A stretch of 52,244 bases of DNA from Minisyncoccota bacterium (GCA_031291955.1 JARLIA010000012.1:1-52244); one strand, 5' to 3'. Counted from the first letter of the stretch, positions 1 through 52,244 are shown. Notes: a model not told the origin generated them from the sequence alone. Translations and numbers: made by a program.

Positions 1-132
1 ATCGGCATTGCAGACATCAGAGAAGCAGAAAGGCGACTCAATAGTCGTCCCAGAAAAACACTGGATTTTTACACTCCCTCAGAAAAGTTTTATCAACTAA
101 TTACAGATAGAAAAATTGCAATTAATTCTTGA
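1..132 (+). mobile_element. IS30-family transposase, C-terminal fragment (5' part lies outside the window)
   Basis: Frame +1 reads IGIADIREAERRLNSRPRKTLDFYTPSEKFYQLITDRKIAINS*. The LNxRPRK-x-L-x3-TP-x-E-x-F tail is the typical C-terminus of IS30 DDE transposases. Confidence 0.6.
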
Positions 133-159
133 ACCCAGTCTAGAAGTCAATTTTATTAT

Positions 160-190
160 CCCTCTCCCTCGTACTCGTGGCAGAGAGGGC
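160..190. repeat. Short copy of the CCCTCTC...GAGAGGG hairpin repeat family
   Basis: ccctctccctcgtactcgtggcagagagggc has the outer arms ccctctc/gagaggg and an inner CGTACTCG core, shared with 1257-1307 and 5018-5068. Confidence 0.6.
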
Positions 191-199
191 GCGGGTGAG

Positions 200-1231
200 T
201 TATTCTTTGTCTTCCAAAAACGGATCCGGCTCCGATTCGACGCCGGGATTTTCGAGTTTCATCCGTCGCCGGATGGCTTCGAGATAAGCGGAGTAACCCA
301 AAATACCAAAAATAATTACGCAGTACAAAAACCAGCGCGCCGCCTGGCAGACGTCAAAGATATACCAGAACGCGATGGCGGTAACGATCCAAAGGAGCGG
401 TGATTTCCAGCCGACTTTTTCTTTTTTATATTTCCGCCGCAGATCCTCAGAAAAAATCAGGAAAAATATTATCAAAGCCAAAACCCACGCCCACTCCGGC
501 CAGCCATGACATTGGGAAACTGACACGCCTTGAATCTCACCGGGTCCAGCAGCGTGAGCGACGTTTCCATCGCTGTTGCCGCTATTATTATCCGTCGGAT
601 TCTCATTGACTGTCCCGCCCAGCACCAGCGGTTTTCCAGTCGGCCCGGCGTTTGATCCGAGTCCGATCGCCGCGCCCAGCACATGCGTCGTGGAAGCATG
701 AGGGCCGGAATTATGGTCGTTGTCGCTGGAATGATGGCTGGAATGATGCGACGGGCCGGACGGAACACTGCCGGGAAAACCAAGCGCCAGATCAAACGCC
801 ATTGTCGCGTTCTGCAAATCATTGCCAGCTTCGGAACTGAAAAGCAAAACCAATTCATAATTTTTGGTCGCCCCGCCGGGAATGTTGGAAAAAGTGATTT
901 CCGAATTATCCAGCGCCGAAATTTTCTGGTCATTGCCGCAGCCCCAAAGACAATTGCCATTTCCGTCCGCAACTGAAAGATCCAAAGAATCGGCCAACGT
1001 TTTCGGATCAGCCGTGATGTTGAGTTGTAGTTGAAGGTCTTGGGTGTCATTGCTATTATTAGTAACCGTGATCGGCGCGGCGTATTCCCCGCCCGGCGCG
1101 GCGTTTTGAACATCAAAAAGCGGACTGGCGTAGTTCAACGAAAAAGCGCCGTCGCTCGTCGTCGCGGCCAAGACCCGCGGCGCCAAGATAATGGCGCCGA
1201 AAAATATTAAAAGTAAAATCAGTTTCTTCAT
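200..1231 (-). CDS. Secreted, membrane-anchored protein with a TasA/camelysin-like beta-rich region, a His/Ser linker and 3 C-terminal TM helices
   Basis: ORF 200-1309, started here at the internal ATG (1231) that gives the signal peptide MKKLILLLIFFGAIILAPRVLAATT; the upstream codons are read through the repeat at 1257-1307. It has a linker SHHSSHHSSDNDHNSGPH and a hydrophobic C-terminus. It is the last gene of the SipW operon. Confidence 0.7.
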   Translation of the reverse strand: MKKLILLLIFFGAIILAPRVLAATTSDGAFSLNYASPLFDVQNAAPGGEYAAPITVTNNSNDTQDLQLQLNITADPKTLADSLDLSVADGNGNCLWGCGNDQKISALDNSEITFSNIPGGATKNYELVLLFSSEAGNDLQNATMAFDLALGFPGSVPSGPSHHSSHHSSDNDHNSGPHASTTHVLGAAIGLGSNAGPTGKPLVLGGTVNENPTDNNSGNSDGNVAHAAGPGEIQGVSVSQCHGWPEWAWVLALIIFFLIFSEDLRRKYKKEKVGWKSPLLWIVTAIAFWYIFDVCQAARWFLYCVIIFGILGYSAYLEAIRRRMKLENPGVESEPDPFLEDKE

Positions 1232-1256
1232 ATTCCTATCTGATTTTTTTCCCCAT

Positions 1257-1307
1257 CCCTCTCCCCCGTACTCGGGGGAGATGTCACGTACTCGTGACAG
1301 AGAGGGC
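1257..1307. repeat. Full copy of the nested double-hairpin repeat (outer stem ccctctc/gagaggg; inner hairpins ctcccccg-TACT-cgggggag and gtcacg-TACT-cgtgac)
   Basis: Read directly. It is near-identical to 5018-5068. Confidence 0.8.
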
Positions 1308-1326
1308 AACGCTGCAATGCTGTTAA

Positions 1327-2601
1327 CTAATTCCCCGCCGACGCGCTGTCAAACGTCCGCTGAAAGTGCTGGCCGGCAGTCCAAGCGTGCGATCCCGTTT
1401 GGGTTCCGGTTCGCTGGCGGCTCTGCCATCCATTTTCCGACTGGTTCGCACCATTACCATCCGCCTTCCACTGCCCGCGGTGGTATCCGTCGGGCGCACC
1501 ATCGCCGGCTGGCGGATTGTCTTGGCTGATTCCGCCATTTTCAGGTGCTTCGGGCGGCGTGTTGGCGTCGGAATGATCTGATGTATTATTGCTTGCGTCG
1601 TCCGTTTTGTCCGGCATCTTATCTATCCAAAGCCCCAAGTTCTTCAGAAAATCTTCCGCGCACTGCGGATCGCCTTTTTTGTCAAAGCAAGCGTCCCGAT
1701 AATAATGCCGCATGAACCGATCACTATTCTTCTTCGTGTTTTTCGCGCCGGGCGTCGGTATCGGATCGATCCAATCTCCGGTCCCGTCCGGCACGCGGGC
1801 GATCGATTTTCCTTGGCGCACATCGGAAGCGGAATATTTATGCGAGTCGATCATGTTCCCGTCCGGATCATAAAGCGTCACCGTGTCGCCCGAATCATTC
1901 AATTTTGACCCGGAAAATTTGACTGCCAGAAAATCGCCCGGCTGGATCTTATAATCGCTCGGTCCCGCGTAAACATCCAGGCTGGATATTTTATATTTAT
2001 TTTCATTGCCGGAAGAAGACAGTTCGGAAATTTTCCAGTCGCGCATATCCACCTCTTGGCCGCCCAAATTATAAAATTCCACCCACTCACTGCCAATGGC
2101 CGGTTTGGGCATAATTTCATTCAGCGCCACCATCCAAGAAATGGAAAACTTATCGCTCTCGGCGGAAGCGGTCAGATCATGCGAATCGGTGGCCGTGATT
2201 TTTATTTTGCAGTGATCGGAAATATAATCGTTCGGTACGGTCCAAGCGTAATGGTCTGGCGCGTTACCGTCGGAATATTCTTCAATCGTCTTGGAATCCT
2301 TGTTGTCGCAGGAATATTCCAATTTCAAATCTTTGATGGTCGCGTCCGGATCGCTCGGCTGAACTTTCCATTTCAGATTTTGCGTTGAGCCGACTTGCCA
2401 CGTTTCGCCGCCCTTGGGCGCGTCAAACTTGATTGCCGGCTTCACCCACCATCCAGCCGAAACCAAAACCCCGTCCGTCTTGGCCGTGGCGGTGAAATAG
2501 GCATTCGTCCCGACCACCCGGCCAACATTCAGAGCGGCGTACGCCACAAACACGGCCGCCCCGATCCTGAATATTCTTTTTAAAATTGAAAATTTAGTCA
2601 T
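1327..2601 (-). CDS. Secreted lamin-tail-domain (LTD) protein with a SipW/TasA-type signal peptide
   Basis: The N-terminus ...AALNVGRVVGTNAYFTATA matches the SipW-dependent signal motif (A-Y-F-T/S). The central part SEWVEFYNLGGQEVDMRDWKI...GDFLAV...GDTVTLYDPDGNMIDSHKY fits the LTD signature. Confidence 0.75.
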   Translation of the reverse strand: MTKFSILKRIFRIGAAVFVAYAALNVGRVVGTNAYFTATAKTDGVLVSAGWWVKPAIKFDAPKGGETWQVGSTQNLKWKVQPSDPDATIKDLKLEYSCDNKDSKTIEEYSDGNAPDHYAWTVPNDYISDHCKIKITATDSHDLTASAESDKFSISWMVALNEIMPKPAIGSEWVEFYNLGGQEVDMRDWKISELSSSGNENKYKISSLDVYAGPSDYKIQPGDFLAVKFSGSKLNDSGDTVTLYDPDGNMIDSHKYSASDVRQGKSIARVPDGTGDWIDPIPTPGAKNTKKNSDRFMRHYYRDACFDKKGDPQCAEDFLKNLGLWIDKMPDKTDDASNNTSDHSDANTPPEAPENGGISQDNPPAGDGAPDGYHRGQWKADGNGANQSENGWQSRQRTGTQTGSHAWTAGQHFQRTFDSASAGN

Positions 2602-2641
2602 TGGAAATTGTTTGAAAATTGAAAATTGAAAATTGAAAATT
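2581..2641. repeat. GAAAATT-heptad element (core aaatttagtcattggaaattgtttgaaaattgaaaattgaaaattgaaaat)
   Basis: Tandem gaaaatt units follow the core gtcattggaaattgtttg. The same core occurs at 16878-16938, 30054-30124 and 52198-52244. This copy abuts the start codon at 2601. Confidence 0.8.
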
Positions 2642-3191
2642 ATTCTTCCGGCTTCTCCTCTTTTTTCTCCTTCCCTTTCTTCTTCCTCTCCATCATCACA
2701 CTGATCTCTTCTTTGATCTTGTTCAACTCGTCATAAATAATGATGACCGCCGGCACAATGATGAGAAGAATCAGCCCCGGCGTGGTTTTGGCGTATCCCA
2801 CCGGATAGCCGATCCACGGAAGATGCACCAATTCTTTGCCGATGATGTTGCTTTTGGGAAAGTTAGCTCCGTCCGGCGCGTTGTTGGCGTCGCCTTTGGT
2901 GTCGAAAATTTCCTGCTTGTTGACTTCTTTTTTACTGACGATCCGGTGAGTGATGGTCACTTTAGGATCCGAAGTGGTGCGGGTGATGATGTTGCCGACA
3001 AAATAGTCGGCTTCCGGTTTCACGAAAATAAGGCTCCCGGTTTTGATGGTTGGTTCCATCGAACCGGATTCCACCACAAAAATTTTATAGTTCCCCGGGA
3101 ACGGCATGAACGAGAAAATAACAAAGAGACCCAAGACAATTAAAAGCCCGAGGATAGTGTTGACGATGATTTTGAAAATTTTTCCTAGCAT
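2640..3191 (-). CDS. Signal peptidase I, ER/archaeal type (S26B, SipW-like)
   Basis: It has the Ser box SGSMEPT, His box ITHRIV and Asp box GDANNAPD, plus N- and C-terminal TM helices. This is the SipW architecture. Confidence 0.85.
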   Translation of the reverse strand: MLGKIFKIIVNTILGLLIVLGLFVIFSFMPFPGNYKIFVVESGSMEPTIKTGSLIFVKPEADYFVGNIITRTTSDPKVTITHRIVSKKEVNKQEIFDTKGDANNAPDGANFPKSNIIGKELVHLPWIGYPVGYAKTTPGLILLIIVPAVIIIYDELNKIKEEISVMMERKKKGKEKKEEKPEE

Positions 3192-3203
3192 ATGATTTTG
3201 TGA

Positions 3204-3416
3204 TTATTTTTCCATTGATTTTCTGACCGCTTCTAACATCTTCTCTCTTTCTATCTTGGCGCATTCCGGACACAGGCCATGGCTGGGCATATCTATGGCG
3301 CTTTCCATTTCGCCAAGACCCTTGCCGCAAACAGAACAAATTTTTCTGACCTTATAAACTTTCTTCTTTTCTTCCGGATTTTCCGCCGCGGGCATAAAAT
3401 TATTTTCTCCTATCAT
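3204..3416 (-). CDS. Small zinc-ribbon protein (CxxC...CxxC)
   Basis: 70 aa, with KICSVCGKG...GLCPECAK. It is tightly packed between a TasA-like gene and the peptidase. Confidence 0.55.
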   Translation of the reverse strand: MIGENNFMPAAENPEEKKKVYKVRKICSVCGKGLGEMESAIDMPSHGLCPECAKIEREKMLEAVRKSMEK

Positions 3417-3539
3417 TTTTTTTAATTAAACAAATTATTATTCAGTGGAATCATTTTAATCATGTGCGAATCAGTGGTTCAGACAGCATTTAACTTTCTC
3501 TATCGACCGCACCTTCGTGAGATGCGATCTAAGAGGAAA

Positions 3540-4133
3540 CTAGTACTGACTATTGTTCGTACCGTCAGTTTGATTAGTATACGCATTCAATGTCACATTA
3601 AGACTCCCCGTGACACTTGCATATTGAAATTGATTTCCAGTACCGTTTGGAAGGTCCAGGGTTATTGCTATAGATTGCGTACTATTTGGATCTAATTCCG
3701 GCGATGTGTAGCTGCTCAAATCAGCGCTTCTAAAGTTCACCAGAGGCTGATCAACGATAATTGAATTGCCGTTATTGATTGATATGCTATGAACCATAAG
3801 TACCGTCGACAAATATCCATGACTCGCAGAGTTGTTAGGGTCGGTGCCTTGCCGGTTATCCGTCACATTAAGCGAATTAAATGTCAAATACCCTTTCAAA
3901 TTCCCCGTATTTTCGACAGTATAGTTAACCGTCTGACTCCAGCCAGGATAGATATTACTGATAGTAAATGGGCTTGAACTGCCCTGACCGGTTGAGAGGC
4001 TTAAATTCACATATCCTGATTCAAATGTCCCACTGGCAGTGGCTTGCGCGCTGAATGAAGCGTAAGTCGCGCCGCTGGCCACAACCACCGCGGCTGTGAT
4101 AACCACCAGGCTTTTAATAATTCTCATTTTCAT
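3540..4133 (-). CDS. TasA/camelysin-family protein with a SipW-dependent signal peptide
   Basis: The N-terminus is MKMRIIKSLVVITAAVVVASGATYASFSAQATASGTFESG. The mature part is beta-rich and Asn/Thr/Ser-rich (ISNIYPGWSQTVNYTVENTGN). Confidence 0.8.
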   Translation of the reverse strand: MKMRIIKSLVVITAAVVVASGATYASFSAQATASGTFESGYVNLSLSTGQGSSSPFTISNIYPGWSQTVNYTVENTGNLKGYLTFNSLNVTDNRQGTDPNNSASHGYLSTVLMVHSISINNGNSIIVDQPLVNFRSADLSSYTSPELDPNSTQSIAITLDLPNGTGNQFQYASVTGSLNVTLNAYTNQTDGTNNSQY

Positions 4134-4240
4134 AGATTTTTAATTTTAATTTTTTATGTTGATTAGTAGCCTTTAGGCGGCTTGGACCTCGACCTGATTT
4201 TTTTGCGAACTCGGGCTTCAAGAGTTTCCTCGCTCCGCTT

Positions 4241-4298
4241 GTTACGTAATGATGTACGTAATTAATTACGTAACTAATTACGTAACTAATTACGTAAC
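4241..4298. repeat. Array of TTACGTAA-type palindromic motifs
   Basis: gttacgtaatgatgtacgtaattaattacgtaactaattacgtaactaattacgtaac lies in the intergenic region upstream of the TasA-like gene 3540-4133. Confidence 0.8.
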
Positions 4299-4322
4299 AA
4301 AGAGAGATTGGACTACCAACGA

Positions 4323-4868
4323 TTAGTGAGTGCCAGTGTTGTCATTATCATAAGCCTTGGCGCCAACATTCAGACTAAATGAACAAGTTTTTCCTTGAAG
4401 CGTGCTTTGGTCTGTCCCGTCATTAGGCAAACAAACCCTAACTGAAACATCTTGTGATTTATCGGGAGCGATAGTTACGCCCGACAAACTATTATCCGTT
4501 GTAATGTTTAGAGCATCGCACAAAGCGCCATTGTCTTTGCTTGGAGCAATCGTTAAGTCTCTCGCTGTTAGACTTCCGGTATTTTTAACCGTAATCTTTC
4601 CGGTTTCACAGTTGCCGGGCTGCGCGTTGTTGACATCGATTTTGGCACTTCCATGACAATCGTCCCAATCATGGTTATACATCACGCCGCCAAAAAAACC
4701 CGGGTTGTGATGAGTGCAATCATTGCCGTCAATCGAAATTTTTAGCGTACCGGTTGAAAAAGTATTTCCAGTCGATGTTGCACTGGCGGAAAAATACGCG
4801 TAAGTCGCACCTCCCGCCACCGCCGCTACGGCCATGACGAGCACCAAACTCTTTATAATTGTTTTCAT
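4323..4868 (-). CDS. TasA/camelysin-family protein with a SipW-dependent signal peptide
   Basis: The N-terminus is MKTIIKSLVLVMAVAAVAGGATYAYFSASATSTGNTFSTGTLKISID, a textbook SipW-class signal. It also has PGNCETGKITVKNTGS. Confidence 0.85.
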   Translation of the reverse strand: MKTIIKSLVLVMAVAAVAGGATYAYFSASATSTGNTFSTGTLKISIDGNDCTHHNPGFFGGVMYNHDWDDCHGSAKIDVNNAQPGNCETGKITVKNTGSLTARDLTIAPSKDNGALCDALNITTDNSLSGVTIAPDKSQDVSVRVCLPNDGTDQSTLQGKTCSFSLNVGAKAYDNDNTGTH

Positions 4869-5017
4869 AATTTTTCTTTGATTATTTGTTTAATTGATTA
4901 ATTATTATTGTCCCCCAAGATTTTTCCGGAAACCTCCTTCGAGAAAAATCCAGCGGGATAATTCCTGGCACTTAGGCAGCCCGCGCCATCGACCTAACAA
5001 ATTAAATTATTCCTCAT

Positions 5018-5068
5018 CCCTCTCCCCCGTACTCGGGGGAGATGTCGCGTACTCGTGACAGAGAGGGC
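5018..5068. repeat. Full copy of the nested double-hairpin repeat
   Basis: ccctctcccccgtactcgggggagatgtcgcgtactcgtgacagagagggc differs by one base from 1257-1307. The change turns a pair into G:T in hairpin 2. Confidence 0.8.
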
Positions 5069-5084
5069 AACTCCGCAACTCCGA

Positions 5085-5125
5085 TCCCTCTCCCCAACCC
5101 CCTCCCGAGTATGGGCGAGGGGGCA
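5085..5125. repeat. Variant hairpin repeat (ccccctc-ccgagtatgggc-gaggggg)
   Basis: ccctctccccaaccccctcccgagtatgggcgagggggc lies directly next to the full copy. Confidence 0.6.
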
Positions 5126-5569
5126 ATTCCATTTCCCCGTAGACAAATGAAAAAACCGATTACCGCTCACCATTAAAAATAAATAGCGAACCGTAATCGG
5201 CCTTCTAAAAAGAAACCATTCCTTTCGGACAGAAAGAATAATTTTTTCACCCGTATTTTTGACGGCTCTCCTTTGCCGTCTTTTTGTTATTGATTTATTT
5301 TGACTTTTTTTCCCCGAACAAACAAAAAACCGGCCGGAACACACCAACGCAAAAAATGCGTCAAAGGTTCAGGTCGGTTTTGCCATTCGACTCCCCGCGC
5401 GTACATGGGCAACCAGGCGATTCAGAAAAATCTATCATCTCCCGGCGCGGATCATTGTCCCCTATATGCAATTGTTTTTTGATTCTTGAGTCCATTATGG
5501 CAGACTGTCAGAGATTGTCAACAAAACTTATCCACCGTTTTGGCTTGACAAAGCGGAAAAATATGCCAT

Positions 5570-5599
5570 AAAAAAATCCCCGCACTTTCGAGTGCGGGG
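5570..5599 (-). terminator. Rho-independent terminator of 5626-6039
   Basis: The stem is ccccgcac/gtgcgggg with a 6-nt loop, followed on the minus strand by a T-run. Confidence 0.75.
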
Positions 5600-5625
5600 T
5601 TGGCCGGAACGCGGCGGCGGAAGGA

Positions 5626-6039
5626 TTAGGTCTTGTGCAATATTGCCAGGATCCTTTCCGAAGCGGCAACTATTTCCGGCGCATATTCTTCCGGCTTTAA
5701 CGATATGACTGGCCTAGCCGGCAGAGGGGCGGACTTGGGCAAGAGAATCTTAACTTTCTTTTTCGGCCGGACAACCGGAGGCTTGGCGACCGGTTGGAAT
5801 CTTTTTAAAAATTCAGGATCATCGACCCCCATGGCTTTGAGAAACCATTTCACCTCGTAATCGCTGAATCCGGCTTCCGACAAATAACTCCCAGGTGACA
5901 GGTCCTGCTTCCCGACGAACTTTTCCACCGCTTCTCCAAGCGTGGAATTATCCTCGAGTTGATAATTACAAATCTGGCGATAATGGCTAAGTTCCAAACA
6001 ATGAACCAATTTCAATCTGACCTCATCTTCCTGATTCAT
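5626..6039 (-). CDS. Hypothetical protein
   Basis: 137-aa ORF with GGAGGGAG 6 nt upstream of the ATG and its own terminator. No recognisable motif. Confidence 0.6.
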   Translation of the reverse strand: MNQEDEVRLKLVHCLELSHYRQICNYQLEDNSTLGEAVEKFVGKQDLSPGSYLSEAGFSDYEVKWFLKAMGVDDPEFLKRFQPVAKPPVVRPKKKVKILLPKSAPLPARPVISLKPEEYAPEIVAASERILAILHKT

Positions 6040-6220
6040 TCAATCTCCCTCCATTTAAAGATCTAAAATTTGCTTCTCATCTTATCAGACAAATCCCGCC
6101 GCGTCAAACAGGCAAAGATAATTTGGCATAAAATTCGAATTTTTGCGTTATAAAAGACAAGGCTCCTGGAAAAAGGTTTTTTGTTTACAACCAAAAATCA
6201 TCTCCGCTTTCGGTTTCTAG

Positions 6221-6381
6221 GAGCCTGTCTTGAAAGTCACTTTCGTCGCGAGGGTTTCAAAATTCGAGCGAAAAACTTGAAGAGCGAGGAGAGCTATTCG
6301 GAGAGTAACACGACGAGCTCTGAAAGTTTTGCAGCCGAATTTTGAAAGCCGCAGCAGAAAACGGACTTTCAAGACAGGCTC
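6221..6381. repeat. About 160-nt long imperfect hairpin / MITE-like inverted repeat
   Basis: The terminal arms gagcctgtcttgaaagtc (6221-6238) and gactttcaagacaggctc (6364-6381) are perfect 18-bp complements. Inner pairs tttcaaaattcg/cgaattttgaaa extend the stem. Confidence 0.7.
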
Positions 6382-6451
6382 TAATATAGAAGCCGGCAGT
6401 GGGGACAAGTTTATATAAATTATAAACACCATCACACAAGGAGGAAAAATT

Positions 6452-6832
6452 ATGCGTAACAATTCAGATCCTGGACCTATTAGATTTTCCGCGATAGTTC
6501 TCTGCGGCGCCCTGCTCGGATTCTGCCTGCTCGGCAGTCTCCCGGCCCGCGCCGCCGGAGAAAATAACCCTCCAGGTACAATCGTTCTCACCGGGAAAAT
6601 ATCCTTCACAAACAACGATTTGGCCATCACTAAAAACGGCGAGCAAGTGAATCTTATTCCGATCGAATTACTGAAGACGTACAACCCGTCTTTCCCGAAG
6701 ATGAGAGCCGTGATTAACGGTAAGGAAGTGAAGGAAATAATCGCGCCACCATGGGGGAATGATTGCCGAGAAACATATTCCTTTACGGTGTCGCAAAGCG
6801 AATATCAATTTTTCTTCCCATTCTGCCGCTAG
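6452..6832 (+). CDS. Secreted hypothetical protein
   Basis: RBS AAGGAGG lies 7 nt before the ATG. The signal peptide is ...IVLCGALLGFCLLGSLPARAAGE. A GC hairpin plus T-run follows downstream. Confidence 0.65.
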   Translation: MRNNSDPGPIRFSAIVLCGALLGFCLLGSLPARAAGENNPPGTIVLTGKISFTNNDLAITKNGEQVNLIPIELLKTYNPSFPKMRAVINGKEVKEIIAPPWGNDCRETYSFTVSQSEYQFFFPFCR

Positions 6833-7043
6833 CCCCCAATCCCCGGCCGCAAAGCACTGCTTCGCGAGCCGGGTTTTTTCCCCGCTTGCGCGCCTCTTTA
6901 CAAATTGGCATAATCATGCTAAGGTGTTTTGTTGTCCTTTAAAAACTACCCTGATTCCTCTTTTGATTTTTTTTGTTTTTTAAAAATATCAGAAGTGGAA
7001 TCGAGGGAAATATTGCAATAAAATTATCAACGAGGAGGAAACA

Positions 7044-7499
7044 ATGAGCAGCTACGATTGCCAGGACTGGCCCGAAGAAAAAACCGAGAATGGATTGGGG
7101 AAAACATGGCGGATTATTTTAATTTTGGCGCTCGTCTTGATCATCGGACTTCTGCTGTTGGGGATCGTCAATCGTGTCGGCGCCCAAGAGTTGCCGACGT
7201 ACACGCTTATTCATGTCGAATCGGGATTGAGGATCTACAAAGTCGGAGCTGCAAAACATGACTGGGGAAGATTATATTTTCCCAGGAGCAGCGGGATGAT
7301 TTTCAAGCTCGACAACGACGAGCAAGAAGTCTTTTTCTCCGAAAAAGTTCTCTCGCGCAACACTATCATCAATAAAAAGTATTTAAGCAATGTGCCGGTT
7401 ATTTTATTGGTGGTAGAAGATTCTAGAAAAAAGTATTCTATTTCGTATGAATTATACACACAGGACGCGTGCGCCGCGTATATGTTAAGCGGCCCCTGA
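7044..7499 (+). CDS. Single-pass membrane hypothetical protein
   Basis: RBS GAGGAGG lies before the ATG. The TM helix is WRIILILALVLIIGLLLLGIV. Confidence 0.6.
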   Translation: MSSYDCQDWPEEKTENGLGKTWRIILILALVLIIGLLLLGIVNRVGAQELPTYTLIHVESGLRIYKVGAAKHDWGRLYFPRSSGMIFKLDNDEQEVFFSEKVLSRNTIINKKYLSNVPVILLVVEDSRKKYSISYELYTQDACAAYMLSGP

Positions 7500-7786
7500 C
7501 CAATAACCCACCTCCGCGCGAACAATCGCCCGGCTTGTCGAATCTTTCGGCGGCCGGGCTTTTTATCCTTAAAAATATTTTCCAATCAAAAATCCCGCCG
7601 AACGGGATTGTTGATTAATTGGCTTAACTTTTAGTTAAGGGAAAGATAAGGATTTCTTATCTTTGTTTTTTGTTTTTTGAGTCTCAAGTTTTCACTTGGG
7701 ACTTTTTTGATATTGGTATTGGTTTTTGTTTTTATCCCCTACCGTCCGAACTCCAGTATTTGAAAGTCCGAAGGGTAAGGGACAAG

Positions 7787-8626
7787 CTAGATTGCCGGCA
7801 AGGTTTCCTTGGCCGGCTCTCCGGTTTCCCAGAGGAAGATAATTTTATCGAACGCCACCGCGATGAACGCCAGCGGCAAAAGAGAAAGCGCGAACATAAA
7901 AATCAACTCCACGCCGGCGAGCGCCAGAGCATAGACATCGATCCGGCTGCTTTGAAAACCATTTCTCGCTTGACTCAAAGCTCCTCCGTTCTGGCCAGCG
8001 CCGTCCGCGACCGAATTTTGATCGGAAAGATTCATGTCCTTGCTCGACAAGACTTGCGGCGCAATCTTGGCCCCGTCTTTTATCAGATTCTTGTCCGGCG
8101 CGGACATTGTGTTTTGTTTGCTTTGCGGCATTAGCACGAAATCAGCTCGCGAGCCGAATTCCTCAACCGCCAAAAGAGAAGTCTGTCCATCCACCGTTCC
8201 CGCGCCGATCGCGATGCCGGTTTCTTCATAATTCGGATTCAAAATATTTTTCTTGTGTTCAGGACTATTCATCCAGGCGGTATTCTCATCTTCGGCGGCG
8301 GTGAAATTGATAGCCAGATTCTCGCCGGCGTATCGATAATCATAATTTTCCTGGTCGAACCAATGCCAAGGCGTGACACCTTGGGGATTGTTGTGGGCGA
8401 AATAATGATTGGCAATCATGTCATTCAGATGATCAGTCGCCGCGGCCGTCAGCTTGGTATTCAAAACCAAGTCAGGCAAACCTTGCGTTTCGCGGTCCTG
8501 ATTGATGAGCGAAAGCACGTTCGGCACCGTGATCTGATCAGCCCAGACCGGCCCCGTCGCCGCAAAGAACAGACCGAGAATGACGGCTGTCCAGACGGAA
8601 TATTTAGTTAGAGTTTTATTCTTCAT
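7787..8626 (-). CDS. CAP/SCP (YkwD-like) domain protein with a signal peptide and a C-terminal TM anchor
   Basis: LINQDRETQGLPDL...HLNDMIANHYFAHNNPQG...YAGENLA...AWMNSPEHKKNILNPNYEETGI matches the CAP-domain motifs. Confidence 0.75.
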   Translation of the reverse strand: MKNKTLTKYSVWTAVILGLFFAATGPVWADQITVPNVLSLINQDRETQGLPDLVLNTKLTAAATDHLNDMIANHYFAHNNPQGVTPWHWFDQENYDYRYAGENLAINFTAAEDENTAWMNSPEHKKNILNPNYEETGIAIGAGTVDGQTSLLAVEEFGSRADFVLMPQSKQNTMSAPDKNLIKDGAKIAPQVLSSKDMNLSDQNSVADGAGQNGGALSQARNGFQSSRIDVYALALAGVELIFMFALSLLPLAFIAVAFDKIIFLWETGEPAKETLPAI

Positions 8627-8755
8627 ATTTTTATTCGTAGCTTCACATCGGCCATAAAAACAAAAAAACCGGGCTTTTCACCCGGTGTTTGCGACTGTTT
8701 CCAACCACTTACATACCCATTATAGCAGATTTTTTCCGTTAGCGCAAGCTCCGCG

Positions 8756-8796
8756 AAAAAAAGAGGCCGGCTGTCATAATTCTGCGACAGCCGGCC
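8756..8796 (-). terminator. Rho-independent terminator after the small zinc-ribbon gene pair
   Basis: An 11-bp stem ggccggctgtc/gacagccggcc is followed by a T-run on the minus strand. Confidence 0.75.
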
Positions 8797-8826
8797 AAAC
8801 CATCAGTTTCCACAAGACATCCTTTC

Positions 8827-9021
8827 TTATACAGCAGCGCGGTAAAGCTTAAATATTTTCTGCTGCCTGCTGCAATTCCAGCAGAGACCTTCTTCCAAGA
8901 GGTCCTCGCCCCGGTACATTTTTCCGCAAGTCCCCTGGCAAGGCTCTGCCTGATGCCTGGTTACGGAACCAAGAAAATGTCCGAGAAGCAACAGCATCAC
9001 AACTCCACATAACCAATACAT
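8827..9021 (-). CDS. Small membrane protein with a C-terminal Cys cluster
   Basis: Started at the internal ATG (9021), which is preceded by GGAGGG plus a 5-nt spacer: MYWLCGVVMLLLLGHFLG...CQGTCGK...CWNC. It begins 1 nt after the stop of 9023-9223. Confidence 0.55.
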   Translation of the reverse strand: MYWLCGVVMLLLLGHFLGSVTRHQAEPCQGTCGKMYRGEDLLEEGLCWNCSRQQKIFKLYRAAV

Positions 9022-9022
9022 T

Positions 9023-9223
9023 TCACCCTCCTTCCATTGAATCAACCAGGCATTGTGGACAAAGTTGTCCGGCTTCTCCATAGCCAATCCTTTCGTCAAC
9101 CGGAGTGCTATGACGAAATTCCGTCTTGGAGCCACATATGACACAAAGGTCATATCCGTCCGGACTAACAAACTTTCTACCCGCTTTTATAAAACGATCA
9201 GACACTTCAATCAATTTTCCCAT
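9023..9223 (-). CDS. Small zinc-ribbon protein
   Basis: Strong RBS GAGGAGG. It has CVICGSK...CPQC. Confidence 0.6.
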   Translation of the reverse strand: MGKLIEVSDRFIKAGRKFVSPDGYDLCVICGSKTEFRHSTPVDERIGYGEAGQLCPQCLVDSMEGG

Positions 9224-9234
9224 TAAAACCTCCT

Positions 9235-12200
9235 CTACGTCTTTTTGATGGAAATATTTATTTCCCGCCCCTCGACAACAAACTTCTTCTCGAGGTCAGG
9301 ATTGTCCAAGGAACTTACTTTACTATCCGCCAGAGTTTCTCTGGCAATCAGATCACCAAATTTAGAAAACACTTCCGACCAACCACTGTAGCACACTTTA
9401 ATGTGATTGTCAACCTGATAGCCGGCTTCTTTTCTCATCTCCTGGATATGCCGGATGATTTCCCGCGCCACGCCTTCCAGCTTTAGCTCCTCCGTGATTT
9501 CAGTGTCAAGCTTAACATTTTCCAGAATTTTATCAATCGTAACTTTCTTAATGTTGACTTCTTCTTTTACGATATCCAGAAATTCATTGCGTAGCTCCTG
9601 ATTGATAAATAATTCAGACAAAGGTTGACGAACTTTGATCTTCGCCTTGGCGCGCAGTTGCAAAGCTTCGGTAATAATGTTCCTGGCCTCGGCCATTTCA
9701 CAATTCAGCTTCTCGTCGATCAACTTTTCATCAGCCACCGGAAAATCCGCCAGATGCACCGAAGTGACGCCCCCCTCGCCCGTACTCGGGAGAGGGGCCG
9801 GGGGAGAGGGCAATGCCAGATTGCGATATATTTCTTCCGCGATAAACGGCGTGAACGGCGCCATGAGTTTGGCGAGCGTCACCAAGACATAGTGCAAAGT
9901 TTCATATGCTTCTTTTTTGTCAGTGTCGCTTTCGCTTTTCCAAAACCGGCGGCGAGAACGGCGGATATACCAGTTAGAAAGGTTGTCGATGAAGCGCGGG
10001 AAGAGTCTCGCCGCCCGCGTTAGCTCATAGCTTTCCATATTCCGATTAACTTCTTTAATCAATATTTGTAATTCAGAAATAATCCATTTGTCCAAAAGAT
10101 TCTCTCCGGTAGAGACGCGATTAATCGCGTCTCTACGCGAAGGAATAAATCCGTCAATATTCGCGTACAGAACAAAAAACGAATATGAATTCCAAAGCAT
10201 CCTAAAAATTCCGCGCACGAGCTCCGCCACGTCGGCTTCTTTGAAATTCAAATTTTCCGCCTGCATGACCGGAGAGCTCAAAAGATAATAGCGCAAAGGA
10301 TCGGCCCCGTATTTATCAAAAATATAAGTCGGGTCCGGATAATTCTGCAGGCGCTTGGCCATTTTCTTGCCGTCTTCGGCCAAAACGATGCCATTCACGA
10401 CAACATTATTGAAAGCGCGTGAATCGACGATAGCGCTGGCAATGACATGGAGATAGTAGAACCAAGCGCGGGTCTGGTCGACGCCCTCGGCGATAAACTC
10501 GGCCGGGAAACCCTCCTCAAATTGTTCCTTATTTTCAAATGGATAATGCGATTGAGCGTACGGCATAGAACCACTGTCAAACCACGTGTCCAAAACATCC
10601 GGAATGCGTCTCATTTCACCAGAACATTTATTACACCCAAAAGTGATTTTATCCACAACATCTTTATGAAGATCAGTAACCGTTTTGCCGCTTAAATTTT
10701 CCAGCTCTTTGACCGACCCGATGACTTTAATCTCATGGCATTCTTCGCATTTCCAAATCGGCATGACCGACGCCCAAAATCTCTGGCGGGAAATCGACCA
10801 GTCGCGGGCGCTGTCCAACCAATTTCCCCAGCGTCCGTCCTTGATGTGCTCAGGCGACCAGTTGATATCACCCGACAGTTCAATCATCCGTTCCTTGAAT
10901 TTTGAAATATTCACGAACCAGGAAGTGGTGGCGTAATTGATGAGCGGCGTGTCACAGCGCCAACAATGTGGATAGGGGTGTTCATATTTTTCTTTGGCGA
11001 ACAAAAGATCGTGATGTGCCAGATATTTTATGATTTCCACATCCGTGCTTTGCGTGTCTCCCAGTGGCTTCACATGAAGGCCGGCGAATTCTTTGGCTTC
11101 ATCTTTGATGACACCATCCATTCCGACGTGCTGGATAAATGGCAAGGAATATTTTTTGCCCAGGTTCATGTCGTCTTCCCCAAACGCCGGCGCGATGTGC
11201 ACCACGCCCGTTCCCTCCTCGGTCGTCACAAAATCTCCAGCGTAAATCTTCCAGCCGTTCTCGCGGTTTTTCAATTTTTCATCTTTTGAATAATAATCAA
11301 AAAGCGGTTTGTATTTTTTACCAACCAAATCAACACCAGATATTGACCCCACCACTTTATACTCTACGCCCTTTTCTGAAATAATATATTTAGGTAATTC
11401 ATTTAAGTCTGGATGTGAATCTCTTGTTTCATTAAAAGTTTTACCAAAAACATTATGGAGAATTTTAATGTCATACCCGACTATTATTTTTTCTTCTTTT
11501 GATTTTTCTAAAATTATATAATTTATATCTTTTTTTATCGCCAGCGCCACATTGCCGATCAATGTCCATGGTGTCGTTGTCCAAGCCAGAACATATGTTT
11601 TACCCTCGCCGCGGAGAGACGCAAGATCTTGCGTCTCCACAAGTTCGAACTTCGCCATCGCCGACAAATCCTTGACCATTTTGTATCCTTCCGCCACTTC
11701 CGATTGCGAAAGCGTCGTCTCACAACGCGGGCAGATGTGCATCGAACGGTAGCCTTCATAAATCAACCCCCGATCATAAAGTTCCTTGAAAACCCACCAG
11801 ACAGATTCCATGAAAGGCAGGTCCATGGTCTTGTAGGAATTTTCCATATCCGCCCAGCGGCCGAGACGATTGATGACTCTTTTCCATTCCTCGACATAGC
11901 CCAGAACTTTCGACCGGCAAAGAGCGTTGAATTTTTCCACTCCGATGGCTTCGATGTCTTTCTTGCTTTTAAAACCCAATTCTTTCTCAACAATGTTCTC
12001 GATCGGCAGACCATGACAATCCCAACCCCACTTCCGCGGCACGCGATAACCCTTCATTGTCCAATATCTCGGCACGACGTCTTTCATGGTGCTAGCCACG
12101 ATGTGTCCATAATGCGGCAATCCGGTGGCAAAAGGCGGCCCATCATAAAAAGTATAAAGCGGACTGTCCGCTCGCGTGGAAATAGATTTTTCAAAAATTT

Positions 12201-12279
12201 TATTCTCTTCCCAAAATTTCAAAACTTCCCCCTCCATCTTCGGCAGATCCATTTTCGACTCGATATTTTTAAAACCCAT
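9235..12279 (-). CDS. ileS: Isoleucyl-tRNA synthetase (long, type-2-like form)
   Basis: It has the HIGH box PHYGH, the KMSKS box KMAKR and the class-Ia editing and anticodon-binding architecture over 1014 aa. A T-box leader lies upstream. Confidence 0.95.
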   Translation of the reverse strand: MGFKNIESKMDLPKMEGEVLKFWEENKIFEKSISTRADSPLYTFYDGPPFATGLPHYGHIVASTMKDVVPRYWTMKGYRVPRKWGWDCHGLPIENIVEKELGFKSKKDIEAIGVEKFNALCRSKVLGYVEEWKRVINRLGRWADMENSYKTMDLPFMESVWWVFKELYDRGLIYEGYRSMHICPRCETTLSQSEVAEGYKMVKDLSAMAKFELVETQDLASLRGEGKTYVLAWTTTPWTLIGNVALAIKKDINYIILEKSKEEKIIVGYDIKILHNVFGKTFNETRDSHPDLNELPKYIISEKGVEYKVVGSISGVDLVGKKYKPLFDYYSKDEKLKNRENGWKIYAGDFVTTEEGTGVVHIAPAFGEDDMNLGKKYSLPFIQHVGMDGVIKDEAKEFAGLHVKPLGDTQSTDVEIIKYLAHHDLLFAKEKYEHPYPHCWRCDTPLINYATTSWFVNISKFKERMIELSGDINWSPEHIKDGRWGNWLDSARDWSISRQRFWASVMPIWKCEECHEIKVIGSVKELENLSGKTVTDLHKDVVDKITFGCNKCSGEMRRIPDVLDTWFDSGSMPYAQSHYPFENKEQFEEGFPAEFIAEGVDQTRAWFYYLHVIASAIVDSRAFNNVVVNGIVLAEDGKKMAKRLQNYPDPTYIFDKYGADPLRYYLLSSPVMQAENLNFKEADVAELVRGIFRMLWNSYSFFVLYANIDGFIPSRRDAINRVSTGENLLDKWIISELQILIKEVNRNMESYELTRAARLFPRFIDNLSNWYIRRSRRRFWKSESDTDKKEAYETLHYVLVTLAKLMAPFTPFIAEEIYRNLALPSPPAPLPSTGEGGVTSVHLADFPVADEKLIDEKLNCEMAEARNIITEALQLRAKAKIKVRQPLSELFINQELRNEFLDIVKEEVNIKKVTIDKILENVKLDTEITEELKLEGVAREIIRHIQEMRKEAGYQVDNHIKVCYSGWSEVFSKFGDLIARETLADSKVSSLDNPDLEKKFVVEGREINISIKKT
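9769..9812. repeat. Hairpin-repeat copy inside the ileS reading frame
   Basis: gcccccctcgcccgtactcgggagaggggccgggggagagggc has the same CCCG-TACT-CGGG core. It is translated as ...LPSPPAPLPSTGEGGV... Confidence 0.7.
10109..10136. repeat. Perfect 28-bp palindrome inside ileS
   Basis: gtagagacgcgatt|aatcgcgtctctac is translated as RRDAINRVST. It is related to the palindrome at 26361-26394. Confidence 0.85.
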
Positions 12280-12288
12280 AGTTTTGAT

Positions 12289-12321
12289 TTACGTAACTAA
12301 TTACGTAATTAATTACGTACC
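12289..12321. repeat. TTACGTAA-type motif array directly upstream of the ileS start
   Basis: The sequence is ttacgtaactaattacgtaattaattacgtacc. Confidence 0.8.
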
Positions 12322-12330
12322 TGATTAGAA

Positions 12331-12515
12331 ATAAAAAAACGCCCAAAACACACACGTTAAGGGCGAACATAGTCGCGGTACCACCTTAATTTTCATGAAA
12401 CCCCCTGTTTTTCATGACTCATTGCGGCTGTTACGGGCTTGCCCGGCGAGATCTACTCTCCTTGCGGATTTCTGCTCGCGACCTTGGGATGGATAGTCCC
12501 TCAAATGTCTTTAGT
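12331..12515 (-). promoter_or_regulatory. T-box leader (tRNA-sensing riboswitch) of ileS with an intrinsic terminator
   Basis: The minus strand reads ...AAUUAAGGUGGUACCGCGACUAUGUUCGCCCUUAACGUGUGUGUUUUGGGCGUUUUUUU. It contains the T-box consensus GGUGGUACCGCG, an antiterminator (uuaagg/ccuuaa, bulge UGGUACC) and a competing terminator cgccc/gggcg plus U-run. An AUC triplet sits in a short upstream hairpin loop. Confidence 0.8.
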
Positions 12516-12519
12516 TCTA

Positions 12520-12849
12520 TTATAAATAACTTATGATCCCTTTGTCCAGCTCGTACACCTCATTGAAACCCAACTGCTGCATCATGCCTAGCGCCGCTTT
12601 CGAGCGATTGCCGCTCCGGCAAAAAATCAGATAGGTATTTTCTTTTCCCAACTCGGAGAGTTTCTGGACAAAATCGCCGGCGTAAAAATCAAGATTTCGG
12701 GCGTCCGGCAAACTACCGCCGGCAAATTCTTGCGGCGTCCGGATATCTAAGATTATAAAATTCTCCTTGCCTTCATTTTCCGCGATTAGTTTTTTGGCTT
12801 CGGGAGACGGAATGGATTTGAACATAATCGCGATGGATTTACTTTCCAA
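12520..12849 (-). CDS. Single-domain rhodanese-like sulfurtransferase
   Basis: FIILDIRTPQEF...active-site loop CRSGNRS...GF. An alternative start is M9 (12825). Confidence 0.8.
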   Translation of the reverse strand: MESKSIAIMFKSIPSPEAKKLIAENEGKENFIILDIRTPQEFAGGSLPDARNLDFYAGDFVQKLSELGKENTYLIFCRSGNRSKAALGMMQQLGFNEVYELDKGIISYL

Positions 12850-13318
12850 GAATATTTTTGTTTTTCGTATAAAATTCCCAAGCTAACCGAATTCTCCGTT
12901 TTATGCCGGAAATGAAATCGATTTCGGCCAGCTTGTTGATCGATTGCCATTTCCACTCTAAATGTTCCTTTTCATCGATCTGAGGCTTCTCGCCATTGAC
13001 GTATCTTTGCCAAAAGCAAACAAAGGCGACACCCGGAATTTTTTTCTGCGCCAAGTCCGGTGCCGGCACTTCATAGGTCCCGAAAACCAAGACGTTTTTC
13101 ACAATCACGCCTAACTCTTGCCGGATCTGACGAATGACCGCTTCTTCAAAATTCTCGCCGGCGTGCACCTGGCCACCGCCGCATTCCCATTTGCCGGGAT
13201 AAAGATTCCGATTTTCCCGCCTTTTCACGATCAGAACTTCAATGTCAGAAATAGTTTCCCGAAAGCAGACACCGGCCACATGGACTTCGATTGTGTGCCG
13301 TTTTTCTTCGCGTGCCAT
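12839..13318 (-). CDS. NUDIX hydrolase
   Basis: The Nudix box is GGGQVHAGENFEEAVIRQIRQELGV. Confidence 0.8.
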   Translation of the reverse strand: MAREEKRHTIEVHVAGVCFRETISDIEVLIVKRRENRNLYPGKWECGGGQVHAGENFEEAVIRQIRQELGVIVKNVLVFGTYEVPAPDLAQKKIPGVAFVCFWQRYVNGEKPQIDEKEHLEWKWQSINKLAEIDFISGIKRRIRLAWEFYTKNKNILGK

Positions 13319-13406
13319 GTTTCTAATATAATCTGAAAAAAATTAATATCTCGACATCCGGCGCGCCATTCGCATTCATTCGCTAACATTGGCTCTGCTT
13401 TCGCGA

Positions 13407-14579
13407 TTAGCGATTTAGCGATTTGTAAACTTCCAGTGTTTCCCGGGCGCACTTTTCCCAATCAAATTTCTCCAGTTGTTTCTTGCCTTTTTCGCGCAGT
13501 TCATTCTTCAGATTCTCATCATTGGCGAGCCTGGTCATGGCGGTAGCAATTTCCTGGGTGCTCAGCGGATCGACCAGAAATGCGGCGTCGCCCGCTACTT
13601 CCGGCACGGACGAAACATTGGAAGCGATGACCGGCGTACCGGTGGCGAAAGCCTCTAGCACCGTCATGCCAAAACCCTCATAAAGCGACGGCATCACGAA
13701 AAAGTCGGCATTCTTGAAAAGCGGCACTAGCTCGTCTCCGATGATGTAGCCGGTAAAAATTACATCTTTGGCGATTCCCAGGTCTTTGGCAATCTGTTTG
13801 TATTCGCTCGCCAGCCAGCCGTTCTTTCCCGCCATTACCAGTTTGTATTCGCTCTTCCCGCTCCCGACATCCGCCCGCGATTCACCAAAAAGTTTGAAAG
13901 CCTCAAAAAGTCGCGTGATGTTTTTGACGGGTTCGATCGTACCCAAGAAAAGAATATATTTCCGGCCGTTGTTGACGCCGTATTTCTCCAGCACTTTTTC
14001 GCGCGACATTTTCGATTCCTCGAATAGTCTTCTGTCAAATCCGCTATAAATAACGTTAATGTTGTTTTCCGGATAGCCGAAAATTTCCCGGATATCTTTT
14101 TCGGTCGATTCGGAAACGGCAATGATACGGTTGGCATGGCTGACCATAAGGCTCAAACTCGTCCGGATCCTGGTTCGCTTTATTTTGGGAAAAACTTCCG
14201 GCACTTTGTAAGCCGCTAGATCATGGATCGTCACCACCGTTTTTCCGCGATAGGCCACCGGGATACGGCTCATGGCCGAGGTGGTATGGACCACGTCCAG
14301 ATGTTCGCGAACCAAAGTGGCCGTGCCCAACAGTTCATTGTAGGCGCCGGGCAGATATTTCTTGTAATCGGAAAAGGGATAGAATTTGATCTTCACGTTC
14401 GGTCGCGAAAACTTCTTGACGTCTTTCTCGCGCACCCGCCAATCAAAGAACAAAACATATTCATTCTCTTTGTCGATTTCCAAAAGGTGGCGGATCAATT
14501 GGTAGGTGTAATGCCCCACCCCGATCGCGTCGCCTTTTTCCGGATTTAAAATTGTTCTAGCGTCTATGCCTATGCGCAT
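13407..14579 (-). CDS. Glycosyltransferase family 4 (GT-B, RfaG-like)
   Basis: It has the C-terminal EX7E-type motif PSLYEGFGMTVLEAFATGTPVIASNVSSVPEVAGDAA. Confidence 0.85.
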   Translation of the reverse strand: MRIGIDARTILNPEKGDAIGVGHYTYQLIRHLLEIDKENEYVLFFDWRVREKDVKKFSRPNVKIKFYPFSDYKKYLPGAYNELLGTATLVREHLDVVHTTSAMSRIPVAYRGKTVVTIHDLAAYKVPEVFPKIKRTRIRTSLSLMVSHANRIIAVSESTEKDIREIFGYPENNINVIYSGFDRRLFEESKMSREKVLEKYGVNNGRKYILFLGTIEPVKNITRLFEAFKLFGESRADVGSGKSEYKLVMAGKNGWLASEYKQIAKDLGIAKDVIFTGYIIGDELVPLFKNADFFVMPSLYEGFGMTVLEAFATGTPVIASNVSSVPEVAGDAAFLVDPLSTQEIATAMTRLANDENLKNELREKGKKQLEKFDWEKCARETLEVYKSLNR

Positions 14580-14610
14580 ACGTTTAAGTATCTTAAACGA
14601 CTTAGGTTTC

Positions 14611-16236
14611 TTACATGTGCTCGGGAGATGAGACTCCGATCAGCCACAGGGTTTCCGCTAAGACTATTCTAACAGATTTGACCAGTTCCAGTCTAGCGGC
14701 TGTCAGCTCCGGGTTTTTCGGATCCAGAACGAGTAACTCATTATAGAACGAATGGAACTTATCGGCAAGCTTTATGGCATAATACGGCAACTTGTGAACT
14801 TCATAGGTTCTCGCGATTTCCGCTACCAGTTCGGGGAATCTGTTGAGCTCCCGGATCAGCCCCAGCTCCTTTTCGTGCGTCAACAATTCAAGTTTTGGAT
14901 TTTGAATTTCGGATTTATAATTTGTTTCGGATTTCGGATTTCGGATTTCGGATTTCTTTAATATGGAGCATATGCGCGCATGCGCATACTGGACGTAAAA
15001 GACCGGATTCTTTTCCGATTTCTCCTTGGCCAAATCAAGATCGAATGTCATATGCGTATCGCGCGAATTCATCAAAAAGAAAAACCTGACCGCGTCATGA
15101 CCGACCTCGGAAAGCAAATCATCAATAGAAACATAAGTTCCTTTTCTTTTGGACATTCGGAATTCTTTCCCGTCTTTTATCACGCGAAGCAGTTGGGTGA
15201 TGATTATTTCCAATTTCCCGCCGTATCCCAAAGCAGAAACCGCCCCCAGCACTCTTTTGACATCCCCATGATGATCCGCGCCCCAAACATCGATCGCGCG
15301 AGAAAAACCGCGCTCAAACTTATTTTTATGATACGCGATATCGCCGCCGAAATAGGTAACTTCCCCGGTTGATTTCTTGATCACCCGGTCTTTCTCGTCT
15401 CCGAATTTCTCCGCCCGGAACCAAACCGCGCCATCTTTTTCATAAATCAGATCTTTTTCCTTGAGGAGCGCGAAAGCTTTCTCCACTTCCCCGCCGACAT
15501 GCAAAGATTTTTCGGAAAAATATTCGTCAAAATTTATTTCCATCTTTTCCATCGACGGCTTGATAATTTCTTCGAGAATAATTTTAGCCGCAACTTGCCC
15601 GACTTCAAACGGATCTTTTGATTTTATCCGGCCGGAAATTTCATCGATATAATCTCCTTTGTATTGCGCTTCTTCGTCTTTTAGGACAGAATGGCCCAAA
15701 ACTTTTATCTGATTGCCAAAATCGTTGACGTAATATTCACGCCAAACTTCGCATCCGTTTTTTTGCAGAATGTTAGCTATCGCGTCGCCCAACGTTCCGC
15801 CCCGGCCGTTCCCGAGCGTCACCGGTCCGGTCGGGTTAGCACTGACAAAATCCAAGTGAACTTTTTCGCCCCTGCCCGTTTCATTATTTCCATATTTTTC
15901 TCCTAACTCGTTTATCTCCCCGACCACTCCTCGCAAATATTTTTTTGATAAATAAAAATTGATATATCCCGGTTTCACTATTTCTATCTTTGAAAATTCT
16001 TTCGGCGTACCCAGAAAACTAACAATCTCTTCCGCGACTTTCAGTGGATTCTTTTTCAATATCTTCCCCAGCGTCATCGCAACATTGGTCGTGTAATCAC
16101 CGAAAGATTCGTTTTTAGGATAATCCACTTCAATTTCCGGCTTGCCCGCCGAAGCATCGGCGAAGGCGGGCCAATTTTCCTGGCTTTTTAGATCATTTAC
16201 AGCTTTTTCTAAAAGTTTTTTTATCTCCTCCTTCAT
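14611..16236 (-). CDS. argS: Arginyl-tRNA synthetase
   Basis: SANPTGPVTLGNGRGG (HIGH region), ...YVQYAHARICSILKK, and a DALR anticodon-binding C-terminus ending in M. Confidence 0.92.
   Translation of the reverse strand: MKEEIKKLLEKAVNDLKSQENWPAFADASAGKPEIEVDYPKNESFGDYTTNVAMTLGKILKKNPLKVAEEIVSFLGTPKEFSKIEIVKPGYINFYLSKKYLRGVVGEINELGEKYGNNETGRGEKVHLDFVSANPTGPVTLGNGRGGTLGDAIANILQKNGCEVWREYYVNDFGNQIKVLGHSVLKDEEAQYKGDYIDEISGRIKSKDPFEVGQVAAKIILEEIIKPSMEKMEINFDEYFSEKSLHVGGEVEKAFALLKEKDLIYEKDGAVWFRAEKFGDEKDRVIKKSTGEVTYFGGDIAYHKNKFERGFSRAIDVWGADHHGDVKRVLGAVSALGYGGKLEIIITQLLRVIKDGKEFRMSKRKGTYVSIDDLLSEVGHDAVRFFFLMNSRDTHMTFDLDLAKEKSEKNPVFYVQYAHARICSILKKSEIRNPKSETNYKSEIQNPKLELLTHEKELGLIRELNRFPELVAEIARTYEVHKLPYYAIKLADKFHSFYNELLVLDPKNPELTAARLELVKSVRIVLAETLWLIGVSSPEHM
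14891..14957. repeat. CGGATTT heptad tandem block inside argS
   Basis: There are 4 exact cggattt units (14928-14955) preceded by related units. It is translated as SEIRNPKSETNYKSEIQNPK. Confidence 0.8.
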
Positions 16237-16287
16237 AATCCTATCCTACTCCGGATATCCCCTAAAATCAAGCGTTTTCTGCCAACC

Positions 16288-17070
16288 CTAATCCAGGATT
16301 TTTTTATTCGCGTTGTCCGGCATGCTTTCTCTCACCGGACGAAAACTTTTCCGATGGATCTCGCACGGACCGTATTTTTTAAGAGCATCCATATGAACCT
16401 TGGTTCCGTATCCTTTGTGGCGCGCGAAATCATATTGCGGATAAGCCGCGTGCATTTTTTTCATGATCCGGTCCCGCGTCACCTTGGCCACGATCGACGC
16501 CGCCGAAATGCTTTTTATCAACTTATCCCCACCCACCACCGCCCGCTGTTCGGCTGAAAAATTCGGAATGACCTTGTTCCCATCCACCAAAATGATCGAT
16601 TTTGAACCGAAATCTAAAATCGAAAATCTAAAATCTAAAATTTTATCTTTACTGGTTACGACTTCCTCTCGCATATTTCTGGATAAATCAGCCAGCGCTT
16701 TCTTCATAGATAAATACGTCGCCTCGAGTATATTCATCCGGTCAATCGTCTCATGGTCGCACATCCCCACTCCTACATAAAAATTTTCCAAAATGAAATC
16801 GCACAAGCCTTCCCGCTGCTTTTCCGATAACAATTTGGAATCCTTGATTAAATTTATTTTTTTAAAAAAGTCTTGTTCATTGAAAATTTTATCATTGGAA
16901 TTTGTTTGAAAATTGAAAATTGAAAATTGAAAATTCCGGGCCATAACGGCGCATGCCACTACCGGTCCGGCCAACGGCCCTCTCCCCACTTCGTCCACGC
17001 CAATAATAAAACCATAGCCTTCTCCGGCCAGTTTTTTTTCGTATTCAAATAAGTCTCTTGACAACTCCAT
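16288..17070 (-). CDS. rnhB: Ribonuclease HII
   Basis: GVDEVGRGPLAGPVV...DSKLLS...VDGN...ASIVAKVTRD...GYG. It carries two repeat-derived insertions. Confidence 0.9.
   Translation of the reverse strand: MELSRDLFEYEKKLAGEGYGFIIGVDEVGRGPLAGPVVACAVMARNFQFSIFNFQTNSNDKIFNEQDFFKKINLIKDSKLLSEKQREGLCDFILENFYVGVGMCDHETIDRMNILEATYLSMKKALADLSRNMREEVVTSKDKILDFRFSILDFGSKSIILVDGNKVIPNFSAEQRAVVGGDKLIKSISAASIVAKVTRDRIMKKMHAAYPQYDFARHKGYGTKVHMDALKKYGPCEIHRKSFRPVRESMPDNANKKILD
16598..16645. repeat. AAATCTA-type tandem block inside rnhB
   Basis: gattttgaaccgaaatctaaaatcgaaaatctaaaatctaaaatttta is translated as DFRFSILDFGSKS. Confidence 0.7.
16878..16938. repeat. GAAAATT-heptad element inside rnhB
   Basis: cattgaaaattttatcattggaatttgtttgaaaattgaaaattgaaaattgaaaattcc has the same core as 2581-2641. 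It is read on the minus strand as NFQFSIFNFQTNSNDKIFNE. Confidence 0.8.
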
Positions 17071-17311
17071 GACTTTGCGAGATAATGTATTTTTAGTTCT
17101 TTGGAAATTACTTCCAGACTTATCTTACCATGGAAGAATGAGTCTGGATATAATCAAAATAAAACGAATATTCAAACAAAAAAGAAGACCGGCCAAGCTG
17201 GATCTTTTTTGTTATGGTATAATTGATTTATCAGCAGAAAGTAAAAAATAAAAAACCCGGCGCTCCGGATTTTTTTGTTTTTTAAATCGTTCTTTGGAAA
17301 AGGAGGTAGTA

Positions 17312-17467
17312 GTGAAGTCAATAAAGAAATTCCTTTGGCGTTTAGATAGGCTTGTAATCATTCTGCTTTTATTCACGCCGATCTTTGGTGCCACGCCGGT
17401 TTATATCATAACCCGGAAACTAGGTTGTAAATTATTTGATTTTATTACAAAAGCCGAAAAAGCTTAG
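17312..17467 (+). CDS. Small (51 aa) membrane protein, below the ORF-track cutoff
   Basis: A GTG start lies 4 nt after AAGGAGG: VKSIKKFLWRLDRLVIILLLFTPIFGATPVYIITRKLGCKLFDFITKAEKA*. A terminator follows immediately. Confidence 0.45.
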   Translation: MKSIKKFLWRLDRLVIILLLFTPIFGATPVYIITRKLGCKLFDFITKAEKA

Positions 17468-17495
17468 GAGGGCCAACGCGCCCTCTTTTATTTTT
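17468..17495 (+). terminator. Rho-independent terminator
   Basis: The stem gagggc/gccctc has a 6-nt loop and is followed by ttttattttt. Confidence 0.6.
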
Positions 17496-17906
17496 GGGAA
17501 AATAAAAACCCACAACAATTGCGTAACAGTTTTCTTAAAAAACTAGTTAATTACAACTTTCTTGTTGTGAGGTTTTTGATAGAAGCAGGAGACGATGTCC
17601 CGCTTCAAGATGGGACTGTGAATCCGAAGCGGGGGGACACTCCGGATTCACAGGGAAAGGTAGAGATGCCGAGTCCAATACCCAGCATTTCAGAAGGATT
17701 CTATATTATCATATCGCCTTTTTTGTGTCAAATATCCTTTCGTGCTAAGATAGATCCACAACTATCCTGCCGACTCCAAGGAGCGATCCGGGGAAAGAGG
17801 ATACGGACTATATGAAAAATAATTATTTGCTAATTTTAATCGACCATATTCATCAGATAATGGTTTTTATTTTGTCCTTAATTATCAATTTACAATTTAC
17901 AATTTT

Positions 17907-20900
17907 ATGAAATTCACCCATCTCCACGTCCACACCCACTATTCCCTCCTCGATGGCCTCGCCAAGATCGACGATATTTTGGATCGCGCCAAGGAACTGG
18001 GAATGGAATCTCTCGCCATCACCGATCACGGCGTGCTCTATGGCGGGGTGGAGTTTTTCATCAAAGCCAAAGAAAGAGGGATAAAGCCCATCATTGGTTG
18101 CGAAATGTATCTGACGGCCGGCGATTATAAGAGTCGCAACAACACAACCGAGGACAAAACGCGTTTTCATCTGATCCTTCTGGCTAAAAACGAAACCGGC
18201 TACAAAAATTTGATGAAGTTGATTTCTTTCGCGCATCTCGACGGGTTCTACTACAAGCCCCGCATCAATCGGGAACTCCTGCGGAAATATTCCGGGGGTT
18301 TAATCGGACTATCCGCCTGCGCCCAGGGCGAAGTGCCGACCGCGGCAATTGCCGGCGACATGGAAAAAGCCGAACGGTTGGCACTGGAATACCAAGATAT
18401 TTTCGGCAAAGGCGATTTCTATCTTGAGATCCAGCACCATCCCAAATTTCCCAACCAACAGGTTGCCAACGATGCCCTGGTCAAAATTTCCCGAAAACAT
18501 AACATTCCGCTCGTGGCCACCAATGACATCCACTACATCAAAAAAGAAGACAATGTCATCCAGGACATTCTGCTTTGCATCCAGACCAACCGAAAAGTCG
18601 ACGAAGCCAATCGGATGAACTTGATGGATTTTGAACTTTACCTCAAAAGCCCCGAAGAAATGGCCGAGCATTTCAAGGATTATCCCGAAGCGATCAGCAA
18701 CACTCAGGAAATCGTAAAGAAGTGCAACGTCGAAATCAAATTGGGCGAAACCCAGCTTCCCCACTACGAAGTGCCGGCAGGCTTCACCGATGTTACCTTC
18801 CTGCGGAAAATGACCGAGGATGGACTCCAAAAGAAATTCGGCGACAACCCTGACCAAGTATACCGCGATCGGATGGACTATGAACTCGGCGTCATCGAAA
18901 AGACCGGCTTTCCGTCCTATTTCTTGATCGTTCAAGATTTCGTCAACTGGGCGAAAGTCAACGGCATCGTGGTGGGCCCGGGCCGCGGCTCGGCCGCCGG
19001 GAGTCTGGTGAGCTATCTCATCGGCATCACCAACATCGACCCGATCAAATATGATCTTCTCTTTGAAAGATTTTTAAATCCCGAACGCATCTCCATGCCG
19101 GATGTTGACATGGATTTTGCTGATGACCGGAGAGACGAAGTGCTGGGTTATGTCCGGCAAAAATACGGCGACGACCACGTGGCCCAAATTATTACTTTTG
19201 GAACCATGGCCGCCCGGGCCGCCATCCGCGACGCCGGCCGGGCCTTGGGTTTACCGTATGATTTTTGCGACCGGACCGCCAAACTCATTCCAATGTTTTC
19301 TTCCATCCCGCAGGCACTGGAGAATGTCAAAGAATTCTCCGACGTTTACAAAAATGATCCAGGCGGGAAAAAACTCATCGACTCGGCGGCGCGCCTGGAA
19401 GGCGTCGCCCGCCATGCCTCAATGCACGCTTGCGGAGTGGTCATCACCAAGGAACCAGTAGTGGAATACAGTCCGCTCCAAAAGATCATCGGCAAAGACT
19501 CGGGCGCGGTAACGCAATATTCCTCTTCCACCAAATCAAGCTTCATTGAGAAAATCGGACTTCTCAAGATGGATTTTTTGGGACTCAAGAACCTGACCGT
19601 CATCCAAAATTGTCAAAGAATCGCCCGAAAAACGAAAGAGATTGAAATCGACATCAATGATATCCCGCTGGACGATCCCGAGACTTACGCCCTCTTCCAG
19701 AAAGCCAAAACGACCGGCGTCTTCCAATTTGAAAGTTCCGGCATGAAAAGATATTTGAAACAGCTTATGCCGACTCACATTGAAGACGTCATCGCTATGG
19801 GCGCCCTCTATCGGCCGGGTCCCATGGATTGGATTCCGGACTTTATCGCCGGAAAACATGGCGAGCGCCAAGTCCGTTATCTCCATCCGAAACTGAAACC
19901 CATCTTGGAAAAAACCTACGGCGTAGCTGTCTATCAGGAACAGGTCATGCAGATCGCGACTGCCTTGGCCGGCTTCAGCTTGGGTGAAGCGGACGTCCTT
20001 CGGAAAGCGATGGGGAAAAAAATATTCGCCCTCGTCGCCGAGCAAAAGAAAAAATTTATCGATGCCTGTGCGATTCAAGGTACAGGGCGTGAGATCGGCG
20101 AAAAAGTTTTCGCTTTCATCGAGCCGTTTGCCGGTTATGGCTTCAACCGATCGCATGCGGCGTGCTATGGTCTTATCGGCTATCAAACCGCTTATCTCAA
20201 GGCCCACTATCCGGCCGAATTTATGGCGGCTCTCCTCACCTCCGATCAAGACAACATCGACCGCGTAGCCATCGAAGTGGCCGAGTGCCAAGAAATGGGC
20301 ATTGAAGTTTTGCCGCCGGACGTCAATGAAAGTTTTGAGGAATTCGCTGTCATTGTCGATCCGGAAACTAAAGCCGAAAAAATCCGCTTCGGGTTGAACG
20401 CCGTCAAAAACGTCGGCCACACTGTCGCGCATGAAATCGTGGAAGAAAGAAAACGCGGCGGGAAATTCCAGACACTCACGGGATTCATCGAAAGGGTGCG
20501 CCACAAGGATCTCAACAAAAAATCCCTGGAAGCGCTGGCCAAAGTCGGCGCGTTTGATGCTTTCGCCGAACGAAATGCCCTTTTGGCTTCCATCGACAAC
20601 ATCCTCTCTCACAGCAAAAATTTTGAAAAGCTCCAAAATTCTTCGCAGATCAGCCTTTTTGGCGAGAATGACATGAAACTTCCCGAAATCACGCTCTCTG
20701 CCAGCATCGAAGCTTCTTCCAAAGAGCGCCTGGCCTGGGAAAAAGAACTGCTGGGACTCTACATCTCCGACCACCCGGCCAACGCTTACCGGGACTATTT
20801 TGAGCAGATGGCGCTTCCTATCAAAAACATTACGCCAGACATGAACGGACAGACCGTAACCATCGGCGGCGTGATCACAAAAATAAAAAAGATCTATCTC

Positions 20901-21449
20901 AAAAGCCAAAAGACGATGCTTTTCGCGGCCATTGAAGACCCCAGTGGCGCCATGGAAATTCTGGTTTTCCCGAAACTCCTTGAGATGAGCGGCTCGATCT
21001 GGGAAGAAGAGAAAGTAATTATCGCCACCGGTCGACTCTCCGACAAAGATGGTGAGATGAAACTTCTGGCCGACAGCGCCAAGCTCGTCACCGACGAAGA
21101 GCTCGCCAATTTCAAAAGAATCCTGGAAACCCAAAAGAAAAACGGCACTTACAAACAGCCTGCTCCAGATATTCCTCCCCCCCAGGGGGAGGATGTCCGG
21201 TACTCCGGACAGGAGAGGGCCGCCGAAAATCCTTCCACAAAACTCCTCATCACTTTCCCTCACGGCGCTTCCAAAGAAATCCTGCAAAGCCTTTCCCAAT
21301 TTTTCGATGCTTGCCAGCCGGGCGATTTGAAAATCTATCTCGCCCTCGGCGGAAAAAAGATTGAAACACCATACCGCGTCAGCCGGGCGGACGGCTTGGG
21401 AGAGAAAATAAAAGCCATCGCCCCCAACAGCCAAATAAGAATCTTCTGA
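17907..21449 (+). CDS. dnaE: DNA polymerase III alpha subunit
   Basis: It has the PHP domain HLHVHTHYSLLDG, the polymerase core ...PDVDMDF... and HhH/OB regions, in 1180 aa. Confidence 0.95.
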   Translation: MKFTHLHVHTHYSLLDGLAKIDDILDRAKELGMESLAITDHGVLYGGVEFFIKAKERGIKPIIGCEMYLTAGDYKSRNNTTEDKTRFHLILLAKNETGYKNLMKLISFAHLDGFYYKPRINRELLRKYSGGLIGLSACAQGEVPTAAIAGDMEKAERLALEYQDIFGKGDFYLEIQHHPKFPNQQVANDALVKISRKHNIPLVATNDIHYIKKEDNVIQDILLCIQTNRKVDEANRMNLMDFELYLKSPEEMAEHFKDYPEAISNTQEIVKKCNVEIKLGETQLPHYEVPAGFTDVTFLRKMTEDGLQKKFGDNPDQVYRDRMDYELGVIEKTGFPSYFLIVQDFVNWAKVNGIVVGPGRGSAAGSLVSYLIGITNIDPIKYDLLFERFLNPERISMPDVDMDFADDRRDEVLGYVRQKYGDDHVAQIITFGTMAARAAIRDAGRALGLPYDFCDRTAKLIPMFSSIPQALENVKEFSDVYKNDPGGKKLIDSAARLEGVARHASMHACGVVITKEPVVEYSPLQKIIGKDSGAVTQYSSSTKSSFIEKIGLLKMDFLGLKNLTVIQNCQRIARKTKEIEIDINDIPLDDPETYALFQKAKTTGVFQFESSGMKRYLKQLMPTHIEDVIAMGALYRPGPMDWIPDFIAGKHGERQVRYLHPKLKPILEKTYGVAVYQEQVMQIATALAGFSLGEADVLRKAMGKKIFALVAEQKKKFIDACAIQGTGREIGEKVFAFIEPFAGYGFNRSHAACYGLIGYQTAYLKAHYPAEFMAALLTSDQDNIDRVAIEVAECQEMGIEVLPPDVNESFEEFAVIVDPETKAEKIRFGLNAVKNVGHTVAHEIVEERKRGGKFQTLTGFIERVRHKDLNKKSLEALAKVGAFDAFAERNALLASIDNILSHSKNFEKLQNSSQISLFGENDMKLPEITLSASIEASSKERLAWEKELLGLYISDHPANAYRDYFEQMALPIKNITPDMNGQTVTIGGVITKIKKIYLKSQKTMLFAAIEDPSGAMEILVFPKLLEMSGSIWEEEKVIIATGRLSDKDGEMKLLADSAKLVTDEELANFKRILETQKKNGTYKQPAPDIPPPQGEDVRYSGQERAAENPSTKLLITFPHGASKEILQSLSQFFDACQPGDLKIYLALGGKKIETPYRVSRADGLGEKIKAIAPNSQIRIF
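21174..21220. repeat. Hairpin-repeat copy inside the dnaE reading frame
   Basis: cctcccc-ccca-ggggagg atg tccgg-TACT-ccgga cag gagagggc has the same layout as 1257-1307 with different stem sequences. It is translated as IPPPQGEDVRYSGQERA. Confidence 0.7.
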
Positions 21450-21467
21450 TTCTTGAATTTCTTAGTT

Positions 21468-22028
21468 TTAAAGTTTCTTAATTTCCTTCCGTATCTTTTT
21501 GTAATCCGGCACGGTTTGCTCCACCAGTGCCCAGAAGTTTTTGGAATGGTTGAACTGCCCTAAATGGCAAAGTTCGTGGACGATAATATAGTCGCACATC
21601 TTTTCGCCAAGATAAATTATCCGGTAGCTGAAATTGAGATTCCCGTTTTTGGAACAACTGCCCCAGCGGGTTTTCTGGTTCCTGATTGCGATTCGGTTCC
21701 AGGAAAAATTATAAAAAGTATTGAAATAGCGAAGCTTTTGCTCGGCAATGGAGCGGGCCAGCTCTTTATTTTTCAAATAATCCGCCCGAGTGGCCAGCGG
21801 CAGGACGGAGATTTTTTTATTTTTGAAAATTGCCAGCTTTTCCAAAAGCCACTCGGCTTTTTCCAACAGAAACTTCTCCGCCGCCGTTTCATCTGACCGC
21901 CAAGGAATCGTTACTCTTATGCTCGCGTCCGGCAAAACAGAAAGGCGCATATAACGAGAACGCCGGTTCTTCCGAAGTTCGTATTTGATTGTATCCCCTC
22001 CAATGAAAATCTCTTTTTCTTTCTTCAT
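21468..22028 (-). CDS. YgjP/DUF45-family (M48/SprT-like) metal-dependent hydrolase
   Basis: It has HELCHLGQFNHSKNFW (HExxH...H). The start is placed at MKKEKEIF; the ORF extends to 22109, which is an alternative start abutting the upstream stop. Confidence 0.75.
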   Translation of the reverse strand: MKKEKEIFIGGDTIKYELRKNRRSRYMRLSVLPDASIRVTIPWRSDETAAEKFLLEKAEWLLEKLAIFKNKKISVLPLATRADYLKNKELARSIAEQKLRYFNTFYNFSWNRIAIRNQKTRWGSCSKNGNLNFSYRIIYLGEKMCDYIIVHELCHLGQFNHSKNFWALVEQTVPDYKKIRKEIKKL

Positions 22029-22109
22029 ACTCGCCAGTATACCAAAAAAACGCGCGCCGGGCACGCGTCGCATTTCTTTGATACAGCTTATACCTTGAAT
22101 ATTTCCCAA

Positions 22110-22310
22110 CTATTGGATATTGTAAGCTGAAGTAATGATATTCACGAACCACGGCAGGACAAAAGCCAGGGCGATCAGCGGCAAAAGGATCGTTCCGACC
22201 GTGACAATCAGCGTCCATAAGAAATATTTCCGCATTTTTTCGATGGATTTGTAAATATCATTCAGTTTCTTTTCCTGCGTCTCCAATTTTTGACGGATGT
22301 CTTCTTCCAT
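22110..22310 (-). CDS. Small membrane protein
   Basis: 66 aa, with a charged N-terminal helix followed by the TM segment LWTLIVTVGTILLPLIALAFVLPWF. Confidence 0.5.
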   Translation of the reverse strand: MEEDIRQKLETQEKKLNDIYKSIEKMRKYFLWTLIVTVGTILLPLIALAFVLPWFVNIITSAYNIQ

Positions 22311-22376
22311 AAAAAAATTTATTTTTAATTTTTTATCCCTCTTTCTTAATTAATTATAGCATCTTATCCGGATATG

Positions 22377-22402
22377 AAAAAACCGCCCCTTAAACGGGGC
22401 GG
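22377..22402 (-). terminator. Rho-independent terminator of hup
   Basis: The stem ccgcccc/ggggcgg has a 6-nt loop and a T-run on the minus strand. Confidence 0.8.
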
Positions 22403-22427
22403 TTTGCCATTCTAGCGCAAAAGAAGA

Positions 22428-22709
22428 CTACATGACCGCTTCTTTGGCGGCTTTCGCCAAGCGGAACTTGGCGACAGTCTTGGCGGCGATTTGGATTTTT
22501 TCGCCGGTCGCCGGATTGACACCTGCTCTGGCTTTGCGGCGCACTTTCACCATCTTGCCAAAACCGGGCAAAACGAATTCGCCGTTTTTCTTCACTTCCG
22601 AGTACGCCATTTCCGTCAGCGTATCCATGAAACTCACCACGTCCTTCTTGGCCATGCCGGTCTTGTCCGAGAGAGCCGACATAAGCTGAGACTTTGTCAT
22701 CTTCGCCAT
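22428..22709 (-). CDS. hup: HU-family DNA-binding protein
   Basis: MTKSQLMSALSDKTGMAKKDV...GFGKMVKVRRKARAGVNPATGEKIQIAAKTVAKF is the HU/IHF signature. Confidence 0.92.
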   Translation of the reverse strand: MAKMTKSQLMSALSDKTGMAKKDVVSFMDTLTEMAYSEVKKNGEFVLPGFGKMVKVRRKARAGVNPATGEKIQIAAKTVAKFRLAKAAKEAVM

Positions 22710-22802
22710 TTTCGTTTTTTTAATTATTATTATCCCCTACTCCATACATTATAAGGGTTTTCTTAATGTTTGCAAGGGTTTTGTCAAGTCTCCCTCTTTT
22801 TT

Positions 22803-23024
22803 TCACTTTAGCAACCCAGGAACATCCTTCAAAGTATGAATCGCCCGAGCCAAAAAACCGACAACAATCGCCGCGATGATAGACGCCCCGATAGCCGACC
22901 CGATGCCAAACAGCACCCCGCGAACAAGATTTTGCCAGTAAGAATTATAATACTTAATTTCCTTGATTAAACCTTGGATGCTTTCGACCAAATTATTTTC
23001 TTCGGGGATGTTTTTTTTGGACAT
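22803..23024 (-). CDS. Small membrane protein (DUF5665-like)
   Basis: YWQNLVRGVLFGIGSAIGASIIAAIVVGFL. Confidence 0.5.
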   Translation of the reverse strand: MSKKNIPEENNLVESIQGLIKEIKYYNSYWQNLVRGVLFGIGSAIGASIIAAIVVGFLARAIHTLKDVPGLLK

Positions 23025-23051
23025 AAAATATTTGAATTATTTTTTTATTTT

Positions 23052-23453
23052 TTAAATATTTTCCGGTATCATTTCCACCAGCCGCTCGACCGTGTCGAAC
23101 TCCACGACCACGTCCGCCAATTTCTTGAGCAAAGGCGCTTCCGCGCCGACCTTGATCGCCAGAATCAATTTTTTGCCCTTGCCTTTGGCGCAGCCGACTT
23201 CCAAAAGCATCCCTTCGCTTTTTTCCGTGCTGGTGACCAGCGCCAGCACGGCGTCGCTTTTTCCGATTTCCAGAAATACACGCTCAAGCACTTTGCCAGG
23301 CTCGAGCTCAATTTCCTTCCAATTCTCCACATCCCGAAAATGGATGAACGTGCTGTGTCCATATTTCTCGATCGACTCGGACACCTTTTCCAACAGATTC
23401 CGCAGTTCCCGCTTGTCGCTTCCGGAAAATCGATAGGCGATAAAGATATTCAT
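23052..23453 (-). CDS. Nucleoside 2-deoxyribosyltransferase-like (NDT/TIR-like Rossmann) protein
   Basis: It has the N-terminal strand MNIFIAYRFSG and ...SEGMLLEVGCAKGKGKKLILAI, resembling the NDT-superfamily S-x-G-x3-E-x-G-x-A-x3-GK motif. Confidence 0.5.
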   Translation of the reverse strand: MNIFIAYRFSGSDKRELRNLLEKVSESIEKYGHSTFIHFRDVENWKEIELEPGKVLERVFLEIGKSDAVLALVTSTEKSEGMLLEVGCAKGKGKKLILAIKVGAEAPLLKKLADVVVEFDTVERLVEMIPENI

Positions 23454-23471
23454 ATATATTTTTTAAAAAAA

Positions 23472-24134
23472 TTATCCCAAAAACATTTTCCTCAATTTTT
23501 CCATTCCTCCATTGTAAAGCGCCTGGAAAAATTTGAGAGAAATTTCGGTGTTTCTGAAATTATCTTGGATTGAAATCTTCACAAATTCGTCAAACGGCAT
23601 ACTCATCAAACTTATCTTCTCGCCATTATCCAAATTCTGCTCCCTTATTTTTTGACAATCATAGGCAATGAAATTGTAGACCGCCCAATCGATCTTATTA
23701 AACGGCTGATAAGAAAACCAGAGAGTGATCCTTTCCGACGCCAGACCGGTCTCCTCTAAAAGCTCCCGCTTGGCCGCTTCGAGCGGAGTTTCTCCTGCGT
23801 CGATCCGCCCGCCCGGAACACTGATGAATGATTCCATCCCGGGCTGGTCCTGATCGGTTAGGACGATTTTGCCGTCTTTTACGGGAATAATGTTTACCGT
23901 ATCCGTCTTTTTGGCTTTTTCAAAAATTTCAAAACTGCCGTCAAACATCTTTTGTTTCCATTGATAAATATCAAAAAGCACGCCGTCAAAAACTTTTTCG
24001 GCGCTTTCCGGCATCAGCTGACTGGGTTTCGGTCGCGTTATTTTCATAATATCCAAGACTAACTCCCATACCTTCATCCTATCCCCAATCCAAGCCGAAG
24101 TAAAGTTTGCCGTTTCCCGCCTTTCGAAAATCAA
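23472..24134 (-). CDS. NUDIX hydrolase (ADP-ribose pyrophosphatase-like)
   Basis: The Nudix box is GGRIDAGETPLEAAKRELLEETGL. The true start may be the internal MKVWEL (24077). Confidence 0.8.
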   Translation of the reverse strand: MIFERRETANFTSAWIGDRMKVWELVLDIMKITRPKPSQLMPESAEKVFDGVLFDIYQWKQKMFDGSFEIFEKAKKTDTVNIIPVKDGKIVLTDQDQPGMESFISVPGGRIDAGETPLEAAKRELLEETGLASERITLWFSYQPFNKIDWAVYNFIAYDCQKIREQNLDNGEKISLMSMPFDEFVKISIQDNFRNTEISLKFFQALYNGGMEKLRKMFLG

Positions 24135-24147
24135 ACCTGAATCGGCT

Positions 24148-24663
24148 CTAAAATCCGATTTTCCTTTTTGGCGCCGCGTCTTCTTTCATTAATTGAGCGA
24201 TAACTTTGAAAATCATTCTGAACTGGTCATCATATTTTCTCTCCATTTTTTCCACCTTATCGCGCAACTCTTTATGAGTCGCCAGAATTTCCCGCAATTT
24301 CACGAAAATTCTCACGATTTGGATGCTGACTTCAATAGCGGTTTCACTATTAAGAACAGCTGAGAGCATCGACACGCCTTGTTCCGTAAAAACCAGAGGC
24401 GCTTTCCTCAATCCTTTCTTTTCCTTTTTGGATATCCCAAATTGGGATATCCAAATTTCCAACTCTTCTCTCGATAATTGGAACATGAAATCTTCAGGAA
24501 ACCTCTTTATATTCCGCCTGACAGCCCTGTTTAGTATTCTTGTTTCCACTCCGTAAAGATCAGCCAAGTCCCTATCAAACATCACTTTTTTGTCTCTTAT
24601 AAAATAAATCTGGCGGACAATCAGCTCAAATGGCACAAGTCTTAAATCTTTGCTTTTTTGCAT
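24148..24663 (-). CDS. ORF6N-domain DNA-binding protein (KilA-N/antirepressor-related)
   Basis: IYFIRDKKVMFDRDLADLYGVETRILNRAVRRNIKRFPEDFMFQLS...LVFTEQGVSMLSAVLNS matches the ORF6N pattern. Confidence 0.75.
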   Translation of the reverse strand: MQKSKDLRLVPFELIVRQIYFIRDKKVMFDRDLADLYGVETRILNRAVRRNIKRFPEDFMFQLSREELEIWISQFGISKKEKKGLRKAPLVFTEQGVSMLSAVLNSETAIEVSIQIVRIFVKLREILATHKELRDKVEKMERKYDDQFRMIFKVIAQLMKEDAAPKRKIGF

Positions 24664-24731
24664 AAATTACAAAAATTATTTTCTTCTTTGTTATTCTTAT
24701 TTGATATTCCAATTTGGAACATCAAACATTT

Positions 24732-26330
24732 TTATTTTCCTCTCCGCACCTTCGCTGCCACCAATTTTATTTTTTCGTAACTTATTTCTTCCGGTAATAT
24801 ACTTTTAATCGGACCAAATTTCTCCAAGCCGACCTTGGCGATCACTTCCAGAATCCGGCTTTGCTCGAGCGGCGTCACCAATTTGTCAACATCCAACTCA
24901 CCGCCGGATTGATACCAATCGATGAGATGACCAATGATCGTGCTCTCGCCCAGCCCGCGCATTTTGGCGATTTGCGCCACCTCGTAGCCGCGTAAATTAT
25001 AGAGATCCACAGTAACTTTGACCGTGGAAGACAAAAACGGTTTCTCAACCCGGCTCCGCGCGGCCGCGACTTTGTTCGCGTCCGCTTTCCAGCCAAGACA
25101 CACGTCACACCCGCCGCAGTTTCGAGAACCAGTTCTGACCGTCGGGTCGTTGAAATATTCCAAAATCAATTTGCGCCGGCATTTCCGGCTCGTGACATAT
25201 TCTTCAATCTTTTCCAGTCGATCGTATTTTATGCCGGATATTTTCCGCGCTTCCAGCCAGCTTTTTCCCCGCCCGGTCATTTCATCATGATTGTTGCGGA
25301 TAAAAAACTTATGCGTACTGGAATCTTTTTTAGAGTGAAGAAGAATGCAATAAGCCGGTTCTCCGTCCCTCCCTGCCCGGCCCGCTTCTTGATAGTAGCC
25401 TTCCAAACTCCCCGGCATCCCGGCATGGATCACAAACCGCACGTCGGCCTTGTCCACACCCATCCCAAACGCAACCGTCGCCACAATCACTCGGATCTTG
25501 TTTTCCATGAAATCATTCTGGATTTTTTCGCGGCTAGGCGCAACCATTCCGGCATGATAGGCTTCTGCCTGGATATTGTTTTCTTTGAGATATCCCGCCA
25601 ACGCTTCCGTTTCTTTCCGGGTGAGCGCGTAGACAATTCCCGCGCCCCGCATGGAATTTATTATTCTCAGAACTTCCTCATAACGCTGACGCGGTTTGAT
25701 GTTCGCTTCGCAAAAAAATTTCAAATTCGGCCGGTCAAATCCTCTTATAAACACGGCCGGATTTTCCAGTTCCAGACGCTCAATGATATCATCTTTCACT
25801 TCCGGAGTGGCAGTAGCTGTAAAAGCCGCCACAATTGGCCGGTGCGGGAGTTTTTTTATGTAATTTTTAATATTCAAATAGTCCGGCCGGAAATCATGCC
25901 CCCAAGCCGACACGCAATGCGCCTCATCCACCGCCAAAAATTTTATATCCAGCTCGCGCCACACTGCGGAAAAACTTGGCGCGGCCAAGCGCTCCGGCGC
26001 GGCGTAAAGGATTTTTGTTTTCCCTGATTTGATATCGGCGATTCTTTTTTCCGCTTCACGCGAACTGATAGTGCTGTTTATGAAAGTAGCCGGAATGCCG
26101 CGCGCCGCGAGCGCGTCCACCTGGTCTTTCATGAGCGCGATGAGCGGCGAAATCACTACCGTCAGTCCTGGCAAAATCACAGCTGGCAATTGATAGCACA
26201 AAGATTTCCCGCCGCCGGTCGGCATAAGCGCCACCGCGTCGCGGCCAGACACGATCGCTTCCACGATTTCGCGTTGGCCAGGACGAAATTCGCTAAAGTT
26301 GAAATATTTTTCCAAATTTTTTTCAAGCAT
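24732..26330 (-). CDS. recQ: ATP-dependent DNA helicase RecQ (C-terminal HTH instead of HRDC)
   Basis: FRPGQREIV, PTGGGKSLCYQ, DEAHCVSAWGHDFRP and the RQC zinc Cys cluster are present. The start is placed at MLEKNLEKYF; the 16 upstream codons run through the palindrome 26348-26408. Confidence 0.92.
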   Translation of the reverse strand: MLEKNLEKYFNFSEFRPGQREIVEAIVSGRDAVALMPTGGGKSLCYQLPAVILPGLTVVISPLIALMKDQVDALAARGIPATFINSTISSREAEKRIADIKSGKTKILYAAPERLAAPSFSAVWRELDIKFLAVDEAHCVSAWGHDFRPDYLNIKNYIKKLPHRPIVAAFTATATPEVKDDIIERLELENPAVFIRGFDRPNLKFFCEANIKPRQRYEEVLRIINSMRGAGIVYALTRKETEALAGYLKENNIQAEAYHAGMVAPSREKIQNDFMENKIRVIVATVAFGMGVDKADVRFVIHAGMPGSLEGYYQEAGRAGRDGEPAYCILLHSKKDSSTHKFFIRNNHDEMTGRGKSWLEARKISGIKYDRLEKIEEYVTSRKCRRKLILEYFNDPTVRTGSRNCGGCDVCLGWKADANKVAAARSRVEKPFLSSTVKVTVDLYNLRGYEVAQIAKMRGLGESTIIGHLIDWYQSGGELDVDKLVTPLEQSRILEVIAKVGLEKFGPIKSILPEEISYEKIKLVAAKVRRGK

Positions 26331-26347
26331 ATTGTAAATTTTACCTG

Positions 26348-26408
26348 ACGCCGTAGAACCGTAGAGACGCCGCGCCAAGGCGCGGCGTCTCTACGCATCT
26401 CTACGCGC
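26348..26408. repeat. GTAGAGACGC palindrome block upstream of recQ
   Basis: The perfect palindrome gtagagacgccgcgcc-aa-ggcgcggcgtctctac (26361-26394) is flanked by extra half-sites cgtagaac / tctctacg. Confidence 0.85.
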
Positions 26409-26415
26409 CCGATCT

Positions 26416-26643
26416 TTACTGGAAATATTCCTTGAGTCCCATCAGCATGTTTCCGAAATCGGCAAATTGGTCTTTGAAGAGCAGGATACGATTGATGATT
26501 TTTTTGCCGTCTTTGTCGAGATACGACTCGGCAATCGTCAGATAGTTATCGCCGCGGGAAGTTTTTTTGACGTCGAAGAAATATGTTTTCTTCCCCGACC
26601 GGAGCATTTGGGAATGCACCTTTTCTTTTTCATTGACGGGCAT
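26416..26643 (-). CDS. PUR-alpha-like nucleic-acid-binding protein (DUF3276 family)
   Basis: VHSQMLRSGKKTYFFDVKKTSRGDNYLTIAES... The start is placed at MPVNEKEK; the upstream ORF part is made of repeat sequence. Confidence 0.7.
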   Translation of the reverse strand: MPVNEKEKVHSQMLRSGKKTYFFDVKKTSRGDNYLTIAESYLDKDGKKIINRILLFKDQFADFGNMLMGLKEYFQ

Positions 26644-26652
26644 CTTATTTTT

Positions 26653-26721
26653 AGTATGCGAATGGCGCGCTGTGAATGCGCGCGTGCGAATCGTTATCCA
26701 TATTCGCAAAATACGCATACT
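26653..26721. repeat. GCGAAT-rich inverted repeat abutting the start of 26416-26643
   Basis: The outer arms are agtatgcg/cgcatact, with inner gcgaat/attcgc units. Related attcgc units occur at 13368-13385 and 26825-26870. Confidence 0.65.
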
Positions 26722-26824
26722 CATTTTAATTAATTACAATGTTATTATAACACTGTTTACTTATCACTACAAACCCGCCCTGTGGATAACTCCATCGCCA
26801 ATGATGAGCTGATTTTAGCCAATG

Positions 26825-26851
26825 AAAAGCGAATCCAAAAGATTCGCTTTT
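26825..26851 (-). terminator. Rho-independent terminator of 26883-27695
   Basis: The stem is aaaagcgaatc/gattcgctttt with a 5-nt loop, and T residues follow on the minus strand. Confidence 0.7.
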
Positions 26852-26882
26852 ATTCGCCAACATTCGCTCTACCTTCATGATT

Positions 26883-27695
26883 TCAGTTTTCCGCGAAATT
26901 AACGTTCACATCCACCGTCACTTCCTGAGTTCCGGATGGCACTTGGGCTGGTGCCACGCTCTTCCCTGCTCCAGCCGGCATCGCAAGAGCATCACTATAC
27001 ATCGGCACGGGCTGGGGCGCGTTGGAAGCATCTTGCCAACTGACGACCGGCCCTAATTTTTTTATGCCAGCCGCCTGGGCCAACGCTTGGGCTTTAGTCC
27101 TGGCATCTTCGATCGCTTTGATGCGCGCCTCTTGTTGCAAGTTAGCCAGACTCGAAACGGAATAGTCAATCCCTTGCACTTGGTTGGAACCAACTGTCCC
27201 AGCTACCGCCGTTATTTTCCCGACCAAATCTGGATTTTTGTCCGCGCCCTCCACTTTGATAGCCAATGTTTCATTGGCATTGTAACCCGAAATCGTGGAG
27301 GATCCATCCTTGTAGTTGTAGCCCGGCGAAACGTTGTAGTTGCTGGTCGTAATGGCGTCTTTCTGCACCCCCAATTTCCCGACCGCCGCGATGATGTCGG
27401 CAATCTTGGTATTAAGCTGATTCATCGCCTCGTCGGATGTCGGAGTGTTATTTATTTGCATGCCAAGATTGATCGTCGCCGTGTCCGGCTGATAACTGAC
27501 TTTCCCCTCGCCCATCACCATGATCCGGTCCTTGTTCTGATTTTCACCGCGACCGGGAAAAAGCGCCATCACCAAAACAACCGCCACCAAAATCATTCCG
27601 ACCAAGGTCAGCACGAAGGCTTGTTTTCTGCGTTGCGAATTAAATTCCCCATTTGTTTCTTCCATAGTGTTTATTTTACTTTTTAACTCCTTCAT
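26883..27695 (-). CDS. SIMPL/DUF541-family periplasmic protein
   Basis: An N-terminal TM segment is followed by IMVMGEGKVSYQPDTATINLGMQ...ARIKAIEDARTKAQALAQAAG, typical of SIMPL. Confidence 0.75.
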   Translation of the reverse strand: MKELKSKINTMEETNGEFNSQRRKQAFVLTLVGMILVAVVLVMALFPGRGENQNKDRIMVMGEGKVSYQPDTATINLGMQINNTPTSDEAMNQLNTKIADIIAAVGKLGVQKDAITTSNYNVSPGYNYKDGSSTISGYNANETLAIKVEGADKNPDLVGKITAVAGTVGSNQVQGIDYSVSSLANLQQEARIKAIEDARTKAQALAQAAGIKKLGPVVSWQDASNAPQPVPMYSDALAMPAGAGKSVAPAQVPSGTQEVTVDVNVNFAEN

Positions 27696-27715
27696 TATAT
27701 CAAAATCCGCCTCAA

Positions 27716-27744
27716 TTGACTATTTGGAAGATTTTCTGTATGCT
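27716..27744 (+). promoter_or_regulatory. Sigma70-like promoter for the thrS leader
   Basis: TTGACT, 17-nt spacer, TATGCT. Confidence 0.4.
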
Positions 27745-27750
27745 TGAGGC

Positions 27751-27912
27751 ACAATCAAATGAGGCGCTGACATGGACCAACCAACCATCGAGCCTCGGCT
27801 AGAACTAGCGATTTAGTCAAAGAGCGCCCAAAAATTATGGGAATTCGAGTGGAACCGTCCCGCCTCGGCGGGGCCTCGAAGTCAAATAATTTTTAGGCGT
27901 TTTTTATTTTAA
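27751..27912 (+). promoter_or_regulatory. Probable T-box leader of thrS
   Basis: The layout is antiterminator-like: helix uucgag (27844-49)/cucgaa (27875-80), a 7-nt bulge UGGAACC (27850-56) and an inner helix guccCGC-cucg-GCGgggc. An upstream stem ggcgcugac...gucaaagagcgcc has an ACC-rich loop (gACCaACCaACCa). A U-run lies at 27900. Confidence 0.5.
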
Positions 27913-27930
27913 TTAGTCTAAATAAAATAT

Positions 27931-29742
27931 ATGACAACAAAAAAAGCACCCAATCAGTTAGAAATTATAAGACACTCCGCCTCTCACGTCCTCGCCGCGG
28001 CGGTTCTGGAAATGTTCCCGGAAGCCAAACTCGCCATCGGGCCGGCCATTGAGAACGGTTTTTACTATGATTTCGATCTGCCGAGGACTTTGATTCCGGA
28101 AGATCTGCCGATTCTCGAAGAAAAAATGAAGGAGATAATCAAAAAAAATTATCCTTTCGAGCGCGCGGAAATTTCTGTCGAAGAAGCGGTCAAGGATTTT
28201 GACAAAGCCGGGCAAGTTTATAAAGTTGAATTAATTAATGATTTAAAAAAAGACGGCGAAGAAAAAGTTTCAGTTTATAAATCCGGCCACCTCGTCGACC
28301 TTTGCCGCGGGCCACATGTCGAGTCGACCGGGAAAATTCCATCCGACGCTTTCAAACTCACCAAAATATCCGGTGCTTACTGGCGCGGCGACGAGAAGAA
28401 CAAGATGCTGCAACGGATTTACGCCGTCGCGTTCGAGACGAAAGAAGAACTGAAAAATTATTTGCACATGCTGGAGGAAGCGGAAAAAAGAGACCACCGA
28501 AAAATCGGCAAAGAGCTGGATTTGTTCCATATTGATGAAAAAGTCGGCATTGGATTGCCGTTGTGGCATCCTAAAGGAGCGTTGCTCTGGAGAATAGTTG
28601 AGGACTATTGGTATAGCGAGCATCTAAAAAATGGCTACGACCTCGTTCGCTCACCGCATATTGGAAACCGAGAGCTCTGGGAAACTTCCGGGCACTGGGG
28701 TTTTTACAACGCCAGCATGTACCCGCCGATGGAAATCGGCCAAACACTAGAAGATAAACAGAACAATATCAAACCTAAAGAATCGGAAGAATTTTTACTT
28801 AAACCGATGAATTGTCCCTTTCATGTGCAAATTTATAATAATGATTTGAAGTCATATCGCGAACTTCCTTTGCGATGGGCGGAATGCGGAACCGTTTATC
28901 GCTTTGAAAAAAAAGGCGAACTTTCCGGACTGACTCGCGTCCGCGGATTCACTCAAGACGATGCCCACATTTTTTGCCGCATCGATCAGGTCGAGGAAGA
29001 ACTGAAAAAAGTCGTTGATTTTATCCTCCATATCTTCAAATCTTTCGGATTCAATACAAATCTGATCAATGTTTATCTCTCGCTCCGCGATCAAAAAAAT
29101 AAAGAAAAATATGCCGGAAACGATGATGGCTGGGAATTCACCCAAGACATTTTGCGAAAAGTCGCGAAAGAAAAGAAATTAAATTTCACAGAAGAAGAAG
29201 GTGAAGCGGCTTTTTATGGACCAAAGCTGGACTTCAAATTAAAAGATGTCTTAGGCCGAGAATGGCAATGTTCGACACTTCAATTCGATTTCAATCTTCC
29301 GGAAAGATTTAATATGACTTTTATAAATAGCAAAGGAGAACAAGAGAGACCCTATGTTTTGCATCGGGCGCTCTTCGGATCATTCGAAAGATTTCTAGCT
29401 CTGCTCATCGAACATTACGCCGGCGCTTTCCCGCTCTGGCTCTCGCCAGTCCAGGCGATGATTATTCCCGTCAGCGAAAAATTCACTGCCTACGCCCAAT
29501 CCGTAGGGGTTCAATTTATTGAACCCGGCATCCGTTTCCAAATTGACGATTCAGACGAATCTTTGGGCAAGCGCATCCGCGCCGCCAAAATGCAAAAGAT
29601 TCCTTATATCCTGGTTGTCGGAGAGAAAGAAGCTTCAGCTGATTCTGTCGCCGTCAACGCGCGGGATAATGAAAAGCAGGAAGTAATGAAAGTGGATGAA
29701 TTTTTGGAAAAAATTGAGAAAGAAATTGAGGAAAAGAAATAG
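27931..29742 (+). CDS. thrS: Threonyl-tRNA synthetase (no N-terminal TGS domain)
   Basis: RHSASHVLAAAV (editing HxxxH), class II motifs ...FRFEKKGELSGLTRVRGFTQDDAHIF... and an anticodon-binding C-terminus. Confidence 0.93.
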   Translation: MTTKKAPNQLEIIRHSASHVLAAAVLEMFPEAKLAIGPAIENGFYYDFDLPRTLIPEDLPILEEKMKEIIKKNYPFERAEISVEEAVKDFDKAGQVYKVELINDLKKDGEEKVSVYKSGHLVDLCRGPHVESTGKIPSDAFKLTKISGAYWRGDEKNKMLQRIYAVAFETKEELKNYLHMLEEAEKRDHRKIGKELDLFHIDEKVGIGLPLWHPKGALLWRIVEDYWYSEHLKNGYDLVRSPHIGNRELWETSGHWGFYNASMYPPMEIGQTLEDKQNNIKPKESEEFLLKPMNCPFHVQIYNNDLKSYRELPLRWAECGTVYRFEKKGELSGLTRVRGFTQDDAHIFCRIDQVEEELKKVVDFILHIFKSFGFNTNLINVYLSLRDQKNKEKYAGNDDGWEFTQDILRKVAKEKKLNFTEEEGEAAFYGPKLDFKLKDVLGREWQCSTLQFDFNLPERFNMTFINSKGEQERPYVLHRALFGSFERFLALLIEHYAGAFPLWLSPVQAMIIPVSEKFTAYAQSVGVQFIEPGIRFQIDDSDESLGKRIRAAKMQKIPYILVVGEKEASADSVAVNARDNEKQEVMKVDEFLEKIEKEIEEKK

Positions 29743-30881
29743 TGAAATATTACATCAAAACCTTCGGTTGTCAAATGAACGTCAGCGATTCGGAGCGCGT
29801 CGCCGGCTTCTTGGAAGCGCGAAACTTCAAGCCGGCCAAAGACATAAACAAGGCTGATTTTGTAATTTTCAACACTTGCGGCGTCAGACAGACGGCCGAA
29901 GACCGCGTTTATGGTCAAGTGCACAATCTCGCAACGCGTAACGTGGAACGTGGAACGAAAAAACCGCTAATTATTTTAACCGGCTGCCTCGCTAACCGAA
30001 AAGACGTGCAAAGAAGATTGAGAGATAAAGCTGATCTATTTTTTCCTATCAACGATTTTGAAAAATTTGAAAATTTTGTCATTGAAAATTGTTTGAAAAT
30101 TTTAAATTGTAAATTGAAAATTCCGGCACAGGCAGACATCATCGACTGCTCTGACTATTTATCCATGCCTCCCAAGTATTCAGAAACTAAATCAGCTTTC
30201 GTGCCGGTCATGACCGGCTGCAACAATTTCTGTTCCTACTGCGTCGTCCCCTACGCCCGCGGCCGGGAAGTCTCGCGGCCAGCCGAAGACATAATTTCGG
30301 AAGTTGACGCTCTGGCCAAGAAAAAATACAAAGAAATAATTTTATTGGGCCAAAACGTCAACAGCTACGCTTTTGGACGTGGCACATCCAAAATAACTTT
30401 TCCTGCTCTTCTTGATTATCTCGCCTCAACTTATCCAAAAATTAATTTCAAATTCCTCACTTCCCATCCCAAAGACTTCTCCGACGAACTGATCGAAATC
30501 ATCGCTAAAAATAAAAATATTTCCCGCGAGATTCATTTGCCCGTCCAGGCCGGATCGGATAAAATTTTGAAACTCATGAACCGACCATACACGCGGAAAA
30601 AATATTTGGATCTGATTAAAAAAATCCAAAATAAAATTCCTGGCGTAGCTTTCACCACCGACGTCATCGTCGGCTTCCCCAGCGAGACAGAAAGTGATTT
30701 TCAGAAAACCGTCGACGTTTTTGAACATGTGAAATACAACGAAGCCTACATCAACAAATATTCCCCCCGCCCCGGCACCGCCGCCTTCCGACTCGGCGAT
30801 CCGATCAATTGGGAAGAGAAGAAAAGGCGGGAAAAAGTTTTGCGAAAAATTATTAAGAGTCAAAATAAAAAGACGGAGTGA
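29742..30881 (+). CDS. miaB: MiaB-family radical-SAM methylthiotransferase (short; no obvious TRAM domain)
   Basis: It has the UPF0004 N-domain TFGCQMNVSDSE and the radical SAM motif GCNNFCSYCVVPYARG. The GTG start overlaps the thrS stop, and miaA is nearby. Confidence 0.8.
   Translation: MKYYIKTFGCQMNVSDSERVAGFLEARNFKPAKDINKADFVIFNTCGVRQTAEDRVYGQVHNLATRNVERGTKKPLIILTGCLANRKDVQRRLRDKADLFFPINDFEKFENFVIENCLKILNCKLKIPAQADIIDCSDYLSMPPKYSETKSAFVPVMTGCNNFCSYCVVPYARGREVSRPAEDIISEVDALAKKKYKEIILLGQNVNSYAFGRGTSKITFPALLDYLASTYPKINFKFLTSHPKDFSDELIEIIAKNKNISREIHLPVQAGSDKILKLMNRPYTRKKYLDLIKKIQNKIPGVAFTTDVIVGFPSETESDFQKTVDVFEHVKYNEAYINKYSPRPGTAAFRLGDPINWEEKKRREKVLRKIIKSQNKKTE
29933..29957. repeat. AACGTGG heptad tandem inside the miaB-like gene
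   Basis: aacgcgtaacgtggaacgtggaacg is translated as TRNVERGT. It is related to the GCGTGGA block in miaA. Confidence 0.6.
30054..30124. repeat. GAAAATT-heptad element inside the miaB-like gene
   Basis: gattttgaaaaatttgaaaattttgtcattgaaaattgtttgaaaattttaaattgtaaattgaaaattcc is read on the plus strand as DFEKFENFVIENCLKILNCKLKIP. Confidence 0.8.
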
Positions 30882-30909
30882 CGCACTCCGTCCAGCAAGA
30901 TTCTTTGGA

Positions 30910-31341
30910 CTATCTCTTTTTTCCCCATAGACTAGGATCCGGTTTACGCAAATTTCCTTCCGCTTTGACCATTGAAGGAATTTTCGACTTCCTTTCTTCG
31001 CGCGCTATCTCCTGACCCACTTCTTCCTTCCTTAATTCTATTGATTGCAATATGGACAATTCGAAAGGATTTATCCATTCCTTATCGAGAAGAGCGTGAA
31101 CTAATTGGCTGCTCCCGTCACATTTGCTGCACTCCCGGCATATTTCAAAAAATGCAGCCAGAAGCCTGTCCATCTCATCGAAGTCGAAAGAATCTAAATC
31201 GCTGTCCTCCTTAGCTTTTTGAACCGCTTCATCCAAATGAGAAAACATTTCTCGCTTCCAAGCGTTTTTTTCTTCTCCATCTTTAGATTTGCTGCATTGA
31301 AGACAGCAAGCCGATGCCACACCAAGCGAAGAGATATACAT
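30910..31341 (-). CDS. Hypothetical acidic protein with Cys motifs (CCLQC, CRECSKC)
   Basis: The ATG lies 5 nt after GGAGGG. Confidence 0.55.
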   Translation of the reverse strand: MYISSLGVASACCLQCSKSKDGEEKNAWKREMFSHLDEAVQKAKEDSDLDSFDFDEMDRLLAAFFEICRECSKCDGSSQLVHALLDKEWINPFELSILQSIELRKEEVGQEIAREERKSKIPSMVKAEGNLRKPDPSLWGKKR

Positions 31342-31423
31342 AGACACCCTCCTGTCTTTGATTTCCTCGTAAAATAAGGTACAATCAAACTCCCTGCTTC
31401 AATACTATTACCATTACGTCAAA

Positions 31424-32347
31424 ATGTCAAAAACAACCAAAAAAATCATCGTCATCCTCGGCCCGACTTCTTCCGGCAAATCAGACATCGCCATAAAATT
31501 AGCCCGGGAAATTAACGGGGAAATTATTTCGGCCGATTCCCGGCAAATTTATCGCGGGCTGGATGTTGGAACCGGCAAAGTTCGTGGGGCGTGGAGCGTG
31601 GAGCGTGGAGCGTTTATTTCAGAAGGTATTCCGCATTATGCCATCGACATCGTCAGTCCGCGGACAGAATTCAACGCGGCCAAATTCAAAAAATACGCCG
31701 ACAAAATAATCGCCGATCTCCTCTCGCGCGGCAAATTGCCGATCATCTGCGGCGGAACAGGTTTTTGGATAAAATCCATTGTCGACAATGTCCAGTATCC
31801 CGAAGTGAAGCCGGATTGGCAATTACGTAATCAATTACGTAACAAACCCGCCGAAGAATTATTTCTCGAACTAAAAAAGCTCGACGCGGACCGCGCCGAA
31901 ACGATTGACGCAAAAAACCCGGTAAGATTGATCAGGGCGATCGAGATTTGCAAAACTCTTGGTCACGTGCCGAAATCTGTAGGGGGCAATAATTATTGCC
32001 CCCTACAGATCGGCATCAATCTGCCCCAAGAAGAATTACAAGAAAACATCCGAAAGCGTCTCGAGAAAAGATTCTCCGCCGGCATGATCGAGGAAGTCAA
32101 GAAATTACATTTTGAGAATAAAATTTCCTGGAAGCGATTAGAGAGTTTCGGCCTGGGCTATTTCTGGATCCCGAAATATCTGAAAGGCGAAATAGAGACG
32201 GAAAAAGAATTATTCGAAAAAATATATCAAGCCGAAAAGGATTACGCCAAGCGGCAAATGACGTGGTTTAGAAAAGACAAGCGGATAAAGTGGATGGAAA
32301 AATATCCGGAGATTGAGAAATCCGCAAAAGGATTCCTTAAAAAATAG
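31424..32347 (+). CDS. miaA: tRNA dimethylallyltransferase
   Basis: The P-loop is GPTSSGKSDIAIKLA, then ...ISADSRQIYRGLDVGTGK. It contains three repeat-derived inserts. Confidence 0.92.
   Translation: MSKTTKKIIVILGPTSSGKSDIAIKLAREINGEIISADSRQIYRGLDVGTGKVRGAWSVERGAFISEGIPHYAIDIVSPRTEFNAAKFKKYADKIIADLLSRGKLPIICGGTGFWIKSIVDNVQYPEVKPDWQLRNQLRNKPAEELFLELKKLDADRAETIDAKNPVRLIRAIEICKTLGHVPKSVGGNNYCPLQIGINLPQEELQENIRKRLEKRFSAGMIEEVKKLHFENKISWKRLESFGLGYFWIPKYLKGEIETEKELFEKIYQAEKDYAKRQMTWFRKDKRIKWMEKYPEIEKSAKGFLKK
31589..31613. repeat. GCGTGGA heptad tandem (3.5 units) inside miaA
   Basis: gcgtggagcgtggagcgtggagcgt is translated as AWSVERGA. Confidence 0.75.
31821..31843. repeat. TTACGTAA-type motif pair inside miaA
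   Basis: aattacgtaatcaattacgtaac is translated as QLRNQLRN. Confidence 0.7.
31977..32008. repeat. Perfect 32-bp palindrome inside miaA
   Basis: ctgtagggggcaataa|ttattgccccctacag is translated as SVGGNNYCPLQ. Confidence 0.85.
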
Positions 32348-32390
32348 AAGGCAATATGTTTCGGCAGATTGAGCCGAAACATATTGCCTT
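32348..32390. terminator. 18-bp-stem hairpin between convergent miaA and 32413-32655 (probably a bidirectional terminator)
   Basis: aaggcaatatgtttcggc-agattga-gccgaaacatattgcctt. The T-run is on the minus-strand side. Confidence 0.65.
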
Positions 32391-32412
32391 AGTTAAAGTC
32401 CGGAGTTGTTGC

Positions 32413-32655
32413 TTAGGCCCCCACAAAGAGATATTCCACCTCCGGATCCTGATGACTGACGCTGTTTATTGCTCCGCTCTGGAACAGCGGCTTCTTAATC
32501 AAGCAAGACTGGCAACTTATTGAATGGAACACACTCCCATTGGGAAGCTTAGCATCAGCCAATTTTGCATGCTCCCCACAACCAGCGCAGTACCCCACCC
32601 TGCCGTTCACCGATACTAGGATTAAAACCGAATGGAGTTTTTCTGAATATAACAT
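32413..32655 (-). CDS. Small zinc-ribbon-like protein
   Basis: AGGAGG lies 5 nt upstream of the ATG. It has CAGCGEH...CQSC. Confidence 0.55.
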   Translation of the reverse strand: MLYSEKLHSVLILVSVNGRVGYCAGCGEHAKLADAKLPNGSVFHSISCQSCLIKKPLFQSGAINSVSHQDPEVEYLFVGA

Positions 32656-32890
32656 TGCCCCCTCCTTCCGCCACAGTTCTGGCAGATTTTGTTTTTAAAA
32701 AAACTATTCATCACGCTCCACGGATAAAAAAAATCACCCGCGAAGGTGAAAATTGAAAAAACTATAAACTATTGTTGGCTTCCTAAAACGTGGTTTTATT
32801 TGGTTCGGTTCCATATCTTCAAGCATTATAGCACTTGGGAAAATCCAGACAAGGCAGAGATATCCACAGGCAAAAAATAAAAAACTATCC

Positions 32891-32926
32891 TTTAAAAATT
32901 TTAGCCAGGGGTGTTACCCTGGCTAA
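32891..32926 (-). terminator. Rho-independent terminator of the Cys-rich gene
   Basis: The stem ttagccaggg/ccctggctaa has a 6-nt loop and a T-run on the minus strand. Confidence 0.75.
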
Positions 32927-32933
32927 GACTAGG

Positions 32934-33116
32934 TTAGGCATGGCAAGCAACGGCCATGCAAATATTGCAGTCGCGTTCATCGAAAACCGGATCTGGGCAC
33001 GTTTCACAACCCAGATGCTCGTTTTGTCGGCGAGTGCAGTACGAACACTCACGACAAATACACCTTTCCGTTTTCTGCCCAAGTTGACCAAATTCTATTC
33101 CTCCTGTCATAGGCAT
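32934..33116 (-). CDS. 60-aa cysteine-rich protein (9 Cys)
   Basis: The internal ATG lies 6 nt after AGGAGG: MPMTGGIEFGQLGQKTERCICRECSYCTRRQNEHLGCETCPDPVFDERDCNICMAVACHA. It has its own terminator. Confidence 0.6.
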   Translation of the reverse strand: MPMTGGIEFGQLGQKTERCICRECSYCTRRQNEHLGCETCPDPVFDERDCNICMAVACHA

Positions 33117-33254
33117 AGTTTTCCTCCTGCAAATAGAAGACCTGTCCAGCAATTTCCACTCTGAAACTGAATCCGACAGATTCCGGATTAATTTTAGGGT
33201 GGCAATGATAAAAAAGAACTAAAAAACAATTTTGACAACCGGATTTATCCACAG

Positions 33255-34724
33255 TTACTTCAATTTGTCTTTCAGCATCTTCTCGGATGCTTGCGGGTTT
33301 GCCTTGCCTCGGCTTTCTTTCATGACTTGTCCAATCAAAAACTTCAGCGCGTTTTCTTTGCCGGCTTTGTAGGCTTCGACCGATTGGGCATTGGCGGAAA
33401 TCACTCCGTCCACTATCTTTTCTAATTCCCCCGCATCTTCCATTTGGGCCAGGTTTTTTTCCTCAATAATTTGCGACGGGTCGCCGCCAGTCTGATACAT
33501 CTCAAGCAAAACGGTTTGTGCCGCACTGGAATTTATCTTTCCCGCGGCGACGTATCCAATGAGTTCGGCATAATTTTCCGGCGTGATTTTGATGTCAGCA
33601 ATCGCGTGGCCATGATCGGACAAATGTTTTTTCAATTCGGTGAGAATATAGTTGGCCGCCAACTTCACCGCCTTTTCATCATCCGCCTTAATCTCTCCGC
33701 ATTCTATCTTCTCACGCAATTCACTGATCGTCTCTTCGAAATATTCAGCCAAATCCTTGTCGACCACTAAAACTTCCACGTCACTCGCCAGCAATTTGTA
33801 TTCTTCCATGAATCGCTTCGTTTTCTGGTCCGGCAATTCCGGCAATTTCTTTTTCAGCTCTTCAAAGTTTTCTTTGGTAAACTCGAGCGGCGGAATATCC
33901 GGCTCGGGAAAATAGCGATAATCATGAGCCGACTCTTTCACTCGTTGCGAAACCGTAACGCCCTTTCCCGAATCGAAGCCGCGTGTTTCCTGAATCACTT
34001 TTTCACCTTTCTCCAGTATTTCCGTCTGGCGTTCGATTTCGTAAGCAATCGCTTTTTCCACGAACTTGAAACTGTTGATGTTTTTCACTTCCACTTTGGT
34101 GCCGGACAGTTTATCCTCCCCTTCTTTGTATAATGAAATGTTCGCTTCGCAGCGCATCATCCCTTTCTCCATGTCAGCGTCCGAAATTTCCAAGTACCGA
34201 CAGATCTGCTGGAGCTTCTGGCAAAAAAGCCGCGCCTCCTCGCCCGTTTCGATGTCTGGCTCGGTCACCAGTTCCATAAGCGGCACCCCGGCCCGATTGA
34301 AATCGACCAGCGTATAACTCGTGCCTTTCGGATGGATCAGTTTTCCCGTATCTTCTTCCAAGTGGATACGGGTAATGCCGATTTCTTTGCCGTTGATTTT
34401 TAATTTGCCTTTCTCGCAAAGCGGCTGATCATATTGGGAAATCTGATAGCCCTTCGGCAAATCGGGATAAAAATAGTTCTTGCGGTCAAACTTCGACTGC
34501 AACCGCAGTTCGCACCCCAAAGCCAGTCCGGCTAGTTGCACAAACTCGATCGCCTGGCGATTGGGCACCGGCAACGTCCCGGGTTGCCCGGTGCAAACCG
34601 GACAGATGTTGACGTTCGGCTTTTCTTCCAAGCCCAGGCCGTTTTTCGAATCGCAAAACATCTTGGATCTGGTTTTCAGTTCCACGTGGATTTCCATGCC
34701 GATGACGGGAGTATATTTAGCCAT
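33255..34724 (-). CDS. gatB: Asp-tRNA(Asn)/Glu-tRNA(Gln) amidotransferase subunit B
   Basis: VIGMEIHVEL...NICPVCTGQPGTLP...NRAGVPLMELVTEPD, plus a C-terminal GatB/YqeY domain. Confidence 0.93.
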   Translation of the reverse strand: MAKYTPVIGMEIHVELKTRSKMFCDSKNGLGLEEKPNVNICPVCTGQPGTLPVPNRQAIEFVQLAGLALGCELRLQSKFDRKNYFYPDLPKGYQISQYDQPLCEKGKLKINGKEIGITRIHLEEDTGKLIHPKGTSYTLVDFNRAGVPLMELVTEPDIETGEEARLFCQKLQQICRYLEISDADMEKGMMRCEANISLYKEGEDKLSGTKVEVKNINSFKFVEKAIAYEIERQTEILEKGEKVIQETRGFDSGKGVTVSQRVKESAHDYRYFPEPDIPPLEFTKENFEELKKKLPELPDQKTKRFMEEYKLLASDVEVLVVDKDLAEYFEETISELREKIECGEIKADDEKAVKLAANYILTELKKHLSDHGHAIADIKITPENYAELIGYVAAGKINSSAAQTVLLEMYQTGGDPSQIIEEKNLAQMEDAGELEKIVDGVISANAQSVEAYKAGKENALKFLIGQVMKESRGKANPQASEKMLKDKLK

Positions 34725-34744
34725 AAAAAATAATTTAATTCTTG

Positions 34745-35167
34745 CTACTTGCCCGTACTCCCGAATCCGCCCGCTCCTCTTTGCGAATCATCCAAAGCGG
34801 AAACCTCCTCTATCTCCGGATTATATATCTTTTGGATCAAAATTTGAGCGACCTTATCACCTTTTTCTATTTTATAATCTTCCTGACCCAGATTGACCAG
34901 AATCACCTTGACTTCCCCTCGATATCCGCTGTCGATGACGCCGCCCAGCGTCTCAATTCCGAACTTGGCCGCAATTCCGCTTTTGTCCCAGATCAACCCG
35001 GCATATCCCTCGGGAATTTCCATGGCGACACCCGTCCCGCAGGCATATCTTTTTCCTGGCTCGATGATAACATTCTCGATCGAGTGAAGATCCATGCCAG
35101 CATCTCCCGGCAAAGCAAACTTAGGCATTTCGGCGTCCGTATGCAACTTTTTTACAAGCACTTTCAT
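34745..35167 (-). CDS. dut: dUTP diphosphatase
   Basis: AGMDL, GVIDSGYRGEV and the C-terminal RGAGGFGSTG motif are present. The start is placed at MKVLVKKL (the ORF extends to 35188). Confidence 0.9.
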   Translation of the reverse strand: MKVLVKKLHTDAEMPKFALPGDAGMDLHSIENVIIEPGKRYACGTGVAMEIPEGYAGLIWDKSGIAAKFGIETLGGVIDSGYRGEVKVILVNLGQEDYKIEKGDKVAQILIQKIYNPEIEEVSALDDSQRGAGGFGSTGK

Positions 35168-35201
35168 AGCTTTTTGATTATAGATCAACCGTTTAATATT
35201 T

Positions 35202-35714
35202 TCAACTGGCCGCTTTTTTCACCGCGTATCTCAATACGATCGAATCATCATTTATTTTTTCAATACTTTTCAATTTTAAATCGACATCAAAATCTCCCTT
35301 GAAAAGCCCCAACCCCTCACCGAAAATTTTCGGCTCGATTGTCACGATTATTTCATCGATCAATCCGTGTTGTAAAAATAATCCGTTAATATACGCTCCT
35401 CCGCCCAAAACAGCGGACTCATGTCCCATCTTTTCCAACTCGGCGACAACTTCTTTCGGCTCTCCCTTCACCCACTTCACTCCTTCGATCGGTTTCGGGT
35501 TTTTCTCCAAAGTGAACACGACATTTAGCCGATCATTCAATGGCGCTGGAAAAGTGAAAAAGGTCTTATCGCCCATAATGACCACCCCCGCTTCCTTGGA
35601 AATCTTTTGAAATAGCTTCTTATCCTCCCGACTCGTCCAGTCCGGAAAATGATCGCTCGTTTTGGCGATCTTCCCGTCCATGGTCATCGCCATCATCATT
35701 GTAATCCTGAGCAT
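35202..35714 (-). CDS. Dihydrofolate-reductase-family (RibD C-terminal domain) reductase
   Basis: MAMTMDGKIA...VIMGDKTF...LGGGAYINGLFLQHGLIDEIIVTIEPKIFG is the RibD_C/DHFR-like pattern. Confidence 0.75.
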   Translation of the reverse strand: MLRITMMMAMTMDGKIAKTSDHFPDWTSREDKKLFQKISKEAGVVIMGDKTFFTFPAPLNDRLNVVFTLEKNPKPIEGVKWVKGEPKEVVAELEKMGHESAVLGGGAYINGLFLQHGLIDEIIVTIEPKIFGEGLGLFKGDFDVDLKLKSIEKINDDSIVLRYAVKKAAS

Positions 35715-35778
35715 AATTTCGTTTTTAGAAGCCTTAAATCTCTTTTATTATAGCCGTTCTTAATCAATTTATCAAGTA

Positions 35779-35807
35779 TTGACTTTTTGAGCATCCTGTA
35801 TTATACT
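35779..35807 (+). promoter_or_regulatory. Sigma70-like promoter
   Basis: TTGACT, 17-nt spacer, TATACT, about 45 nt upstream of the GTG at 35851. Confidence 0.5.
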
Positions 35808-35850
35808 AATTTGAAACCTTACATTGACAACCAAAAAGAGGAGGCAACGC

Positions 35851-36354
35851 GTGAAAAAGACTATTGAAGAAATCGTAAGGGAATTTTCTGAAAAACTTCC
35901 GAAGTTTCCTGATGGTCGGATTGATTATTCAACCTCAAACAGCGCGCCGGTTATCATAATTTTCGTTATGGTCGGCAATGAGATTTTGCTTCTGAGACGA
36001 AGCACCAAAGTATTTGCCTATCAAGGCAAATGGAGTGCAAACGCCGGCTTCTTGGATAATGAAAAACCCATCCAAGAAAAGGTTACGGAGGAACTCATTG
36101 ACGAATTAGGAATCACCGAGGAGCGCCTAGCGTGGCTGATTACGGAGATTAAAATCTGTGAGTACTATGAATTCAGGGACGAGAAGTCCGGCAAGACTTG
36201 GATTAAAAATCCGGTACTTGTCAGACTAAAGGAAAAACCGAGCATAGTTCTTGACTGGGAGCATGACCGCTTCCGGTGGATCGAGGTGGATGAGCTGGCC
36301 AAATTCGACACGGTCATCGACTTGGAAAACGCACTCGAACGCGCTTTGAATTAA
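35851..36354 (+). CDS. NUDIX-family hydrolase (degenerate Nudix box)
   Basis: The GTG lies 6 nt after GAGGAGG (the ORF track starts at 35824). It has GKWSANAGFLDNEKPIQEKVTEELIDELGI. Confidence 0.7.
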   Translation: MKKTIEEIVREFSEKLPKFPDGRIDYSTSNSAPVIIIFVMVGNEILLLRRSTKVFAYQGKWSANAGFLDNEKPIQEKVTEELIDELGITEERLAWLITEIKICEYYEFRDEKSGKTWIKNPVLVRLKEKPSIVLDWEHDRFRWIEVDELAKFDTVIDLENALERALN

Positions 36355-36368
36355 AAAGCGCCTTTAAA

Positions 36369-36405
36369 ATGGGCAGGCTTAAATAGCTGCCCATTTTTCT
36401 TTTTC
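36369..36405 (+). terminator. Rho-independent terminator
   Basis: The stem atgggcag/ctgcccat is followed by tttttcttttt. Confidence 0.7.
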
Positions 36406-36438
36406 CCAGAATAGCCCGAAGCGGCTTTGCTAGCCATA

Positions 36439-36467
36439 TTGTCAACATCATATCCAGGTGATAATAT
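36439..36467 (+). promoter_or_regulatory. Sigma70-like promoter
   Basis: TTGTCA, 17-nt spacer, TAATAT. Confidence 0.45.
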
Positions 36468-36488
36468 GGCTATATAAGATAATAACGA

Positions 36489-37085
36489 GTGATCCCTATG
36501 GATGTTAAACTATCAAGTTTTTTAGGCAGCGGAAGACTTATTTCCACAGAAGATATAAACAAAATCACAACCGCATTAAAAAACAACGGTTACAAAATCG
36601 TGTTGACCCAGGGCGTGTGGGATCTTATTCATGAAGGACACGCTAAATACCTTCAGAAGGCGAAGGGATTTGGCGACATCTTGATAGTCGCGGTTGACAC
36701 CGATGAAGTGGTGAGGCATCGCAAAGGACCCAACCGTCCGATCGTCCCGGAAAAAGAGCGGGTTAAGATGATATCGCACCTGAAATATGTCGATCTGATT
36801 GTCATGAAAGAATCGAAAACCGACCACAACAAACTGATTAGGACCATAAAACCCGATGTTCTTGTCATATCGGATTCCACTCCTTCGAACAAAGAGGGCA
36901 AAAGCTTTTTTGATGAAGTGAAAGAAGAACACGAAAAATTCTGTGGAAAAATCATCAATCTGAAACCGCAATCAACCACCTCGACGACCGCGCGAATTAG
37001 ACTCCTGACTATCAAAGGAGCTGAGGATCTGGCAAAAGAATTGCAAAAATCCATAGAAAATTTCTTATATAACAACAAGATATAA
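36489..37085 (+). CDS. Cytidylyl/adenylyltransferase-fold protein (HxGH nucleotidyltransferase; TagD/RfaE-II/RibL-like)
   Basis: TQGVWDLIHEGHAKYL...ILIVAVDTDEVVRHRKGPNRPIVPEKERVKMISHLKYVD. Confidence 0.75.
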   Translation: MIPMDVKLSSFLGSGRLISTEDINKITTALKNNGYKIVLTQGVWDLIHEGHAKYLQKAKGFGDILIVAVDTDEVVRHRKGPNRPIVPEKERVKMISHLKYVDLIVMKESKTDHNKLIRTIKPDVLVISDSTPSNKEGKSFFDEVKEEHEKFCGKIINLKPQSTTSTTARIRLLTIKGAEDLAKELQKSIENFLYNNKI

Positions 37086-37102
37086 ACTTATAAACAACAA
37101 CT

Positions 37103-37954
37103 ATGCCCCCAAAAAAAATCCTAATCGCCTTGGTCCCCGTTATCCACATTAAATATTTGGAGCTATTCAAAAAATATCCGGACCATCTTTATATTTTAGA
37201 TGACACAATTCTGAAAAAATGGGATAAATTTGAAAACCTGAAAAGAGACCTCCGGACCATCGACCAGGAAACTATCTGCAACTTCGTCAAGAAGTCCGGC
37301 CTGGTGAAGAAAATCGACCTTCTGAAGCCGGATAAGTTGAAAGATATAACCGACCCAAAAGAAGATTCTCCCATCGTCATGCCAAATGAGGATGTATCCC
37401 ATTGGTTTGCAGAAAAATTCTTGCAGGACAAAAAAGTTAAATTTGAAAATGTTTTCCTTAGATGGAACAGGCCAGTTTCAACGCAGGAATTGGAAGTTTC
37501 CAGCGATAGGATAACAACGCAAGAAAAAGCCCACCAGGAGCTGATAGGCAAAGCCGATGAGCTGAAAGAAAAAAGCGCCAATTGGTGGCGACAAATCGGC
37601 GCCCTGGTCACAGATGCGAAAGGTTCAATAATACTTTCGGCCTTCAATCGCCATGTGCCCACTCAAGAAAATATGGCGGTTTACGGAGATTTGAGAATGT
37701 GTTTTGACGCCGGCGAAAATCATCATCTGTCCAACTCCATCCACGCGGAAGCTTCCCTAATTGGAAAAGCCGCTAAAGACGGAATTAGCCTTAACAACAC
37801 CAATTTATACGTCACGACCTTTCCTTGTCCGACCTGCGCCAAGTTGGTAGCCGAAGCGGGAATCAAAAAAGTTTATTATCAAAGCGGCTATTCCCTTTCT
37901 GACGCGGAAGATATTCTCAAGAATGCCGGAGTGGAAATTATTTTAGTCAAATAG
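37103..37954 (+). CDS. Deoxycytidylate (dCMP) deaminase domain with an unassigned N-terminal domain of about 140 aa
   Basis: The C-terminal half has HAEASLI (Zn His plus catalytic Glu) and PCPTCAKLV. I do not recognise the N-terminal half. Confidence 0.8.
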   Translation: MPPKKILIALVPVIHIKYLELFKKYPDHLYILDDTILKKWDKFENLKRDLRTIDQETICNFVKKSGLVKKIDLLKPDKLKDITDPKEDSPIVMPNEDVSHWFAEKFLQDKKVKFENVFLRWNRPVSTQELEVSSDRITTQEKAHQELIGKADELKEKSANWWRQIGALVTDAKGSIILSAFNRHVPTQENMAVYGDLRMCFDAGENHHLSNSIHAEASLIGKAAKDGISLNNTNLYVTTFPCPTCAKLVAEAGIKKVYYQSGYSLSDAEDILKNAGVEIILVK

Positions 37955-38011
37955 AATTGCATCAAAAAACTCGCAAACGATGCGGTTTTTTTGTTTGCTT
38001 GAATATTTCTT

Positions 38012-38452
38012 TTAACCGATTCTCGTGATAACCGGCTCTTCATTGTCAGCCACGACCAACTGGGCGTGCAAGTGTTGCACGGTCGCGCCTGTCATGCCAG
38101 TGCTGTCCGACCGCATCAAAAAAGTGCTATGGGTTATTTTAAGTTCTTTTTTTATTTTTTCAACAATATTCCACAGATCCAGAATTTCATCCGCTTTCAT
38201 TTCCTCGGGAATAAAAATATGGCGCTTGATCACAAGAATCAGATGCTCCCGCGTGTGTTCATATGGCCAAGCGTTTCTCGTTACCACCCAGAAATCAGTT
38301 TCTGTGAGAACAGGATTGGGATGATAAGTTGGTTTTTTCTTGTCGATAAAATCATGGCAAAAAGGACAACCTCCGTCGGCTATAATCTTTTTCATCAGCG
38401 CGATCTGGTCTTTTCTGCGGGCATTGTTCAGATCCAATCCGCTTTTATTCAT
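38012..38452 (-). CDS. HIT-superfamily protein with an HxHxQ (GalT/transferase-type) motif
   Basis: It has CPFCHDF near the N-terminus, ...WPYEHTREHLILVIKRH... and TVQHLHAQLV. Confidence 0.7.
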   Translation of the reverse strand: MNKSGLDLNNARRKDQIALMKKIIADGGCPFCHDFIDKKKPTYHPNPVLTETDFWVVTRNAWPYEHTREHLILVIKRHIFIPEEMKADEILDLWNIVEKIKKELKITHSTFLMRSDSTGMTGATVQHLHAQLVVADNEEPVITRIG

Positions 38453-38476
38453 ATCTTTACATTCATTGGTTACATC

Positions 38477-39454
38477 CTAAATCGGTGTCGGGATCTTAAA
38501 CCAAGCTTCAGGCTCATAATCATCAAGGAGGAAGTCTTCTTTGCGAAAATCTTGAAGTCTCGTCACGTCTCTATCGGTCCTCAGTGTTACCGTTGGAAAA
38601 GGTTTTGGCTTGATGGATAAAATTTTATCCACGGATTCCGCTTGAATATCATAATAGTGCGGATTGGATAAGAAATGGGTGTACTTGGTAAATTTATACC
38701 CCAAGAGATGCGCTACCATCAAACCAAGAGCAGACCACTCGATCAGATTAAGCTGCAAGCCCACCGGAACATCAGCCGATCTTTGTGTGTGCGTCATTTC
38801 CAATTCTTTTTGCTCATCAAAAAGTACAAAGTGGATAAAATTACCATGACAAGGAGCAACAACAACTTGGCGCTTGAAGCCTTGCGCTTCGTCTCCCATT
38901 GATAGGGGCGGATTCCAGGTGGTCAAAACGTGAGTTCTTAAAAACGGCGCTTTCTCCATTTGCCTCTGGACCGCGCTGACTTGATCAAATTCTCCCTTCG
39001 CGGATCGAAAGTGACCCAAAGAGGCTCCGTAAGACCCTTCCCCCAAATCGCCCTCGGGCAAACCGAATATCGCACACTTTTCTTTTGTGACCCAATCCTT
39101 CCAGAAAACTTCCGGACAACCATACTCTTTGAGACCGCCGAGCGTGCTTTGCCCATTTAAGAATGCCACCAGTTCCCCGATCGCACCGTAAAATGATTTG
39201 GATAAATCACGCTCCGTCAAAACAGGAAAACCATTACTCATTTTAAACTGCAACATGGCGCCGGTTATCTCTTTTGAATTCTGATGCCCGGAAGCGGCAT
39301 TCTCAGAAAGCCTGACGTGAATAGGCACCTTGTCCTTGCCTGTTGTTTTGATTTTTTTAAGCAATTCTTGATATTGAAAATCAGGAGTTCTTTCATTGTA
39401 TGGAATATAATCGATGCCGCCTTTTGTTTTATTTTGAGCTTCTTCTCTTGCCAT
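38477..39454 (-). CDS. thyA: Thymidylate synthase (ThyA) superfamily enzyme, divergent
   Basis: The catalytic APCH, TTWN, QRSADVPVGLQLN (compare ThyA QRSCDVFLGLPFN) and PHYY (compare THLY) are present. The N-terminal DRTGTGT and ELLWFL motifs are not conserved. Confidence 0.7.
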   Translation of the reverse strand: MAREEAQNKTKGGIDYIPYNERTPDFQYQELLKKIKTTGKDKVPIHVRLSENAASGHQNSKEITGAMLQFKMSNGFPVLTERDLSKSFYGAIGELVAFLNGQSTLGGLKEYGCPEVFWKDWVTKEKCAIFGLPEGDLGEGSYGASLGHFRSAKGEFDQVSAVQRQMEKAPFLRTHVLTTWNPPLSMGDEAQGFKRQVVVAPCHGNFIHFVLFDEQKELEMTHTQRSADVPVGLQLNLIEWSALGLMVAHLLGYKFTKYTHFLSNPHYYDIQAESVDKILSIKPKPFPTVTLRTDRDVTRLQDFRKEDFLLDDYEPEAWFKIPTPI

Positions 39455-39497
39455 TTTATTATTTTTTAATATTTTTTATTATCTCATCGTAATTATA

Positions 39498-40067
39498 TCA
39501 GACACTCTTTCTCATAAGCAACCGACTCATTATTTCATCCGCCTGATTGTGAATCCCTGCAATATCACCGGCATTAATAATCATATGATCCGCCATGGCA
39601 ATCGGTCCGGCCTGGCTCAAGTTTTCTATCTGCGCCCAATCTCGGCTTTGCGCCTCTTCCGGCATCAGCGGACGCGCCGCACGCTTTCCCAATCTCTCAT
39701 ATCTGACATTGGGCGGGGCATAAAGGGAAATTACGATAAAATTATCCGGAAAATTTTTCTTAAAAAGAATATATTCTGTCCAACTGTACAAACTTTCCAC
39801 CAAGACATGCTCAGAATTTTTGATAGCGTTAACTTTTTTAATCATCTCCTTGGCATAATGGTCTGCTCCGAATTTTTTCCGCAAACCTTCCCGCACCAGC
39901 CGCTCGTTTTTTTCATTTATTTCCAATCCTCTTCGCTTCATTTCATCAAAAGTCACCTCGCCAAAATATACTTTCGGCCAATGGAATTTTTCCAAAAGAT
40001 ACTTCATCAATTCTGACTTGCCCGCCCCGGGCAAACCGACCACGGCGATAATTTTCCGGTTTTTCAT
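39498..40067 (-). CDS. P-loop nucleoside/nucleotide kinase-like protein
   Basis: Walker A is GLPGAGKS. Size (189 aa) and the Arg-rich lid RYERLGKRAARP are typical of small NMP/dephospho-CoA-type kinases. Confidence 0.6.
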   Translation of the reverse strand: MKNRKIIAVVGLPGAGKSELMKYLLEKFHWPKVYFGEVTFDEMKRRGLEINEKNERLVREGLRKKFGADHYAKEMIKKVNAIKNSEHVLVESLYSWTEYILFKKNFPDNFIVISLYAPPNVRYERLGKRAARPLMPEEAQSRDWAQIENLSQAGPIAMADHMIINAGDIAGIHNQADEIMSRLLMRKSV

Positions 40068-40166
40068 ATAAACGATCTTTTAATCATCTTACTATTTTCA
40101 TTATTATCCGTCAAAAAATCCCGCGCTTGCGGGATTGTCGGTTTCATGTTATGCAAATAGTTCCTC

Positions 40167-40742
40167 CTACGCGCTCCGCGATTTCCTGATTTCTTCCATC
40201 ATCTCGTCCGTCTGTTTTTTCAGTTCTTCCGGCGTGCCATTGTTGCCGAGCTTGTAGTCGGCCTGGCGCCCGATTTCGTGGATGGAAACTTCCGTCAATT
40301 TCCCTTCTTCTTCCAAAAATTCCTGAAAAGTGGCGTCCCCCTCTCCTTCGTTTTGTTTCCGGGCTTTCGTACGCTCAAAGCGGAGCTTCAGATCGGCCGT
40401 CACATAAACCAGAAAAAAATTCTCGCCGTATTTTTTCCGGAACGGATCAACGTCGCCGTGCATCCGGATGCCGTCGGCAATGATCACATCCGATCCGTTT
40501 TTTTCCATATCCTTAATGAGCGAATCGATGATGACCGACGGACCATAGCCTTCCTTGAGAACCAGAGCTAATTTCACCAAATTGTCGCGCGTTACGCTCA
40601 CGTGCAGATCTTCCAAGGTGCGCCGCAGAATCTTGGACGTGCCATAGTGGATGGCGCCGTATTTTTCAATTAGATAATCGGAAACCGTCCCCTTGCCGGA
40701 ACCTTTTTCGCCGATGAGACCGATAACGATTTTTTCAGCCAT
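40167..40742 (-). CDS. P-loop (d)NMP-kinase-like protein
   Basis: It has GEKGSGKGT and IADGIRMHGD (compare the D-x-R motif of phage dNMP kinases) plus the lid RFERTKARK. Confidence 0.6.
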   Translation of the reverse strand: MAEKIVIGLIGEKGSGKGTVSDYLIEKYGAIHYGTSKILRRTLEDLHVSVTRDNLVKLALVLKEGYGPSVIIDSLIKDMEKNGSDVIIADGIRMHGDVDPFRKKYGENFFLVYVTADLKLRFERTKARKQNEGEGDATFQEFLEEEGKLTEVSIHEIGRQADYKLGNNGTPEELKKQTDEMMEEIRKSRSA

Positions 40743-40846
40743 ATGTTACTGATTTAAAATCACTAAGCCATAGTAGCAACAATTTTTCCTTTAGTCAATA
40801 GAAAAAAGCGCCGCAGCGCCTTTTTCTAAAAAATAAAACCAACAAA

Positions 40847-41536
40847 CTATAAAGTTATTCTCAAGCCCACGCCCATTGTAGACGTCAGGGAAATATTGCC
40901 AATCATCTTGCCTTTAAGTCCCGCCGGTTTGGCTTTCTCCACGCCGGACATGAAAGCTTTGACATTTTCAATTAATTTAGCGTCGTCAAAAGACAGCTTG
41001 CCAACCGCCTGGTGGATATTGGCCGAGTTGTCATTTTTGAAAGCGGCTTTGCCTTTTTTGAGCGCTTCGACTGTTTCTTTGATCTTAGTTGTCACTGTTT
41101 CCGTTTTGGGATTGGGCATCAAGCCTTTGGGTCCCAAGATTTTGGCGACCGGCGCGAGTTTCGGCATCATTTCCGGAGTAGCTACCAGAATATCAAAACC
41201 ATTTTTGGCGGAAAATATTTTACCGCTCTTGATTTCTTCAATCAATTCTTCGCCAGCCACAATGTCTGCGCCAGCCTCTTTGGCGTCTTTTGCGTGAGTG
41301 GTGGTGATGACAGCAATCTTTTTGCTTTTGCCTGTGCCGTGCGGCAGATCAACCGTGCCGCGCACTTGCTGGTCGCCTTTTTTCGGATCAACATTGGTCC
41401 TCACATGCACTTCCACCGACTCGTCGAACTTGGCAATCTTATTCTCTTTCAAAAATTTCACCGCCTCTTCGAGCGAATAAACTTTATTGCGATCGAATTT
41501 CTCCGCGGCCGCGCGGTACTTTTTTCCGTGTTTCAT
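40847..41536 (-). CDS. rplA: 50S ribosomal protein L1
   Basis: [15 protein letters not shown]...[28 protein letters not shown]. The ORF extension to 41599 runs through repeat sequence. Confidence 0.93.
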
Positions 41537-41556
41537 ATATTTTCGTGGTGATAGCG

Positions 41557-41590
41557 AATTACGTAATATATTACTTACATATGTACGTAC
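41557..41590. repeat. TTACGTAA-type motif block upstream of rplA
   Basis: The sequence is aattacgtaatatattacttacatatgtacgtac. Confidence 0.65.
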
Positions 41591-41670
41591 CTCTCCCACA
41601 AATTAAAAATAATTAAATCAAATTGAGTAAAGAGTGGAGCGCATGGCGCCCCGCTCTTCTATGCAGATAG

Positions 41671-41826
41671 TTACAGGATCAACCCGAAGACCGCGAGTGC
41701 TCCTCCGAATATAATAGCCATTTGACCAGATTCCTTCGGCCCAATAGCCACCGCGATTCCCACAATCCCCGTAAGCACCAGTCCTCCGAACCACCATCGT
41801 TTACAAAACTTCAAACATTTGGTCAT
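41671..41826 (-). CDS. Small (51 aa) two-TM membrane protein between rplK and rplA, below the ORF-track cutoff
   Basis: MTKCLKFCKRWWFGGLVLTGIVGIAVAIGPKESGQMAIIFGGALAVFGLIL*. There is a weak RBS aaaggtga. Confidence 0.4.
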   Translation of the reverse strand: MTKCLKFCKRWWFGGLVLTGIVGIAVAIGPKESGQMAIIFGGALAVFGLIL

Positions 41827-41913
41827 TTCTATTTCACCTTTCTGCGTTTGAAATTAAAGGAACGTCGATTTAAGCCACTGGAGAATTAAAATTTTTGCGA
41901 AATTACTGTTTGA

Positions 41914-41990
41914 GAATCCGAATTTTATCCGAAAATTTCCTATGGCCGCCTTTGAGCGAGGGAAATTTTCGGCTATAAAATTCAGGGTTC
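41914..41990. repeat. Long imperfect hairpin (stem of about 27 bp) in the rplK-rplA spacer
   Basis: gaatccgaattttatccgaaaatttcc ... gggaaattttcggctataaaattcagggttc. Confidence 0.6.
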
Positions 41991-42045
41991 GAGTTCAATT
42001 TCGAAAAAATTTTAATTCTTCAGTGCTTTGCGACTACAAATTCAA

Positions 42046-42468
42046 TTACTCTATTTTTATTCCCATCGACCGGGCGGTGCCGGCGATGATTTTTTCCGCG
42101 CCTTCAATGTCGTTGGCGTTGAGGTCGGGGAGTTTCTTCTCGGCGATTTCTCTCAACTTTTCTTTGGTGATTGTCCCGACTTTGGTCTTCAAGGGATTGC
42201 CGGAACCTTTGGCGATACCGGCCGCTTTGCGGAGAAGATCCGAAGCGGGCGGCGTTTTAAGAACGAAAGTAAAAGTCCGGTCGTCAAAAATCGTGATCTC
42301 GGCCGGAATGATATCGGTGCCCTTGTCTTTGGTCTGCTCGTTGAATTTCGTACAAAACTCCTGAATGTTCAAACCGTGCTGACCCAAAGCGGGACCGACC
42401 GGCGGCGCCGGATTAGCTTTTCCGGCGGGAATTTGTAATTTAATGATAGTCTTAATTTTCTTAGCCAT
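42046..42468 (-). CDS. rplK: 50S ribosomal protein L11
   Basis: [34 protein letters not shown] signature. Confidence 0.95.
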
Positions 42469-42478
42469 AATGTTTTAT

Positions 42479-43024
42479 TTATATCTTATTAATCTGCAAA
42501 AAGTCCAGCTCCACTGGCGTTTCTCTTCCGAAAATCGACACCAGCACTTTAACCCGACCCTTCTCTTCATCCACTTCGTCCACCTTGCCATCGAAATCTT
42601 TGAACGGTCCGTCGATGATTTTGACCGAGTCTCCACTTTCCACATCAATCTTATACTTCGGCTCGGACACGCCCATCCGTTTTTTGAGCATCTCAATCTC
42701 GCGTGGATCAACCGGTGTCGGAGTGGTCCCAAGACCGATAAAGCCGGTTACGTTCGGCGTGTTGCGAACGACATACCAGGAGGCGTCCGTGACAACCATG
42801 TCCACCAGGACGTATCCAGGATAAATCTTTTCTTCCACGACGGTGCGTTTGCCGCCTTTGATTTTGATCTTCTTTTCTATCGGCACCATGACATCAAAAA
42901 TCAAATCTTGCATATCCATCGATTCGATCCTTTGCCGCAAGTTTCGCGACACATTGTCTTCATAACCGGAATAGGTATGCAGCACATACCAAGCGCGGCC
43001 GTGATGTTGAGTTTGTTTGGCCAT
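42479..43024 (-). CDS. nusG: Transcription termination/antitermination factor NusG
   Basis: WYVLHTYSGYE (NGN domain) and a KOW motif GDSVKIIDGPFKDFDGKV. Confidence 0.93.
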   Translation of the reverse strand: MAKQTQHHGRAWYVLHTYSGYEDNVSRNLRQRIESMDMQDLIFDVMVPIEKKIKIKGGKRTVVEEKIYPGYVLVDMVVTDASWYVVRNTPNVTGFIGLGTTPTPVDPREIEMLKKRMGVSEPKYKIDVESGDSVKIIDGPFKDFDGKVDEVDEEKGRVKVLVSIFGRETPVELDFLQINKI

Positions 43025-43025
43025 A

Positions 43026-43211
43026 TTATTTTAAAATAAAAGTCTTTAACAACGTTTGAAAAATCCAATCCAGTCCGCCCAAAAAAGCCGCTGTGGCCAG
43101 ACTAATGCCTATTACAATCAAGGTGTAATTTATCGTCTGTTCCCGGCTAGGCCAATTAACCTTCTCCAACTCCGCCTTGGCCTCTTTTAAAAATTGAGTA
43201 ATGCTGTTCAT
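43026..43211 (-). CDS. secE: Preprotein translocase subunit SecE
   Basis: 61 aa, with ELEKVNWPSREQ plus a single TM helix. It sits upstream of nusG. Confidence 0.88.
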   Translation of the reverse strand: MNSITQFLKEAKAELEKVNWPSREQTINYTLIVIGISLATAAFLGGLDWIFQTLLKTFILK

Positions 43212-43301
43212 CGCGTTTAGCCTTTTTTAAAAGCCCCTCGGGGGCTTTCTTTTTGGTGTCTTGAGGATATATCATTTTTTACCCTCTGTCAAGCTGTTGT
43301 A

Positions 43302-43682
43302 TTAGCTAAGCACCTCCTTCACCATACTAACCACCTTCAGAGGAGTCGTCATAGCTTTGACGATATAGAACTTGGTGTTATATTTTCCGATTTCTTGGAT
43401 CGTTTCCCAATCATCCTGATTGGTCAAAATGATGATCCGCGTCTGAGAAATGTCCTTATCTGCATAAATATCTTTCACCAGTTCCACTCCGTTTTTTTTG
43501 GGCATATTGATGTCGACGAGCGCCAAGTCCGGCTTTTCTTTTTTTATCAGCGCCAATCCTGCCTCACCATCCCCGGCTGTCAGCACAGTGTAGCCGCCTT
43601 GTTCCAAGGCGCGAGTGTACATTTCCAAAATGAGAGGGTCATCGTCGATTATGCAAACTTTGTATTTTATCTCAAGCGACAT
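43302..43682 (-). CDS. Stand-alone response-regulator receiver (CheY-like) protein
   Basis: CIIDDDP...DLALVDINMP...IIILT...KAMT. The start is placed at MSLEIKYK. Confidence 0.8.
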   Translation of the reverse strand: MSLEIKYKVCIIDDDPLILEMYTRALEQGGYTVLTAGDGEAGLALIKKEKPDLALVDINMPKKNGVELVKDIYADKDISQTRIIILTNQDDWETIQEIGKYNTKFYIVKAMTTPLKVVSMVKEVLS

Positions 43683-43832
43683 AAAATTATTTCTCAATTA
43701 GCGAATTGACAAGCATTATGGATCAATGATATAAAATTGCTCCAGTCCTGTCAAATTCCGACCTATTGGACAAAATTATTTTTTTGTATATAATGAATTT
43801 CAGCGGTCATTCGCACTATTTTAAGGCGATCC

Positions 43833-43905
43833 GGGCCCGTAGCTTAGTTGGTAGAGCGCCTCGTTTGCATCGAGGAGGTCAGCGGTCCGAATCCGCTCGG
43901 GTCCA
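43833..43905 (+). tRNA. tRNA-Ala (anticodon TGC)
   Basis: It folds as a cloverleaf: acceptor gggcccg/cgggtcc with the G3:U70 Ala identity pair, anticodon loop tt-TGC-at and T-loop tccgaat. No CCA is encoded. Confidence 0.9.
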
Positions 43906-43916
43906 CAGGAAAGAAT

Positions 43917-43942
43917 AAGGCTGATTGAGGCCTTGTTTTTTT
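43917..43942 (+). terminator. Terminator after tRNA-Ala
   Basis: The stem aaggc/gcctt is followed by a T7 run. Confidence 0.55.
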
Positions 43943-44053
43943 ATGTCCAAGGACAGCCAGACTGTAAAAAGTGTCTTTGTCTTATTTTCATCACTACCGA
44001 AAATCAAAACTTTATGCTATACTGAAATAAAGTAAAAAAATAAAATAAAAAAA

Positions 44054-45034
44054 ATGGAACAAGAACTATCAACGCCACCGGCCGCTGAAGCCGCGCCAAA
44101 ACCGGTCAAAGTAATTGCCATTATCATGCTGATTGTCGGCTTGCTGATTGGGATAGGAATATTGCTCGCGTTTATTTCCGGAGGAATCACAATTTACAGC
44201 GTTTACGGGCTAGTGACCGCGTCCGGGCTTGTTGCCACTTTTTTCGGCATCAGAAAATTGAAAAACTGGGGATTTTATTTATTCACAATTCTCACTGTCG
44301 CTTCAATTCTCTATGATATATACCTGGTAATCTCCGGCAAACAGACGAGCGTATCCGGAATCTTCGTTTACCAGCTGGTAAACATAGCGGTAATTTTCTA
44401 TCTTTGGCAAGCTTACAAAAAAAATCGCCTGTGGTTGGCGGGTATAGCCGTTATTTTTCTACTGTCTCTGGTCATAGTCATCTATCCTAAAAAAAGTATC
44501 CCAAACCCTAAGGTTGCAAGCCTGATCAAAAACCAAATGGCTCAGAAGCCCACGGCCGCGCAAACAACCAAGCCCATAAATTTCAAAAATGACCAATTGG
44601 GTTACTCCGTAACTTTTCCCGCCTATTGCCGAAAGCTGGTCTATATCAAAATTGATGCTCTTAAGGATCCGGATGTTTTTGCATGTTACAAAGGCACTGA
44701 CGCTTTCCAGATAGCATTTGAAGGCACGGGAGGCGCACCAAGCGATCTTGACAACTATTTTCAAAATCTGAAGCAAATCGCTTCGGGAAATGGAATGCAA
44801 ATTTCGGAAGACCGGGACTATTCTTATGATGCTGGCAACGGGCAAACGATTGACGGCAAACAAATGAAAGAGACATACGATCTCGGAAATTCCCACATGA
44901 AACAATGGCTGATACTTTTGCCGTCAAACAATAAGAATTCCGTTTTAGAATTCATGTACACCGCCAATTACGAAAGTTACGATGTCCACAAGCAGGATGC
45001 TCTTGATATCTTGAATTCATGGAAACTTAATTAA
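44054..45034 (+). CDS. Polytopic membrane protein with a C-terminal extracytoplasmic domain, hypothetical
   Basis: 4-5 hydrophobic helices in the first 150 aa. No recognisable motif. Confidence 0.6.
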   Translation: MEQELSTPPAAEAAPKPVKVIAIIMLIVGLLIGIGILLAFISGGITIYSVYGLVTASGLVATFFGIRKLKNWGFYLFTILTVASILYDIYLVISGKQTSVSGIFVYQLVNIAVIFYLWQAYKKNRLWLAGIAVIFLLSLVIVIYPKKSIPNPKVASLIKNQMAQKPTAAQTTKPINFKNDQLGYSVTFPAYCRKLVYIKIDALKDPDVFACYKGTDAFQIAFEGTGGAPSDLDNYFQNLKQIASGNGMQISEDRDYSYDAGNGQTIDGKQMKETYDLGNSHMKQWLILLPSNNKNSVLEFMYTANYESYDVHKQDALDILNSWKLN

Positions 45035-45100
45035 CACGTCCGAAAGAAAAAGCCGATCTGGGTCTCCACCCGTCGGCTTTTTTGTTTGATTTAAAATGAC

Positions 45101-46201
45101 TTAGAAAGTCGTCCCATTAAGCATCGCGTTGACCGCTATGATAACTACCAAACCGGATAATCCGACGATTATCCCGATGATGGAATAGACCATGGCATTT
45201 TTGGCTGTTTCTGCCTGGCCCGTGTCTCCGGCAGCTGTCAGATACATCAAGCCAGAAATCACAAATCCAATAACACCGACAAAACCGAATATCCCCAAGA
45301 GCCACATCGGGATGTTTTTTATAATCCCGGATATTGATCCGCTTGGCAATCCGAATCCGGAAAGATTTCCAACATTCCACCCTTTGGTCGTCGATCCCAT
45401 TGAAGCGGCGCTGTTGCCATAAGGTGAATTGCTATTAGCTGAGCTGGCAGCATAGTAGTTTCCCATTGCTGACGATCCATTTGACGTAACGTTACTGCCG
45501 TAAGGTGAATTGCTATTAACTGAGTTGGCAGCATAGTAGTTTCCCATTGCTGACGATCCGGAAGACGGCATGAAAGTATTATAGGTGGATGCCGCGGAAG
45601 ACGGTGAATAAACAACGGCGCCGCTAGATCGTGACACACCCGGGACAGAGTAAGTTGGCATTCCTGTTGTGTAATTGGTAGCAACGATTTGGCCCGTGCT
45701 TGATCCGGGCAAGCCCATAAAGTTGGCCATGGAGGCGTAAGACGAAATAAAGCCAGAGACAGCTGATGAACCAAGCGAAGAAATTCCCGACGAAGAATAG
45801 AGAGGCTGGCCCGTTGTGTAATTATACCCCACCACTTGACCGGCGTTCATTTGCGGCAATCCCATGGTGTTGGCCACGGAATCATAGCTTGAAGCGATAA
45901 TGCCTGGCGAGGAATAAGTGTCAGTGCCGGTATACGGATTGACGCCTGATACTTGCCCGGCGCTGGTTTGCGGCAGCCCCATTGAACTGGCCACGGAATC
46001 GTACGTCAAAGAAGCGTTGGTTGAAAGATCACCGGGAGTGGTCGCCGTTGACGGCAATCCCATGGAGCTAGCAACGGAATCATAGCCTGATGATAAATTA
46101 GAGGAGCTGCCAGCGGTCTTGGCCTGCAGACTACATTGTTGAGCATTGGCACCAAATGGGATAAGCAGGAATAGACATAAGAATAACAATAATTTTTTCA
46201 T
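45101..46201 (-). CDS. Secreted Ser/Gly/Tyr-rich repeat protein with a C-terminal VirB2/TrbC-like (T4SS-pilin-like) two-helix tail
   Basis: The start is placed at MKKLLLFLCLFLLIPFGANA (the ORF extends to 46378). It has four repeats of about 38 aa (YDSVASSMGLPxT...G) and a tail ...GFVISGLMYLTAAGDTGQAETAKNAMVYSIIGIIVGLSGLVVI. Confidence 0.65.
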   Translation of the reverse strand: MKKLLLFLCLFLLIPFGANAQQCSLQAKTAGSSSNLSSGYDSVASSMGLPSTATTPGDLSTNASLTYDSVASSMGLPQTSAGQVSGVNPYTGTDTYSSPGIIASSYDSVANTMGLPQMNAGQVVGYNYTTGQPLYSSSGISSLGSSAVSGFISSYASMANFMGLPGSSTGQIVATNYTTGMPTYSVPGVSRSSGAVVYSPSSAASTYNTFMPSSGSSAMGNYYAANSVNSNSPYGSNVTSNGSSAMGNYYAASSANSNSPYGNSAASMGSTTKGWNVGNLSGFGLPSGSISGIIKNIPMWLLGIFGFVGVIGFVISGLMYLTAAGDTGQAETAKNAMVYSIIGIIVGLSGLVVIIAVNAMLNGTTF

Positions 46202-46226
46202 AAAAATGATAAGTGGGAGAATTTTG

Positions 46227-47666
46227 TTAGTTGCATGAGTTGCTATTACCCAATTGGTTGGCTTCCCAAGTCCAGAAATCTCCCCCGGCTTGAGATTGCT
46301 GATTCGGGGAGAGGCTGTTCCATGTAGATTGGTCCTGCGCCAGTGCATTCGTAGGATCAACCGCACCTGAACCGGCACGGTCAGATAGACTATTCCAGTC
46401 GAGCGCGGATGTATTATATTCCTGTTGAGCAGCTTGACCCTGAGAGGTCACGGGATGATCTATATTATAATCAGCTGGAGGGGAGTCTAGGTTTTTTGCT
46501 TCCCAAGTCCAAAAATCGCCACCCGCTTGGGATTGCTGATCTGGAGTCATGCTGCTCCAGGTAGCGTTGTCTTGCGTTAATGATAACTGCGGACCTACTC
46601 CTCCCGTCTGGGACTGTTCTTCGGGAGTAAGACTATCCCACGTTTGCTGAGCATCATTAAATTTTTGTTGCAGAGCTTGACCGTTGGCTTGGTCTATCTC
46701 ATCCTGACTCGGTTCAATTGGCGCGCCCCAGGAGGCAGGCCTATCGTTTTCCCCGCTAGACGAAGAACTGCCAGCGGAAGAGTTTAAGCTATTCGCTTCC
46801 CAGGTCCAGAAATCGCCCCCGGCTTGAACTTGTTGATCCGGCGATAGGCTGCCCCAGGTGTTTTCGTCTTGTGCTAATGTAACACTGGGATTGGTCAGTC
46901 CATTTATTTTAGCATCACTTGCGGATAAGTCGTTGTTCCAAGAATCAACACTTTGATTATATAAATCTTGGGCTTGCTTTCCCTCGGATGAAGTGATTGT
47001 GTCGTTTGATGAAAAAGCCGGCAAATCAGTTCCTTTGCCGTCATTTACAGTTGAAGGGTCGGGTGTTGCGACAACGGCTCCACTACCTTCGTCCATCGTA
47101 TAACCCTGACTACTGTCATATAAGTTATTCGGCGAATTTTTTTCTAATTCGCCTGGAGAAACAACGTTCAATCTATTCTCTATGCCTGGAACTTGAGTTG
47201 GAGCTTGCGAGTTCAGCTCTTGATTATACTCAGAGCCTTGTGAATCTAAATAGCCAGTGCCTGCATCATTGAGTGGCATACTGGGATCGTTATCTGCAGT
47301 ATAGCCGGAAGGGAATTTAGGCGTATCACTAATGGGGGGATTATTCGGATCATTCAGATATACATTGTTGGGATTATTCACATAATCCTGATAGCCACTG
47401 CTGCTGGCGTTGTTATTTTGATCATTATTAGAAGTATCGACACCATAATAACTGGCCGGGTCGTTAAGATAATTGTAACTACTATCATAACTGCCAACAG
47501 ACGCGCTGTCATTCGAATCAAAATTAAGACCGCTCGTGTCGGAATAATCGCTATAATCGGAATAACCCCCGCTATCATCCTCTTGAGCGCGAACAATAGC
47601 CGCCTTAAGAAAAAAAGATCCGGCTAGCAAAAAAACAGCTAATAAATATTTTAATTTTTGTTTCAT
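46227..47666 (-). CDS. Secreted low-complexity protein with four Q-S-Q-A-G-G-D-F-W-T-W-E-A repeats
   Basis: The signal peptide is MKQKLKYLLAVFLLAGSFFLKAAIVRA. It is Asn/Ser/Asp-rich, with repeats ...TW(G/S/N)S(L/M)(S/T)P(D/N)QQxQAGGDFWTWEA. Confidence 0.65.
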   Translation of the reverse strand: MKQKLKYLLAVFLLAGSFFLKAAIVRAQEDDSGGYSDYSDYSDTSGLNFDSNDSASVGSYDSSYNYLNDPASYYGVDTSNNDQNNNASSSGYQDYVNNPNNVYLNDPNNPPISDTPKFPSGYTADNDPSMPLNDAGTGYLDSQGSEYNQELNSQAPTQVPGIENRLNVVSPGELEKNSPNNLYDSSQGYTMDEGSGAVVATPDPSTVNDGKGTDLPAFSSNDTITSSEGKQAQDLYNQSVDSWNNDLSASDAKINGLTNPSVTLAQDENTWGSLSPDQQVQAGGDFWTWEANSLNSSAGSSSSSGENDRPASWGAPIEPSQDEIDQANGQALQQKFNDAQQTWDSLTPEEQSQTGGVGPQLSLTQDNATWSSMTPDQQSQAGGDFWTWEAKNLDSPPADYNIDHPVTSQGQAAQQEYNTSALDWNSLSDRAGSGAVDPTNALAQDQSTWNSLSPNQQSQAGGDFWTWEANQLGNSNSCN

Positions 47667-47847
47667 TTTTATATAAATCAAAAGGAAGAAGAGTATCTAC
47701 TCAACATTATAGCATTTTTAAGACAAAAAATCAAGCAGGACAACAGAATTACCGACTCAGGCGCGAAACTCAACTCTTGCCAAAGCCTCAATTCAGTGAT
47801 AAGCTGGCTATAATTGGTTTTCCGGAGACTCACTGAGTTGACTTACC

Positions 47848-47876
47848 TTGACTTCGCGGCAGTTAATTGGTAAATT
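47848..47876 (+). promoter_or_regulatory. Possible promoter of tRNA-Ile
   Basis: TTGACT, 17-nt spacer, TAAATT, about 30 nt upstream of the tRNA. Confidence 0.4.
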
Positions 47877-47904
47877 AAGATAATGTTTTTTGAATAAATA
47901 TTTT

Positions 47905-47978
47905 GGGCGATTAGCTCAGTTGGTTAGAGCGCGTCACTGATAATGACGAGGTCCGAGGTTCGAGTCCCCGATCGCCCA
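47905..47978 (+). tRNA. tRNA-Ile (anticodon GAT)
   Basis: The acceptor is gggcgat/atcgccc, with the D-arm agctcagttggttagagc, anticodon loop ct-GAT-aa and T-loop ttcgagt. Confidence 0.9.
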
Positions 47979-47980
47979 CT

Positions 47981-48010
47981 AAAAAATTCTTCCTTAAGGA
48001 AGAATTTTTT
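47981..48010. terminator. Bidirectional terminator between tRNA-Ile and murD
   Basis: aaaaaattcttcc-ttaa-ggaagaatttttt. Confidence 0.75.
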
Positions 48011-49407
48011 CATTTCAATTTCTTAACTGCTTCCTTGAATTTATTCCCCCGGTCAAATTCATTAGTAAACATCCCGAAACTGGCCGCGCCCGGCGAAAGA
48101 AGAATTACATCACCCTTGTCCGCCGCCGCCCGGGCAAGTTCCACCGCTTTTTCCATCGACTCGACAATTTTGAATTTTTCATACGCCAATTCCGGCTGAA
48201 ATTTTTTCATAGAGAGAATTATTTTGTCTGTCGCTGGTCCCGCCAGGAAAATTACACCCTTGGCTTTTTCCAAAATGGCCCGTCCCCACTCGCTCATATC
48301 CAGATTTTTGTCTGATCCGCCGGCAATCAGAATGACCGGCTCGGAAAAAGATTTAATTCCAAAGATGGCTGCTTCCGGCATCGTGGCGGCCGTGTCATTG
48401 ACATATTTTACCCCCATATGCTCACGCACCAGTTCCAGCCGATGGGCGATGCCTTTGAAAAGCAGGATGCCTTTCCGGATCGTGGCTAAATCCACGCCGG
48501 CCGCGGCCGCGGCGCCGATGGCCGCCAAAACATTTTCCAAATTATGCTCACCCGGCAGATTTATCTCTTTGACATCCAATACTTTTTTTTCATCAATCCC
48601 GTTATTGAAATAGACAGATCCATTCTCTACATACACCGACCGCCCCCGCTCAATCGGACGCCGGGAAAATTTAATCAACCGCGATTTAATTTCCTTTTCG
48701 AACCCCTCTAAAAGCTCGTTGTCGCCCGAAATGACACAGCTGTTTTCTCTGTTCTGGTAGAGACAAATATTTTTCTTGTCTTTCAGATAGTCGTCCATCG
48801 TTTTGTAATAGTTCAGGTGATCAGGATAGATATTGGTGATAACGGCGATTTGGGGACTCGTTTTGGCACGACCAAGAGCCGACAAGCGCCAACTGGAAAG
48901 CTCAAACACCACTACGCTGTCTTTTTTTAATTCCTTCAGTTTGTCGAGAACTGAAACCTGCCCTATGCCGACTTTAACCGGGTTCCTGCCGGCCGTTTTC
49001 AAAATATCAAAAATCAGGCTGGCCGTCGTCGATTTGCCCTTGGTGCCAGTCACTCCGATGATCGGCCTGGGACAAAATTTGAAAAACAGACTGGAATCCA
49101 TTTCCACCGGCACTTTGTTTTCCAAGGCCAATTTAATGTGCTTATTTGTCCACGGCACAGCCGGATTCTTCACTACCATATCCACTTTAGTAAAATCTTC
49201 CGGACGGTGTTGGTTAAAAACATAAGAAATATTCTTGAATCCCTTAAGCTTCTCAAGCGAGGCTGCCAGCTCTTCTTTGGATCCCAAGTCAGTCACCGTC
49301 ACTTTCGCGCCCGCCTCACACAAAAAACGAACGGTTCCAACGCCGCCGCCATGTAATCCTAAGCCCATAACAGTGATCTTTTTATTTTTAAGATCGAATA
49401 TATTCAT
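48010..49407 (-). CDS. murD: UDP-N-acetylmuramoyl-L-alanine--D-glutamate ligase
   Basis: It has the N-terminal Rossmann motif MGLGLHGGG and the P-loop GVTGTKGKSTT, with Mur ligase middle and C-terminal domains. An alternative start is at 49428. Confidence 0.9.
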   Translation of the reverse strand: MNIFDLKNKKITVMGLGLHGGGVGTVRFLCEAGAKVTVTDLGSKEELAASLEKLKGFKNISYVFNQHRPEDFTKVDMVVKNPAVPWTNKHIKLALENKVPVEMDSSLFFKFCPRPIIGVTGTKGKSTTASLIFDILKTAGRNPVKVGIGQVSVLDKLKELKKDSVVVFELSSWRLSALGRAKTSPQIAVITNIYPDHLNYYKTMDDYLKDKKNICLYQNRENSCVISGDNELLEGFEKEIKSRLIKFSRRPIERGRSVYVENGSVYFNNGIDEKKVLDVKEINLPGEHNLENVLAAIGAAAAAGVDLATIRKGILLFKGIAHRLELVREHMGVKYVNDTAATMPEAAIFGIKSFSEPVILIAGGSDKNLDMSEWGRAILEKAKGVIFLAGPATDKIILSMKKFQPELAYEKFKIVESMEKAVELARAAADKGDVILLSPGAASFGMFTNEFDRGNKFKEAVKKLK

Positions 49408-49453
49408 AGTCGGTATATTTTTCAACAAACAGTAAATTGAAAATTTGTAAATT

Positions 49454-51025
49454 TCATCTCTTGATTATTCTCCCCTTCCTCACTCCCTGATATTCTCCCT
49501 CTTTTACGACTATGTTTCCATTAACAAAGAGATACTCTACGCCGCGCGAATATTGATAAGGATTGTCTTTGGTGGCGGGACTGGCCAACTTATCCCGATC
49601 CAGGATGACCACGTCGGCAAAATAGTTTTTGGCCAAGCGACCGCGGCCGACTATGCCAAATTTTTCAGCTGGAAGACTCGTCATCTTACGAATCGCCTCC
49701 TCCCAACCCAAAACCTCCTCGGAAACTACATATTGGGAAAGCACTTTGATAAAGGCGCCAAAAGAACGCGGATGGACCACTTCACCGGTCTGGGAATGTT
49801 TGGCGGAATATCCTGATCCATTGGAAGCCACAATTGAAAGCGAGCTGCGCAATTCGTTCCGGATATTAGTTTCGGAGAGCACTTCGGCGCTGGTAATCAC
49901 CCGTCCGTCCGACGCAATCAAAATGTCTATGATGGCGTCTTCGATGGATTTTCCCTGCGAACCGGCAATCTCGGTGATCTTTCGGCGAGTAAGCGTTTTG
50001 TCTAGACCGCTGGAAGCGATCTCTATTTTTTCATATTCAAAAATGGAACTTCGCATCTCGGAAATTATCTTAGCCCGGATGACCGGATCTTTCAAGCGTC
50101 CAAGCATCATCTTCTTTCCGCCTTCCGAAACCCAAGGCGGAAGCAGCGTATAAAGCACCGAACCGATATTGGTGTAGGGATAAACGTCGAAAGTCACGTC
50201 CAGTCCATTCTGACTTAATCGTTCAAGCATGGCCAGCGCCTCTTCCATCTTGGACCAGTTCTTGGCGCCGACCGCTTTCAAATGGGAAACATGGAGCTTC
50301 ACCTTTGATTTTTCAGCCACCGCGATAGCTTCTTCGATTGAATCGGTCAGCTCGTCCGCCTCGCCGCGCAAGTGCGTGGTATATATGCCGTCGTATTTTT
50401 TGACCGTCCGGGCCAAATCCACCAACTCATCGAGAGTCGCCATCCGGGCGTGGGTATATATCAGACCGGTCGACATTCCGAGCGCCCCGTCTTGAAGAGC
50501 GCCAACAAGCTTATTGTTTATAAAAGCCAGCTCTTTCGGATTGGGACTTCTCATCTCATCTCTCAAAATTCCCCGCCGCAAAGTTCCGTGCCCAGCCATG
50601 GTCGCGAAATTGAGAGACAAATTTTTGCCGGACATAAATTGGAAAAATTCCGCGAGACTCAACCAGTTGACGTTGACTTTGGAAAGATCGGTCCATTTCT
50701 GGATCGACTCGATATTCTTGGCTTCGGCTAAAGGCGCCAGTGATGAGCCACAGTTGCCGCCCACAATCGTAGTAACTCCTTGATAAACCATGCTTTCTAA
50801 ATCCGGATCAAGAAAAATTTGCCAGTAAGTGTCACTGTGATTGTTGACATCAACAAAACCAGGGGCTACAAATTTCCCCTCCGCGTCAATCTCTATTTCC
50901 CCTCTTTCGTCATGAAGCTCTCCGATCGCCGCGATCCGATCGCCCTTTATCCCCACGTCGCCCAACCGAGCCGGATCACCCGAACCGTCAATGAGAGTGC
51001 CATTGCGAATTATGATATCATACAT
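49454..51025 (-). CDS. D-aminoacylase / N-acyl-D-amino-acid deacylase family amidohydrolase
   Basis: IIRNGTLIDGSG...GIKGDRIAAIG...APGFVDVNNHSD. The length of about 520 aa is typical of this family. Confidence 0.8.
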   Translation of the reverse strand: MYDIIIRNGTLIDGSGDPARLGDVGIKGDRIAAIGELHDERGEIEIDAEGKFVAPGFVDVNNHSDTYWQIFLDPDLESMVYQGVTTIVGGNCGSSLAPLAEAKNIESIQKWTDLSKVNVNWLSLAEFFQFMSGKNLSLNFATMAGHGTLRRGILRDEMRSPNPKELAFINNKLVGALQDGALGMSTGLIYTHARMATLDELVDLARTVKKYDGIYTTHLRGEADELTDSIEEAIAVAEKSKVKLHVSHLKAVGAKNWSKMEEALAMLERLSQNGLDVTFDVYPYTNIGSVLYTLLPPWVSEGGKKMMLGRLKDPVIRAKIISEMRSSIFEYEKIEIASSGLDKTLTRRKITEIAGSQGKSIEDAIIDILIASDGRVITSAEVLSETNIRNELRSSLSIVASNGSGYSAKHSQTGEVVHPRSFGAFIKVLSQYVVSEEVLGWEEAIRKMTSLPAEKFGIVGRGRLAKNYFADVVILDRDKLASPATKDNPYQYSRGVEYLFVNGNIVVKEGEYQGVRKGRIIKR

Positions 51026-51028
51026 AGA

Positions 51029-51060
51029 CAGTAAACAGTGAACAGTGAACAGTGAACAAG
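51029..51060. repeat. AACAGTG heptad tandem block abutting the start at 51025
   Basis: cagtaaacagtgaacagtgaacagtgaacaag. A partly complementary block actgttccctgatcactgattcttgatcactg follows at 51074-51105. Confidence 0.75.
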
Positions 51061-51099
51061 ATTTTTTCTTATTACTGTTCCCTGATCACTGATTCTTGA

Positions 51100-52095
51100 T
51101 CACTGATTGGAAATAAATTCCGCCATCTCAACTAATCTATTGGAATATCCCCATTCATTGTCATACCAGCCCACCACTTTGGCCAAATTACCATTGACCA
51201 TAGTGAGCGGCAAATCAACGATAGTGCTCATCGGATTCATTTTGAAGTCCATCGACACCAATTCCTCGTCAGTCGCGTCCAAAATATTTTTCAGCTCGTC
51301 CTTGGCGGCCTGGCGAAAAGCCTCGTTGATTTCATCAGCTGTCGTTTCTTTTTTAAGGACACAAATAAAATCCACGATTGAAACCACCGGCGTCGGCACA
51401 CGCAGAGATATTCCATCCAGCTGGCCGTCCAGGTGTTTGATGGCTTTCCCGACCGTTTTAGCTGCTCCGGTCGTGGTCGGAATGATATTCAATGCCGCCG
51501 CCCGCGCCCGACGCAAATCACTGTGCGGCAAATCTTGGAGCCGTTGGTCGTTGGTGTAAGAGTGGGTGGTTGTCATGAAGCCTTTTTCCACCCCAAAATT
51601 ATCGTCCAAAACTTTTATCATCGGTGCCAAACAATTGGTCGTACAGGAACCGTTGGAGATAACTTCCTCGCCGGTATAGTCGCGGGCATTCACGCCCAGG
51701 AGATAGACCGGCGTATCATCCTTGGCCGGCGCCGACAAGATCACCTTCTTGGCTCCGGCATCAATATGATTTTGCGCTTTTTCCTTGCTGTTAAAAACTC
51801 CGCTGCATTCCAAAACCACATCCACGTCCAGTTCTCCCCAGGGCAATTTTTTCGGATCAGGTTCCATAAAATATTTTATCCGGGTGCCGTCAACAATCAG
51901 TTCCGAATTTTTCTCATCTACCGTCACTTCCTTGTCATATCTCCCGAAAGAAGAATCGTATTTCAGAAGATGAGCAGCCGTCTTGATGTTGGTCAAATCA
52001 TTGATGGCAACCACTTCCAAATCTTCTTTCGCAAAAGCGATTTTAAACGAAGGGCGGCCAATTCTTCCAAATCCATTGATAGCAATTTTTGTCAT
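51100..52095 (-). CDS. gap: Type I glyceraldehyde-3-phosphate dehydrogenase
   Basis: INGFGRIGR, the active site SCTTNCLAP and ...WYDNEWGYS. The start is placed at MTKIAING; the ORF extension to 52119 (MKIENYSP) is heptad-repeat sequence. Confidence 0.93.
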   Translation of the reverse strand: MTKIAINGFGRIGRPSFKIAFAKEDLEVVAINDLTNIKTAAHLLKYDSSFGRYDKEVTVDEKNSELIVDGTRIKYFMEPDPKKLPWGELDVDVVLECSGVFNSKEKAQNHIDAGAKKVILSAPAKDDTPVYLLGVNARDYTGEEVISNGSCTTNCLAPMIKVLDDNFGVEKGFMTTTHSYTNDQRLQDLPHSDLRRARAAALNIIPTTTGAAKTVGKAIKHLDGQLDGISLRVPTPVVSIVDFICVLKKETTADEINEAFRQAAKDELKNILDATDEELVSMDFKMNPMSTIVDLPLTMVNGNLAKVVGWYDNEWGYSNRLVEMAEFISNQ

Positions 52096-52103
52096 AGGCG
52101 AAT

Positions 52104-52132
52104 AATTTTCAATTTTCAATTTTCAATTTTTC
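52104..52132. repeat. GAAAATT heptad tandem (reverse orientation) just upstream of the gap start
   Basis: aattttc occurs 3 times, followed by aattttt. Confidence 0.8.
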
Positions 52133-52197
52133 TGGCTGCGCCAGATCTCGCATAGCGAGACAAACAATTCAATAATTTTTCAAGTTATTAAACGTTT

Positions 52198-52244
52198 GGA
52201 AATTTAGTCATTGAAGCATTGGAAATTGTTTAGAAATTATAAAT
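52198..52244. repeat. Partial copy of the GAAAATT-element core at the window edge
   Basis: ggaaatttagtcattgaagcattggaaattgtttagaaatt shares aaatttagtcattg...ggaaattgttt with 2585-2620. Confidence 0.6.

What the first reader, a model, noticed from the sequence alone, without database searches (positions are those of the whole stretch)
34745..40742. Ten-gene pyrimidine-deoxynucleotide cluster that holds more than a thymidylate cycle
Within 6 kb and with minimal spacers lie ten genes. They are dut, a RibD_C/DHFR-family reductase, a Nudix protein, an HxGH cytidylyl/adenylyltransferase, a dCMP deaminase fused to an unknown domain of about 140 aa, and a HIT protein with a transferase-type HxHxQ motif. 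They also include a divergent ThyA-family enzyme and two different small P-loop kinases, one with a phage-dNMP-kinase-like GSGKGT...DGIR pattern. The null hypothesis is a salvage/thymidylate module: dCMP and dUTP to dUMP, dUMP to dTMP, DHF to THF, then phosphorylation. Against the null, there are two nucleotidyltransferase-type enzymes, an extra Nudix protein and an extra kinase, and the ThyA homolog has diverged in its folate/phosphate-binding motifs. That parts list is the one phages use to make 5-hydroxymethyl- or further decorated pyrimidine dNTPs. Such a cassette in a cellular reduced genome could mean modified genomic DNA or an unusual salvage route.
Basis: partly seen in the sequence, partly recalled or inferred. 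Interest (0 to 1): 0.7.

Follow-up and report, generated by a model that had tools for sequence, protein, structure and literature searches.

The report
Five-gene thymidylate cassette with extra enzymes
This is a thymidine-nucleotide synthesis gene cluster, not a DNA-modification pathway, but its core is an undescribed five-gene cassette shared by tiny Patescibacteria and Streptomyces-type bacteria in which two extra nucleotide-transfer enzymes of unknown substrate always accompany the thymidylate enzymes.

Summary
The region holds nine genes, not ten.

The ThyA homologue keeps the catalytic and dUMP-specifying residues of thymidylate synthase. It also keeps the C-terminal closure that T4 and SPO1 hydroxymethylases lack. 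A DHFR-family gene lies in the cluster, and relatives add glyA, tmk and ndk. The phage-like hypermodified-pyrimidine reading is therefore not supported.

"More than a thymidylate cycle" is supported. Five genes travel together:
- module-type ThyA, followed by a HIT protein;
- a DHFR-family reductase;
- an HldC/GCT-like nucleotidyltransferase (NTase), followed by a dCMP deaminase fused to a cryptic NTase-like domain.

They co-occur in 61-62 of 62 Patescibacteria species loci. They also co-occur in about 80 Actinomycetota loci, including cultured Streptomyces, where the flanking genes are not conserved. DHFR-HIT fusion proteins are common.

dut, the two archaeal-type (UPF0200-like) kinases and the Nudix gene are lineage-specific additions.

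Best model:
- dCMP is deaminated to dUMP, which ThyA methylates to dTMP with folate recycling. This part is well supported.
- The NTase and HIT proteins pass (d)NMP groups to link this cycle to the dNTP pool, perhaps turning dCTP into dCMP. This part is inference.

No literature on the cassette was found.

The parts
38477..39454 (-). Module-type thymidylate synthase (ThyA clade shared by Patescibacteria and Actinomycetota); core cassette gene
   Evidence: Pfam Thymidylat_synt 154.9 bits. In 78 clade sequences E58, W80, Y94, C146, H147, R166, S167, D169, G173 and N177 are invariant; R127 is Thr in 78/78 and R21 is never Arg. The C-terminal IPTPI aligns with E. coli APVAI. It is 38% identical to the Streptomyces cassette ThyA and 26% to E. 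coli ThyA.
38012..38452 (-). Divergent HIT-family protein, 24 bp downstream of thyA; core cassette gene
   Evidence: The alignment shows an invariant CPFC motif, N60, W/P/Y, and the H127-x-H129 nucleophile motif; the third triad residue is Q or H. The profile matches Hint-type HIT structures (5uvm, E 2.4e-6). HIT is present in 62/62 loci (59 as a separate gene within 5 kb of thyA, 3 as DHFR-HIT fusions); it lies immediately downstream of thyA in 53 and immediately upstream in 4. It is fused to canonical DHFR in about 30 of the best 150 representatives.
36489..37085 (+). HldC/RfaE-domain-II/GCT-like nucleotidyltransferase (HEGH, RKGPNRP, TSTTARI motifs); core cassette gene
   Evidence: CTP_transf_like 70.9 bits. 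TIGR02199 111.5 bits, below its 181.5 cut-off. PDB matches: ECT 3elb, HldC 5x9q, 3glv, GCT 1coz. Adjacent to and co-directional with the fused deaminase in 61/62 Patescibacteria loci; present in 80/81 Actinomycetota-type loci. HxGH is conserved in both phyla.
37103..37477 (+). N-terminal domain (residues 1-125) of the fused deaminase: cryptic nucleotidyltransferase-like Rossmann domain with motifs PxxHxGY, (R/K)(D/E)(I/L)R and FLRW
   Evidence: No Pfam or PDB sequence match. The AF2 model has pLDDT 84.8. Top Foldseek hits are 3glv, HldC 5xf2, Fom1 CyTase 5x3d and GCT 2b7l/1coz (E 0.007-0.08, TM 0.5-0.6). Motifs are conserved in both phyla. hhalign against the neighbouring NTase is not significant.
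37529..37954 (+). C-terminal dCMP deaminase domain (HAE, PCPTC) of the same protein; core cassette gene
   Evidence: dCMP_cyt_deam_1 59.7 bits. Foldseek top hits are T4 dCMP deaminase 1vq2, S. mutans 2hvw, S-TIM5 4p9c and human DCTD (E 1e-11 to 1e-8).
35202..35714 (-). DHFR-family reductase (intermediate between DHFR_1 and RibD_C) in the cassette's DHFR slot
   Evidence: RibD_C 77.5 and DHFR_1 45.3 bits. A DHFR-family gene lies within 5 kb of thyA in 61/62 loci. In many relatives and in Streptomyces that slot holds a canonical DHFR_1 of 146-184 bits. CPR folA genes complement E. coli delta-folA (PMC11974145).
34745..35188 (-). dUTPase (dut); frequent but not universal neighbour
   Evidence: TIGR00576 157.5 bits, above its 102.55 cut-off. 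Within 5 kb of thyA in 26/62 loci.
39498..40067 (-). P-loop NMP-kinase-like protein (UPF0200/SSO1041 family); lineage-specific addition
   Evidence: Best PDB match 3lw7/3h0k, E 3e-12. Below all tmk/cmk/coaE cut-offs. Near thyA in 3/62 loci.
40167..40742 (-). Second P-loop NMP-kinase-like protein (UPF0200/SSO1041 family, PRK08356-like); lineage-specific addition
   Evidence: 3lw7/3h0k, E 1.4e-13. PRK08356 71.2 bits, below its 189 cut-off. Partial match to the kinase-like half of the anti-phage dCTP deaminase model. Near thyA in 17/62 loci.
35824..36354 (+). Nudix-family protein; sporadic neighbour, not part of the cassette
   Evidence: NUDIX 33.1 bits. Near thyA in only 8/62 loci and absent from the Actinomycetota cassettes.
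35747..35807 (.). Divergent promoter-like pair between the DHFR-family gene (-) and Nudix (+)
   Evidence: Consensus scan: TTGATA-17-TATAAT (11/12) on the - strand and TTGACT-17-TATACT (10/12) on the + strand. Pattern matches only.
37971..37985 (+). Terminator-like hairpin with a T-run in the 57-bp gap where the two transcription units converge
   Evidence: Pattern match only.

Best explanation
The region is the Moranbacteria version of a dTTP-precursor cluster built around a five-gene cassette:
- a module-type ThyA;
- a DHFR-family reductase;
- a HIT-family enzyme;
- an HldC/GCT-like nucleotidyltransferase (NTase);
- a dCMP deaminase carrying an N-terminal NTase-like domain.

Well-supported steps:
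- The deaminase converts dCMP to dUMP.
- dUTPase adds dUMP from dUTP.
- ThyA methylates dUMP to dTMP using methylene-tetrahydrofolate.
- The DHFR-family enzyme regenerates tetrahydrofolate. Relatives also keep SHMT next door.
- Kinases carry dTMP onwards. Here these would be the two UPF0200-type kinases; relatives have Tmk and Ndk.

Inferred step: the NTase and HIT enzymes are integral catalytic partners of the cycle.
- The NTase probably pairs with the NTase-like domain of the deaminase.
- The HIT protein probably pairs with DHFR and ThyA.
- Together they would move a deoxypyrimidine-monophosphate group between phosphate carriers, linking the monophosphate-level enzymes to the triphosphate pool.
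- The most economical version is dCTP + X-P -> dCDP-X + PPi by the NTase, then dCDP-X -> dCMP + X-P by HIT. That supplies the dCMP that the deaminase needs.

My confidence in the thymidylate core is about 0.85. It is about 0.3 for this specific role of the NTase/HIT pair.
For: Core enzymes:
- Domain identities.
- Catalytic residue survey of the ThyA clade, 78 + 63 sequences.
- The ThyA C-terminus aligns with E. coli and is absent in T4 gp42 and SPO1 gp29.
- The deaminase fold matches solved dCMP deaminases.
- The DHFR slot holds a canonical DHFR_1 in many relatives.
- CPR folA genes complement E. coli delta-folA.
- glyA, tmk and ndk lie beside the cassette in relatives.

NTase and HIT are integral:
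- Patescibacteria, 62 species loci: fused deaminase 62/62, NTase 62/62 (adjacent in 61/62), DHFR 61/62, HIT 62/62.
- Actinomycetota-type loci, 81: the same five genes in 69-81, with non-conserved flanks.
- All four non-DHFR proteins are 31-41% identical between the phyla.
- DHFR-HIT fusions occur in 4 species genomes and about 30 of the best 150 HIT representatives, within the same gene order.
- The NTase-like fold of the deaminase N-domain matches the same PDB families that the neighbouring NTase hits.
- Catalytic motifs are conserved: HxGH in the NTase and the HxH nucleophile in HIT.
- One viral contig carries the NTase plus fused-deaminase pair on its own.
Against: - No substrate of the NTase or HIT enzyme is shown. 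The carrier X-P is hypothetical.
- A single pyrophosphatase could make dCMP from dCTP, so two enzymes seem uneconomical.
- Sequence-level homology between the N-domain and the NTase is not significant, and the fold match is modest (TM 0.5-0.6, E about 0.01).
- The observed fusions (HIT with DHFR, NTase-like domain with deaminase) do not obviously match the proposed order of steps.
- The window's ThyA and NTase fall below NCBIfam equivalog cut-offs, so even the core activities rest on residue conservation rather than assay.
- Whether the genomes have another TS (ThyX) or a dCTP deaminase could not be checked.
Confidence: 0.6

Rival explanations
1. Ordinary thymidylate and salvage cluster. The HIT protein and the cytidylyltransferase-like enzyme are unrelated housekeeping genes (for example a Hint-type phosphoramidase and an FAD-synthetase or heptose/glycerol-phosphate NTase). 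They sit there only through inherited gene order in small genomes.
For: Both belong to broad families with many unrelated roles. The cassette lies among ribosomal-protein genes in Patescibacteria, where synteny is generally stable. RefSeq gives them only generic names.
Against: The same five genes co-occur in Actinomycetota with non-conserved flanks. DHFR-HIT fusion proteins are frequent. An NTase-like domain is fused to the deaminase in every member. The NTase plus fused-deaminase pair also occurs alone on a viral contig.
Confidence: 0.12
2. The NTase, the NTase-like domain and the HIT protein are mainly non-catalytic. They would serve as nucleotide-sensing (dCTP/dTTP) or scaffolding modules that assemble and regulate a dCMP-deaminase/ThyA/DHFR complex, by analogy with the T4 dNTP-synthesising complex and with protozoan DHFR-TS fusions.
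For: The fusion partners are exactly the cycle enzymes. In the N-domain the position aligned with the first His of HxGH is Pro, and the motif reads PxxHxGY. GCT-family and HIT proteins are dimers (established knowledge), so they could bridge dimeric ThyA and oligomeric deaminase.
Against: The free-standing NTase keeps HxGH, RKGxxRP and an (S/T)TT..R motif. HIT keeps its nucleophile His in every member across two phyla. That pattern is what selection on catalysis would produce.
Confidence: 0.15
3. One reading: a pathway for 5-hydroxymethyl or further decorated pyrimidine dNTPs, giving modified genomic DNA. The ThyA homologue would act as a hydroxymethylase and the NTase/HIT pair would decorate the base.
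For: ThyA is divergent: below NCBIfam cut-offs, R127 is Thr, and R21 is lost in Patescibacteria. Extra kinases, a Nudix protein and two nucleotide-transfer enzymes are present.
Against: Asn177 and His147 are invariant, and the TS-type C-terminus is kept (PMC8670742). DHFR, SHMT, Tmk and Ndk lie in the neighbourhood. No dTTPase, 5-HMUDK, aGPT-Pplase or glycosyltransferase was found. The clade is absent from viral collections. HxHxQ is not conserved. The kinases and Nudix are not part of the conserved set.
Confidence: 0.04
4. Nucleotide-depletion or anti-phage cassette related to dCTP-deaminase defence systems, at least in Actinomycetota, where it is sporadic and has variable flanks.
For: Partial PADLOC and NCBIfam hits of the deaminase and kinases to the anti-phage dCTP deaminase model. 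Patchy distribution with non-conserved flanks in Actinomycetota.
Against: The hits cover single domains and lie far below the cut-off (74.6 against 400 bits). In Patescibacteria the cassette is conserved across many sampled species and embedded among ribosomal-protein and nucleotide-metabolism genes. ThyA and DHFR make no sense in a depletion system.
Confidence: 0.04

Closest known systems
Bacterial thyA-folA (thymidylate synthase / dihydrofolate reductase) operons and protozoan bifunctional DHFR-TS
   Same: ThyA-family enzyme with the full set of catalytic residues, next to a DHFR-family enzyme. The same folate cycle is expected. Fusion or tight linkage of cycle enzymes is a known theme.
   Different: The ThyA belongs to a separate clade: 26-32% identical to E. 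coli ThyA, R127 always Thr, with clade-specific insertions. The unit always includes a HIT enzyme, an HldC-like NTase and a two-domain dCMP deaminase. The fusion seen here is DHFR-HIT, not DHFR-TS.
Phage pyrimidine modules (T4 cd/td/frd/gp1/gp56; SPO1-type dUMP hydroxymethylase pathway)
   Same: dCMP deaminase, a ThyA-family enzyme, DHFR, dUTPase and NMP kinases are clustered.
   Different: The enzyme is dUMP-type with a TS-like C-terminus, not a hydroxymethylase. There are no dTTP/dTMP-depleting or base-decorating enzymes. The ThyA has no close phage relative (under 30% identity), and the fused N-domain is absent from all 50,697 cultured-phage records.
GCT/ECT/HldC/RibL class of HIGH-motif nucleotidyltransferases
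   Same: The free-standing NTase has HxGH and an RTEGISTS-like motif and matches these structures by sequence. The deaminase N-domain matches them by fold.
   Different: It falls below the cut-offs of every equivalog model (heptose-1-P adenylyltransferase, glycerol-3-P cytidylyltransferase). Its genomic partner is a dCMP deaminase, not a sugar or lipid pathway. The acceptor substrate is unknown.
HIT superfamily (Hint, Fhit, Ap4A phosphorylase, GalT branches)
   Same: HxH nucleophile motif, CxxC zinc motif, and an N-x-x-P-Y motif like that of the Fhit and Ap4A-phosphorylase branch (the last point is from memory of those families).
   Different: Very divergent: Pfam 20 bits for the window protein, and the best PDB profile E-value is 2e-6. 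The third triad residue varies between H and Q. It is the only HIT clade I know of that is fused to DHFR and fixed beside thyA.
Anti-phage dCTP deaminase (kinase-like domain + deaminase; NF041025 / PADLOC dCTPase)
   Same: A dCMP-deaminase-type domain fused to an N-terminal nucleotide-binding domain. The window's two kinases resemble its kinase-like half.
   Different: The N-terminal domain here is NTase-like, not a P-loop. Scores are far below the family cut-off. The genomic context is biosynthetic.

Membership tests
Thymidylate synthase ThyA (PF00303 / NCBIfam thym_sym) | Catalytic Cys146-His147, Arg166-Ser167, Asp169, Glu58, Tyr94, Trp80 | tested here: met
   Invariant in 78 Patescibacteria sequences, and in 62-63 of 63 Actinomycetota cassette sequences.
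Thymidylate synthase ThyA (PF00303 / NCBIfam thym_sym) | Asn177 (uracil rather than cytosine specificity) | tested here: met
   Asn in 78/78 and 62/63. The rule comes from PMC8670742.
Thymidylate synthase ThyA (PF00303 / NCBIfam thym_sym) | C-terminal segment that closes the active site (E. coli ...KAPVAI) | tested here: met
   ...KIPTPI aligns with it; T4 gp42 and SPO1 gp29 lack it. The terminal residue is I or V in 70/78.
Thymidylate synthase ThyA (PF00303 / NCBIfam thym_sym) | Four phosphate-binding arginines (R21, R126', R127', R166) | tested here: not met
   R127 is Thr in all 141 sequences. R21 is absent in Patescibacteria (0/78) but kept in Actinomycetota (62/63). R126 and R166 are kept. 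From memory of L. casei mutagenesis (Kawase et al. 2000), R21 and R127 are the two substitution-tolerant arginines; I could not verify this here.
Thymidylate synthase ThyA (PF00303 / NCBIfam thym_sym) | Score above curated family cut-offs | tested here: inconclusive
   Pfam 154.9 bits, above its 24.3 cut-off, but TIGR03284 99.5 bits is below 108.35 and all PRK01827 models are far below their cut-offs.
Thymidylate synthase ThyA (PF00303 / NCBIfam thym_sym) | Makes dTMP and dihydrofolate; complements a thyA mutant | not testable with these tools
   Needs an experiment.
Phage dUMP/dCMP hydroxymethylase pathways | Asp at position 177 (dCMP type), or loss of the TS C-terminal closure, or a close relationship to gp42 or gp29 | tested here: not met
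   Asn177; C-terminus kept. In the alignment E. coli ThyA is 24% identical to gp42 and to gp29. The best phage match is under 30% identical and annotated as TS.
Phage dUMP/dCMP hydroxymethylase pathways | Companion enzymes: dTTPase/dTMPase, 5-hmU DNA kinase, aGPT-Pplase/AADT, glycosyltransferases | tested here: not met
   None among the nine proteins. Parts list from PMC8989533.
dCMP deaminase (PF00383, dCMP type) | H-A-E and P-C-x-x-C zinc motifs, and a dCMP-deaminase fold | tested here: met
   H214/E216 and C242/C245 are invariant. Foldseek top hits are 1vq2, 2hvw, 4p9c and 2w4l.
HIT superfamily | H-x-H-x-H-x-x motif with the central His as nucleophile | tested here: met
   H127 and H129 are invariant; the third position is Q (Moranbacteria) or H (other lineages). 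All 18 aligned members hit Pfam HIT.
   Q is not conserved. The protein has a single 146-aa domain. The GalT profile match has E 0.6.
HldC/RfaE domain II, glycerol-3-P cytidylyltransferase (TIGR02199, TIGR01518) | HxGH and RTEGISTS-type motifs, and a score above the equivalog cut-off | tested here: inconclusive
   The motifs are present. The scores, 111.5 and 55.3 bits, are below the cut-offs of 181.5 and 165.4. The superfamily domain model TIGR00125 is passed (57.1 against 27.7 bits).
Dihydrofolate reductase | DHFR_1 domain and DHF-reducing activity | tested here: inconclusive
   The window protein scores DHFR_1 45.3 bits (above 25) but RibD_C 77.5 bits. The syntenic slot holds a canonical DHFR_1 in relatives. 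Activity was not tested. CPR folA genes from other MAGs complement delta-folA.
Tmk / Cmk / CoaE / phage dNMP kinase (for the two kinases) | Score above the equivalog cut-off | tested here: not met
   All are far below their cut-offs. Pfam DNMK scores 20.1 bits against 27.1. The best relatives are UPF0200/SSO1041, 3lw7/3h0k.
Anti-phage dCTP deaminase (NF041025 / PADLOC dCTPase) | Full-length kinase-like plus deaminase architecture above the cut-off | tested here: not met
   74.6 bits against a 400 cut-off, on the deaminase core only.

The most novel reading that the evidence does not exclude
The five-gene cassette is a self-contained, kinase-independent converter of dCTP into dTTP.
- The NTase joins dCTP to dTMP, giving a dC-5'-pp-5'-dT dinucleotide plus PPi.
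- The HIT enzyme resolves the dinucleotide with PPi into dCMP plus dTTP.
- The fused deaminase turns dCMP into dUMP.
- ThyA and DHFR turn dUMP back into dTMP.

The triphosphate would be handed from C to T by nucleotidyl transfer, with no ATP used. This would explain why exactly these five genes travel together in two phyla.

A weaker form has the pair act as a two-step, carrier-mediated dCTP-to-dCMP route. That weaker form is my working model.
Probability: 0.07. Interest if true: 0.9.

Novelty: new variant of a known kind. Interest (0 to 1): 0.6.

Why it matters
Thymidylate synthesis is among the best-studied and most drug-targeted pathways. A conserved version that always carries two extra, catalytically intact nucleotide-transfer enzymes, with a frequent DHFR-HIT fusion, points to a step or control layer missing from current pathway maps.

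In Patescibacteria, which cannot make nucleotides de novo, this step may define how deoxycytidine nucleotides are turned into thymidine nucleotides.

The same cassette occurs in cultured Streptomyces, for example Streptomyces sp. NBC_00114 (five consecutive genes, accessions MCX5422355-59 on a near-identical strain record). The question can therefore be tested directly by genetics and biochemistry.

It also assigns a context to a HIT clade, an NTase clade and a domain with no Pfam family.

Tried and rejected
- Phage origin or hydroxymethylase reading. I ran tblastn of ThyA against 50,697 phage records (all under 30% identity), scanned IMG/VR for the clade (none), and aligned it with T4 gp42 and SPO1 gp29. 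Rejected.
- HxHxQ as a transferase signature. Rejected, because orthologues have HxHxH.
- Riboflavin/FAD reading (RibD-type deaminase + RibD_C reductase + RibL-like NTase). Considered and rejected. The deaminase matches dCMP deaminases far better than RibD/RibG (ribD 16.6 bits). The reductase slot is canonical DHFR in relatives. ThyA, glyA, dut, tmk and ndk surround it.
- Sequence homology between the deaminase N-domain and the neighbouring NTase. hhalign was not significant, so only fold-level similarity is claimed.
- Pfam and PDB sequence searches of the N-domain found nothing.
- The HIT-ThyA fusion P0399 sits on one 1.8-kb contig only. I do not rely on it.
- Defence-system libraries gave only partial domain hits.
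- Plasmids carry no full-length relative.
- Literature searches for the cassette, for a DHFR-HIT fusion and for Patescibacteria ThyA found nothing specific. A search to verify the arginine-mutagenesis literature also found nothing.
- The strictly kinase-free idea is weakened, because Tmk and Ndk genes lie near the cassette in several Patescibacteria.
- I could not test whether cassette-bearing genomes lack thyX, dcd or other dCMP sources, because whole genomes cannot be scanned with these tools.
- Both structure-prediction jobs went to the fused deaminase, so there is no model of the ThyA clade or of any complex.

Full report
**What is there**

The window is a chromosome fragment of a Candidatus Moranbacteria/Moraniibacteriota (Patescibacteria) bacterium. 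Its closest relatives are so labelled. Between gatB (33255-34724) and rplA (40847-41599) lie nine ORFs, not ten, separated by spacers of 13-134 bp.

They form three apparent transcription units:
- (-) DHFR-family gene, then dut, then possibly gatB.
- (+) Nudix, then NTase, then fused deaminase.
- (-) kinase, kinase, thyA, then HIT.

A divergent promoter-like pair lies at 35747-35807. A terminator-like hairpin lies at 37971-37985 in the convergent gap (pattern matches only).

The ThyA homologue scores 154.9 bits on Pfam but falls below all NCBIfam thymidylate-synthase cut-offs. The HIT protein is very divergent (20.2 bits). The first roughly 140 residues of the deaminase match no family.

**The ThyA homologue**

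It belongs to a large clade. One search lists 471 proteins at E <= 1e-5, and sources name them 'thymidylate synthase'.

I aligned it with E. coli ThyA, T4 dCMP hydroxymethylase (gp42) and SPO1 dUMP hydroxymethylase (gp29). I then surveyed 78 Patescibacteria and 63 Actinomycetota sequences.
- Glu58, Trp80, Tyr94, Cys146, His147, Arg166, Ser167, Asp169, Gly173 and Asn177 are invariant in Patescibacteria, and conserved in 62-63 of 63 Actinomycetota sequences.
- Positions 177 and 147 are the published discriminators of dUMP-type from dCMP-type enzymes (PMC8670742).
- The C-terminus (...KIPTPI) aligns with E. coli ...KAPVAI, the segment that closes the active site. I know that role from the TS literature. 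Both phage hydroxymethylases lack it.

The real differences are:
- Arg127 is Thr in all 141 sequences.
- Arg21 is lost in Patescibacteria only.
- There are three clade-specific insertions.

From memory, R21 and R127 are the two phosphate-binding arginines that tolerate substitution. I could not verify this in the held literature.

No phage ThyA is more than 30% identical. IMG/VR holds no member of the clade. I therefore read it as a genuine but distinct dUMP methylase.

**The fused deaminase**

The family is about 275-295 aa long and always has two domains. The C-terminal half has the HAE and PCxxC motifs. In an AlphaFold model (pLDDT 84.9) it superposes best on T4, S. mutans, cyanophage S-TIM5 and human dCMP deaminases.

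I modelled the N-terminal domain alone (pLDDT 84.8). It is a five-stranded Rossmann-like domain. Its best structural matches are all HIGH-motif nucleotidyltransferases: 3glv, HldC 5xf2, Fom1 cytidylyltransferase 5x3d, and GCT 2b7l/1coz. The scores are E 0.007-0.08 with TM 0.5-0.6. These are the same structures that the neighbouring NTase gene matches by sequence.

Its motifs PxxHxGY, (R/K)(D/E)(I/L)R and FLRW are conserved across two phyla. Sequence-level homology to the neighbouring NTase is not demonstrable.

**HIT and NTase**

The HIT protein keeps a CPFC motif and the His-x-His nucleophile motif in every member. The third triad residue is Gln in Moranbacteria and His elsewhere, so the 'transferase-type HxHxQ' argument fails. 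Its profile is closest to Hint-type structures, though weakly.

The NTase has HEGH, RKGPNRP and TSTTARI motifs. It resembles HldC, ECT and GCT but falls below every equivalog cut-off.

**Conservation**

In 62 species-level Patescibacteria loci with enough flank (ThyA identity 40-90%, many orders), one search gives these counts:

| Gene near thyA | Loci (of 62) |
|---|---|
| Fused deaminase | 62 |
| NTase | 62 (adjacent and co-directional with the deaminase in 61) |
| DHFR-family gene | 61 |
| HIT | 62 (59 separate genes within 5 kb, 3 DHFR-HIT fusions; immediately downstream of thyA in 53, immediately upstream in 4) |
| rplK | 41 |
| glyA (SHMT) | 28 |
| dut | 26 |
| Kinase 40167-40742 type | 17 |
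| Kinase 39498-40067 type | 3 |
| Nudix | 8 |

These counts rest. Tmk and Ndk genes also lie near the cassette in several lineages.

A profile search of 1.84 billion representative proteins found about 30 DHFR-HIT fusions among the best 150 HIT relatives. Their DHFR domains are canonical, scoring about 150 bits or more in full-length fusions. One such fusion sits in the same thyA / DHFR-HIT / deaminase / NTase order.

**The cassette outside Patescibacteria**

A single high-GC IMG/VR contig carries the NTase plus fused-deaminase pair. Following that lead into the species genome collection gave 323 relatives. The best 80 are labelled Actinomycetota or members of that phylum, and they include cultured Streptomyces, Thermomonospora, Actinokineospora and Micromonosporaceae.

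In the 81 loci examined (those 80 plus the viral contig), the counts were NTase 80, fused deaminase 81, HIT 78, ThyA 80 and DHFR 69. Nothing else in the flanks is conserved (<= 8 of 81).

Identity between the window and Streptomyces proteins is 38% for ThyA, 31% for HIT, 41% for the NTase and 34% for the fused deaminase. ThyA is only 26% identical to E. coli ThyA.

RefSeq names the five consecutive genes generically.

The conserved unit is therefore a five-gene cassette. The window's dut, two kinases and Nudix are add-ons.

**How it most likely works**

These steps rest on sequence and structure evidence:
- dCMP deaminase makes dUMP.
- dUTPase adds dUMP.
- ThyA makes dTMP.
- The DHFR-family enzyme recycles folate. 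CPR folA genes complement E. coli delta-folA (PMC11974145). Relatives add SHMT.
- Kinases carry dTMP onwards.

The following is inferred:
- The NTase and HIT enzymes are catalytic partners of this cycle. They are never lost, they keep their catalytic motifs, and they or their folds are fused to cycle enzymes.
- Both families transfer NMP groups at the alpha-phosphate. The cycle runs on monophosphates while cells hold triphosphates.
- My best guess is therefore that they link the two phosphate levels. The most economical version makes dCMP from dCTP through an NDP-X intermediate.

This step is unproven. I give it about 0.3, and the core about 0.85.

A bolder version has dCTP + dTMP -> dCppdT -> dCMP + dTTP, giving net dCTP-to-dTTP conversion without kinases. 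It is chemically coherent, but nearby tmk and ndk genes weaken it.

**Comparison and novelty**

The core is a known kind of system, a thymidylate operon. The invariant addition of a HIT enzyme, an HldC-like NTase and an NTase-like domain on the deaminase appears undescribed. So do the DHFR-HIT fusion and the cross-phylum cassette. Four literature searches found nothing on them.

The modified-DNA reading is not supported.

Noticed in passing
window 32356-33255: About 900 bp between miaA and gatB has no credible ORF. There is no Rfam match at gathering threshold, and only chance-level hits at E <= 1. It could be an unrecognised RNA or a decayed gene.
   Followed up: partly
window 43833-43906 and 47905-47979: tRNA-Ala(TGC) and tRNA-Ile(GAT) are the pair usually found in the 16S-23S spacer. 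Here they stand alone, 4 kb apart, with protein-coding ORFs between them and no rRNA in the window.
   Followed up: no
L096-L099 (e.g. L098:8891-9832), L183:327-1262, L184:1254-2189; proteins P0337, P0349, P0406: Canonical DHFR fused to the cassette-type HIT domain. This accounts for about 30 of the best 150 HIT representatives and four species genomes. I found no paper describing such a fusion.
   Followed up: yes
L102-L181 (e.g. L116:7347-10732, Streptomyces sp. NBC_00114 NZ_CP108201.1): The same five-gene cassette occurs in many Actinomycetota, including cultured strains, with non-conserved flanks. Those organisms have full nucleotide metabolism (my own knowledge), so its role there is unclear.
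   Followed up: partly
L101:5477-6837 (IMGVR_UViG_3300037483_001116, 158 kb): A high-GC contig classed as viral carries only the NTase plus fused-deaminase pair within the 12.8 kb held, with no ThyA, DHFR or HIT there. No cultured phage record has the fused N-domain.
   Followed up: partly
L100:87-1481 (protein P0399): An apparent HIT-ThyA fusion protein of 464 aa, seen on a single 1.8-kb contig. It may be real, or a frameshift joining adjacent HIT and thyA genes.
   Followed up: partly
L059, L066, L067, L070, L074, L083, L084 (around thyA): Several Patescibacteria loci carry a second HIT-family paralogue next to thyA in addition to the cassette-type one.
   Followed up: no
window 39498-40067 and 40167-40742: The two kinases are paralogues of the uncharacterised archaeal UPF0200/SSO1041 family. 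They also resemble the kinase-like N-terminal half of anti-phage dCTP deaminases, which hints at a deoxycytidylate-related substrate for that whole family.
   Followed up: partly
L022:12368-13060, L023:11652-12341, L028:12272-12961, L038:12271-12960: In close Moranbacteria relatives a weak Tmk-like gene lies between the DHFR-family gene and dut. In the window those two genes are only 13 bp apart and no such gene is present.
   Followed up: no
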